64,000 nt of DNA from Podarcis melisellensis (Eukaryota): NCBI GenBank assembly GCA_964234715.1, contig OZ174280.1. One strand, 5' to 3'. The position numbers and the translations under genes are program-made. Shown here piece by piece: positions 1 to 64,000 of the stretch; within the stretch, counting starts at the first letter, position 1; each line of letters opens with the position of its first letter. The notes under the pieces are model-generated. The model worked only from the letters and a program-made list of their open reading frames with translations, had not been told where the DNA came from and made no database searches.

Positions 1-447
1 CCGCCTCTGGTCACTGTTGTGAATATACAACCTGTCTGTCTCCAGACTGCAATAGTCTGCAAGGGATTCCCGTATGGCGAGGTTAATGTTGCCAGCCTTC
101 ATGTCATGTTTGCAGGCATCTTTGTTCTGCAGAGTTGGTCTGCTAACAGCCCTAATGTGGAAGCTATCTGCTCTCCCTTGGGGATCCTGCCATCTTCCAT
201 TCTGTGGACATGACCAAGCCACAGTAGATGTCGCTGAGAACATGTTGGAAATGAGGTCTTAGGAGAGCACACATTTGTTTAAGACTCCACCCTGCCATGT
301 GATGCCTAAAATCTTCCTGACACAGAGATATGGAAGGCATTGAGGCATTGCTCCTGCTGGGTGTAAGTTGCCCACGACCCACTTCCATAAAGCAGCATGC
401 TCAAAACGCAAGCCTGGTAGACCTTTGCCTTGCTATGTTTGGTTATG
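1..447 (-). mobile_element. RTE-clade LINE fragment (C-terminal RT/thumb region, frameshifted)
   Basis: Minus strand reads KAKVYQACVLSMLLYGSGSWATYTQQEQCLNAFH, then LGHVHRMEDGRIP-like and YKDACKHDMK-like segments typical of RTE ORFs. It runs off the window edge. Confidence 0.8.
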
Positions 448-475
448 ACCAACCAACCAACCAACCAACCAACCA
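448..475. repeat. (ACCA)n microsatellite
   Basis: Seven tandem ACCA units read directly. Confidence 0.95.
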
Positions 476-1555
476 CAAGTTCAGGTTCAAAGGTCCCAGC
501 AAGCCAAAGCTTGCATTGTTTCATGTCAGCAACAGGGCCGGATAACTTTTCAGTAATATGCACATTAAACCATAGTTTCTTTTTATCTATTTTTTAAATG
601 TAACATTCAAAGCAGATGTTTGCAGAAGGATTCCAGAGACCCATATGAACTTACCTATTATGTTCCCAGTTGGACATTTTATATCACTGAGTGCCAACTC
701 GCCTTTTACACTAGCTCAGTACTTGGTTATGTCTGCTGTGTGCCACTGAACATAGGTTTGCTATGAAGTCTTAGTTGGAATTGTGGCCACAGTCATTTGG
801 ATTCTTATTTGATCAGAAGTGGGTGAACCTGCTAGGTGGGTTGAAAACACTTGCAGGGCACAATGGACATATTTCTAACCAGAGGCAAGCAGTATGAAAT
901 AGACTAATGTTTATCAAAGCATGAGCTGGGTCATTCTAAGGGAGCACATATACTTGCTGCCAAAGTGGAGTGAGTAAACAGGAGCTCACAAGTGTTTTGT
1001 TTTGTTTTTGAATAAGCTATGACTATACTGAGAGGCAAAACAGAGCCATGTGAGTGTAAGACGAAGTGGGAGGTCTAGACAGCTACTCAGCTTCACTGGG
1101 TGTATGCTAAGGAACTGTGCTTTTATAATATCAAAGATCAATATGGAGCTTATTGTGGGACAGTCATATCCAGAGATGTCTATGTGCATGTGCAAAGCAC
1201 TTCACCTTGCACTGGGGGTGGTGGGGAAGATTCCTCACCCCCACCCCACAACTCCATTCTCTCATGCCTTTTGGTGTGCTGCTCTGGAATAGCCTCTTAC
1301 CTATTGAGAACAGCAAAGTAATGCCACTAGAAGACGCAGAAAACCATTTGAAGTGCTTTGGATGCCTGCTTATGAGTCAATATGTTTTTAACGGTGGTAC
1401 ATTTGGAGACAAAGCATGGCATTTAGCAGTGACAATCTATGGCATAGTGAGCTGGGAAGCTGCCAGGTAAACCTGCCTATCAAAATACAAACGTGGCAGT
1501 GTTTACATTCCTACTTCTAAGTGTACTGTCAAAATGCAGGCCAAATGTGTCTTTA

Positions 1556-1774
1556 TAGTAGAACCTCTACTTATGACTGCCTCTACTTGGGCCTGATCCA
1601 AGTTGCGACTGTGGCAAACTCGGAAGTAAATACTTGGTTTGCCGCAATTTGCCCATGCACAGAAGTGTGCTGCCGCCAAATGCGCCTGTGCACAATGGCA
1701 CTTCTACCACCAATTGGATTGACTTACGGATGGACCTCTGGAACTGATTACGTCCATAAGTAGAGGTTTCACTG
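1556..1774. mobile_element. Tc1/mariner (Tigger/pogo-like) MITE
   Basis: Imperfect TIRs tagtagaacctctacttatg / cataagtagaggtttcactg, flanked by TA. Confidence 0.75.
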
Positions 1775-2149
1775 TATATCCTAGTCATTCATTCACCGGG
1801 CGTTTCTCAAATTACAGTGGTGTTCCACCCCAAAAACACATACTGTACTTGGAAAGCATGTGAGAGGCAACAATGTTGGACTTGATTTAATGAAGCTATA
1901 ACACCAGGTTGCTAACATTTCACAAAGATCCACTGCAATTAGCATACTGTTACCATTTGTTATGAGCTGAGAATTTGTCAAATGAACCAGTGTGGTGCAG
2001 TACTTAGAGTATTGGGCTCATATGTGAGAAAACCCGTTCAAATCCCTTCTTATGGGAAATCTGGGAAAGCCTCTCAGCCTAACTCACTCTCAAGTTTATT
2101 CTGCAGTTGCAGACCCAGATCTGAGCATCTCCTAGAATTGAAGGGATAC

Positions 2150-2441
2150 ATATGTCTGGCACTGACACAGATATCTGGCACTGACAGCCTTCTGGCGGTT
2201 CCCACGCTGCAAGAAGTGAAGCTACAGGGAACCAGGCAGAGGGCCTTCTCGGTGGTGGCACCCACCTCGTGGAATGCCCTCAGTAAATGAGTAATTATAT
2301 AACATTTAGGAAACATCTGAAGGCCGCCCTGTATAGGGAAGCTTTTTAAGGTTTAATGTTTTACTGTGTTTTATATATGCTAGAAGCCGGCCAGAGTGGT
2401 TGGGGCAATCCAGCCAGATGGGCAGAGTACAAAATAGTATT
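2150..2441 (+). mobile_element. L2-clade LINE 3' fragment
   Basis: Encodes RQRAFSVVAPTSWNAL (L2-type ORF2 end), followed by an L2-like 3' tail (gccagagtggttggggcaatccagccagatgggc). Confidence 0.7.
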
Positions 2442-2472
<31 letters not shown>

Positions 2473-2483
2473 GCAGCAGCAAC
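2442..2483. repeat. (CAG)n microsatellite
   Basis: About 13 CAG/CAA units at the tail of the LINE fragment. Confidence 0.95.
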
Positions 2484-2967
2484 ATGTCAATTCTGAGGTT
2501 TCCTGCCAGGGAAAGGAGTATTAGATTTGGCTCAAAGCTGCTTGGCTGTGGGATCTCTGGGTAGGCTCTCTCAGAACCTTAGTTCCCCACCTTCAAAATG
2601 AAATTATTATTTACCTACTTCACAGTAATTGTGGAGAAGAATAAGACAAAGGATTGTGAAGTATTCTGTGTGCGAGAAATGCTTTATAAAAATAAATACA
2701 AGTTTTATTTAAAAATTGAGGGTAACATATAGCCTTGAATAATTTTTGTTCATGAGTGCACACACAAATGAAAATATGCTACCAATGAGCGAGAAGGAAA
2801 TTAAGAAACTTGTCTCTTCACCAGTTTCCACAGCCTGCAAAATAGTGTACAAAGAGAATAGTATAGCTGATTCATGTTTTATAAAAATTACTCAAGAATC
2901 TGTATTTTGAGCTATCCATCTACCTTGAGAGATTCCAGATAGAATTGGTAGTTTTGATTCTTTATAG

Positions 2968-3104
2968 CAGGAATGGGGAATCTGGGATCCCCCAAGTATT
3001 CATGGGTTACAGCTCCCATCATTCCTGACCATTGACCATGCTGGCTCAGCTGATGGGAACTGAAGTCCAACAACATCTGGAAGGCCCCAGATTACCCACC
3101 CCTG
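2968..3104. mobile_element. ~135-bp palindromic hAT-type MITE (CAGGG-terminal family)
   Basis: cagg..gggaa / cccacccctg termini with internal inverted ctcccatc/gatgggaa arms. Further copies lie at ~6690-6825, ~10660-10750, ~12587-12718, 54095-54212, 60779-60890 and 63769-63901. Confidence 0.75.
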
Positions 3105-3777
3105 CTTTCCAACACGCTCTTAGGCCAGTATTAGAATAATTCATTCATATTCCCAACAAGATGTACATTAGAGCCAGTTATTATTATTATTATTTTGTGT
3201 GGCAGGGTTCCCAGTGATTTAAACAAGCTGCAAGGTATGCTCTTTTTCTAGTGAAATTGCCAATACATTGCCCATTGCTGAATAACTAATGTGAAACTGA
3301 ATAGGAGCTGGGCACATCTTAATTTCAGAAAGACTTCAAACTCTTGGCTTGGTCAAGTGGGGCAAATCACATCTGTGATGTAAAACATTAATGTAGGGAA
3401 CGTTTGTACAGGTGTCTGCTTGCGAGATGGATATGGATCTGTCACAAGGTCTGTGCATTTATATTTATCTTGTAATAGGTACATTAAGAACCTTTTTTAA
3501 TGATTGTTTGAGTAGCCATGACCTAAAATGGAAATGGAGAGCAGCCTTGCTTAGCCTAAAGTACAATGACCAAGGATGCAAACTGATGTGTTCCTGCAAA
3601 ATTTGCCCTGCTCAGGTTGAATGTTTTGTTAGTTCCTTAGACTACAGCTCAATAGTGCTTAATTTCTAAAATTGAGGTACCGAGATCCAAATAGACTTAC
3701 CAAAGGGATAATCAATGTGGTACCCACCAGATGTTGTTGGACTACAGTTCCCATAATCCCTATGAGGCAGTTCAAAG

Positions 3778-3924
3778 CAGTGGCGTAGCGTGGGTTGTCA
3801 GCACCCGGGGCAAGGCAAGTGATTTGCGCCCCCTAACCCGTGGATTTGCGCCCCCTAACCCTAACCCCCAGATGTTGCGCCCGGTGCGGCCGGCCCCCCC
3901 TGCACCCCCCACACTACGCCACTG
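3778..3924. mobile_element. Young hAT MITE, 147 bp, perfect 8-bp TSD
   Basis: TIR cagtggcgtagcgtggg / cccacactacgccactg. TSD gttcaaag at 3770-3777 and 3925-3932. CpGs are retained. Confidence 0.9.
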
Positions 3925-4750
3925 GTTCAAAGTGAATTAATACACATTACCATCGGAAGAGGGGATCCCTGTAAGAGTATTAAACCTGGAGATTAAAATT
4001 ACCTAAATGCACCACTGGCTTCAGGCAGTGTGGGACAAGGCAGTGATGCAGAGAACAGGTAAAAGAACATGGTGGGGATAGCAATGGCTTCAGTCTAGGC
4101 CCAAGCCTTGAAGCATGTTAATATGAGGGTGCCATTTCAATGCTAAGAATAACCCACAGCAATGTCAGTATAAGCTCATTACCTTTTTGAGGTTCCATTC
4201 ACTGACCTGGAAGGCTGTAACACCCCCCTGCCCCCCGCCATGGAAAGTGGTTATAGGTAGCCAGTGGGGAGATATAAACCTTCACTTGCTTCATCTATTT
4301 TGCATTCAAAATATCACAAGAATTTCCCTTGGATAAGCCTGACTTCTGTTTTGCAAGGGAATTCAGTCCCGCTTGCAAATCTAGCACCATGATACCTTTC
4401 ATAAGCAAAAATATGTTGGTGAAAAAGGTAATTTAACAGCAAAGAATAATTATATGTATGAGTTGTTATTCCCTTTTCAGTGTTCACAGGGATTGTTTTG
4501 GTTTTGGGAACCATTTTTAAATGACTGATTCTGAAAGAGATATTTAGTCCATTTCAGCTGAGTAGGCAGAGAGAAATTCTTAAAAACAAATTTTGTTAAA
4601 TTGATGGGTAAAAAACATGGTGTTTGAGGGCTTTCTCATCTGTATTAGGTTTTTTTACAGCATATACAAATGACAGTTTTGCATTGTTAATCTCCAGATG
4701 CATATAATCTCATAGCTAAACTGAAAACAATGTTTTCATGTCTTTTTAAG

Positions 4751-4950
4751 GAGTGATGTGTATTGTACAGAGTCTCCAAGTATGCCTTCTGATTCGGAGG
4801 TAAAAGAATGCACTTCACAGAGGAATAATTCTTACGAGTGCATTTTTCAGCCTTTTTATCTCCTGTCTGGATACACAATGTGGATCGAGATTAAGCACTC
4901 ACTGGGGACAGTGACATCACCACCAGTGTGTATCCTTCCAAAAGAAGTAG
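4751..4950 (+). CDS. LEPR: Leptin receptor coding exon (CRH2, leptin-binding region); first LEPR exon in the window
   Basis: tttttaag|G...GTAG|gtaagt; 200 nt. Encodes SDVYCTESP...YECIFQPFYLLSGYTMWIEIKHSLGTVTSPPVCILPKEV, homologous to LEPR YECIFQPIFLLSGYTMWI. Confidence 0.96.
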
Positions 4951-5045
4951 GTAAGTGAAAACATTTTCTGAGAGTGGATCATTGATAAGTTTGGGCCTCC
5001 CAAGGTCTCCTAGCCCAGGGCCTCCAGTTGCTTAAATTTGGGCCT

Positions 5046-5109
5046 GCCTGGGACCTTCTGCATGCAGGGTATATGACTCTACCTACCACTGAGCTATGGC
5101 CATTCCCCC
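5046..5109 (-). mobile_element. tRNA-derived SINE head (Squam3-like), truncated
   Basis: Reverse complement reads ggggaatggccatagctcagtggtag...gcatgcagaaggtcccagg, a tRNA-like head with an A box. Confidence 0.6.
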
Positions 5110-6194
5110 TGGTGCTTTTGTACCCACAGGTTGCAGTATATTGCCTTTCTCAAGGGACTTGGGCATGCTATCCAATTCATTAGGAGTTTCTTTCAAATGA
5201 TGTTGCCGAGGAAAAGTAGTTTGTAAAGTAGCTTTTCACTTTTGTAGAATACCAATAGCTTTTAAGAGGAGGGGGGATTCTGGACCCTAGCCACACTTTC
5301 AAGATGCATACAATATGGAAAATCCCAGCCACCCCACAGTAATTCAGACTTTAATTTGAAAACTGTAAATTACAGAACTATAATATGCTTCCTTCTCGCA
5401 TAAGTGCCTTTGTGCCTGCCCCCTCCAGTTCCTTATCTCCCCCAGCCCATGCACACACACTATGGTCTCTTCTCTAAGCATTTGTTTTTCTTATGGTATT
5501 TAAATTATCCAGTCAATGATGGTGAGCTTGTGTGATGGCCAGTGACAGCTGGTTTTATTAAAACTGAAAGAAAATTAAGTGTATGAATTACCACAGCATG
5601 CAATAACTAGATATTTCCAACAATGGCTTTAATTTTCAATATTCCTCATCTCCTTTTCCATTTTCCATCACTTCCTTGTTACTTTCCCCCTGTTATAACT
5701 TGTCTCCAACTGAACATATACCATTCATAGGGAGTTTATCCCCAAACTACACCCAGTTCATATGGATTCTCAGCTTCTTGGTGATGATACGCTTAGTATC
5801 ATACCCAACGTTTCAGATGGCATGTGGAATAGAACATAAGGAATTATGAACATTTTGAAAAGAAAAGCTGTTAATAACAACGAAATGTTCATGGCTTTAA
5901 ACTGGGGTGGTACCACCCTAGTTATGGAATATGCCCTCCAAAGTGAGGCTCATCTGGTACCTATATGAAGACATTTTTATTCTCCCTGTGTTTTTCCATT
6001 TTATAGAGCATAGAGTTCTGCTTCAGTGGATTGTTTTATTGAGATTGAGATTGTTTTATTGAGAGGAGACCCACTGAAATTAATGGGCCTAACTTAGTTA
6101 TGTCCATTAGTTTCAATGGATCTGTTCTGTGTAAAACTTAGTTGAATGCCACACAATATATTTTAGCCCTTGAAACCATAGTTTAGTCCAGTTG

Positions 6195-6198
<4 letters not shown>

Positions 6199-6272
<74 letters not shown>
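6199..6272. repeat. Compound (TC)n(AC)n microsatellite
   Basis: About 25 TC units followed by 12 AC units. Confidence 0.95.
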
Positions 6273-7029
6273 CACGGCCATCCTTGTGCTTGCTTTTTTT
6301 AAACTGGTATTGAAAAACTTCAAAATTACTGAAGTACATACAAAACAGTTCTTGCATGAAGGAGTGCCTTAAGATCTTCAGAGGAGGCTCTTTTCTATGT
6401 TCCATTGCCGGTACAAGTTATTAATGTTGTGGTGAGGAAGACAGCCTCTCTTTTGTGATGGCACCACAGCTGCAGAATGTTCTCCTCATAGAAGCATAAC
6501 TGGTGCCAGTGTTGCGCTGATTATGGCTCCTAGTTATCTATCTACCCAGGCATCTTAATGTCTTATACTTGTGATTGTTGAAGTACTCTGCTGATTTGGC
6601 TGTCCCTGTTTCTGTCTATGTTATTTGCTTTGCTGCATTATTTTGGCCTGTCCCATTTTATTCCATGCTTCTGTATAGCAAGCTGGCATCAGAATGAGCC
6701 AACATGGTGTCCTTCAGATGTTTATGGACCACACTGACACCATCCCTGATCACAGGCCTTGCCCCCTAAGGATGATGAGAGCTGGAGTCCAACAACACTT
6801 GTAGGGCACCATTTTGGGTACCAGTGTATAGATGATGGTCAAGCTATAAATATTTTTAACAAAATGTAATAAATGAATTGTTAAGAAGACAGGATACAGC
6901 TATAATGAATATATATAAAAAAATACATTGCTCTAATGCCAGTTTGGTAAGGAAGAACTGACACACAGCTTTATAGATTCTATTAGAGACCTCATAAACC
7001 AGTAAAATTTATTTTGTTTAACTTTCTAG

Positions 7030-7178
7030 TGAAGCCGTTTTCTCCCTCCAGTGTCAAAGCAGAAATTACAGGGGAAGCGGGACTGCTGAATGTGAGCTGG
7101 AAAAACCCAGAACTTCCAAAGAATGACCTCCAGTTTCAGATTCGGTATGCTGTCAACGGAACAGAAATTGCCTGGGAG
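7030..7178 (+). CDS. LEPR: Leptin receptor coding exon (CRH2)
   Basis: tttctag|TG...GAG|gtatgg; 149 nt. Encodes VKPFSPSSVKAEITGEAGLLNVSWKNPELPKNDLQFQIRYAVNGTEIAWE; phase-compatible with its neighbours. Confidence 0.96.
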
Positions 7179-8045
7179 GTATGGCCACACTTAATCTAAA
7201 TTAGCCTGTGCATCATGAGATGCAAGGGTGCAATGGCGTTTTGCTGCTAGTTTGTAAAAATGTGTGGATTCCAGCATTTTGTTTGTCTAGCAAAATAAAC
7301 ATTTGTGACATGCCTATCTTCAGTAGATCAACTTTCACCCATTGTGTGTGAGGGAGGGGGAAACTGGGGTGTATTTTCCACGCCAATGAGATTTCCACTA
7401 TATGATGGGTTATTTTCAATTATGAACAATTACAAACAAAAACTATATTTTAAAGTAAAATGTAATGAAAATATTGTAATCTTTCTTTAAGAAAAACCCA
7501 CAACTTTATTACAACTGAGAACCAATGCTAATAGTTTTGTGGGGTGTTTTTCTAACTCCTGGTAGAAAATTGCCCTTGGTTGGACAAATATGGTTTGTGC
7601 CCATTTGCTGACACCCCATAAACTTCATGACCTTTCTTGACCTCCTTCTGCCTATTTGTCTATGAAAAAATGATGGGATGCTTTACTACACCAATCTGTT
7701 AACATTGGCTGGCTTAGTAAACACACACAAAGACAAAATTCATTGCATTTCTGGTGCAGTGTTTGTTTGTTTGTTTTCAGAAGGAAAATGGAAAGTGGTA
7801 ACTGGCTGAAATTTGGGCATATTTTACAGGTGACAATTTGTGACAGTGTCCAGGGAGAACTGTTCTTCAGGTCAGCTTATGTGTGACTTGCACAATGAAA
7901 AATGCACTGGGGAGTGCTTTGGCCCCTACAAATTGGATGAAGATTAAGTAGCAGTTAGCCTATTGAAGATTTAAGATCTTGGCCTGTCACTCAGAAATGA
8001 TTTTGTTTGATTTTTTGTTTGTTTAAACATCCTTTTTTGTTGCAG

Positions 8046-8205
8046 GTGCAGGAGGTTTCTGATCCATTAGTTAGCTCTGCCAGCACAAAGGTGCAGGATC
8101 CCTGCGCAGTATACGTCATCCAGGTGCGCTGCAGTGTGATTGATGGAGTGGGCTACTGGAGTGATTGGAGCAGACCCGCCTATACAGTTGTTAAGGATAT
8201 CAAAG
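8046..8205 (+). CDS. LEPR: Leptin receptor coding exon with the WSXWS motif
   Basis: ttgcag|GTG...AAAG|gtcagt; 160 nt. Encodes DPCAVYVIQVRCSVIDGVGYWSDWSRPAYTVVKDIK. Confidence 0.97.
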
Positions 8206-8325
8206 GTCAGTCAGTGTCTTACCTGTATGCTTTCAGTTTGTTGGGGTTGGTGTTTTTTGTTTTTTTACTAAATTTATAACCAGATAGGTTGTTGTTTGCT
8301 TCTTACTGTATTTTCACCCCCCCAG

Positions 8326-8408
8326 CTCCCTTGAGAGGACCTGAATTCTGGAGAACCATTAATGAAGATTCAGTAAGGAACCAGAAAAATGTTACTCTTT
8401 TTTGGAAG
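8326..8408 (+). CDS. LEPR: Leptin receptor coding exon (FNIII)
   Basis: cccccag|CT...AAG|gtaaat; 83 nt after a 120-nt intron. Encodes [28 protein letters not shown]. Confidence 0.96.
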
Positions 8409-9512
8409 GTAAATCAATGGAGGAGGGTAAATGAGATATTTGAAATCTATTTCAGGTTTATTTTTTTGTGCGATGTTCATGATATATATTGTGGGTGTTG
8501 GCTGGCTTTGAAGGATACCAGACCTAAGACACTGGTAATTTCTGTTAGCAAAACCAGTGAAACATAGGTTTACAATAGAGCTCTGTGACAGATCAGAATA
8601 TGATGTTTGGTGTGGGGCAGGTGGTAATGGCTTGGAGAAAATGGCCTTGCAAGCCAAATTAGGATTGTTGTCTGTCTAATTAGGCTTGTACGTCAGAGCT
8701 TACCATGAAGATCATCCCATGATGATGACCCGCCACTCTAGGCTGACAGAAAGTTTCCCATTAGGCACAGGAAAAAGATCTCTAACAAAGAAAAGAGCCT
8801 CTTGAATCTCCAAGTGCCACCTTTTTAATAAACAGAAACATTTTCTCATGAAGAATGAGAGAATCTGTTTTTGGACATGGTCCAATCCCTGTTGGCCAAA
8901 GCTAGCAGGGGCCTGGCAAGTAAGAACTATTCATAGATTATTATTCAAAAGGGGAAATTGAATTAAGTTAATAGCATTTCAAGCACCCTTACTGCGCAGC
9001 CTGCCAGGATGTCAGACATTCCCTTAACAATTCACAGGTCACTCATATTTGTTAACATCACTTATCAAATAGGAAGAAAGGATGATGATTTGGTAGGTGT
9101 CTGATTCTGAATGACAAGCATTAATTCACAAAGGAAAAGGCTGTTTGAAATCAGGTTTCGTATGTAAAATTTATTTCACCAATTAAAAACCCAAATACTT
9201 CTCTTTGTGCTACACTACACTTCATACTATAAAACCTAAGTTTGATTATTTTAAACCCAACATTGCTTGCCCAGCAAACTGTGTTAAATATTTCAATTTA
9301 TATTTATTGGAATATAGAAGTAATCGAAGGTGGACTGTTATAGGCAGTTATGGACAGATGCATGGTAATTATTATAAACTGTAGCTTTTAGTCTTGCTAA
9401 CATAAAAATGAAATACCAACCCTCAATTGCTCCTTAAAAAAACATACACCTCTGCCCAAACCAGCCTCAATCCACAATTGAACTGCCTAATGTATCTGAA
9501 TTTTTCTTACAG

Positions 9513-9729
9513 CCACTGATGAAGAATCTTTCCTTATGCAGTGTGCTAGACTATGTGGTTGAGCATAATACTTCAGAAAACATTACTTGGTCTGACTATG
9601 TAGAAAATGATACTGCCTACACATTTTCATGGACGGAGGAGGTACATGCCATTAAGGTTCTAGCTGTCAACTCAATTGGAACTTCCTCAGTCAATTTCAT
9701 TTTAACTCTATCACAACAAATCAGCACAG
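9513..9729 (+). CDS. LEPR: Leptin receptor coding exon (FNIII)
   Basis: ttcttacag|CCA...ACAG|gtaaga; 217 nt. Encodes PLMKNLSLCSVLDYVVEHNTS...VLAVNSIGTSSVNFILTLSQQIST. Confidence 0.96.
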
Positions 9730-10120
9730 GTAAGAAAAACATTTTTTGATAGCTTCAAGTATTGTTAGCTCAGTAATCTAGTTTGTAATAAACTGTTCTC
9801 ATTTTGTAATGTGTTCATGTTTAGACAAGTAGTTATTTGAGTGGTGAGGCCATGTTATTGCTCTTCTACCTAATTAATCATAGGAGTTTCCGCTGCCAGC
9901 AGAAAATTAGGAGGCAGGGAAAGCTAGGCCACATACGGTAGTTCCTGCCATCTGGGCAGGAATTTGGGTTGGGGGTGGGGAATGCAACTTTCATCAGGTA
10001 CCTCCACATGCCTAAAAAAGAAGGATCTTCACTCTTCTCTGTAGCATCTGATGAGTTCTCTCCTAATTTGTAAGGAATAATGTACCTGATGACCAATATG
10101 CTGTTTTCCTGTTTTGTCAG

Positions 10121-10303
10121 TAAACATTGTGAAGTCTCTCAGTGCCTACCCAGTGAACAGCAGTTGTGTCATTGTGTCCTGGACACTTTCGCCTGTGGCT
10201 TATATAATTACATCTTTTGTAATTGAATGGACAAACTTAAACGAAGAAGAGCAGATTAAATGGATTATGATTCCCTCAAATGTTAGAAAGTACCACATTT
10301 TGG
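10121..10303 (+). CDS. LEPR: Leptin receptor coding exon (FNIII)
   Basis: ttttgtcag|TA...TTGG|gtgagt; 183 nt. Encodes [25 protein letters not shown]...[16 protein letters not shown]. Confidence 0.96.
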
Positions 10304-10911
10304 GTGAGTTTGTACTTAAAAATCTATTACAGCTTCTCTTGTGTTTCAATATCTTCCCACCAGTATTTGATTATAGATAAAGATTTACCGCAAAACTGTA
10401 GAGGCTAGCAACTATTGTACATTTAACATAAATTCCAAAAGGTCTCCACAATAGCCTTTTATTTAACATTGGCGTACAGTGCAATTTGCTCTGTTAGAAA
10501 TGGTGTTTCCCAGCTCATCTTTGAAATTTATTGTGGATTATCCTTCTTAAGACAAGACTGATACAGTAACTGAATGGTCTCTGTGTGAGATGAACAGTTA
10601 CAGAGGATTGTTATGTGTAGTGACTTTTTATTCTTTCCTAATTTCTAAAGGCTGTAAAGCAGGGATGGAGAACCCATGGCCCTGCAGATGTTGTTGCGTA
10701 ACTGCTCCCACTATGCCTAAACAATGGACTTGCTGGATGGGATGAACATATGAAGGAACACATTAACCCTAATGATAGAAATCAAGAGAGATGCTCATTT
10801 TTCAGCGTTGCAAGGCCCACACTGTTTTACGGATTTTATAGATTAGGAAATGTTAAGAAGTTTTAGTATGTATGCCCAAATTAAAAATGTGCTATGTTGT
10901 CTTTGTTCCAG

Positions 10912-11007
10912 ATAATTTCATTCTTATTGAGAAATACAAATTTAGTTTGTTCCCAATAATTCCTGAAGGAGTAACAAAGCCCACAGTGACATATGGATTC
11001 TCCAAAG
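10912..11007 (+). CDS. LEPR: Leptin receptor coding exon (end of the membrane-proximal FNIII)
   Basis: gttccag|AT...AAAG|gtgagc; 96 nt. Encodes DNFILIEKYKFSLFPIIPEGVTKPTVTYGFSK. Confidence 0.95.
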
Positions 11008-11501
11008 GTGAGCAACTGGCATTTTTAGTACACTTTTCCTTCAGACCAAGATTTCTTGCTCTAACTTTTAATGAGAAAAAAAATCAGATAATACGTTGGC
11101 AATGGCATGGCACATCTTGAGTCTTGATTATGCCAGGAAAATTCAATAATTTTTAAATGAATAATCTTAATGATCTGTAAGCAATTCCAATCTCTCTACT
11201 TAAAGCATACATGAGCATTTCATTATTTTTACTTAATTGCATGGTTTCAAGAGAAGAGAAAGGGAAAGTCCCATTGCATGAGCAGAATGCCACTCACACA
11301 ACATTGGATACAACTCTATATATCCAAGTCTCATTTAACTTTATGGAATAACAAATCAAGTTCAACCGTACGAGCTGATGCAAACAACCAAGTCTGCAAT
11401 CTTATGGTCACTTAATTTGGAGTAAGGTTCATTCTGTAGGATTACATTGTAAATATTCTCTGTAGTGATAGCTGTTTTAAACTGCTGGGTCTTATTTTCA
11501 G

Positions 11502-11604
11502 CTGGAATTGAAAAACAGAATGATGTGAACTTCTATGTGATTCTACCCCTAGTTATTTCATGCTCCGTTTTGCTGCTTGGAGGTCTTTTGGTCTTGCACC
11601 AAAG
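11502..11604 (+). CDS. LEPR: Leptin receptor transmembrane exon
   Basis: attttcag|CT...CAAAG|gtaaac; 103 nt. Encodes AGIEKQNDVNFYVILPLVISCSVLLLGGLLVLHQR, a hydrophobic helix. Not in the ORF track; translated by hand. Confidence 0.95.
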
Positions 11605-12048
11605 GTAAACCTTTCCTGTATTGAATCTGTTTGCAAGTTTAGATTGAGATGAATAATTTGAAAGGTGTTATGGATTAATCCATGGAAAGGCAATTTCCAG
11701 TAGCAGACAGCAGGGACGGGGGACGACGACAACAGTGGCGCTTACTTGAGCTCCCGCAAGTGTGCTACTGCTGCTTACTGGGAAGGAGAGTGAAAGGAGC
11801 AAGGAAACAGGAACATCTGTGTTTTGCAAGAACATTGGCAGGTGTGCCGCAATGGCTATGCCATTAGGTAATTTTTGAAATTAGGTAATTTTTAAATTCA
11901 GTTGACATTTTTAAAGCATCTGTAGGTGCTATTGGTTTCAAGATGGCTTCTAAAAAGAATAAATCTTTATTTGTGAAATATGTATTCAGAGTGAAAAGTG
12001 ATTATATCCTTCACTGTGCCAAATCAATATCTTATCGGCATATTTCAG

Positions 12049-12124
12049 AATGAAGAAATTATTCTGGGATGATGTTCCAAACCCCAAGAATTGCTCTTGG
12101 GCACAGGGAGTTAACTTCCAAAAG
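12049..12124 (+). CDS. LEPR: Leptin receptor Box1 (JAK-binding) exon; last exon common to long and short isoforms
   Basis: tatttcag|A...AAG|gtatgg; 76 nt. Encodes [25 protein letters not shown]. Confidence 0.97.
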
Positions 12125-12541
12125 GTATGGATCCCCACTTAAATACATTTCAGTGATTTGTGAGCTTTATTTGATTTTAACTAATTTATTTACTCATCAA
12201 GTTTTTTAACAACCCTGTAAATAATGGCCATGAATAAAGAAATGAAACTTAATCATGTGCCTGCTACTCTCATGCAAACTTAAATACTAGAATGAACGGG
12301 GCTTTCTGGAAATGAAAGCCAATGCCTACTATTAAATTGATGAAATTGGGTTCTACATGGGTTCCACAGGTACACATCCAACAAAAAATGCCCTAATCCA
12401 GGGATCTTTTATGTGAATTGGAGACACTTCATCACAAGAAGCAACCTCTCATGCTCACAGAAATATGTGCATGGCTCTCCTCTCTCCTTTGAATATAATA
12501 AAGTAGCCCATGTGAAGAGAATATTCTGCATGCAATTGGTG

Positions 12542-12830
12542 CATAGGAAGCTCTTAGAATGAGTCAGACCATTTCACTTAGTATCTAACTTCCCCCAGCT
12601 TGGTTCCCTTTCAGATGTTGTTCAACTCAATATCCCATCAGCCCCAGCCAGCATAGGTAATGGTTGGGAATGATAGGAGTCCAACAACATCTAGAGGGCC
12701 CTAGGTTGGGGAAGGCTAGTTTACACTAACTGGTAGGAGCTAGGTTTTCACAGTAACCTTTCCAAATCCTACTGGGAAATGCCAAGATTCAACCTAGGAC
12801 CTTCTGAATGCAAAGCAGGTGCATTGCCAT
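12542..12830 (-). mobile_element. Decayed Squam3-like SINE interrupted by a hAT MITE (~12587-12718)
   Basis: Tail cataggaagc..tgagtcagacca on the left, head gattcaacctaggaccttctgaatgcaaagcag on the right, and a palindromic MITE between them. Confidence 0.55.
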
Positions 12831-13119
12831 AGTGAATGGGTACATTTCTATAGGATTTTGGTGCATTTATTGGTAAACCGGACTCTGCTAGTGCAGCTGT
12901 TGTAGCTTTAATGACAATGTTTACAATTAGATAATTTTACCTTGGAATCACAAATGTTATATTAAAAATTGAGATGGGCACTAGAAATATCCTAATGATC
13001 AAGGAGAATGCTTGCTTATTAGGTTTTCCCACCATTATAAGTTATTTCAGTTTTCATTCCCAGTGAAATATTTATTTTCTCATCTTTATTGTTAATTTTA
13101 TTTCATTTCATTTAAACAG

Positions 13120-13137
13120 AGAATGGACATTCTTTGA
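13120..13137 (+). CDS. LEPR: Alternative terminal coding exon of the short leptin receptor isoform (LEPRa/Ob-Ra-like), RMDIL-stop
   Basis: Pyrimidine tract plus tttaaacag|AGA ATG GAC ATT CTT TGA, phase 0 like the Box1 donor. Human LEPRa ends in RTDIL*, and the following agtctaatcatgatcact matches its 3' UTR start as recalled. Confidence 0.88.
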   Translation, partial: RMDIL

Positions 13138-14084
13138 AGTCTAATCATGATCACTGCCCGCTGAACCAATGTGACAGCTCCCAGACTTCCTATACAGAGT
13201 TGTTAGAAGAATTATCTATTTGAATTCAGAAGACAGAATTACTTACATATCATTTCATTATTCTGCTGATTTTGTTCATACATAATAGTGCTGGAAATGA
13301 TTTTGTTCAAAAGTTGCACTACTGGTATACAATTTTGAGAACACTTTCTATATTTCAGACCAGGTAAAGGGTTTGCTGGGTTTAAAGGGAGCATACATAT
13401 CAAGATAGAAGTTAGGAGGACATGCTACATTATGATTTAATAACATGGGAACAAGCCTACACTTGAGAGCAACCCTCATCCCTTTCTTTCTCTTGCTTGG
13501 CTGGGAGGAGGAGTTTGGACACCTTTAGCTCAGCTTGTAGTTTATTGCAGTTTGTCATGTCATCCAGACCAGCAACTTTGGTTAACATGGGCGAATTTTG
13601 GTTACAAACAAACTTACTTCAAACTGCAGTTTCTGAAACAGGCTTGTTTAAACTAACCATAGTTAACGTTGATGACAAGTCCATAACTGAATGATATGGC
13701 AAACTGTTGCTGTTTGCTGGCATCTGTCTGGTGTCTCACTTTACTCCCCAAGACTCCTGTTAACCAGCCTTAACTGACATGAATGCATAGAGAGACCATC
13801 AGTAGTATATGGCTGACTAAATGAGGGGTGGCATAATGGGAAGGGAACCGGATTTTGCATTTAAGCCTGATATTTCCCATCCTTGGTTTACAACAATAGC
13901 AATAGGAGTCCAGAATGCCATGGCCTTAGAAACATCAATCTTTCTGCCATATTTCCATTTATTTATAAATGGTCTTTTAAAATGCTTTGCTAGTTGAACC
14001 GACACTTCACAGTATGTGCTGCTGAGTGTGTTGACCACCTAGAACGTAATTATTCTGTGGCTTCAATAGAGCTCTACGTATGTA

Positions 14085-14323
14085 CAGTGGTACCTCGAGT
14101 TACAAACGCCTCAGGTTACACATGCTTAAGGTTACAAACTCTGATAACCTGGAAGTTACTTCAAGTTGAGAACTTTGCCCCAGGATGAGAATGGAAATCA
14201 TGTGCTGGCGGCGAAGCAGCAGCAAGAGGCCCCATTAGCGAAAGCACGCCTCTAGTTAAGAACAGTTTCAGGTTAAGAACGAACCTCCGGAACGAATTAA
14301 GTTTATAACTAGATGTACCACTG
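14085..14323. mobile_element. Tc1/mariner (Tigger-like) MITE, CAGTGGTACC family
   Basis: ta|cagtggtacctcgagttac...gtttataactagatgtaccactg|ta; same subfamily as 34011-34236. Confidence 0.85.
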
Positions 14324-17300
14324 TAGCTGAGTAGCATAGTCAGTAGAGGCACAGCCCTGAACTCCTCCCAGTTACCTTACTCTAATATTGCCTATAAATT
14401 GAACAGGAAGCAAGAAGAGACTGTCATGAATAAGTAACCACATCTAAAACAGTTTTATTCAGGAAGAAACCCTCTCTACTTAGTTTGATTAGTAAGAAAA
14501 GTACCCAATTACTCTGACATTATGGCTTTTAAACTTTCGACTGACTTTGAGGTTATCAGTTGGAATATGAAATAGGAACTTCCTTAGAAACGGAACTTCC
14601 AGTTCAAAATCCTTCAAAATAGGGCACTCTGTGTTAATGAGAAGCTATTAGATTCTATGGGTCTGTGATCTTCTTTGTATGAAGAGACTTTTCTTAAAGA
14701 CAAGAGATGCCTGACAACACTATTACGGAAGTACATGTGATTTCTGTTCATGTCCATCAGAGTACTGAATGTCACACAACAAGATATATGGAAAATCCCA
14801 CTTGTTTGTTTAGCTATGCACATCTACTCCACTTTAATTTCATTTCATAGATGTATACATCTCCAAATTGCCTTTGAAATGAACATAATTCTGAAAACCT
14901 TCTTAATTCCCTGACTGGGTCCTCTGTGGTTATGCATATTACAGTTTCTAGTTAGTCTATTAAACTCATTTTTCTTTCTTTATTGTATTTACTTGACTAT
15001 ATCAATAGCGTATTAGCATTTTAAAAAGCAATGCCAATATATGTAACAGAGGATGAGTTCTGAAAGCAACAGGATTTTCCATGCCCTCCCTCCAATTTCT
15101 GTTTACGTCAGTGCACTTGGTGTAGAAGTTCAGTTTTAGAAGAAGCTCGTAAAAATATTGAACATGTTTGAACAAAAAGTTTATTATTGGAAACACTAAA
15201 GGGGCTATACTTCCTAGTATAAGTATAGCACTTGTGTACAGGGCATTGTACCTATGGCTCAATGGAGGCCTTTTTCTACTTTCACCTCTTGAAATGCATG
15301 CAGAGGTGAGAACACAGGCATCACACCAGGGTATTGCAGGGGACAGGAGGTATTTGAACACCTACCATCCAGCCATTCTTAATTACTTAGGCATGGGGAG
15401 CTGGGGATAGGGAGCAGGACGAGAGGGAAGACAGAGAAATAAGATTCTGCCCACACCAGAAAGGATGCCCTAAGGTAACATAGAAATACCAAAATGTAAT
15501 TGAAATTTTCTACAAAAGAAAAATGCAACATAAACAAAGGTGCATGCAGTAAAAATTAAATTAGTCATCTTCATTAACCTTAGTTGGTCTACTCTTGAGT
15601 AGGAGTAATGTTTCAGACAACCTCATGTCTACAGAATATTGAAAAATCATTATTTTTTGCAGCCACACTCCAATCCTTCAAAACTACCAAGTTACAGTTT
15701 CCTCAGTGAAGTCAGTGGGATCACTTTTTCATATCGTGAATACAAATAAATTGCATGTAGGACTTTGAGTGACTGTATTTTGCACTCTCTCGTTACCTTG
15801 CAGTTGAATCCAAACTAAATTTTATATGACAGCTACTGAAGTTATGAATGCTACCTTCATGTTACTTTTCACAGGCTTAAATTGCTGTAAAAATGTTTTC
15901 CTGGCACTCCCATTTGATGCATATATTCAAGAGCAAATATTTAACAGCCAAATGCTTAAGCAATTTACTCTGCATTTAACTATTTTATCATTGTAGCATT
16001 GTGGGGTGTTTTTTGCCAGGAAACAGTACCTACAACATCTAACTCATATTAACTCATATTAATTCATATTCTAATTCATATTCATTCATGCTAACATATG
16101 GCTTATTTGATATATGCAATCTGTGTCCTTGATTTGACTCTGTAGGTCAAGTATCAGAGAGCTGCTTTAGAAAGCTGTAGTGGTAAACTCAAGCCCTATC
16201 ACTGTGTGATCTGTGGGAGCCTCATATGTCTCTCTGTACAGAAAATCTCTATAGCACCCAAGGGAGCCCTGTGTTATATAAGCAGTCTCTCTTCTCCTAT
16301 TTTAGCTACTGCAATTTTTTGTATTTTGATAGTCATATAGATTTATAAGCCACTTTTCTTTAGTTTCTTCTCTGTTGGGCTTATAAAAACTGCCTACCTG
16401 AGCAGGGTAAGAGGAGAAGCTATGCACCTGGAATGCATAGCCTTATCCCATGACTCTAGAACTAGCGCTGGGTAGCTAGTAGGTAGGAAGGAAGCAAAAT
16501 GGCATTCCATTTTAATCAATATCTGATCGGAGTATGGGTTTAGTACCACTGGATACAAATTTGCAGGAAACAGTTTTGATTTTTCAAGAAGCCAGAATAA
16601 TTCCCCATGCAGACTTAACAGATACCAGAAAACTTCTCGTCAGAGTAGGGAGCAACTTGACCAGATATCAGGATACAGTAGCCTGTTAGGTATGGCACTT
16701 GACTAAATTCTTGAAGTTGATAAGGGCTGGCTGCTCTTGATAAACACTTGTACCAATGACACGTATATCCATCATTATTTCTACCGGATTGGAGAAGTAA
16801 GGGGTGTAGATAGACCACATCATTTCTTCCATATACTATAGGCTATAAAACTTGTGAACCTTAATTACCCAAGCTGGATGGCTTTGGGTGGACTTTAATA
16901 ATTTGCAGAGACTGTAATTGTTGACCACAGCCAATTTTACTTGTCAACTTGTGGGTTTTAAGTACTGCAAAACTTTGCCCTCCCCATTATTCTCATAATT
17001 CCTCCTAAATGACATGAATGAAAAACTGGCTCAGAGCAATTGCTTTAACAAATTTTGAGGCCCTTTCCCCTGAAGTGGGTGGGTGCTCATTGTGCTAGTT
17101 GTATGAACCAGTTTGCTGCCAAAGTGCACTATAGCCCAGCCCTCCGAAGTAGAAATGGGTAGGAACTTTTTCCTACCAGTCTACTCCAAAGGCATAAATA
17201 GGGAGCAAGACTCAGGGCTTCAGCACTGCCAATGTAATGCATGCATACTTTCTCTTCATTGACAAGAATGAAAATCTGGTTCAGAACAATTATGTTTCCC

Positions 17301-17625
17301 TTTGTTATATAAGCTCATCAGAGACTGACCTGAAATGGAACCTTCAGTATTATCCAAACTCCAATGGTATCATAAATGTAAATGTGTTACAAATTTCTGG
17401 CACTAATCTCTCTTTTGTTATAATGCTTATGCACACTACTTAAAATAAAGCATACAACTTCATGAAATGTGAATGCCATTACATTCATCAGGCTTTTAAA
17501 GTTGTGCCAAATTAAGAATAATAAAATTGAAGTGTTTAATGTATTTCCTTTCCCCCACCTTTCTTTTCTGTTCATTTCAAGTCATTAATTAATAAATGAG
17601 CATTAAAATGTATCTTGTCTTCTAG

Positions 17626-18441
17626 CCTGAAACCTTTGAACATCTCTTTCTCAAGCATCCTGAAGCACTGTCATTTGGTCCTCTTCTTCTGGAGTCAGAA
17701 ATAGTGTTGGAAGATATCAGTATTGAGAAAGCAATGAAAGACGAAGACAAACAAGACTTACTAGCTATTGACTCTCTGTTTGCAACCACACAAGACTTGG
17801 AGCATGACTCAGCTTGCTCTAGTGGCCATTTCAATAGTGGTAGTGTCTCTGAGAATGTCCATGATGCTGAAACCCGTGGTGGAATGACAGGACAATCTAA
17901 TATAAAATATGCAACTATTTTAACCAACTCCATGTCAAGTGGGCTTTATGAGCCATCAAAGGATCTAAGCAGTTCTTTTGTAAGAGGTTTTGTAGGCCAT
18001 GATTCCTTAGTTCCAACATCTTTCTCTGGCAGTTCTTGGGCAATGGGAAATCAGTCACTTCTGCTATTGCCTGATTGCGATGAACACCTGTCCCCCCAAA
18101 AGCTCTCTCTTTCTGTTGTTTCTTCTGAGGGCTTCTCAGAACCTTCAGAGCAGGGTAGAACTTTCAGTGAGGAAGACAGTCCAAAGAGAAGCATGTTCTA
18201 CTTAGGAATGAGCTCACTCAAAAGTGAAAATGACATCTGTTTAACAGAAAGTTCCAATGGGGTTTGTCACTTTCACACCAATGCTCTAGCTGAAGGCATG
18301 AAGTTTCCTCAAGATATAACCAGTGATCTAAATCCCTTTATCAACAAGTGTGAAACCCCTGTTCAAGCTTTCATACCATACATGCCACAGTTCCAGACCA
18401 TGGCAATTAAATTGCATGAGACAGCCAGTGGTAAAGTCTAA
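17626..18441 (+). CDS. LEPR: Leptin receptor terminal exon of the long signalling isoform LEPRb
   Basis: tcttctag|CCT GAA ACC; 816 nt to TAA. Encodes PETFEHLFLKH...GPLLLE, IKYATIL (Tyr985-equivalent, 17908), SMFYLGM (Tyr1077-equivalent, 18199) and the YMPQ STAT3 motif (Tyr1138-equivalent, 18379). Confidence 0.97.
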   Translation, partial: PETFEHLFLKHPEALSFGPLLLESEIVLEDISIEKAMKDEDKQDLLAIDSLFATTQDLEHDSACSSGHFNSGSVSENVHDAETRGGMTGQSNIKYATILTNSMSSGLYEPSKDLSSSFVRGFVGHDSLVPTSFSGSSWAMGNQSLLLLPDCDEHLSPQKLSLSVVSSEGFSEPSEQGRTFSEEDSPKRSMFYLGMSSLKSENDICLTESSNGVCHFHTNALAEGMKFPQDITSDLNPFINKCETPVQAFIPYMPQFQTMAIKLHETASGKV

Positions 18442-19126
18442 GCTGCCACCTATTGAAGTGTACTACTCTTGATGTACTCTTGATTAAGGCCTCTTTTCTC
18501 TCCTCGTGATTCACATTTTTCCTCAATGAACAGGCCCATATTTATTTATTTTTTAACTCATAGCCCACATATTTTATTCAACGTTGCACTTCTGTTGCAA
18601 GAATATTGCATTTTCTCCAGGTACAACAACGAAACAGCATTAGGTTCCTGGCAAAATGTGTTTGCTGCCCTCCCCCTGGCTGATAATTCCATTGTAACTT
18701 TTATGTGAAATGTGGCTGAATCCAAATCTTTTGGATGCCATAGTGGCCTTACTAAATTCAAAAGGAACAAATCCTTTCCTCCCCTGTCCCCCATCTGCTC
18801 CATGACTGCATCATTCTGAGAACTTTCAAAACCAGAAAAGGACTCTCTTGCTGTATGGCGCTACTAAAAAAACAAACAAACAAAAAAACCTTAAAAAAAC
18901 AACAACCTCGCTGAGCCTTGTATTATATCACCCCATATTCCCCCCACCATTTTATGAACATTTAAAAGACGTGTGCTTTTCCCTATTCACATTTTTAGAA
19001 ACTTGGGAGAGAAGAGAAAGCCTATCTGTTATCGGAAAGGCAGATACATGCACTCGCACACAGCATGTGTTATGTGGGAGCATATAGTGAGCAACTGAAA
19101 CTGGATGGGTGACTGGGAGCATGGGG

Positions 19127-19132
19127 AATAAA
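19127..19132 (+). promoter_or_regulatory. Candidate proximal polyadenylation signal for LEPRb
   Basis: First AATAAA noticed after the stop codon. Others are at 21518, 22051, 22064 and 24560. Confidence 0.3.
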
Positions 19133-19636
19133 GTGAGGGCTGGATACTGCTTGATCTAGTGAAGAGACCCTTAAAATGTCCCCCTATATTAGATATATTG
19201 ATTTATACTGAGTGTAGGGTGTTTTATGTTATTTTTAGTACCAAACTAAGTGCTTTGCTACACAGTAGACTCAGAACTTACCCACTCTTCTGCTTGTCCT
19301 GTGGCTAGAAAACAAGGTTCCGAACAGCTTTTTGGTTGTCCTGTGCTTTCTAAACATGGGTCTAAGTGGTTTTGCCTTTGCTCCACCACCTCCCCCTGGA
19401 AAACACACTCTTCAGCTATAAACTGGAACAAACAGCAATTTGTGGAAAACTCAATTGCCATTGGCTCCAAATCAGCACTAATCCATGGGCTTTTCTGGGG
19501 AAAAGCAGCCAGGCAAATGCCGGTTGTCCTGAAACACATTATCTGCAAAGCAACTAGTAACAGCTCTCCTCCAAAGAGCACTGTTGTCAAGGGTATTTTC
19601 ATACAATTTTCTAGCCAGGACTTTAATAGAAGGTGG

Positions 19637-19963
19637 CAGGGGCAGCCCAGACTGTTTTGCCACCTGAAGCAAAAAGGGGAGGTGCCACCTCACCTGGCAG
19701 CTGCTGCCCCTGCTGCGTGTCCTCAAAGTCGGAGTCATGGGGCTTACGGTTTGGCTGCGTCAGCTTCCAGCAGTGAGGAGAGGTGGTAGTGGCTTCTCCT
19801 CACTTCTATGCTGGGAGGAGACTGCGGTGGCATCAGAGGAGACGCGGCAGCAGCAGCCAACCCCACTGCCACTGCTTCTCCAGAAGTGGGGGGGGGAGCA
19901 CACAGGGTCAGGGGGTGCTGCCTAAGGCATCTGCCTCCGTTTGCCTCATGGGTGGGCCAGCCT
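19637..19963. mobile_element. GC-rich hAT-type MITE (cagggccggccc-like ends, decayed)
   Basis: Termini caggggcagccc / gggccagcctg around a GC-rich interior; no clear TSD. Confidence 0.5.
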
Positions 19964-22900
19964 GGAACATGTGAAAAAAATGTTGAATAGGTATGGGGGG
20001 GTTGTGTGTGTGTGCTGTCTTAAACAACTAGATGTGGCATTGTGCAAGCATATTCCTAATATCTAATCTCTCAACACTAAAGCTTGTCCTGTCATTTGGG
20101 ATCAGTGCCAGTCTGTTAATATGGATATGCTTGAGCAACACCTGTAATCATGATGATTCGGACCACATTGCATGGAGGGGATGCCTGAAGAGTATATGAG
20201 TACCAACACCTGCATATGCCCAGTCTCTGATTAAAATCTTCAAAGATATTTTTCATCCATTTACCCAGTGTAACAGGGACAGGGCTATCAAGTTCTAACA
20301 TTGTTTTGTTTTTTAAGTGGATTTGTCATTGAGTAAGATACTGTTGCCCTCAGCAATGGATCTTAAAACACCAGCATGCCTTCCTTCATAATTTGGATAG
20401 AAAATTGACAGTGCAAAGTTTGTGTGTGCTCAGAGGTTAAGTCTCAGTGTGCCCAATGAGACTCACTCACTAGTAATGAGTTTAGAATTGAAGCTGATAC
20501 AAAGGTAGCATAGGCTGTGTTCCAATTCCAATGTTGCTCTTCAGCAGAGAATTGTAGAGAAGTGATGCATCTCTGTCCACAAAAAGCAGGGTGGGAACAA
20601 ATGCTCTAGGTATTGTTCTAGGTGGGCAGATAACTCATTGGAATTGGCTTAGAAGAGCCATGCTTCTTCCATGGATTTTGGTGGACTGAATTGGTCTAAC
20701 AAAAGTCCAGGTCTCCAATATCCCAGGTCAACAGGGGTTTTGAAAGCTTTTATGTGGTTGTGGCAAGTCACACTTTTGCCACAACCACAAAAGTGTTCCC
20801 ACTATCCAAAACAGCTGAAAAACCCATTTTTGATAGCACTGTGACAACACTGTGAACAGGCATTCAAAGAGATAGCAAATTTATTGACTTTTACCATAGC
20901 TACCCCAACCACTCATCATTTGTTTGTGTGTTTTTAAATATATATTTAATTAATTGATGCTAGCAACCCTAGTCCATTTCAAAGAGTCTGGTAACAGGAC
21001 CAAGCCACAGCTTTCCTAGTAAGAAAAGGCAATAATTTGTAACTATTTCACCATTCAGCTTAACTTTAGGTATCAAAAGCACTGCAGACTGAAATCTATT
21101 ACATAATTTCTGAAGCTGAACCCACAGTTGCTACCTGTCTAATGAATGTACAGTACATGGAACAAAATCAGCCCTGGAGGAATTGTGTGTTTGGTTTTAT
21201 CAGTGGCCTGCTGTTTTATCTGAATGTATGGGAAAACTCTTGTTGGTTTTGTAAGCAAGAAGCATTACCACAATGAGTTAGCAAGGCAAAACAAAAAAAC
21301 ACTCAGCTCTTTCACCATAGCTCTAATCTTGATTAGCACCTTAACTTTTCTATTTGCTGTGCCTCTGAACTCTGAATGCTGTGCCTTACTGTTTGTTCAT
21401 ACTGCTTAGCTAATTGTCGTACTTTGAAATTCAGGTTAGGAGGATGTAGTGACCCACTTCTAAAGTATACACACAATTCTAGGCAAAATCACGGGTAGTT
21501 GCTGCTCTTTAAGTAGTAATAAAAAAATAGCTTCGTGTTTTTAACTGTAACCAACGAAGAGAAATTTCCCAAGTTTTCAGGAGCTTTATTCTTTGTCTTA
21601 GTTTCAGTGACATAGACAAGCAGAGTGCATACATATACTATCTAGAATTGCTATTAAAATCTCAAAATGACATTCAGTCTTGCACTCCTATAAACTCCTA
21701 TAAAAGAGGCAACATCTGCATATTCTGCATCTACCATCTGCTCTGTTCTATCTATGCCCCAGCCTAATCTTTAGTAATTACTGTAGCTAACGCTAATGAT
21801 GCCTAGGAATAAGGCCTTCGACAGTGAAGATTAGAAGCCTGGGCAACTCTTATATAATGCTTCATTTTACGATTGCTTTTTGTGATTCTTCAATCTATGG
21901 TCTGTTTTCTCAGTATTTCCATTACTTTAGAGCACTGTAATGAGGCTTGTAAAATCTCAGTGTTCAAATTGCCTGGAGAGCGGTGGAGGTGAATAACAAA
22001 ATACAGCCTCACCAGTCGGAATTGCCCTGGGACATTCAAGAGGACATGAAAATAAACAGTTCCAATAAATATGAATATTTTTACCTTCATGGACCAATAT
22101 AAAAAGACAAGGAATTTGCATCATGCAAGTTTTTATCATCATCCCAGTCCACTTATTGTACAATATCTGGAAATTCTAAGAACTAGAATGTATGTAGGTC
22201 ACCAGTAAAATGTTCCTCTAGGTCCCAAGAGGGAGATATGATTAGGTAGGCAGAACCAAATTTGCTTTGGCTGATGTACATGTATTGATGCTCACAGTAA
22301 ATTTGGTCAAGATGCACAGCTTTTTGCCCAAATTCTTTCCTGTTATGTAAACACTGGATATATGATTAGAAGTGAACAGGTCCTCCCTTGATATTCCCCT
22401 GTTTATCCACACAAAGATGAAAAAGACACCGGAGGGGTGGGGTTGGGAAATTTTAAGCATTACACTGATGCTATTTCTACTTTACACTGTTCTGTCAAAA
22501 TATAAGGGTCTATGTTTTATGTTCATGTCATTGATTCATTTAGCCCAGGGCCGCCTATACTGGCAGGCAGCACCTTTCATGGTTTTGAGCAAAAGCCTTT
22601 ATTGATCTGTTACATGAAGCTGTTTTAGCCAGGCTATGCTAGGAATAGAAAATGAGGCCTTATACACAATCCCAGCACTGGTCCTTTCTCATTGTAAACA
22701 GAACATCACTGGTGGTTTCTCCATAGCACTATTCCCCCTCCCCGAAACTAAGTTTAGGAAAAATGTTTGGGTTCTAGATAATAGGAAGAATGCAAAGATA
22801 TCCACGATAAAGTCATGTCCTGAAAAAGCAGAGGACATCCTGACCCAAAGACAATCACTTGCAGTCTTTGTATGCTACCTCCTCATCCCCCACCCCCAAT

Positions 22901-25900
22901 GCTCTCATGTTTCTGGTTACTGCTCTTGCATGCACTACATGTTGCACTCTGATGTCATAAAGACAATTGCAGGTAGTCAGGCAGCCGAAATTGGCCTACT
23001 TCCCAACACAATGCTGATTTATTAAACTGCAATGGCCTTAGGGTGCTTTTGCATTTCCTAGGTACAGGACTAATCAAGCAGCAGCTCAGTGCTTTGGTTG
23101 ACACGGTAGTATCTGCGATCTGGTAAGAGTCAGAGCATTACATGGATAGGTGAAGTGTAACCACCATAGGTGAACTACTTTGGTAACCACCATAGGTGAA
23201 GCATAGTTTCCACCCAGTCCTCAGTGGAAGTGAGCTGGGAGAAGGAGTGCCCTCACCCATAGCTAATAGCCATAGCTGGTTTGTTTTAGTCAATGACAGC
23301 TATTTCCTCATCAGGTACCTCTGCTCTGTGCATCACCCTTGCTTACTGCATACCATTGTGGATTGCTCTAGCAGCAGAGTTGGTAAGAGGACGTTTCGTA
23401 CATTTTGCTGTCAAAATGCTCCCAGTTGCTGTCAAAATGATCCTAGCTCCTACAACCTGCTAAATGCCGCACTGTGAGCAAAGCCCATGCAGGTCTATCT
23501 ATACAGGTATTTAGAAATGACCATTATTATCCTTTGATTCTTACTCTTGTCATTTAAATTGGTGGAACACTGGCCCTGGAGAGCAACATATGAATAGCTT
23601 CCCAGTACTTTCAACAACAGTGTGTGTGATGCGCACATTGTGTAGCAGATATTTATTAGAGGAGTGATATGTTTATATGAACGTGGAGCATAGCTTACAA
23701 CACTTTTTCAGGTGAAAAAGTAGCAAGCTGTATTAATTAACTCTGATTATTGACATTACTTATAAAACCTGAAATAGAAGGCCTGTTCACTACCACATGG
23801 TGCTGTAGGAACAGAGGGATGTGAAGGGAAAGTCAGAAGGAATAACATACCTTCTGTTGACAAGGAGAACCCCATCAGAATTAGTGGGTCCTGCCCACAG
23901 ACTCTATAGCATAGTGCATGCTGACACATGTTATTGGGTAGTACTGTGCCCAAATTGCACATAAACCTGCACTTATAGCTTTTGTTCAGGAAGAATCCAG
24001 GACAGGTGCTAATGGTAGTTTTTAACCAACACCTTCCTATCGATATACCTCAGCCACTGCTAAGTGCAAAACAGGGTTGATTCTTACAACTTTGGTAGTA
24101 TAGTTGTAAGTTTTGCTGAGTGATAAATTATTTATCCAGGTTACGCTTGAATACACATCCAGGTGGAACATCCATACATCCATGAGTCATTTCTGTTAAC
24201 CTTCAAGAAAATAACTCAGATTGAATTCACATATGCTATTCACTATTACGGGTCATTTGCAGCTAGATATGATTATATGATAGATAATCTAACTATATTT
24301 TTCAAATTGTGGCCTGTGAGTGGCATAAGTAACAAGTACCACGTTGCTTTTGTACGTCTGTAGAATTATGGTTTGTTAACCTCTCACGCCATTCTGTCTG
24401 ACTATCCTTGGTATTTGAGTGTAAAAATGTTCTGGGTTTTTGTTCCTGCCGAAACTGTGGCTTGAATTGGGCATTGAACCACGATTTCTTAGTTGTGGGG
24501 TATCTCTTGAGCTCATGCTTTAAAATACTTGCCAGAGTACTTTTGTATTTATTTTTGTGAATAAAATGTTTACTGTTGAGGTTGTATTTTAATAACATCC
24601 TTGTACTCTTCTGTGTGTAGAATCTTTGTTTAACTTTTGGGACGCAAAGCGTCTGGAGAGTTGCAAAACGGAGCCCAGTGAAGAAATTCAGTGACCACAA
24701 TATGGGGCAAGAGCAGTGATGCCCAAGCGTGCAGCAATTAGAAGGTTTCAAGTGGCTACATATTTACGATCTTATGTAGAACATATTTACATATTTTTGC
24801 CACATGTCACTTGCCTTTCAGTGAACCCCACATCCACCAACAGCACAATGGTGACATTCCCAATACACTTATAGTAGTTGATCAGACATTTCTAAGACAG
24901 GACGTTTGCTGCATAGTATCAGATTCTAATGCTTCTGTTACCCAGTGGCACCCAGTGGTAGCAGAGAGCAACAGCTATAGAATGCAACTGACTAAAGACA
25001 TTGGGAGCAATCCAGAGAACATTTACCTTCTTAAATGCCACTGAAATCCTCAACTCTTTGAATTGATGGGGAACCTCAGATCTGGGTGCCAAGTTGGCCC
25101 TCTGATCCTCTCCATCTTACCTTCAGAACTTGTGCCAGGCTACATTCATTTTCATGCATCCTTTTTGGGTGTTTGTGTCTGGCTGGCATGTCGCCCATAA
25201 TTCTGATAATGCTTTACAGAGGTGGGTATGTGAGTGTGTGTAGAAATTAGCATACTTTGCCAAGCTAAAATTCACATTACTTGCTCTATCCACTTTCTCT
25301 CTCTTGCCCTACTCACCATTGGCATGTGCCTGCCCCCCACCCCTGCCATATTGCCCAGAAATCAACAAAAATACTGGCTGGAAAATGCTTCCCTATCCCT
25401 CCACTAGAGCTGTTAATTGAGTGCATAAGGCCCCTTGATTTGAGATAAATTCATATGCACCTGTTTTTCATTAGCTCTAGCCTCTTTTCCAACACCATAA
25501 GGTAAATGCAAGCTCAGAATGCATTAGGGTTATATTCCAGCAATTATACGTGTTCTTTAATTAAAGGTGTGTTCCCAAAAGGAGAGGAACAGCTTCAGCC
25601 TCTTTTAGAGCTCGCAAAAGCCAGGCGATCAGGTGAAGTCTTTCCTCACTCAGGCAGAGTTGTGGCATGAGAAACTGCACACCTGAGAAATGTGAACCTC
25701 TTTTTAGTGCCCTAGTTTAAAAAAACAAAACACAAAAAACAGAAAGGCTACCTCTTTTCAAACAATGTCACTTAGCAACTTAGCTTTAAAGGTTAAAATA
25801 TCATCCAAATATCTGCAGAAAGAGTGGGTGGTTCATCCTGCCTTGACAGCAAAACTCCCACCCATGGTTCCAGCTCTCAGTTGCGAGAAAGATGATGACA

Positions 25901-28900
25901 AATTTAACAATCTGAGTGCTTTTGTTTTATAGCAGCAAACCCATTCTCTGTATAACGAATTACAGGAAAACTTCAGCACTTTTCGAATGCATGGAAAAGC
26001 AAATAAAAAGCCAAACTGAAATGGTTAACAATGATTTGAAATGGATGTTCAGATTACCTTTTGAAGAAGGCAGAGTCTTCTTAATGCTTGAGTCCTGCAA
26101 ATAATGACAAGTAGGCCTGTCAGTCAACAAAGGTACCTGTGGGATTTTCTGCCTCAGGTGCTAAAATAACATGGCTGTTGTTAGATACTGTGCCCACTGG
26201 CTTGCAGGGGAGGGATTTCCACTTGCTTTTCCTCCTTATATGTTTGGTGACTGCAGCGTTTAGTGGTGGGCTGCATATACAACACTACCAGCACAAATAA
26301 AACTCCACCAACAGCCCTTTGGGCGAACTCTCAGGCAGATCACTTTTCAGCAGAAGGTTCACACACATTTAGCTACTTAATGAGGAAGTGATGAGACATT
26401 TAGTGATGTACACATATCTATTAAGATCAATGTACCTGACAATATGCTAAGAGGTACTACTAAGCATTAAAATCAATATGTGTGCAACTTGTCCAGAGCC
26501 ACTAATTGTTCCACTCAGTTGTGTGCAAGGAGAGCTGGATGAGACTCAGGGTCTCCAAATCCTGATTTCATAAACAACTGTTTTCACCCAAATCTATATG
26601 CATAAAAATAAAGGACAATCAATTTTCTTTCCAGACTGATTCTTTGCATCTAATCCCGCCCCCTCAAATAAGTTTCTATTTGTGTAAAAACTATGGTTAT
26701 CAGGATGAAACCTGTGTGCTGCCGCCAACATGATCAACTTTTGCAGGTCGTGCTGCTATAGTTGTGCCACTAAGTAGTTCAGTGTCAGGACCTCCCTCAC
26801 TGGCACACCATGTGTTCATGCATTTTGTCTTCCGCAGCTCAAAATAGCAGAGGCCAAAAGCATTAACAGAGCCATCAGTGTTATTTATCCAAGAAATGGC
26901 TTCAAAAAGAGTGGTCTAATGTTGATTGCTTTCTGTGAAGGACATTTCAGGATTTTTATTCTGATGCTTCATTTGCACCCTTTTGGTACCTTTTCTGCAC
27001 CCACGGCTGGAAAGAGCTTATTGGGTAGAGAACATTTGTGCCCTCACCCTCAGGGCCATGCAAAGCTGGTAACAGGCCCAGGCCAGATGGGAAATAAAGG
27101 CCCCATTTCTGCTTTTACTTATCTATATTTTATCTTGTATTAATGTTTTATGTATCTTCTTTAAAATATTAATATGTTGTGTTAAAGGATCCCCCTTGAC
27201 TCTCTTTACAATATCCTACCAGAGGGACTCAGAGTAGGCCTCCTGGAAATCATAGACCCATGCCAATTGGCTGCCCCACCCGCTGCCTCTGTTCGGGCCT
27301 GCTCACCCCCATGCCCTTTCAAAAGGCTTCATTGGGTTTTGTTTCAGGCACCATGCAAAACCTGATACTATATTTGGGGGGTCAGAAACAGTGAAATCTC
27401 ACCATCTTAGTTAGATAGACTAGCTGGCATGGTTACTTCAACCACCCCCTGCTACAATATATGCTTTTAACTCTCTTTATGGTATCTTAATGCATAATTA
27501 GTAAAAATGACAGGTGACAGAACTCAGGTTTGCTTGGTCATTACACAGTCTGTCCTTTCTGGTCATTGACCGTATTAAAGATATTTGATTTTTGATTACA
27601 CAGTCTGTCATGTACTCACAAGAAAGAAGGTTTTCCGGTTCATTCAATGGTGAGGAAAAACAATATGAACATGACTCTGTATTTTCCCCTCATATGTTTT
27701 GAAGCTAAGCCCTGGACATTGAAAACAATTTCTGAGAATTAGCCCCTTGGCTCAAGGCTAAGCCATGTTTTTTTTTCCTGGTAAGACACTGAAATGAATT
27801 TACACTTGAAGTGACTCATTACATTCAAAATTGAAATGCAGTTATGAAGTAGGGATGAAGTAAAAGATTAGCACCTTGATGGGAGATTCTGGTTTGGAAG
27901 TATCTTAATTTCCTGGAGCTTTGTTATGAATGCAAGGTTTTACATGAGCAGCAGGTTTAAGTCTTCTATTGTTTGTCCATGTGCAAATACAGCCAGGGGG
28001 ACATTTATGTGTGTGTGTGCACCCTCCTCCCTAAACATGATGTAACATGACTACATCCCCAAAGGCGTACTCCTCCATTGTCTCACAAGACAGACAGATG
28101 TCACCAACAACCAGGGCAAATTTGTACATATATTATGGACAATTCCTGTGATTGTTTCATGCCTTTCTTGAACTGGAAGGATTTCAGCAATCTATGTACA
28201 TGTCTCTCCCCCACCCACCATCACAATGCACACTTAGTGGTGGTGTGGCACATGGTATCTCTGTCCTTGCATACACACAGACCATGAACTGCCTTGAAGG
28301 CCTATTGACCCAGTTGGGTTGTCCTGGGATGCTAACCTCCAAGCTCATTAAAAACCTCTGGCTTCCTTACATATTTCAGGAGCAAATATATGTTTCAAAG
28401 GAGCCAAGTGGGAATTGTCAGTCCCTGCCAAGATCAGTGGTTCTTGACTCTTTATCAATTCTTGGCACAAAGAATAATAATAAAGATCTTTCAAACCATA
28501 ACATAGTGGTTAGTTTTAGAGGGCAAAGTTCACAGAGACTTGCAAACGACCCGACATGGTGAAAAGGGGTGTGTGCCAAAGATAATTTTCAGACATTACA
28601 GAAGCAATGCCAGCTAGATGTGCAGTTTCTCATACACAAACCAGCAGTGCCTATTTGTAAGATCTGAAGTGAAACTTGCAGGAAGATACATGACTGCTGT
28701 AGATGTGCGTCTCCTGCCATGCTAAGAGACAAAATACCTGCACTTGAGCTTTATTGGGCTCATTTGCGCTGAATGAGATCATTTGAATGTTAGAGAAAAA
28801 CACCACCCAGTTGTATTTTACATCTCCAGACACTCTTTCCAGTGATCCGCTTACATGTCAAGAGGCCACATGTGAAGACCTTACTGTGAAAGTCAGCCTC

Positions 28901-28992
28901 CTGCCAGATTCAGTACATTCTCTGAACCTTTTATTGAAAGATTCGGGACAGACAAATTCATGGCTTTGTTCTATCTCCATTCTCGAAGATAC

Positions 28993-29472
28993 GCTTCTGA
29001 ATACCAGTGGTTGGAAGCCTCAGGACAGTGCTGTTGAATTCAGGTCCTGCTTCCTGGATTCCCATAGGTGTCTGGTTGGCCACTGTGAGAACAGGATGCT
29101 GGACTAAGATGGGCCACTGGGCTGATCCAGCAGGCTCTTCTTATATTCTGAATGTCATCCAGATTTAGTGCACAGTTAAACCATAGAATTCACTGCCACA
29201 AGATGCAGTGAGAGCCACCAACTTAAATGGCTTTTAGAAGAGCTTAGATAAATTCATAGAGGATAAAGAAATCAGTGACTGCAATAATGTCTCTGAGGCA
29301 GTGGGCCTCTGAATACCAGTTGCAGGGAAATGCAAACAACAGAGGGCTTTTGCATTCATGCCCTGTTTGTGGGCTTCCCATAGCCTTTCCCACTTGGCCA
29401 CAACGGAAACAGAATTCTGGACTAATTGGAACTTTGTTCTGATCCAATAGGGATCCTGTAGTCTTATGTTCA
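28993..29472 (+). mobile_element. Two adjacent CR1 LINE 3'-end fragments
   Basis: Both contain ctgaataccagt...ggccac..aacag.atgctggacta...ctgatcca...cttat(g)ttc, the squamate CR1 3' end. The second also has gcttagataaattcatagagg. Confidence 0.7.
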
Positions 29473-29874
29473 ACTACATAGGCTACAAAAAGTACTTAGT
29501 TGATGGTGTGTATTTTAACTTTCTCTTCTGGCATGTATGCTGTTCCTTTGGCCATTCCTTGCTCCCACTCCCCCCCCCCCCAAAGTACTTTAAGGAAGTG
29601 GTGACATTTCTGTAATGGCATAGCTCATACTAACAGCAGATATTAGATACAGTGCTCAGGACAAAAAGCAAAATGTGCTTTATCTCTCAGCGGGAGCTTT
29701 ACATTCTTTTTAAAAAGAATACCTTGGCCAAATGATAGAAGGCTTCCTTCCAATACAAAAGTCACTTAAGAATTTTTTTTTAATCTGAAGTAGCATTTAT
29801 CTTGCCTCTGAATTTCAAACTAAAAAGCTTCTCTCCCCCTCCCTGCTCTGTTCAAAGGCTTATGCTGCAGTAGC

Positions 29875-29888
29875 CTGCCATCTTGTGG
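29875..29888 (-). promoter_or_regulatory. Candidate CTCF-binding motif
   Basis: Reverse complement CCACAAGATGGCAG matches the CTCF core consensus and lies in apparently unique DNA. Confidence 0.4.
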
Positions 29889-30230
29889 TCTCTAAAGCAA
29901 GTTTGAATTTCTACTTGCCTTCAGTTAGTAAGGAAACCCATTATATTTAGATGATAATGGAAACAACTTCAGTTTTTTAAATAATGCACAGGAAAAACAG
30001 AATTAATGTTTGTGTGAAACTACAGTATGTGCACTGGCTGATTAAGGCTGCAATCCTGTACCCACTTACCTGGATAAGCCCCATGAACTCCATGAACTTA
30101 TTTCTGCATAGACATGTATTGGACTGCAGTGTTGGGCATCCCTATTAGTGAGTTGTAGACTACAGCAGGGAACTTGCATATCATAATGTTCCTTCAAACA
30201 CACCAATGGTATATATTTTTAAATCCCTAA

Positions 30231-30231
<1 letters not shown>

Positions 30232-30277
<46 letters not shown>
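30232..30277. repeat. (CG)4(CA)n alternating purine-pyrimidine microsatellite
   Basis: cgcgcgcgc followed by ~18 AC units. Confidence 0.95.
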
Positions 30278-30279
<2 letters not shown>

Positions 30280-31567
30280 TAAAGGTTTTAGCCCAGCTGG
30301 TTTTCTATTTAAAGGATTGTTTTTGTGGGGGGTGGGGGGGAATGTCCCACAGAACTGGTACAGTTGAGACACAGGTTTACAACTGGGAGAAAACAAGGCT
30401 TTAATTTTCTAAAGAACATAAATATCTTAAGGCACAACACTATGCATGTTTACTCAGAATTCAATGTGGCTTACTCCCAAAATATAGGATTATACCCTTA
30501 ATAGTCTGTTTTCAAGAAAAAGTTACCTTCCATAGAGATTACAGTTGTCTTCCTCCCTTCGTGTTGTTTTTTGTTTGTTTGTTTGTTTTGTAGGCGGTAT
30601 CCCTTAGGGCTATAGTGCTGAGAATTCATAGTTGGAAGTAAGTAGTTTTTAAAATCATGCAGTTTGCTTAAAGAGTATGCATTGTCAGAACAGGTCTACT
30701 AGCCTGCGACGTTTTATGGAACTATTCATATTTTCAGGTATGCTTTTGTAAGCAAATTGTAAGCAAAACCGGTATACTATTATTAGGTCACATACATATA
30801 CAGTAAAGTATATGCCTAGCCAGCTAAAATCAGTAGGCTGGCAAGCTTGAGTCGGTACTAAATGTTCATATTTAAACTTTTATTTACTCCAGTGGAAAGT
30901 TGCATACATGCACAGGGTGGCCACATGCATATCCCTCAAACATCCAATTTTAAGTGAGACACCCCAGAATTACAGAAGCCATCCTGACTTGCGAGTCTAT
31001 CCCAGAATGTCCTGCTTTTGGTCCAACGCTCTCGCTTGAGTGATCTGGCTCCTGCGAGAGCTCAGGGACAAAAAACAAGCATCCCTATTTTGATCAGTTG
31101 GAGGATATGTACATGTATCACAAAAAAGGGGAAAAGGAATGGAAAACACCACCCACAAAAGGTCAAAAGATGCATACATGAACAGCATAAAGGGGCACAA
31201 ATAACGAGAGATTTCATCCCAGGCCTGCTTAAGCAATATGTAATATACTCTATCTGGCATTTCATATTTACGTGGTTAAGTAGAGCTCACATAAAATGTG
31301 TGCATGAATATAATACAGAGAAGGAGACTTCAGAGGGAGGAAGAGAGCAATTATTATAAAATGATACTTCATGTAGGTTCCCTTCATTAAAATAGTGTTA
31401 GGTTGAGATAGGAAGCATGTTGCAAGTAGTTGGAGTATCAAACTTCAAACTGGGTGAACCTGGACTACCTCATCTAAATAGAAGGCGAGCAGAGAACCCT
31501 CACATAATATTCATCCATCACCATCACCTCTGCTATTATTATTATTATAGCTCCCAAAGTTTATTAA

Positions 31568-31670
31568 GAACATAGAAAATTGCCTTATACTGAGTCAGAT
31601 CTATCTCATTGTTGCTGACACTGATTGGCAGCAGCTCTCCAGGGTTTCAGTCAGGGGACATTTCCAGCCC
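31568..31670 (-). mobile_element. Squam3-like SINE 3' part
   Basis: gaacatagaaaattgccttatactgagtcaga...cactgattggcagcagctctccagggtttcag. Confidence 0.6.
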
Positions 31671-31974
31671 ACATACCAAGAACATGGCAGCATTTCTTGA
31701 ACAACCAGCCCTGTGAAGTCTCAGCCTAGATTAGTAATTTGTTTTGTAACCCACTCATATACGCCTCAAAATGTAAGAAGGCTTAGTATCAACACTTACC
31801 CAGCCTCCTCCTCTGCGTCAACTGCTGAAAGCAGCTCCTCGGGAAACCTTGATCTGCCTGACTCATTAACCTGCTTTTAATTTCCATAGGAAGACACTTT
31901 TGCGAAAGACCAGCCCAGATCAAATACTCCACTATTCAGAAGGCATCAAAATGTCTTTGTGATGAGTGATACTT

Positions 31975-32125
31975 AGGAAGATGCTTTATGCTGAGTCACA
32001 TCAGTGGTCCATCTACCTCAGTACTGTGCATGTTGACTAACAGGACTCTTGACTGGAACATACCTGGACATGATGGGGATTAAACGTAGGACTTTTTGCA
32101 TGCAAAGTACATGCACTACTGCTTG
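31975..32125 (-). mobile_element. Squam3-like SINE (decayed)
   Basis: aggaagatgctttatgctgagtca...ggtccatctacctcagta...ggggattaaacgtaggactttttgcatgcaaag. Confidence 0.6.
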
Positions 32126-32819
32126 AAGGCAGAAAGGCTGAAGGCTAGACGTTTTGCTAGATGTTCGTTCTTGATAGCAAGCCCAGTGGTGAAGAGCCTG
32201 GTTCATCTTTCAAGTATGAAATACAGAAGGGCTCTGTAAGAGAGAGGAGGAGGAGGCAGAACAAAATTACCGGTGAATGTCTTACGTACTTGTTGCGAGA
32301 GTCAGTGTGCCTTGATGTTATGATTCATCTCAAATTATAAAGTGACTATTGCTCAGTAACACAAGCCAAGGTTCTCAAAGTGAATGGCTCTATATGGCCA
32401 GCATAGGCCACTTCTTGATACCTGCCATGAATCCGAGTGCCCATGACTCACTATGTGGAGGCTTCTTAATAAATAACTTGATGTGTCTGCACAGTTCCTT
32501 GAGGGAAAGGGAGATTTATGCCCGAATTTTCCCACTGCATTGTGACAAGGGCAACTTCCACAGGGTTCAGTCTGCTCTGGCAATATTGGCAGTGGAAGTA
32601 ACAAGATCAGCCACCCAACCCATGTGATTCACGGATGAGACCACATCATGTATTTGTTTGAACATAATGCTAAACCACAATTTAGTGTAGTGGTGCAGAA
32701 CCTCTGGCCTAATCAGGCCTGCAAATCCATTTTTAGCAAGCCATACCCACATGATTTCAGACATGGGAAAGTTCAAGGCAGGGTGGCTGTAAAAAGGAAG
32801 AATCAGAAGTGTACTCTAA

Positions 32820-33131
32820 GGGCTCATGCAGACTTCCTTTTGCGACATGCTTTCCAGGAACAGGCCCGTGCTTTAAGGCTCCATGTCTGAGCAGTTTTTG
32901 TTTCTCGTCCTAGTGCTTTCCCTGGAAAAACCCACATTTTACCACTGAATCAGAGCAAATGGCAATCCTTGGAAAACCCGACTGCGCTTGGCTCCAATTC
33001 AATGGTGAAACACAGGCTTTCCTGGGGAAATTGTCATGACAAAAAACAAGAAAGAAAACTCTCAGACACGGAGCTTTAAAACGTGGACCTGTGCCTAGAA
33101 ACACAGCACAAAAGGAAGTCTAGATGAGCCC
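32820..33131. mobile_element. Fold-back palindromic MITE, PIF/Harbinger-like
   Basis: TIR gggctcatgcagacttccttttg / caaaaggaagtctagatgagccc. Inverted symmetry extends through the whole ~310 bp. Left flank is TAA. Confidence 0.75.
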
Positions 33132-34010
33132 ATAATCTTCCTTTGCAGGCAAAATCCAAATGCGTCCGTTTTTGTATACCACCCTGAACAACTTGGAGAG
33201 AAACCTCGAGTCCTTCCTTCGCAGCCACAAAATGAAGTTACAACCAGATGATGCCGGATGAACTGGGAACCAAGGTATACCTTAAATCCAAATGATCCAA
33301 TTCAAACCAGTTATCCAAATAGCATAATGACTTCCGATAACCATGCTGAATGTGGAACGTAATGCTATAATGGATTCAATTTGTTGCTCACCCTTCCCCT
33401 CGCCCCACTTAAAGAGCCATGGGTGCTTTGGAAGCAATTTCCTACCTTCTTTTTAATCTAAGCAGTTACATAATGGTTTAAATTGTCAACTGCTTCTTTA
33501 AAAATATGTGGGGGGCTATAAGCAATTGCTGAAGGAGAGATTTGTCCCTCTGCTAAATCCATCTTCCCATTCAGTGGTTGGCTCAGAGTTGGAGTTCCCC
33601 CACAACCTACAGGGCATCAAGAGACCACTTTTGTCCAAGTGCAAGAATTAAGGGTACGATACTCTTCTCAAATAAGAAAATATTTTAAAATAAAGGAGGA
33701 AATTCAACACTGTGCTATGTTAAACGTTCCATCAGTAAGACCTTTTCAGCTTGCCAGATTGAATAATTCCTTCTCTCCTGCCCCCATGTGCTGTTCTGGA
33801 GGTTCTCCTGAACCCCCTCAAACCAATTTGGGGGGGCCAGGGGATGGGAAAGGAGGTGAGGAAGTCTCACTGTGCAACAGGGAGTCCTTGCACAGGGCAT
33901 CTACTGAAGTGAATCCCGCCCTCAGAGTTTTTTTTTAGTGCAGTACTAGCTTGGACTAGCTCAGTAGCAGCTCCTCAATGTGGCCAGCAAGTTTGGAATT
34001 AAAACAAGTA

Positions 34011-34236
34011 CAGTGGTACCTCGGGTTACATACGCTTCAGGTTACAGACTCTGCTAACCCAGAAATAGTACCTTGGGTTAAGAACTTTGCTTCAGGATGA
34101 GAACAGAAATCGTGCTCCAGCGGCGCGGCGGCAGCAGGAGGCCCCATTAGCTAAAGTGGTGCTTCAGGTTAAGAACAGTTTCAGGTTAAGAACAGACCTG
34201 CGGAACGAATTAAGTACTTAACCCGAGGTACCACTG
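34011..34236. mobile_element. Tc1/mariner (Tigger-like) MITE
   Basis: ta|cagtggtacctcgggtta...taacccgaggtaccactg|ta; perfect 18-bp TIR and TA TSD. Confidence 0.9.
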
Positions 34237-35753
34237 TATGGGAGAACGTGAAGTACTGTATATCCCTTCTTCTCCCTTGCTTTTCTGCTGTTGTTGCCCC
34301 AACCCAGGACAAAAGGGTATTCTGGTCAGAATTCCCATCCACTCTACCCTTCCAGTAATGCCAATAGCAGCAGAGTTCAAAAGACCCTTCCTCTCTCTAT
34401 CTCCTCCATTTGTTTATGTGCCCAAGAAAGCAGAGAATGAAATCTGCACTCCACATTAAATGTGAAGAGTTAATAGGGGTTGGTGCTGCCAGGGAGGTGG
34501 GGAAATGGAGGGCTACGGATCACCACCACAACAGTTCGGAACAAAACGTAACACTTTTGAGGCACTTTTGAAGCTTCCTTAAGTAAAGAAGAGCAACACT
34601 GTCATCCCCTTTCTATTGTGCCCTACTCTTTGGTTCTGTTGAGTAATTTGTAGGCCCAGACTTTACAGCCGTCCCTGTGTTTTACTTCACTTCCATCAGA
34701 ATGGGGGTTCAGTAGGCCCTGTTGCATTTGCTGTTGATTCTGCTGTGTGAGTCCCTTGACTTCTGCTCCAGAGTGCTGTCCTGACAGCACGATTGACTCA
34801 AATTACTAGCTCTTCACCGCTGAGCTTGAAATGGGAGCTTGCTGCTTTCTCTCTTTTTTCTGCCCAAATCCAAACAGCGGGCTTTCAGTCAGAACAGTTT
34901 CCTTCCCTGCAACATTGGGCCTACCATGTGGTCACTCCCCTCCACTGCTAGAACTCTTACATGTACCACCATGGCTACACACACTGCACATTTAAAGCAC
35001 ACAAACAGCCTACTGGAGTCCTGGGAACTGGAAATTATAGCTGGGTTATTATTATTTTTGAAAAAGGGTGAAGGATTTTGAGTGTGGATGGGGACCCTAT
35101 GTGACCCTACAGATTCCCTCGGTTTTGCACCCTCAGCAACCACGCACACCCTCTGTAGGTTACAAATATATGTAATATATCCTGCTTTGCTAGCACAGCC
35201 TCTGACAACTAACATTTTTCAGACTTCATCAATGGCAGGAGCCTGTCTAAAAGAACATTATGAAAAACCCTTGAAGCTATCCTGGTCCAAACATCTGTTC
35301 TTGCAAGGTTGCATTAGCAGGGCCATAACTGCATTAGAGTGGAGCTACAAATTCAATACAGTTGGAGATAATGGTGGTATAAGTGTTTCTTCATAGATGA
35401 TAGTCTAGTGGAGGCGAAATCCGGGAATCAACAGTTTTAAAAAACACAAAAAGCCAGGCTACTGTCAATGCCTTTAATGCACAAGGCATCAAAAGTACTG
35501 CGGAAACAATAAAAAGTCCTGTGGCACAGACCTGTTGTCCATTTGTGTTGCAGCAGAATAACATGGATACTCTTCTGGAATTCATTGCCATCAAAAGTAT
35601 TTCAATATAGGAGTGAAATCCAAGCCAGAATTTGAAGCACTTCTCAGTTTCAAATATTTGCCTTAAAAATGAAATAATTCTAATTGTAATGAAAGATTGA
35701 ACAATACCTTATTTACAAGCAAGTAGCATTAACAACAGGTTTAGTGCTGTCAG

Positions 35754-36189
35754 TTAGCGATGAAAGGATCTGTTGATTTTGGTTACCTCAGTTTCTCCAG
35801 TCTGAAATCTAATTCTCCACATTTCCCTCAGCAATTTGTGATTTATTTATTTATTAAAAAATCCTTATGAAAATTCATTGCATTTTAATGAGATCTCCCC
35901 CTCATAAAGACATTTTGCATGCAATTTTAATCAATGTAGAGTTTTGTGCAGGGAATTTCTCCAATATAATGTATTTTTGTATGTTATTTTGACTAATATA
36001 TTTCTTTTTACACACACTTCCCCGATATGTGCATAATTCTAAACACTGTTTGTATGAGAACTGTATCGTGAAATTTGGAAATGTGAATTTTGAAGGATAG
36101 CTGTGCTTTGGTTCACATATTTCAGAAAGTGTGAATTTGATAGATTCACCTTTGAATGTGAACTGAATCAAATTTCTTCCGCATCCTTA
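35754..36189. mobile_element. Decayed non-autonomous DNA transposon (TAGGGATG-terminal type)
   Basis: Ends tagcgatg / catcctta around an AT-rich interior. A similar remnant lies at ~42405-42657. Confidence 0.45.
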
Positions 36190-36592
36190 GTTGCTTACTT
36201 ATGGAGTTCAGTGGAACTTATTTTCAGGTAAATGTGTATAGGACTGAGATGTTGAAAATACCGACATTTTTCACAGGTACTTCCCATACTCCTGACTGGT
36301 TGCACTGTAACTACATCCCAGTAATATAAAATGGAGTCCTATAAATAAGAAACAAGTAGATTGCAGACAAATGTGATGTCCTTAGTATCATTACAGTATC
36401 ATTGATAATTAACAGGTGATTGAATACGTATCAGTTTTTAAGAGGACAATCCAAAAATAAGCTAAATGTTTCTACATATTAATGGGAGCCCCTCAGAATG
36501 CAGTTGTATATAAGTTTGTAAAGAAATTTATCTAGAGGAACTAGACAGGGATGCCCTTTATACCCTCTGCTCTTTGCTACTGTCATTTATCC

Positions 36593-36900
36593 GTAAAGGT
36601 ACCCCTGACCGTTAGGTCCAGTCACGGACGACTCTGGGGTTGTGCGCTCATCTCACTCTATAGGCCGAGGGAGCCGGTGTTTGTCCACGTACAGCTTCCG
36701 GGTCATGTGGCTAGCATGACTAAGCCGCTTCTGGCGAACCAGAGTAGCACACAGAAACGCTGTTTATTTTCCCGCTGGAGTGGTACCTATTTATCTACAT
36801 GCACTTTGACGTGCTTTCGAATTGCTAGGTGGGCAGGAGCTGGAACCGAACAACGGGAGCTCACCCCGTTGCAGGGATTCGAACTGCAGACCTTCTGATC
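36593..36900 (-). mobile_element. Sauria SINE
   Basis: gtaaaggtacccctgaccgttaggtccagtc...gggagccg...gtcatgtggctagcatgact...gtacctatttatctac...gggattcgaactgcagaccttctgatc matches the recalled Sauria SINE body, with a B-box-like gttcgaatcc on the minus strand. Confidence 0.85.
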
Positions 36901-37200
36901 ATTTAACCTTGGACTATAGCAATAACAGAAAACATACACATTCATAGGATCCAATATGGCTCTTTGGATACTAATATAATCCCTGTGTCTCATTCCCAGA
37001 AATCTTATAAATAAGTCATAAGGTTACAGCGAAATATCAGGCTATAAAATAAATTATAAGATAGCACAGTGGCTACGTTATAATGTTTTGAATGAAAATT
37101 TAAAAGATGTTCAAGGGATAACCAAAATACCATGGAGAAATGAACATAGAATTAAATATTTGGGAATATGAGTTACAAATAAATTGGAAGATAGAGTAAA

Positions 37201-37228
37201 GATTGATTGATTGATTGATTGATTGATT
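37201..37228. repeat. (GATT)n microsatellite
   Basis: Seven tandem GATT units. Confidence 0.95.
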
Positions 37229-38262
37229 ACTGAAAGCTATTTCATGAGTAGGAGAAAGAACTGGAATTTCGGAATTTCTTCTCTCTCTCATGGTATGGGA
37301 GAAAATCTATTGTAAAATAAATATCCTGCCCATAAGTTTGTTTATTATACTCCTAAACATTCCATTAGTTGCTCCATCTGAAATACTGTCAAAATGGCAG
37401 AGACTGAAAGTTTTATATGAAACCAAACACACACACACACACGAAGTAGCTGCCAACATTCTATTAAAAACCAAGCAGCAGAGGTATGGCAGTACCTAGT
37501 ATAATAACATAATAACATAAAGTTATTAAAAAACAAAATTGGCAGGCAAGCCGCACCTACAATATACTGTCGGCCCTGGACATTGCCCAGACCTAGAGGA
37601 TATATAACTGCCCAATCACAGCCATACTAAATTCCTGGGTTTTTCTGCTGTTTTCTATAAGCAACAGCTCTAAGTCTTCTATCGCAGAGAGGAAAAAAGG
37701 TGTCTAAAATAACTAGATTTTGGACAGCTTGTGTGAGTCTATCAGTTAATGCTATGGTTGCAAGCAGGTGAGAAAGGAACAAAATGTTCTCTTCTCTGAG
37801 GAGTCACTCAACAATTCTTAGCACCCTCCATAAACTATAGTTATCAGGATTCTTTGGGATAAAGCATGACTGCTGAAGAGTGCTCTAGATCTATGGAGGA
37901 AGAGGGAAAAGAATGAATTGACCTCATGCCTCTTACAGTTTATAAGGGTATCCAGAAAGCGGATGGGAATTAGGGCTAGCAGAACAAATCCTATGATATT
38001 AAAAAAACTTGTCCTTACATTTCGGAAGTGGCAAATCTTTCATTTTCACTAGTTTATGCACTTTTAAGCAGTTATACCCTAGCACGGGGTGGTTCCATGT
38101 CAAACCACTCTTGAAGTCCACTTGGTATGAAAAGATGGACCACCCTACACTAGTATATGCAAGTTATACCCTGGCTGGAGAAGTACCTTGCAAAATTCAG
38201 AGAAGTGACAATTTAGAAAAATGGCTTCAATTGGCAGAGTTTCAGAAAATGGAAATTAAGTA

Positions 38263-38910
38263 TTTTACCATATGTGGTGGGATTGTAGTAAAATAAAAAA
38301 ATTATGGGAAATGATATACAATGAGTTGAAGAAAATGTTCCAATTAACATTTGTAGAAAAGCCTAAAGCGTTTTGGTTAGGGATTGTAGGAAAAGACCTG
38401 CCAAGGAAATTGAAAAACATCTTCATGTACGCGACAATGGCAGCAAGAGTCTTAATAGCATGAGGATGGAAGAACGAAGAAATCCCGACCAAAGAACTGT
38501 GGCAAGAGAAACTGATGGACTGTGCGGAATTGGCAAAATTGACACACAAACTACGTGATAAGGACAACTGTGACTTTAAAGAAGAATGGGAACCTTTTAC
38601 AAAGTACTTAAAGAAACAACAAAATGAACTGGACTCCTTGGCAGGTTTTGAATAAACATACACAAACTTTTTATTGGTAACATATAGATAGATAAATTAA
38701 GGATCTTTACAATTTTATAATATGCAGAGAATAACATGTGCTGAAAAACCAGAGAGAGGAACTGAGGGAAGTCTGGACTGGGGTGGGAAAGTTGGGCTTT
38801 TTTTTTCTTGGGGAGGGGGGAGGGGAAAATGGGGGGGAAATGAAGATGATGTTTTTTTTTGATAAATTGCTATGTTGAAATTCTTAATAAAAAATATTCA
38901 AAAAAGAAAA
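38263..38910 (+). mobile_element. L1-clade LINE 3' fragment (ORF2 C-terminus, 3' UTR and A-rich tail)
   Basis: HMWWDCSKIKKLWEMIYNELKKMF...ATMAARVLIA*GWKNEEIPTKELWQEKL...EEWEPF, then a G-rich 3' UTR, AATAAA and an A-rich end. Confidence 0.8.
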
Positions 38911-39661
38911 TTAAGTAGGTTTGCTTTTAAATGCATACAGAATTGAAAATTCTCCCCCATACCTACTTGCGGTAAAGCGGGATGTTTCAGGAGAGAAGAA
39001 TGGAGAAGAGGAAGAACTCTTCCCATGCAAAGGGGCGGGGGGCAGCTGGCTATACTTGTCCCAGGCCTCGGAAGGCTAAGCTAATAGGGGGACCCTGCTA
39101 GGGACTGGCTGTTTTTTTGTTTTGAGTTTATAACTTCATTCTAACAAAACTCCCACCCTGGGCCTCAGACAAGCTCTGCATGGGCCTGCTTCCCATCATT
39201 CTCCAGAGATGTACCTTACCCCATTGTCATTCACAGGAAAACCTCTCTTCTGAAGAAGCCTGAACAGCAGGAAAGGCTCTTGCCTGAGGCCACCTGGACT
39301 CCTGAACAGGAACACCCTGTGCATGGATTAGAGATACACTGCAAAGATTCTGCTGTAGGACCCCACTTGTACTGAAAAACAGAGCCCGTCTTAATATGCT
39401 CCTTTCTGTCATTTACTTCTAAAGAAAAAATCCTTTTTATTTAGACATGCAGTTTGAATCACAACATCTGAGACAATCCAAGTTTTAGGTTTTTACAAAC
39501 AGCATAACAAAGAAGTTCTGGGCTAGGTTTGTACTACAAAGGAATTACTATCAATAAAACTATAAATATTCAGGTCTGTTCACATTAAAGAAAATGCATT
39601 GGCAGTGAAGAAAGCACAGCCTGTGTTGCATGATTTTTTTTTCATGTTGCCAAAATAAATA

Positions 39662-40021
39662 CCGTATTTTTTGCCTTATAGGACACAGTTTTTCCCCTCC
39701 AAAAATGAAGGGGAAATGTGTGTGCGTCCTATGGGGTAAATGCAGGCTTTCGCTGAAACCTGGGGAGCGAGAGGGGTCGGTGCGCACCGACCCATCTTGC
39801 TCTCCAGGCTTTGCGCACCTCTCCACAAGCAGCGGGAGCCAGTGCTGGGCTCCCACGGCTTGCAGAGAGCTGCCTGTTTGGGGGCTGGGGTCGGGGAAAG
39901 CTCGGGCTTCCCCCACCCCAGCCCCGCGCCTGGGGGGAAATAATTCCCCCCCTTTATTTCCCCCCCCAAAAAACTAGGTGCACCTTATGGGACGGTGCAT
40001 CCTATAGGGCGAAAAATACGG
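39662..40021. mobile_element. Tc1/mariner (pogo-like) MITE, CCGTATTTTT family
   Basis: ta|ccgtattttttgccttatagga...tcctatagggcgaaaaatacgg|ta. Confidence 0.88.
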
Positions 40022-40331
40022 TAATTAAAACTAGGCCTGAAATGCAACATTCAGCTTCCAGTTTTAATTTCCAGCTTCTGCAGTTGAACTTAATGTTGAA
40101 TTGTGTGTGTCTATCAATTTGCAGAACAATACTTTTTTTTACCCCTAAATCCTCTTTTGATCAGATTTCCTTATTTTATTTTAAACTATTTATCTGATGT
40201 AGGGCACATAGCAAAGACAATGCAAAGCCCTTCGGTCACTGCATTTTCTGTCACTTGATATGAAATTGATTTCATGTCGATATTTTAAAAAGGGGGAAGG
40301 AGTAACAGTTCCAGAGCCCAGCACCAAGGAC

Positions 40332-40504
40332 GAGGCCACATCCTCATAATACATTTTAAGCATGTGATGTCTCACAGTCCCACAAAGAATCTTAGTAACT
40401 GTAGTTTACTCCCCAAAGAACTCTAATTTCCAGAAACCTTAACAAACTACACAGTTCAGGATGCTTGAGGGGCCAGCCTAAAATGTATTGCATGGACATA
40501 GCCT
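40332..40504. mobile_element. Palindromic Harbinger-like MITE (decayed); relatives at ~34972-35092, ~37790-37900 and ~44080-44250
   Basis: aggccacatcc..atacatttt / aaatgtattgcatggacatagcct ends with inverted actgtagttt/aaactaca arms. Confidence 0.5.
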
Positions 40505-41842
40505 GGGACTCAGACCTCTGCCAATGATACCTCTCTTCTTCTCCAAATTCAGAAGTCCTTTTTTTGTTTGTCTACCCCTCTGCAATTGGAGGGCCTTTTT
40601 TAGTAGTGAAGCAGCATGCCTCTTTGCAGAAGCAATTAAGATCCCTATTCTACAAGACTGGTTTTTTTTCACATGCTTAATCATTCCAGCTTTAATAACA
40701 CTTCCTACCAACTCTTTGAGAATATCAGCACACGTGTGGGTGGCAGAAACACAGTGGATATTACCGTACATTGATTAAAGTCACATACAAAAAACTACTG
40801 AGCAATAGAAATTTTCTGAGCACCTATATACCAGGATCAGTGATATTCAATTTCCCCCCATAAATGATCCAGTAATAGGAAAGGGTAGTAAGATATCTCC
40901 AAGTTGTTCAGAGTCAAAAATTACTTAACTACATAGCTTGCTGTTTGTTCTTACATTCACTAAAAATACTGAATCCCACTCTAGATATGGAGACTTCACC
41001 TTAGCATTGCTCACAGACTTTAAGCTCTTCTTTGTGGTTAAGAACTTTTGTATAATTATGAACACTGGGATTGTCAGAATGGAGGATTTTGCCCTTGGTA
41101 CCAAATTCTGTGGTGGAATATATATACAGTCCTCCAATTCTAATGGGTGCAGTCTACTTAGGGACACACACACATACACACACACACACACGGATAAAAT
41201 CCTGTTTGCAAAACTGCTACAAAATACTACATCAACTGAAATTCTGAGATTAGAGAGCCCATTACTTAAACAAACAAAAAATCATCCCTAATGCCTATTT
41301 ACCAATATATAAGCACATTTCCCCCATAAACAACACTAATTGACACTAACCCAAATGAGCACAAAATGCTCTCTGTAGCATGACTTCCTGGATTGTAATG
41401 ATGATTCAAGCTTGTTTGTTTATTCACTAATGTGCATAATCTGAAAATCCACAGCAGGGTTCCTAATTAATATGGGAGAATTAGCAAGAGTCTGCTTTGT
41501 AGCTTCCAATTAAACTTCTGCAGAGGCAGAAGAGGTGTTTTGTGCCCTGATGACAAGTTGCTTCTGTGGCATTGCCATCACCCTACCTGCTTTGTGTTTT
41601 TTTAATCTACGACAGTTCACATCGACATAATTGCTTCAGTCTTCATCAGAATATTTCATGTCATATTAATTATGCATTTATTTATTTTTTAATGAATGCA
41701 GGACCTGCTACTTTAATTATTTTTCAAGCATCACTGTCCTGGCCTGCCCACCATCTTCATTCCCCAATACTGACCAGCACTTTATTGTTGAGCATGCCCA
41801 GCCACCCAACCATGGGTGTAAGTAAATATATATATATATATA

Positions 41843-41994
41843 GCTCTGTTCCAGTAACAAGAAGCCGAAAGCACCAGCCTGAAGATGACGAGTGAGACCT
41901 CGTCGAAACGTCGCCTAGACACCCCAACTTTTACACGGGAAGACACCCGAGGACACCAAAACCTGCATTCCTGTACCCGTGAAAATCTACGAAA

Positions 41995-41996
<2 letters not shown>
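41843..41996 (+). mobile_element. Penelope-like element terminal repeat (pLTR) fragment or retrozyme-like unit inserted in (TA)n
   Basis: Hammerhead-like core followed by acacggg...cccgaggac...ccgtgaaaatct, resembling PLE terminal repeats. Flanked by (TA)n at ~41826-41842 and 41997-42036. Confidence 0.7.
41875..41918 (+). ncRNA. Minimal type I hammerhead ribozyme motif
   Basis: CUGAAGA (41879-41885), an extra U, stem II GACGAG/CUCGUC with a 6-nt loop, GAAA (41905-41908), palindromic ACGU and the cleavage triplet GUC (41910-41912). Stem I is weak. Confidence 0.6.
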
Positions 41997-42040
<44 letters not shown>

Positions 42041-45000
42041 GAGAGACCTCTTCCCACTGCCACCTGGTAAACAGAGTGGGAGCAAAGTCACCAGTGTTGC
42101 AGTGGGGAAAGTAGCAGCAGGAACACAGCAGTATGGGGCAGGGGGGCAGAGGACACTTGGACCAGGGCTCCTTCAGACTTGGTAGCATCATCTGTTCTTT
42201 TCAGAGTGGTGTAGCCTGAGCAAATGTAGGCTATGATGGATGTTCCATCAGTGTGCAAAAAGGATGGTAGCTTTTTGCTCTTGTTGGCAAGTGATTGCGC
42301 TGAGAGTATCCACAGAAGCAATGTTTTAAAATAATTTCCCAAAGAACATTTTATTCTCTTTATTCAAGATACTAGCAGCCTCAAACCCAGCATTACTCAG
42401 AATTCTAAGGTGGGAAAATCAGTGCATTTTTAAAAAATCAGTGGTTAAAGTCGGTGCAATTTTTAAGTTTCAGTCCACCACTTTGATTCAAAATGGTGTC
42501 CAATTGTATCAAAACATAGATGAAACCCTGCTTCTTGACTTTAGGAATCGTTATGCATGATTTCGTTATGATATCTTAAGAGATGCAGAAATGCAGAGCA
42601 AAAAAATGAACAGCTTTCAAAAATGAATAGGAAATTCTGAGATCCCTCTTCATTCTAGCAATTATGGACTTCTTTCTTATACAGGCGGCGACCATTTTGC
42701 ACAGGGGTTCCATTCCTGCCCCGTGTGTTTCGGCGAAGTGTACATAAGCTTTCCCTGTTCAGCCCCACCCCTGTTTTCGGGCAACTTCCGGATCAGCAAC
42801 AAGAAGTATGTGACTGTGCATCAATTTTGGACGCATGTAAAATGGTCGCTATCAGACTACTATAGGAAGTTAAATTTGACTTCTGTGGGGTGGGTTTGAT
42901 GAGTATGAGAGGGTATATTAACTACAATTTTCCTCTTCGTGTGTGTAGGTTAAAGAGGGTTTTAAAATCTCATCCTTGGCAGCAAAATAGAAGCTTTGGG
43001 AATTAGGCTGCAAAACCTGACTTTTGAGCAAGTCCAACTAACGAAGTAAGCTGGCTTCCCCCTTCTTACCTCACTTAACAAAAAAAACAAAAACAAAAAA
43101 CAATTTGTAAAGTAAGTTTAAAATATGATTTACTTACTTGATAGTCTTGCATTGGTTCACAGCAAAGGCAGCAGTAAAAACTATACAGGCAAAATACTTA
43201 TATTTTGAGCCTGGAGCTGAAGCAAGCAGTGACATGTCTGCTTTAACTGTTGGTTGAAAAAGAGAGCAAAGAGAGAGAGGGCAAGAGGAAGGAGAAGGGT
43301 TTGTATCTCTTGTTTCTTCCTGCCATATAAATATGCTTAAAGTGGCTTACAGCAGAAATAAAAATCAATACATCATTACAGTATCAAATATAAGTAAATA
43401 AATAACTCAAGTTAAATAAATAACACTTAAAACCATCATAAAACAAACTGTCCTTCAGTTAAAACATAACAATTAATAACAAATATAATGATCATCCTAA
43501 TGTAACCTCATGGCAACTATAATATTTCTAACAGCCACTGCATGGCAGTACTAAACCAAATTGTACAAAATTAACAAATTTTCATAGGGGCTAAAAGAAC
43601 TGTGCTCATAGTTCCTAGAAGCTTGATCATATATTGTAAAATAAATAGCAATTAATACTACTATGCTATAAGGTGCATAAGAACTTAAAGTGGTAAAAAA
43701 TTTCATAGCATGTTTCACAGCAGTTTGATTGCATAAACTGCTAAAAACAACAACACCTCTTCATCAGTCCTCGCTGGGAGGCACTCTTCTGTCAACAACA
43801 AACAGATGGCTTTGATCACCTTTGCTTAGGACTCTCACCACAGTTTCCCATTAAAGACATCAGATAATCCCCAATCCACCTCTCAGATGGAGAATTCTAT
43901 ATTTGTAATTATTCCTCTATATTCCATGGACAAGGCCTTTTAGGATTTTTTCCTGTGAATAGCACTTGAAAGTTGCAATCGTATTGTCTTTCAGTGAAGT
44001 AGGTCCTTGTAGAATCTCATGCCTTGCTTCACTGACATCATAGCATGCTCAGTCCACAGACCTCGCAACATCTTTTGCCACAGTGGTTTAACAATCAATC
44101 CCTCTTCCCAGGGAATCCTGGGAATTATAACTCTCTGAGGGGAATAGGGGTGTCCAAACAACCCTCAGCAACCCTAACAAACAACAGTTCCTAGGAAGCC
44201 ATGACTATTTAAAGTGATATGGTACTGCTTTAAATGTATACTGTGGCTGGATTTTGAGACAATGGATGAGGAAGCTGACAAGCAGTTCCATCACCCAGAT
44301 TTGTTGTAAGTCTGGAAGCTGGCTGAAGGTGGACTGAGGTTGGTGGGGCAGTACCCTGTTTCCCCCACTGAACCAGCCTTTATCAATGCTTACCCACCAC
44401 TGTTGCTACCAGTGCCAACCAACTCTTGCTCCCACAGGCAGTGCTGCAGCCACAGAACTGCCAGTGATTCACCCACTCACCCTGAATGGGCTTACTTGAT
44501 GGCACCAGAGCTTTTGCGATGAGTGCCAAGGGCTCACTCAGCTCCAGTCTGCACCAGCCAAGTTTTGGGTGATATAACATGGCATACCCTGGCCTCCACC
44601 CTCAAAACACTACAAGGTAATCCCGTCCAGGATAGGCTGAGTAACTGGCAACTGCAGCACTACTAAGGAGCAGAACTGGGGGTGGTAGTGCCTGATGGAG
44701 GCCCAGGTCAGCATGTGTGGTGGCCACCACTGGCCCTATGCAGAGGGCCTGCTCAAGCCTTGCCCAGTTGTAAAAACAGCCCCTCTTCCTCCCTTGCGGA
44801 AATGGTTTATAGAAGTAGCATTCTTGGAGGAGTGGAAGGAGATTGGACCTATCAGTTTTATGGTCAAATGCTGCTTTGCCTTACCTCTTTTATTGCTAGC
44901 TGGAATATATGTTCATTCAGTTTCTGTCTCATATCAGTATAAATCCTGGGAACTGTAGTCACATGAAGGGACAAAGAATATCCAGTTAAGAATTGTTGCA

Positions 45001-45519
45001 TACTGTACAAAACTGTGGGGCTTCTAGGGCGAGATAAGGAAATCAATCTGGTTTCAAACCTTTAGTACATACCGCATGTGCATGTAAAACAATTTGTGTG
45101 TGGCAAGAAACAACTGTGCAAATGTGTGCTATGTAAAATACTGTACTATGTAAAGCAAATACAGGCTATTCAGGTTTGGGCAAACAGAGAAACCTCCTCT
45201 CTTTCACAAGACCACCTCCTTGTAGGAAATTGCAGGTGGAAATGGGTAATGTTCAAATAATGACGGTGTGCAAATTTTATGAGAAAAACACAGGAATGTC
45301 ATGTGCAGTGAAGTATCAGTTTGGGCAAATATGGCCACAGACAAACACTTCTTATTTGAGAAACTTCTAAACAGCTTGTAAGGACGAGTACTGAAGTCTG
45401 ACAAAGCGGTGCAGACTACATTGCGATATATAACATCCCGTGTAGGCCCCATTTTATGACTTCCCTTGCCTGACGGCTAGTACGCCCCTTGCTCATTGAA
45501 GAAGGGGTAGAAGATCATT

Positions 45520-46680
45520 TGTGCCCCCACGGATCTCTGAAGCTAATCTTTCAGCCTCCTGCCTGAGATTTAATATTTCTCTCCCCCACCCCTTCCTCCC
45601 AGAGCAACGCGAGCTCTCTGCCGTCCCCACTGACCAGGGCGCAACTGGTGTTTGCATGCTTGGAGAGGGTCTGTCAGCGCCTGGAGCTGCCTGGCTGAGC
45701 AGAGCAGCCTCGACAAGTGGTGTCCCGCCCTCTCCCCTCCTTCACACACACACACCAACTGTGTTACGCTGCCGTTCAGCGCGCTGCTTTGGGCAGCCTG
45801 GCAGAGCTCTAAGGCAGCCTTAGGTGCCGCTGTTGCCGCTGCTGCTCACGAAGAGGCGCCGCGGAGGAGAGACCGACGCGGCTGCTGCTGCCGCTGGGCG
45901 CTGCTGGGGGAGCATCAGGTGGAGGAGCAACAACGAGCGCTAGTCGGGAGGCGCAGAAAAGAAAGCGCCTTTTCGCCTCTCCGGCGGAAGCAGCGAGGGA
46001 GCCTCGTTTCGGGGCGCGCGGGGCGGGCAGGCGGAGAGGGAGCGCGCGCCGCCGCCGCCGCTGCCACTGCCGCCTCCGCTAGGAAGGATAGCGGCAAAGG
46101 TAAGATACTCCCGGGCGGGGGGGGGGGGGGAGGCGAGTAGCCAAGGGACGCCGAGGTGGTGCTGCAACGTTTTCGGCCCCCTTACCCAAAAAACCCGTGG
46201 GTACTGGCGTGGGTTGTTTACCTAGGCGGTGTGGGGAGGTGTGCAGCACACTCGCTTCCCCGTCAGAGGGGTACCAAAAGATGACCGGGGTGGCGGTGGG
46301 GAGACGGGCGGAGGAGGCATTTAGGGTTTTTTAAAAAAATATAAAAATAGTATTAAAATTAGTTTAAACCACCCAAAGGGAGACCAAAATGCCTCCCCGC
46401 CTGCTTGCCGACGGTGTTCTGGCTTCTGGAACGTGCAGCACATATGCAAGGCTCTCTGGCTCGCGCTGGCGAGGACAAACTCCTGGCGCCTTTTCGCCGC
46501 CAGAGCACCCACAGGAAGAACAGCGCCGGTGAACTTCGGGGTGCCAAGGTGCCTGTCGAGGAGACTTCTCGGGGGCGACAGGTTAAGACTAGCCTGCCTC
46601 TTCCCTGTGCTGACAGCTGAGGCGAAGCAGCCGGCGGTTGGAGGTTGGGGGGCGGGCGGGTGATCCTCTGAACTTGCACC
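45520..46680. promoter_or_regulatory. CpG island promoter, probably of PDE4B
   Basis: Abrupt GC- and CpG-rich block with GC boxes (cccgccc ~45724, gggcggg ~46021) and (GCC)n. The PDE4B assignment rests on LEPR-PDE4B synteny in amniotes, not on coding sequence. Confidence 0.75.
45780..46099 (+). other. PDE4B: Non-coding first exon (5' UTR) of the downstream gene, likely PDE4B; 5' boundary approximate
   Basis: ATG-free GC-rich segment ending at a strong donor AAG|gtaaga (46099/46100). No PDE4B coding exon was recognised in the window. Confidence 0.55.
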
Positions 46681-47956
46681 AAACAATCTCTGGAACAAAA
46701 ACTCTGCCCAAACCGTGCAGTGAGTGTGTGGTATCATAACTGAGGCTTAGCTGTTCAGTGGAAAGCAGGACAATTTGCACTGTTTTGCTTATAGCTGCGC
46801 TGTGATTATTTCCTTGCTTTTCTTTTTGACCTACTTTCTGGGGGGTGGCTGGGTGGGGGGATGGATAAATGGGTTGCAGAACTGTGGGAGATATTTGAAC
46901 GGTTGTGACAACACTAGTTCATGCCTTCTACTTACGGTTGTATCCCTTAGTCTGCTTTTGATCTTTAATATGATGCATCAAGGAATATTGGTTTTACCTT
47001 AGCATACTCCTTCACCAGTGATATACATGCATGGTGGATGTGTTCAGGTTACACTCGCATCTCTTTGGCCATAATGTTTACACATTATACAGTAGATCTA
47101 ATTAGGACTGCATCATTTCTGAATTTTACTGCTGCATTTATATAATATTGAGACATGTGAAAAAAATGGGTATCCTCACTAATAAGCAAAGTGTGCGCGC
47201 GCACGCTTCATCCATTTTTTTCCCTTTTGAAAAGTAATTTCGGTTATTAATCCTTAAGTTCTCAGCTCTTTCTAACCTGTTGCTATCACATTCATAAGAT
47301 TTGTAATGGAATGGCAGGACACTGGCCCACACATTTTGGTATTTTTGCCTTTTATCATATATTAGAAAAACAAAATGAATCAGTCTAAGTTTTTCTCTGT
47401 TCAATGTTTTTTCTTGTAATAACAATAATTGTGTGGTCCATTTTCTTTCCTTTATTTTACATCTTCTTATATAAGTTAATGTTTTCTTTTATGTAGTGTG
47501 ATGTGGAGGGATTTGTGGGTATAGGGAGACCTAGAGAACTGTCGCTCCATTTTTGATTTACATATTGTTTGGAGGACATATTTGTGTTTTTAGGAGGTTA
47601 CTTCACAGTGAGGGTAACAGGTGGCATGGAATTGATGGAGCATTGTATGTATTTCCTGAACAAGAAAAAGAGAGCAATCAATTCGGTTGCTGTGCAGGGA
47701 CACTCATGGAGGGTCCCATAAAGTAACTGCCTTGAAGATTAAGCATAAGATTTACAGAAAAAGCTAGTGAATGCTGAATTAGAAGGTTGTATTATTTCAT
47801 GTTCATTGTCAGCAGCTGTATATATTTCAAGGTGTCATTATCTATATGGAAGAAGAAAATCCTTTTACTGGAACTATACTATTTAGGAGCCAATATACCT
47901 AATATGTTGGTTGGGTAACAGTGGGTTTTTAAACCATATGCACTATTAAGAAATCT

Positions 47957-48580
47957 TTTTAAAATCTTTTTTATTTTCCAATTTTTTTTAAAAAAATAAC
48001 AACATTTTCCCATTCATCTTGTTTGACTTCCCGCCACCCCCCGGTTTCCAATTTTTTTTCATTTCTTCCCCTTGCATATAATTACTTTTCCAATTAATTT
48101 TCGCTTCTTCATATTTAACTAAAATATCAAATTAGTTCATAAATGCTACGCCAATCCTGCTAATGTTTTGACATATTTACAGTGTTGTTTAACATAGTCT
48201 ATAATTTTCTTCCAATCTTTCTCGAATTTCTTCTTGTCTTGGTGTCATCTTAATTATCAATTCTTCCTTCGTTGGTACACCCTCCTCTTTCCACTTTTGG
48301 GCAAATAGCATTCTAGCAGCCATTGTAGCATACATAAATAGTCTATTTACATTCTTTGGTATTCCCCCGTTATTCCAAGCAAAAAAGTCTTAAGGTTTTT
48401 TTATGAAAAGTTTTCTTAAACATCTTTTTTAATTCATTATATATCATTTCCCAGAAGTCTTTTGCCTTTTTACAGGTCCACCACATATGCAAAAACATAC
48501 CTTCATTATCTTCACATTTCCAACATATTTTAGAGGATCTTTTTACATTTTCGCAATCTTTGCCGGGGGTCACATATCTA
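47957..48580 (-). mobile_element. L1-clade LINE 3' fragment
   Basis: KICWKCEDNEGMFLHMWWTCKKAKDFWEMIYNELKKMF (CCHC zinc knuckle); same family as 38263-38910. Confidence 0.82.
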
Positions 48581-49214
48581 AAGAAATCAATACTGTACTT
48601 CATATTTAAATAATGTTGTTAGTTTTGGCTTTAGTTATACATGCAATTGAAAACAAAAAACAAAAATTCTCTCCCTTCCTCTTTTATTTTGTTACCTGCA
48701 AGATTTGTGTTATGTATATTTAGTTTGAAAGGGTAGTTAAGTATGTAGAAGCAGAAAATTACCCATTACATCTTAAGGCCAAATGTATTTGTTATTACAA
48801 GAACATTAATAACAATACTTTGCTATTTACATCTAACTCCTGCAAACACACTCAAGAGTTGCGTCCAACAAAGGAAAGATAAACATAACCATCAGATAAA
48901 GTTAAAAATATTACAAATTAAAAGTTATTGCAGGCCAAAACTTTTTTATCTGATGCTATATACTAATATTTACTTGATCAACTTTGTGCATAATATATCT
49001 GCATAACAGACCAGATACTGGGGACCAAGGTAGTAATTCGAAGAATGCAAAGGAGAGAAAGAGTTCTTAGGGAGATCATGTTTTAGAAACAAAACAAAAC
49101 AAAACACCATATACACTTGCCAATGTTGTTCTTTAAATTAAGGCTATAGAATGTTGGGATGCTCTGACTTAAGGAGTTATGTCTTGCTTCTAGTGTGACC
49201 AGTGGGGTGTCATG

Positions 49215-50330
49215 ACTGGATGATCTCTCAGTTGGAAATATTTCTAAGTCTGAAAGGTAGTATCTACGTTTAAAATGCTTTTCTATCAGTTATTCAAGTT
49301 CTTTTGTTGTGATGGGTGACCTGCCATTTCTGAAATGGGTGCAAAATTATGTAGTCTTTCCAACGCATTGCGTGTGGCAGTGACATCTGCCTTCTACAAC
49401 ATACAACGTTCTCTTGAATTTCTTGCCAGTCATTCTGCTTTTGAAAGCAACAATTTCTTCAAGATGAGCACAGGTATTTCAATGACTTTATTCACAGTGA
49501 TATGACCCTGGGTTGATGGCAGACATTTGGAGACTTGTGGAATGAAATAAGGCTTTCTGTTAGCTTTTTCAAGGTATTGTGAAGTGGCTGGCAAGGGGTT
49601 TACTTAGGAGATAGTAGATTAAAAGTATGCCACCCAAGTCTTAGGGTGCTCCTTCTTAGTATCTTCTTTATCTTTACAGTAGATGGATTGTTTGGATAGA
49701 CAGATGCTTTGTGGCTTTTATGGATAATGGCATATTCAGAATACTTCTTTTTAATATTTGTGAGCACTTGATTTGTTTTCGGATGGCAGGAATCCCAGTT
49801 TCAGCAGATATGAATATCAGTGTATAGCTTGTTTTGTTTGGTGTGCATTTTTCAGTACAGTGGTACCTTGGTTTACAACCATAATCCGTTCCGGAGGTCT
49901 GGTTGTAAACCAAAACAGGTTGTAACCCAAGGTGCGCTTTCGCCAATGGGGCAAAACCAAAATTGGTTGTAATCCAAAAAAAGGAACACTTCTGGGTTTG
50001 ACGTGGTTGTAATCCAAAACGGTTGTAATCCAAAGCGGTTGCAAACCAAGGTACCACTGTAGTGCTATTGCATAAAAAATTGATTCCTGGATAAACAGAA
50101 CTGATACAGTTCCTGAATTGTCACACACTTTCCATGCCACTGGTCCATACTGCAAATATATACTTTGTGTATCATCTTCGTTGGCAAGTTCCTTAAAGAT
50201 GGCTTGTTCCAGTTTGCCCATGGATAATATGGTGTTAAAAGGGAGCCACGTGGTTAGCATAGGTGGACCTTGTATGTCTAAGTGCTGTTTATCATTGAAA
50301 GTGAAGTTGTTGCTAAAGTGATGCACTCTT
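49215..50330 (-). mobile_element. Decayed Penelope-like retroelement: RT core plus GIY-YIG endonuclease, interrupted by a MITE
   Basis: NNFTFNDKQHLDIQG..M.....ILSMGKLEQ resembles the PLE RT motif NxFxFnxxxYxQxxGtaMG...anlfMgklE. At 49500-49220, TCAH...FKSRMTGKKF..LYVVE.RC.CHTQCVGKTT..THFRNGRS.I...EKHF...SDLEI resembles the Cys-rich linker and GIY-YIG domain. Confidence 0.72.
49858..50059. mobile_element. Tc1/mariner (Tigger-like) MITE nested in the Penelope remnant
   Basis: ta|cagtggtaccttggtttacaacc...ggttgcaaaccaaggtaccactg|ta. Confidence 0.9.
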
Positions 50331-51864
50331 TAGGGGGTTAATTAGAAGGTCTTCTGTTTAGAAAATCTTAAATGATTTTAGTTCATCTCCATTTCATCAA
50401 CCACTTTATAAAGATGTTATTGTTAGCTTCACTCTGCTTGGAAGCTATTCAGCATAGTTGTTTTTATGATAATCTACACGGCTAATAAAGTATACAAATA
50501 TTATTTGTACACTTATGCCTATTTTCTTAAAATTTTAGCCAGATAATCTCAGGGTGAGCTCAGATACGTGTTTTTCATCTCTTGATTATTTGTATAATGT
50601 TAAACAGCCGTTTCAGGTCAAAGAACATGTGTTGAAGTTTCATATTTGCTGATGTTATCCTCCCCCGAAATTCTACGAAAATACCTTCTGGAAGACTCCT
50701 CAAGCTCAATATCATATGAGGTGGCCAAATTTTACACTTTAGTAATCAGGAAGCGTAAATCTCTTCTGTTGAATGGCACACTGCGAAGTTCCCTTGTGTA
50801 ATCTTTTTTTTTTCTGTTGTTGTTGTTGATTTCTTTTTGTTTGATCTTGTGGTGTTTAATGTCACTGGCTTTTGCCGCAATAAAACTTGATGATGATGAT
50901 GATGTTACCTCAAACACAATACAGTACTCTTTCAATGAGACCATTCACATATTCACCTAACACACACTGAGTGATGATGAGTGATATATATTAGTCCTCA
51001 GATTTTTTAGCATGGTGAGGAAAAAAAGCTATGATGGCTGTAGGTTGTCCTGTTCAAGAATATGTTGGGTAAAATAAAACTTGTGCATAAAAATGGTAGC
51101 AGTGTAGCACACTGCTGCAAGAACTGGTTATCTGGATGAAAATATTGTGGAAAAGTCGTTTTCACTTGAAGATTATCTGAATTCTCAGGGTATATTGATT
51201 AGTACATTTTGTTATTGTATATTTTGTTCTTAAGGATTATCCACTGTACTGTAATCTAAAAAGCCCTTTACTTTTATTACTAGGGCTTTGAAGCAAACTC
51301 ATATATATGAGGTTTTGGTGGGGTTTTTTTTACAAAGGGGAAAAATTAATTCTGTTTTCCTCCTGATTTCTCCTTAGAAACTCCTTAGAAACTTGCGACT
51401 GAAAATCAAGCTGTTTTCTGATGTCAGGGGTACAAATTTTTGCAGGCAAATGGAGGCAAACATGGCACTGAAATGAAACAGGGTGCATTTATGCCCTTTT
51501 AAATTCCATCCTAAGATTACAACCCACTTTTACTTACCTGTCAATTACAGCCCAGTTAATGTAATGTTTATGAATGTGTATGCTTAGGGTTCAGGTAAAA
51601 GGCTGCATGGGAAGCTGCAATTAGCTGCAGTGTATAATGCAGTCAGAACACCTAATTCTAAATGTCTTTACCTGAAAGAAATCCTCAGTGGAACATAGTA
51701 TTATGTGTGTGTCCTCAAGGCTTCAACTTAGGAATTAATTCAGTCCTTTGTATACCTTTTTACCTTTATTACACAGTCTTCTACCCAACTATCGCTCAGA
51801 ATGCATATGTGGGAAGCACTCAATGATAGCATCCTCAAGTCACCATCTCCCTGCATGTGAAAAA

Positions 51865-52587
51865 GTTGTTGCTGGCGTCCGTGTGTCTTGAGAGACAATG
51901 GAATGTGCCTCTGGGGGTGAAGTCAAACCACTGTATTAGCAGCACTGAAATTGCCCCCCCCCCCAGGGTGTAAACCTGGGAAGTGTGTATGGAGATCCTG
52001 GGCTGCCCAGATGACAAGACCTCCCTCTTGGCCTTGCAGATATGGTCCAAAGGAAAGCAGAGCAATACTTTGGTACCAGCTGGGTTGCATGAGTTGCTGA
52101 AAGGAGGCGTACAAGGTGCCATCCAACCGTCTTAGGGACTCCACTCTGGATTTGTGTAGGGTTTACTCCTTAGCCTTTTCTTTTCCTGTAGATATCCCGC
52201 AAAGCAGCAGAGGTTTAGGATCAGAATTCTTTTCCTCCTAGATGGATGATCTTTCTAGGTTGATGAGCCCCATCTGCCCCTCACTTCCCTCTACAGCACC
52301 TGCAGAAACCATCTTTTTGACCATTGCACCCACTATTGGTCTCATCCTTCCATTCACCAGAGCCTGTCTTCACATTCAGGGAGAAGTCCCTAACAAACCA
52401 AGGGGTTGAGACCCAACCAGCTATCCTCACCTGGTCAGTTGAAGCTGTTTCCCAGGATGTGACCACTGTCACATGCTGACAGCTTCTAGGAGCCACAGGT
52501 GAGAGCTGAGTGCAGGGTGGGGACTGAAGGTGGGCAAACTACACCAGAAGGAGCATGGCGTGTCCCCCACCAGAGGTACTGCCCCTC
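51865..52587 (-). mobile_element. Non-autonomous RTE-derived element (RTE 5' region joined to RTE 3' end, no ORF)
   Basis: Minus-strand 3' end ggtttgacttcacccccagaggcac..cattgtctctcaagacacacggacgccagcaacaac has an RTE-type tail with (CAA)n. Internal ctcatcaacctag..catctaggaggaaaagaattctgatcctaaacc resembles an RTE 5' UTR. Confidence 0.62.
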
Positions 52588-53210
52588 ACTTAACATCTGA
52601 GCAAAAAAAGCTCTGAGTTATGAAATCTTCTGTATATTTAGGAAAAGAACTATTAGTACCTATGCAACTGTTCTAAATCTGGCAATAGTCATGATGTGTA
52701 GGAGGGAGTGATATCATCCCACCATAGGCTGATTGTCACCATATTTAGCACATCTGCATAAGGCTGCTGCTTCCCCCCTGTCACTTCCTTTTTTTGCAGT
52801 TAGACTGTCAGCACTGTTGCCCATTGTCTATCTAATATTTGAAAAGTGTGCTTTGATTTTCATTCCAGCTTTTTCCATTAGTACCCTAACATTTATACAT
52901 CCTGTAACGTTTTAGCGTTATAAATGTAGTTCTGAAGTGGAATCGGTTCAGATGGGGTACAAGGCCAGCCCAAGGCATTCGGGTGCTTCAGCCACATTTC
53001 CATGTTCATAAGCTGATCAGACTGGCAGCTGAATCTTACCTCTACAGTAGCAGTGGAACAGTGTTGAAGCTAGGGTTGAACACTAGCCATGAGACAACAC
53101 TTGAGGACAGGAGGCTATTTTATTGGTCAAAAGGCAGGTTGTGCGGCATACACAGCTGTCTTCCAATCTCTCACTGCCACTCTCTGCCCCCTGCATCTGC
53201 TACCTGAGAT

Positions 53211-53497
53211 CAGTGGCTAAGCCGCATGCTCCGCTACCGGGGTCGGAGAGCAGGTGGGGATGTGGCTGGCACCTCCACAGGGGTGTGACGCACATCCTGG
53301 GGGCGTGTAGACCACCCATAAGGGCGCTGCCCGCAGGGGCATGGTGCGTGTTCTGGGGGCATGATATGCCGACTGTGGGGGCATGGTGACCAGGTGTGTG
53401 TGTGGCGGCTGTCGGGGGGGCGCCGCAATGGCACCCTACCAGAATAGTGGTGCCAGGGGCGGTCCACTCCCTCTGCACCCCCATTCCTCCGCCAGTG
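53211..53497. mobile_element. GC-rich hAT MITE with perfect 8-bp TSD
   Basis: TSD cctgagat at 53203-53210 and 53498-53505; ends cagtggc / gccagtg. Confidence 0.85.
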
Positions 53498-54094
53498 CCT
53501 GAGATGGCTGCTTCACTCTGTCTAATGATAGGGACAGCCCTGGGTATTGTTGAACAGTTCGTTCGTTCCAAGTTCCACCACTACTGTGTCCCTGTACATG
53601 TCTGTAGTACAGCCTAAAGCTGCAGTGTTGGGCTGCTATAGATTAGTTCATATATTGTGTGCTATATTTGGTGTTCAGTTCTGCGTTGAAGGACCTCCCA
53701 AATGCTTTCTAGCTTCTGTTTTGCATTTAAAGCTTGAAATGAAATTGTTTCTTATTTGCACAAACAAAATTAATGAGGCACTTTTCTCTGATGCCATCAG
53801 ATTTGTGTGTTTTCAGGAGACTGTGTGTTTCTTTGAAGACAAGACAATTTGACATGAGGTAAGCCACGCTACTTTTCTGGCTAGAATACTGCAAACATCC
53901 GAATTAATTGGATATATCTCACAATTTGGATCCTATAGGTTGATGTAAGAAAATGAGCAAAAAAATCACTTTTCATGCAGTATAGACATGGACTTTTACA
54001 GGCATAGAGCATTTTCCAGAAGCAATTCAGTTAACTTGATTCATATTGGGATGGATATTTTGATTTTGAAATTGGTCCTTTGCAGATAACGAAC

Positions 54095-54212
54095 CAGGGG
54101 TAGCCAACATGCCTATTTTTGGACTCCAGCTTGTATCAGCTGCAGCCAATGTAGAGGATAAAAGGAGTTGTAGTCCAGCAACATCTGAAGGGCATCATGT
54201 TGACTATCTCTT
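54095..54212. mobile_element. Palindromic hAT MITE
   Basis: Starts caggggtagccaacatg; TSD taacgaac/taatgaac (7/8 match). Confidence 0.75.
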
Positions 54213-54459
54213 TAATGAACAATACCGTCCATAGAAAGACTAAGAATTGTTAGAAAACACAGAAGAGAGATGGATTCACATATTTGTTTGCCTGTGTTGC
54301 AAATTATTACATGGTGATAAATACAGGCAGCTATGGCACCAAATGGGAGTGGATTTATAGTCTATCCAGATCTTTCACTGCTGTTAAGCAAATCTCTGAT
54401 TCTGCTGCAATAGCTGAAGTGACTTCCTTTCATAAGCAAGTTACGAAAACTACACAAAA

Positions 54460-55860
54460 CAATGAAAGTAAGTTTCAAATAATGCACACTGGGGCAAAAT
54501 AATAATTAAAAAATCCTAATGTTACAAATTCACTGATGGGACCTGAACTGATGGTGACTTACCTGGAAAGAGATCTTGGGTCAGTGGTGGAAAACTCAAT
54601 GAAAGTGTTGACCCAGCATACAACAGCTATGAAAAACTCAAATTCCATGCTGGGAATCATTAAGAAAGGCACAGAAAGGAAAAACTCACAATATTGTACT
54701 TCTCAATCCCTTTATCTGTGGTGCAGTCGCACGTGGGATATTGCACACCATTCTGGCCTTCTTATCTCAAAAATGTTATTGTTGAGATCAAGAAGATGCA
54801 GAAAAGAACAGCCAACGTGATCATTGGGCTGTAGCAACTCCCTTATGAGGAAACATCCCAACTTTGGGGACTTTATAGTTCGATGTCATGCCCCTGCTGG
54901 AGGAATCCTCTTTGCAGAGTGACCTGAAGCTCCTAAAGACAAACATCATAGAGAAGCTGCCCATATCAAGGGACTTCAGAGATCTGGCAGGATCTGTCGC
55001 TTTTAGGGAACATGGCAGCCGAATCTTCTCCTCATGGTACAGCCCCATCACAGTATTGGAGGTAGAAGCTGAGTGGACATGTGAGTCCTAGGGAGTGCAG
55101 GTTCCTGAAGGTGAAAGCTCAGTCAACCACTGGATGTTGGAGTGCCCACTTAAGAACAAGGACTCCTCAGAAGAAAATGAGATACTCATGAGTAAGGCAG
55201 TCCTCGTGAGCTGACCAAATCCTCAGGTGACTCCGATGTCCTGCAGCTGTGCTCTGGGTGGGACTCTGAAGGCTCAGGCTTAAGAGCCTTATGTTTCAAG
55301 CACAGAATGTGAGAATTACATGTGTGCAGCGCTGACAAGTCATTGGACTCCCTGTGTTTGGGCCCCCATTTCTTGTGCTGTCTCTGCGCTTTTGACTACC
55401 TTTGAATTTGGTTCTGGTACTGTTGACACTCAGCTGCTATTCCTGTGCAGCAGGGCATTTAAGAAAAAGTGAGTAACAGGGTCATGATAGATGTGCACAG
55501 AATTATTCATGGCAAACTGAACTTTGACAGGAGGAGGTATTTGTCTAGACTAGAAATTGTTCAATGAAGCTGAATGCTAGAAGATTCAGGGCTCACTTCT
55601 CCACACAGTACATACTTAAACTGTGGACTTTAAAGGGGATTGGATGATTTCATGAAGGATAAAACTATCAATGATTTTGTCACGATGGCTATGTATTGCC
55701 ACCAGAATAAGAGGCCACATGCCTTTGAATACCAGAAGAACAGCAGCAGAGGACTATTGCTGTTCCCTGCCTATGGCATCTAGTTGGAAACTTCAGGAAA
55801 TGGGAAGTTGGGATTAGATAGGCTTTTGGTCTAATTCAACAGGTCTCTTTTATGTTTCTT
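54460..55860 (+). mobile_element. CR1 LINE 3' fragment, split by a ~580-bp insertion
   Basis: IMHTGAK...LMGPELMVTYLERDLGSVVENSMKVLTQHTTAMKNSNSMLGIIKKG is the CR1 RT C-terminus. It resumes at ~55463 and ends with the CR1 tail ggattagataggcttttggtctaattcaacagg...cttttatgtt. Confidence 0.8.
54884..55462. mobile_element. Insertion in CR1, candidate solo LTR
   Basis: Begins tgtcatgcccctgctg and ends cagcagggcat(ttaa), giving short inverted termini. The flanks rejoin as CR1 ..tagttcga|gaaaaagtgagtaac. Confidence 0.45.
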
Positions 55861-57869
55861 GTAACAAACCCTATAAACAAGGAGGCAACGTCCTATTTTT
55901 ATACCACCATCCTTGAAAATGCATTCACACAGAAACAAGGCTGAGGAAAAGTTGGGTAAGTCAGTTGCTTTCGGTGTTTTCGCATGGCCCTTTACTATCT
56001 AAATGTTCACTGCGGAACACACACAAGCACGGAGGAAGATGGTGTATTACTGCATATACAGTTAATGTATCCCATGACAGCAGAAAAGAAAATTATCTCC
56101 CCCTCATGTCAATTGAAAAGTAGAGCAAGAAGGTGAAGATACATTTCTTGGTGTCTTAATAAGTGATTACATAGTAGTCCCTTTTCTCCAGACATGAAAT
56201 ACATGCCTGTTTGAGGTTTGACCTGTAGCAGGTTTGGGTCCCCCTCTGGGGGAAAAATCTGTGCATAAATTGTCTTCAGCCTTAATGAGCAGTAGAACCA
56301 TGCTCTTTTTTTTGTATTGTAGTCTCATTTAGTAATGAGAAAAGTTGTGTGGAAACAGATCTTTTATTATATCAGCTGAATTGGTAATATACTTTGTAAG
56401 GTTAAAGTTTAAGTATTCAAAGGAGATGTCTCAAAAAGAACATCACAACATTTCCAAGTTTGTTTCCAAGCTGATTTAAAACAAATAAAAGTGATTAAAT
56501 GAACTGTTAGGACTATATGGAGAAGGGAGAGGGAAAGGATCTGGTATAATAATGTACAGGAATTTGAAAAGAACTGTTATCATTTAATTTGAAAAGAACT
56601 GTTATCATTTTTAAAAAAGAAGAAACTACTAAAATCAGCTACTGAGAAAAATTCTGGAAGAAATAAAAAGTGAAATTGCAATATGGCATGTTTGTCTTTG
56701 ATATGTGTGCATCTATAAGCAGTGTCCCACAAGAATGGGTTGGGTGGTGAAATGAATGGATTTAAAACAGGCCACAACATTGTTGAATAAACTACCAGAA
56801 GAGCCCTTATTGCCTATGTCCCTGAGGCTTGCCATGACTGCCCTGCCATTTGACCCCAGAGGCCATCTTACATCTGAGCTGTTCCAGATTAAGCTGTCTT
56901 GCTTTTTGGTCAAGGAAGGGGGACCAGCTCGCCCACCTGTCACAGTACTTGTGCACCTGCCAGAGACGGGGCTTCTTTTGCTTGGCTTCCACCCCCCATC
57001 TCCAAACCAGAGCTCAAAACACAGCAAGAACCCCAACATAGATCCCACAACAACTCAATATAAACAATGAAAGAGGACATGATATCAAATTATATTTGAG
57101 GAAAATGTCTCATCCCTAGTCAGAAAGATGGATTTGAAAGAAAGAAGGAAAGGTGAATTTCATCACACCAGTAAAGTGGTTGTACCTACGTAACTTCTTC
57201 TTGTTGTTTGGACACCCACCACCACTAAGAAACTGCATTGGCAATTTCAGTATTTGATTTAAGTGAAGCTCTCTTCTTGGCCATAGGATATCTTGCCCAT
57301 AACCCTGGCGTACTTCCCATTGCCATGATCTTTGCCATGATCTCAAGACAAAGTCAAAGCTTCAGTATCTCAGTCATGCCCAATCACTTTTGAGAGGCAG
57401 TAAACCAGTTGAGACTGAACCCAAGTCATTATTTCCCAAATTAATTACCAGTTACATAAGCAGGGGCTCAGGACTTCAACATGCCCATCAACTCAGGAGA
57501 CAAAGAAGCCATAGCATCTCTCAGGTTTTAAATCATTTGATATGAATCATTCTGCTAAGGTTCCAAGATGTCAATGTGCAGCAGTATGCCTCGCTATCCA
57601 GTACAAGAAGCAGCTATACTCAATGACCCACATCTTTTTGGGTGAAGAAAGCTGCGAAAAAAGAGAGAAAGAAAAACCCAGGCTTAGCAGCCAAAGCTAC
57701 CTGCATTCCTAGCTTCCCAAGCCTCAGTCCAATATAGGACGAATATGTCCTTGAATGCCATCGCTACTAAATCCTATTGATGAGGCCATCATGACTGCCC
57801 TTACGCAAAAAGAACAGAAAACATTACCACCACCAGCAGCCTAGGAACATCCAAATAGCAATCACTATA

Positions 57870-58121
57870 CAGTGGTACCTCGCAAGACGAATGCCTCGTA
57901 ACACGAAAAACTTGCAAGACGAAAGAGTTTTTCATTTTCTGAGTTGCTTCACAAGACGAATTTCCCTATGGGCTTGCTTTGCAAGACGAAAACGTCTTGC
58001 AAGTTTGTTTCTTTTTTCTTAAAAATGCATTCCTATGGGAATCCATGCTTCGCAAGACGAAAAATTCGCAAGATGAAAAAACTCGCAGAACGAATTAATT
58101 TTGTCTTGCGAGGTACCACTG
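57870..58121. mobile_element. Tc1/mariner (Tigger-like) MITE
   Basis: ta|cagtggtacctcgcaagacgaa...ttgtcttgcgaggtaccactg|ta with repeated internal gcaagacgaa motifs. Confidence 0.9.
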
Positions 58122-60778
58122 TAATTGCATAGAAAAGTCATAGAAAAAGTTAACTCTTCCGCACTTCTTTTACCACTGAACATCTGAACTTGCTAGTTTT
58201 CCTTAAGATGGTAAATAGCAGCTGGGAGTGGTGATTTTTTTTTTTTAAAGAATGTGACAATAAGGGGAAGGATTATAAATTTGTCTCCCAGTGCCATGGT
58301 GCCAATCCAGGCTGAACTTTTCAGAAGGCTATTTGCTAAAACTGAAAGAGACAATCTATTGTTGCATTTAATTTGACCCCGTACTGATGCGGGGGGGTGT
58401 CTTTCCAGTTGAAATATAGTTAATCGTTAGGCAGTTGATTAGTTTGGTCTGAATGCATTATGGATGTGCTTTATTGCTGTTGCGTCAGCATGGAAATCTC
58501 ACATCTGAAAATGCATGGCATGTTACAAAAGAAACTGGAAGCAGCAGCATCCGTTCTCAACTGGATAACAATTTGCAAAGCACTTGTCAAGAATATGACA
58601 GACTGTACTGATAAAGAGCTATACGTGATGGCCATGTTTCTAAGGGTCCCTATAAATAGCAAAGAGCTGTGGGATATGAAAAGTATAAGTGGCGAAGCTA
58701 TCCATTTCTGAACAAAATGTTTTAAGAGGCAATCTAACAAAGCAACTATGTAAAATGACACATAAACCAAGCACAGGGTGCACTGTAACAAAGACAGGTG
58801 AAGTAATTTTGCCAATTGAGGCAGAAAATTCCACAAGCCTCTCCCTGCTTCAATCCTTGGCAATAAAAATACAGCATTAAATTAAATACTATAACAGCTG
58901 ACTGCTCTTTCTTGATACTCAAAATCAGCTGCATTACTCTGCCTTATTTATTTTTAAAGCATTTCTAAACTGCCTATATTTTTTTTAAAAAATCTCTTTT
59001 AAGTGGTATGCACTATGTACCATATAAAACAAAACAAAAATGCAATTTGAAACAATATTAGACATCTATAAAAAACAAGTAAAACAGAGATTTGGGGGAT
59101 TCAGGGACATAGATTGGGGTCCAATCTTACAGCTCAGGGATAACTTGGACAAAAAGATCAGCTTTTAGAAGATGATTGCTGCTTCACATGGCAGAGGGAG
59201 GGACAATGGACAAATGCCTGGTTTGGAGTCATTGGCCTATGATATTCTGTAGGATGTGATGCCATGATCGAAATGATCTTACTGGCCTATAGAGAGGCTG
59301 GCGTTCTTTTAGTTCTGATAGTAGGGCCAGTCTTCTAAGATAATCCAAATCAGTAAAGTGTTTCTATAACGCTTACTGTTAGATAATCCTTTAATCCTTG
59401 GGATGTCAGCATGGCAAAAAGGCACAATTTGGGACACACATACCTCGGTGAAGCCTCTGAGCACCCCCCCCCCCATTTGTTGTATTGTTAGGTGAGATGT
59501 AGTGAGGGTGGTTAGCTACCCCCCCCCAATACTACAGAATTGAATGAAGAAGCTGGAAGAACAATGCTTTCTCTCACAACTTTATGTGCTTTTCAAGGCT
59601 CAGATGGGCAACCTGAGCTGTTGAACAGAAAGCAGTTGAAGGAAAGGGGAGCGATCTTGTGGGATGGGGAAGGGAAAAATAGGAAGAGAGAAAGTAAGGA
59701 GCTTCAGAGTCAGACGAGAGTGAGTGAAAGGAGACAGCCCGCCATCGGCCATCAAGGTACAGGTCACATCTGCCTCCAGTGACAGAAATAATGGCTCTTG
59801 TGCTTTTTCAGCACTGCCATTGTGCAAAAACATGGATCTAAGGTACAGATCCTTAGGGACCTTGGTTGTTGTTGTTGTTGTTGTTGTTAAAGAGATCCCT
59901 GCAAAACCACCATCAAATCATAGGCCACCTGGATATGCTCTGTGATTTGTTGGTGGTTTCACTGACATCCTATGTAAAAAAAACCCATGAGGATCTGTAA
60001 GGATCCATGCCTAGAAAAATGTGATTTTTTTACTGCACACTCTACCAATGTGAATATTAATTTGATAGCTCTTTTTTTTAAAGACTCTGTAAAATTGTGC
60101 AAATTAAAGAGAATCAGTTTAAATCCTACTGGATCCATCTTTGAGGCAGTGTCTATATGTGCACACTCAGATGGTTTCTGCCTGAGGGAGAAGTGATGGG
60201 GGGGTTTCCACAACACCCCCTCAAAATTCCAAATGTGCTGATTGACCCAAATAGGTTGGTGAACCCTGCAGTTTATCCTATAGCTATACGAACATAATTA
60301 TTTGTGGTTTTTTTAATCATGTGAACTGCCTTGGGGACCACTCCTATTCAGTTTGCATAACCGGAATATTTAAATTGTACTCTGCACAGTCTATGCTGGA
60401 TTTGTTATTGAAAGCATCACTCAAACTCTCTCTACATTTTCTCTCTCTTGTGGCTGTGAATGGCTCAATGGAAATGTCTTATGGCAGTTCTATATTTAAG
60501 GAAGTCTTTTAGATCATAGATGTATGCTCACTTCTTTATAGACAACAGCATTTTTTCGTAAAATAAAAAGAAGGCAACAACCAATTCACAATAAACAGCA
60601 ATCTAAATTCAACAGAGTAAAAACAATGCTTTATGGCTCAGTGAATACTTAAGTTATATTCTTCCTGTTTATGTCTATAGGAAAACAAATGTGCAACTAT
60701 GTAAATGCCTGATTTTTAAAGTACGGCAAAAAAAAAAGGCTTTTTAGATGCAGTGTAAGGATTTTATCCCCTTTATAG

Positions 60779-60890
60779 CAGGGATGGGGAACCCATGTCT
60801 TTATGGTGTTGGACCTTCCATAGCCTGAGATAGCACAGTCAATGGTCAGGGATGATAAGAGTTGTAGTCAGGAGGGTTTTCCCACCCCTG
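60779..60890. mobile_element. Palindromic hAT MITE
   Basis: cagggatggggaaccc...ttttcccacccctg; TSD ctttatag/ctttatct. Confidence 0.75.
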
Positions 60891-62155
60891 CTTTATCTTT
60901 TCCTTGAGTTATAACTGATCCAGTTGAAAACTTCGTATTGCAGTGCACACACTGAGAAGGGAAGACATCCTGCCAGGACTGAGAATCTGCCTCTTTATCT
61001 ATGGCCTTGCTAATACTTCACGGATTGCATGGCTCTTTCCCCGCCGTCTGTCTCGCCATGTTACCTTTTGGTTTCCACAGCTATTGAGCTGCTGAGTGAG
61101 CATAGTGTTAGAACACTGTTAGCTCTGGCATTGCATGCGCTGGAACAGGGGCACTGTATGGTTAGGCTGAGTTGTCAAACAGCAGGAATATATTATCTAA
61201 GTTCATGGCAATTTATGTGAGTATCAGCTTGCAGCCATTAGAACTCTAATGTGTTTGAAAGACTGTGAGACTGTATTCCAAGAAAACAATATGTGAGTTT
61301 GAAATTGAATGACTTACTAAAGATGTCCCACAGACAAATAATGCATTATGTTGATAGAAACCTGGATGTTTCAACTTTAAACCAACCTAGTTTACTAACC
61401 TATTGGTTCCAAAGTATTAAAAACTTTGTTGGGTCAATCCCGCCTCCTTGGAGCTTCTGAATATTTGCCTGCCATCAGGGAGGCTAGGGCTAGTTCTTGA
61501 AGTAATTCTCAATGCCCTGAAATAATTGTTGTAGCAACCCCATCCCTACCTTCCCTGGACCTACTTAAAAAAGGCCTGTGTGCCCTGACAGAAGGCAAAA
61601 GTGAGACTGTGTCTGGCCAGGAACCTACTGCCATCCATTCCTGGTGGTTAAAATGCCATGTTCAAGTAGATGTTATCACCAGATCAACATGAAGCTGACA
61701 AGTAGAAGCAGGGTCCTGTACGCATCTGTCCCCGACGCTTGTCAACATTTTTATGAAAGCAGATAAGCTGATGTTTGCTTCATTAAATATATTAATATCA
61801 TGCTAATAATCAGGCTACATTGGACAGAAGAAAAGTCTTCATAGATACAGATTCCAATTTTGTGAGAAGTATTATCCATATGAAAAGAGAATAAATACAC
61901 AAGTTTAAATGGGGAAATAATCAGAACCAAGAGAAACTTAATTCATATAAGACGGAAGTACTGTAGGCTGATGGTCCATCTGCATTGGGATGAGATGTGC
62001 AGCCCATTTCTGAACGGGGCTACCCTTCAATTGAAAGGTCAGGCTTATAGTGTATGGGTGCCTTTTCATTTGTTGCTACTTTTTGGAAGATCAGCAGATG
62101 GTAGTGACTACCTTTTAACATTCTGTGCCCTTCCTGGAGAAGTCACACGTGTCAT

Positions 62156-62300
62156 GCTCTAGTCATCTCAGTTGGTAGAGCATGAGACTCTTAATCTCAG
62201 GGTTGTCGGTTCTAGCCCCACGTTGGACAAATGCAGGGGGTTGGACTAGATGACCCTTGTGGTCCCTTCCAACTCTACAGGTCTATGAGTTTATGATTCT
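62156..62300 (+). mobile_element. tRNA-Lys(CTT)-derived SINE with CR1-type tail
   Basis: Head ctcagttggtagagcatgagactcttaatctcagggttgtcggttctagccccacgttgg is near-identical to tRNA-Lys-CTT. Tail gggttggactagatgaccct..ggtcccttccaactct..atgattct is a CR1-type 3' end. Confidence 0.85.
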
Positions 62301-62420
62301 ACCTCCAGGCTCAACTACTATAACACACTGTATGTGAGGCTGCCCATGAATATCTGGGTACTGGTACCATGCTACTGACATAATTAATTGGGGCATATCA
62401 GTACAATCGTATTCCATTTA

Positions 62421-62679
62421 CCGTATTTTTTGCTCTATAAGACTCACTTTTTCCCTCCTAAAAAGTGAGGGGAAATGTGTGTGCGTCTTATGGAGCGAAT
62501 GCAGGATGCACAGCTATCCCAGGAGCCAGAATAGCAAGAGGGATTGCTGCTTTCACTGCACAGTGATCCCTCTTGCTGTTCTGGCTTCAGAGATTCAGAA
62601 TATTTTTTTTCTTGTTTTCCTCCTCCAAAAACTAGGTGCGTCTTCTGGTCTGGTACATCTTATAGAGCGAAAAATACGG
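62421..62679. mobile_element. Tc1/mariner (pogo-like) MITE, CCGTATTTTT family
   Basis: ta|ccgtattttttgctctataaga...tcttatagagcgaaaaatacgg|ta; internal hairpin agccagaatagcaagaggga / tccctcttgctgttctggct. Confidence 0.9.
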
Positions 62680-63768
62680 TACTTGGGTCACCTGTTTGTC
62701 TCTAGTAATAACTGAAGGTGCTGGTTTTAATCTTAATATTGGAGGCCTTGTTCCAGGTGAGCAGCAGGGCATTTTCAGTTATGGTACCAACTTTGTGGAA
62801 TACCCTCCTCAGAAAGGCCTATACCTACAGTATATGGTCACTAAACTGTTTCAGACATTGGGCCAAATCCCAACTGTTTCAAAACGTCTCTGAGTTAAAT
62901 TTAAAACTGTTTGATTGTTGTTGTTTCAGTTCTGTTGGGTTGTTTGCTTGGATTATTATATATTGTTATATTTATGCTGTTTTTTAATTGCTGCTGTAGC
63001 TCTTGCTTTTCCTGTTTTCCCTCTATATATTGTTTCCCTGTTGATTTATGTCTTTCATTGTTCCAGTGATTCTATAGCGTTAGCCATTTTGGGTTGCCTT
63101 TTGACAAGATAAGGCCGGATATAATTTTTTGAAAAAAATAGTAAAGTGGCCAGGCTATTCAGAAGGACATGGATATTTTAATGAAGCACAAATTGATCAC
63201 ACGTCTTCAGCGACTTGCTGTTGTATTACGATAATTGTAACCTAACAAAAACATTTAATCCGGTACTTTAAAAACAATAATACAGATGTGCTTGTTTCTT
63301 TTGCAATAGGTTGTGGTTTTTAATATAATTCTTAAAATTACTGAAAATGCAAGACATTTTGGAGGATGCTTGGTCTGAAGAATAAAGTGTTAAGGCAGTG
63401 AGATTATGGGAGTTGAATAAGGAGGTAGAATACATGATATTTGCTACTGATGTTGAGATAAGAGGTGATGTGAAAGAGATACAAGCAAGGATAAAATTCC
63501 TAACTTTTCAGGAACAAATTCTCTGGCAAACTGCAGAATTGGCTTCATTAGATATCTTGAAATGGAAATGGTTAAGAAACCATCTGAAATTATTTGGTCT
63601 AGCAGATCCTACCTCCTTTCTAGTACATTTAGTTTTTTTCTGTCCATTTTTTATTAAGTGCAGTTTATTAAGTTCAAATCCAGACAAACCTGGATAAGCT
63701 TAAGTATGATTTCGGGAAATGAGTCAGGCTTGAAAACCACAATTTTACATTGTCTTGTTTCCTTAAAC

Positions 63769-63901
63769 CAGGGATGAGAAACTTCCTTACCTTGACAGTT
63801 TTGTTGATCTCTAATTATCATCAGCGGTAGCCATCATGGCCAGTGATCATGGGAGTTATAGTCCAACACTCTCTGGAGGGTCACAGGCTTTCTCATCCCT
63901 G
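63769..63901. mobile_element. Palindromic hAT MITE
   Basis: cagggatgagaaa / tttctcatccctg; TSD ccttaaac/ccttatac. Confidence 0.8.
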
Positions 63902-64000
63902 CCTTATACCAGAGTTGACCACAGTTAATTTAAAATGGAAGGAAAAGTCTCTGGTTTTCTCCTAGTGGCTGTTCCAGGGAGATGCTAAATGTTTAAAGGC

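Follow-up and report, generated by a model that had tools for sequence, protein, structure and literature searches.

Does a lizard leptin receptor gene (LEPR) carry the very short alternative terminal exon with which the short receptor form LEPRa (Ob-Ra) ends in mammals? The question is raised by a 64,000-nucleotide stretch of Podarcis melisellensis DNA, referred to here as the window, which holds the 3' half of LEPR on the + strand at about 4.7-18.4 kb (exons 4743-18441). The LEPR exons were placed by tblastn with squamate LEPR proteins and by direct reading of the sequence, and they show 82% protein identity to Podarcis, 78% to Rhineura and lower values to other squamates. In the protein searches there was no full-length LEPR protein of this species among the matches listed, and the sole near-identical match (99%) among the representatives listed was a 108-residue Logan fragment. 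The features of the alternative 3' end are given in the table below. The intron between the Box1 and LEPRb exons is 5.5 kb long and the RMDIL exon lies about 1 kb into it, on the same strand; the YMPQ STAT3 site is found in the LEPRb exon only.

Features of the alternative 3' end of LEPR in the window
Feature	Position	Strand	Sequence characteristics	Basis
LEPR transmembrane exon	11502-11604	+	...LLLGGLLVLHQ and bases 1-2 of an Arg codon; gt donor at 11605	ORF, tblastn
Box1 exon	12049-12124	+	split-codon Arg and 25 residues ending VNFQK; phase 0; donor gt at 12125-12126	tblastn
T-rich tract and predicted acceptor	13075-13119	+	TTCAT branch-point-like repeats; ends ...atttcatttcatttaaacag	composition, alignments
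LEPRa-type terminal coding segment	13120-13137	+	AGA ATG GAC ATT CTT TGA = RMDIL-stop	translation
Core conserved non-coding block, start of the putative LEPRa 3'UTR	13138-13232	+	directly after the stop; ends near ...TTCAGAAGACAG	alignments
Further 3'UTR-like sequence	13233-13386	+	conserved among sauropsids only; contains CAG/GTAAAG at 13362-13370	
LEPRb terminal exon, alternative to the short exon	17626-18441	+	ttctag/CCT GAA ACC TTT GAA CAT = PETFEH; PETFEHLF...YMPQFQT...; stop 18439-18441	

Joining the Box1 donor at 12124 to 13120 in silico, from the coordinates, gives ...VNFQK-RMDIL-stop in phase 0. The first-pass annotation of this DNA had described the exon sequence, the T-rich tract and the 12124/13120 junction, and all three proved correct to the base on inspection of sequence and translation; the end that it assigned to the feature, 13230, is close to that of the most conserved block, at about 13232. 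The acceptor is 70% pyrimidine at -23 to -4 and has CAG at the splice site, with purines (AAA) at -6 to -4, and the last 25 or so bases before 13120 are nearly invariant across the aligned amniotes; among sauropsids the CAG and the TTCAT motifs do not vary. Together, the tract and the CAG at 13119 qualify as a predicted 3' splice site. Neither AATAAA nor ATTAAA occurs on the + strand at 13138-14958, the first ATTAAA being at 14959 and the first AATAAA at 15745. The nearest canonical AATAAA is therefore more than 2.6 kb downstream of the RMDIL stop, which counts against the segment being a LEPRa exon. With the C-terminal part (residues 660-888) of a database short isoform as query, no lizard transcript fragment was matched; the matches of this search were an incomplete snake protein and a pair of JGI fragments whose tail is RTDIL, apparently from human or another primate.

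Two other splice-related features were observed in this intron. A donor-like CAG/GTAAAG is located 245 nt into the LEPRa exon, and its equivalent in Rhineura is CAG/GTGAGG. Read-through of the Box1 donor (12125-12142, + strand) would append VWIPT-stop to the Box1 exon, with AATAAA at 12233 and 12497, and is possibly the source of a second short tail, distinct from the RMDIL finding. An Ensembl model of Podarcis muralis ends VNFQKVWVPT and an Anolis model ends VNFQKVWTLV...

Eleven other LEPR loci were compared with the window, from Rhineura, Sceloporus, Vipera, Carettochelys, Alligator, Cariama, Rhea, Apteryx, platypus, Coturnix and Corapipo. Mammalian DNA was represented by the platypus, and the human and mouse exon was compared in the form of published peptide tails. 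An exon with intact AG, frame and stop, situated in the Box1-LEPRb intron and in the same order, was found at nine of the eleven. Six of these loci (Rhineura, Sceloporus, Vipera, Carettochelys, Alligator and Cariama) encode RMDIL with the identical 18 bases, while the genomic loci of Rhea and Apteryx encode RMEIL and that of the platypus RVDIL. The alignment of this intron across amniotes, a check proposed in the first-pass annotation, thus recovered the acceptor and R-x-[DE]-I-L-stop at nine loci besides the lizard's own. Similarity to the platypus exon region extends over 144 nt (window 13089-13232, 76% identity, E 1e-23). Within 11400-19500, the only blastn blocks between the lizard and the turtle, alligator and birds were the transmembrane, Box1, LEPRa and LEPRb exons, and against the platypus only the Box1 and LEPRa exons were recovered; the Box1 exon is a conserved block at every amniote locus compared.

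Platypus, squamates, a turtle, the alligator and three birds all have the LEPRa exon in intact form, so it is older than the synapsid-sauropsid split, the age that had been proposed from the lizard DNA alone. As judged from these genomic alignments, it is an ancestral amniote feature under strong constraint, its non-coding part included. A still earlier, pre-amniote origin found no support in the protein models compared, the short LEPR models of a caecilian, a frog and a lungfish having unrelated tails. On present data the exon looks specific to amniotes.

The two loci at which the exon is not intact are both from birds. In the quail (Coturnix japonica, locus 19824-20101) the block is still recognisable (nhmmer E 2e-41) but the exon has decayed: the acceptor CAG has become GGG, codons are altered and the stop TGA has been replaced by TCC. 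In the manakin Corapipo altera (locus 23412-25060) the Box1-LEPRb intron measures about 1.6 kb and contains no N, and nhmmer detected no homologue of the LEPRa block in it. The exon is kept in the DNA of Rhea, Apteryx and Cariama and, by annotation, in swans and a duck. Since ducks and swans, which keep the exon, form the sister group of the galliforms, the losses in quail and manakin are independent. This decay in the quail and absence in the manakin are modestly new observations. A 2026 review of the avian system holds that conclusive identification of a short isoform is lacking for chicken and for other birds (PMC13475205), a statement that agrees with the two losses and is too broad for birds as a whole. 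The short form that the first-pass annotation mentioned for chicken cannot be the product of the RMDIL exon if chicken resembles quail, in which acceptor and stop are gone.

Conservation is not confined to the few codons. The region from -25 to +112 around the exon start comprises 137 bases, of which 18 code for protein, and across ten amniotes it shows 86.3% mean pairwise identity with 82 of 146 alignment columns invariant. The corresponding identity is 86.5% for the Box1 coding exon and 78.3% for the first 137 nt of the LEPRb exon. In the block after the stop, lizard and birds are 91-92% identical. That the acceptor region and about 110 non-coding bases are conserved at the level of Box1 coding sequence is likewise modestly new. 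Two candidate explanations of this conservation were tried and rejected. RNA structure in the conserved 3'UTR is not supported: the RNAalifold fold is weak (-7 kcal/mol) with no compensatory pairs and no covariation. A hidden coding frame is contradicted by indels: in the lizard, frame 3 stays open over some 33 codons, yet elsewhere it is broken or shifted, by 7 nt in the alligator, 1 nt in Vipera and 9 nt in the platypus. The constraint acts on the primary sequence, which fits a putative role in splicing or 3'-end regulation of a very short alternative terminal exon.

Taken together, these results make it highly probable that 13120-13137, with the upstream acceptor and the downstream 3'UTR, is the lizard orthologue of the LEPRa (Ob-Ra) alternative terminal exon, spliceable from the Box1 donor at 12124. 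The exon sequence, its orthology and the purifying selection acting on it are established at the level of genomic DNA, and this lizard very probably uses the exon as its relatives do. One might object that the coding part has just 18 bases and that an AT-rich intron offers many AG dinucleotides, after any of which a short open frame could arise by chance. Nevertheless, when both strands of the 64-kb window are searched, AG followed by R-x-D-[IT]-L-stop has a single match, at 13120, and there is none in 3 Mb simulated with a first-order Markov model of the intron, which excludes an origin by chance; the base-for-base orthology across amniotes refutes such an origin as well, and we attach practically no credence to it.

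A more serious alternative is that selection preserves the block as a regulatory, non-coding element of LEPR, acting in splicing from within the intron or in transcription, and that this lizard makes no use of it as an exon, the intact RMDIL-stop persisting through constraint on that DNA or RNA element. Of the 137 conserved bases at -25 to +112, 112 are non-coding and yet conserved like coding sequence, the acceptor has purines at -6 to -4 and no poly(A) signal lies nearby, all of which would suit such an element. We nevertheless regard it as unlikely, given that AG, frame and stop are kept in ten of ten loci with an intact block, that many squamate gene models use exactly this junction, and that the quail has lost acceptor, codons and stop while most of the block stays. 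The last of these observations suggests that exon function is part of what is selected. It is also conceivable that the exon serves mainly as an internal "poison" cassette, with 13120-13364 spliced onto the LEPRb exon through the donor CAG/GTAAAG; the resulting transcript would still encode RMDIL-stop and might, like its counterpart in the db/db mouse, be subject to nonsense-mediated decay. The consensus at 13365 is good in this lizard and in Rhineura (CAG/GTGAGG), but the GT is missing in Sceloporus, turtle, alligator, birds and platypus, which places this donor outside the conserved design and makes a cassette very improbable as the main use of the exon.

For a LEPRa-type terminal exon, the following mechanism can be proposed. 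The Box1 donor at 12124 would splice to the proximal exon at 13120 and the transcript would be polyadenylated downstream. The encoded receptor would sit in the membrane, retain the complete leptin-binding ectodomain along with the transmembrane segment and Box1, and finish in a 34-residue tail whose last residues are RMDIL. Judging from domain content, with the ectodomain, transmembrane and Box1 exons common to LEPRb, it would have neither Box2 nor the YxxQ STAT3 site. Skipping of the 13120 exon and splicing to 17626 would instead yield the signalling LEPRb, so that the choice of terminal exon would set the ratio of short to long receptor. The nearly invariant acceptor, sub-optimal because of AAA at -6 to -4, and the approximately 110 bases after the stop may be the cis-elements that define and regulate so short an exon, and could do so as splicing enhancers or silencers within the exon, through processing of the 3' end or as elements of the UTR. 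If it behaves like its mammalian counterpart, the short protein would bind, internalise or transport leptin and would signal only weakly (PMC5318964, PMC5855854).

These considerations allow a broader and more speculative proposal, to which we give rather less than an even chance: that the acceptor region and the roughly 110 bases after the stop constitute an amniote-wide cis-regulatory module, kept for more than 300 million years, that sets the choice between LEPRa and LEPRb terminal exons, and that galliforms (quail) and at least one passerine lost the classical short receptor when the module independently decayed in the former and was deleted in the latter. If true, loss of the module would account for the failure of studies on chicken to turn up a counterpart of Ob-Ra, and would be in keeping with the atypical nature of leptin signalling in birds. 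For comparative endocrinologists, the bird losses and the conserved block offer a natural experiment and a defined element to mutate.

The exon itself is already represented in public databases. A search with one extracellular exon (window 9519-9728) led to LEPR proteins of many vertebrates and, through their cluster members, to more than 30 models from squamates, turtles, crocodilians and birds that end VNFQK-RMDIL or a close variant. Among lacertids these are Podarcis muralis, P. raffonei, P. lilfordi X2, Zootoca vivipara and Lacerta agilis; among iguanians Anolis carolinensis X6, A. sagrei, Pogona vitticeps X2 and Sceloporus undulatus; and among other lizards Hemicordylus X2, Elgaria X2 and Rhineura. 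Snakes are represented by Liasis, Ahaetulla, Crotalus tigris, Erythrolamprus and Pseudonaja, crocodilians by four species including Alligator mississippiensis X2, turtles by Pelodiscus X3, Carettochelys, Terrapene X2 and Chelonia mydas X2, and birds by Cygnus atratus X2, C. olor X4 and Aythya fuligula X3. Variant tails occur in Apteryx owenii (RMEIL), in geckos (RVDIL in Euleptes, KVDIL in Paroedura) and in the platypus (RVDIL). Several lizards have no LEPR product other than the short form in their annotation; it is the gene product retrieved for Sceloporus, Rhineura and Carettochelys, and the lacertid models of 888 residues bear no isoform suffix. The annotation of Carettochelys insculpta makes a gene of its own, with 277 residues, out of the LEPRb exon region (locus 67390-70539) and lets the LEPR model stop at RMDIL, probably an annotation split; a 283-residue "leptin receptor-like" entry exists for Podarcis muralis as well.

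As RefSeq and Ensembl models already carry the RMDIL exon across squamates and other sauropsids, it is not novel, and the contribution of the window is one further species beside those with such models. The first-pass annotation had supposed that so small an exon might be missed in annotation, which does not hold for the many squamates with short models, and had expected novelty to be limited to squamates, for which, as for crocodilians, turtles and some birds, models are already public. We found no discussion of this sauropsid exon in the searchable open literature, and reviews of non-mammalian leptin barely mention isoforms (PMC5385356). The conserved non-coding module and the losses in birds are the sole parts of the present results that deserve further attention.

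Among known systems, mammalian LEPRa (Ob-Ra; human HuB219.3, ...RTDIL; mouse, ...RTDTL) has the same arrangement as the lizard exon, with a shared donor after ...NFQK in phase 0, a position likewise between the Box1 and LEPRb exons, and R-x-D-I/T-L followed by a stop. The mouse db mutation is said, in work attributed to Chen et al. (1996) and Lee et al. (1996), to create a donor inside this exon. In human and mouse isoform A, RTDIL or RTDTL stands in place of PETFE at the same junction (PMC6293235), and the initial identification of the lizard segment as the orthologue of that terminal exon is upheld by the common phase-0 junction after ...NFQK (PMC6293235, Table 1). The second residue of the tail differs, being Met in sauropsids, Val in the platypus and Thr in human and mouse. 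Predicted short sauropsid receptors (Podarcis muralis XP_028589014, Zootoca vivipara XP_034978099), with a total of about 885-888 residues, have a predicted C-terminus, ...VNFQKRMDIL, identical to that of the lizard in the window. Other short tails (mouse LEPRc/d, human C/D, Anolis X4/X5, Falco X6/X7, caecilian X4, frog X2 and lungfish X2/X3) use the same Box1 donor and also lack the STAT3 site, but they are lineage-specific, differ in sequence, come from other exons or from intron read-through, and in none of them is R-x-D-I-L found. The switch between short and long leptin receptors is usually treated as mammalian; the genome data point to an exon that was already part of LEPR in the ancestral amniote.
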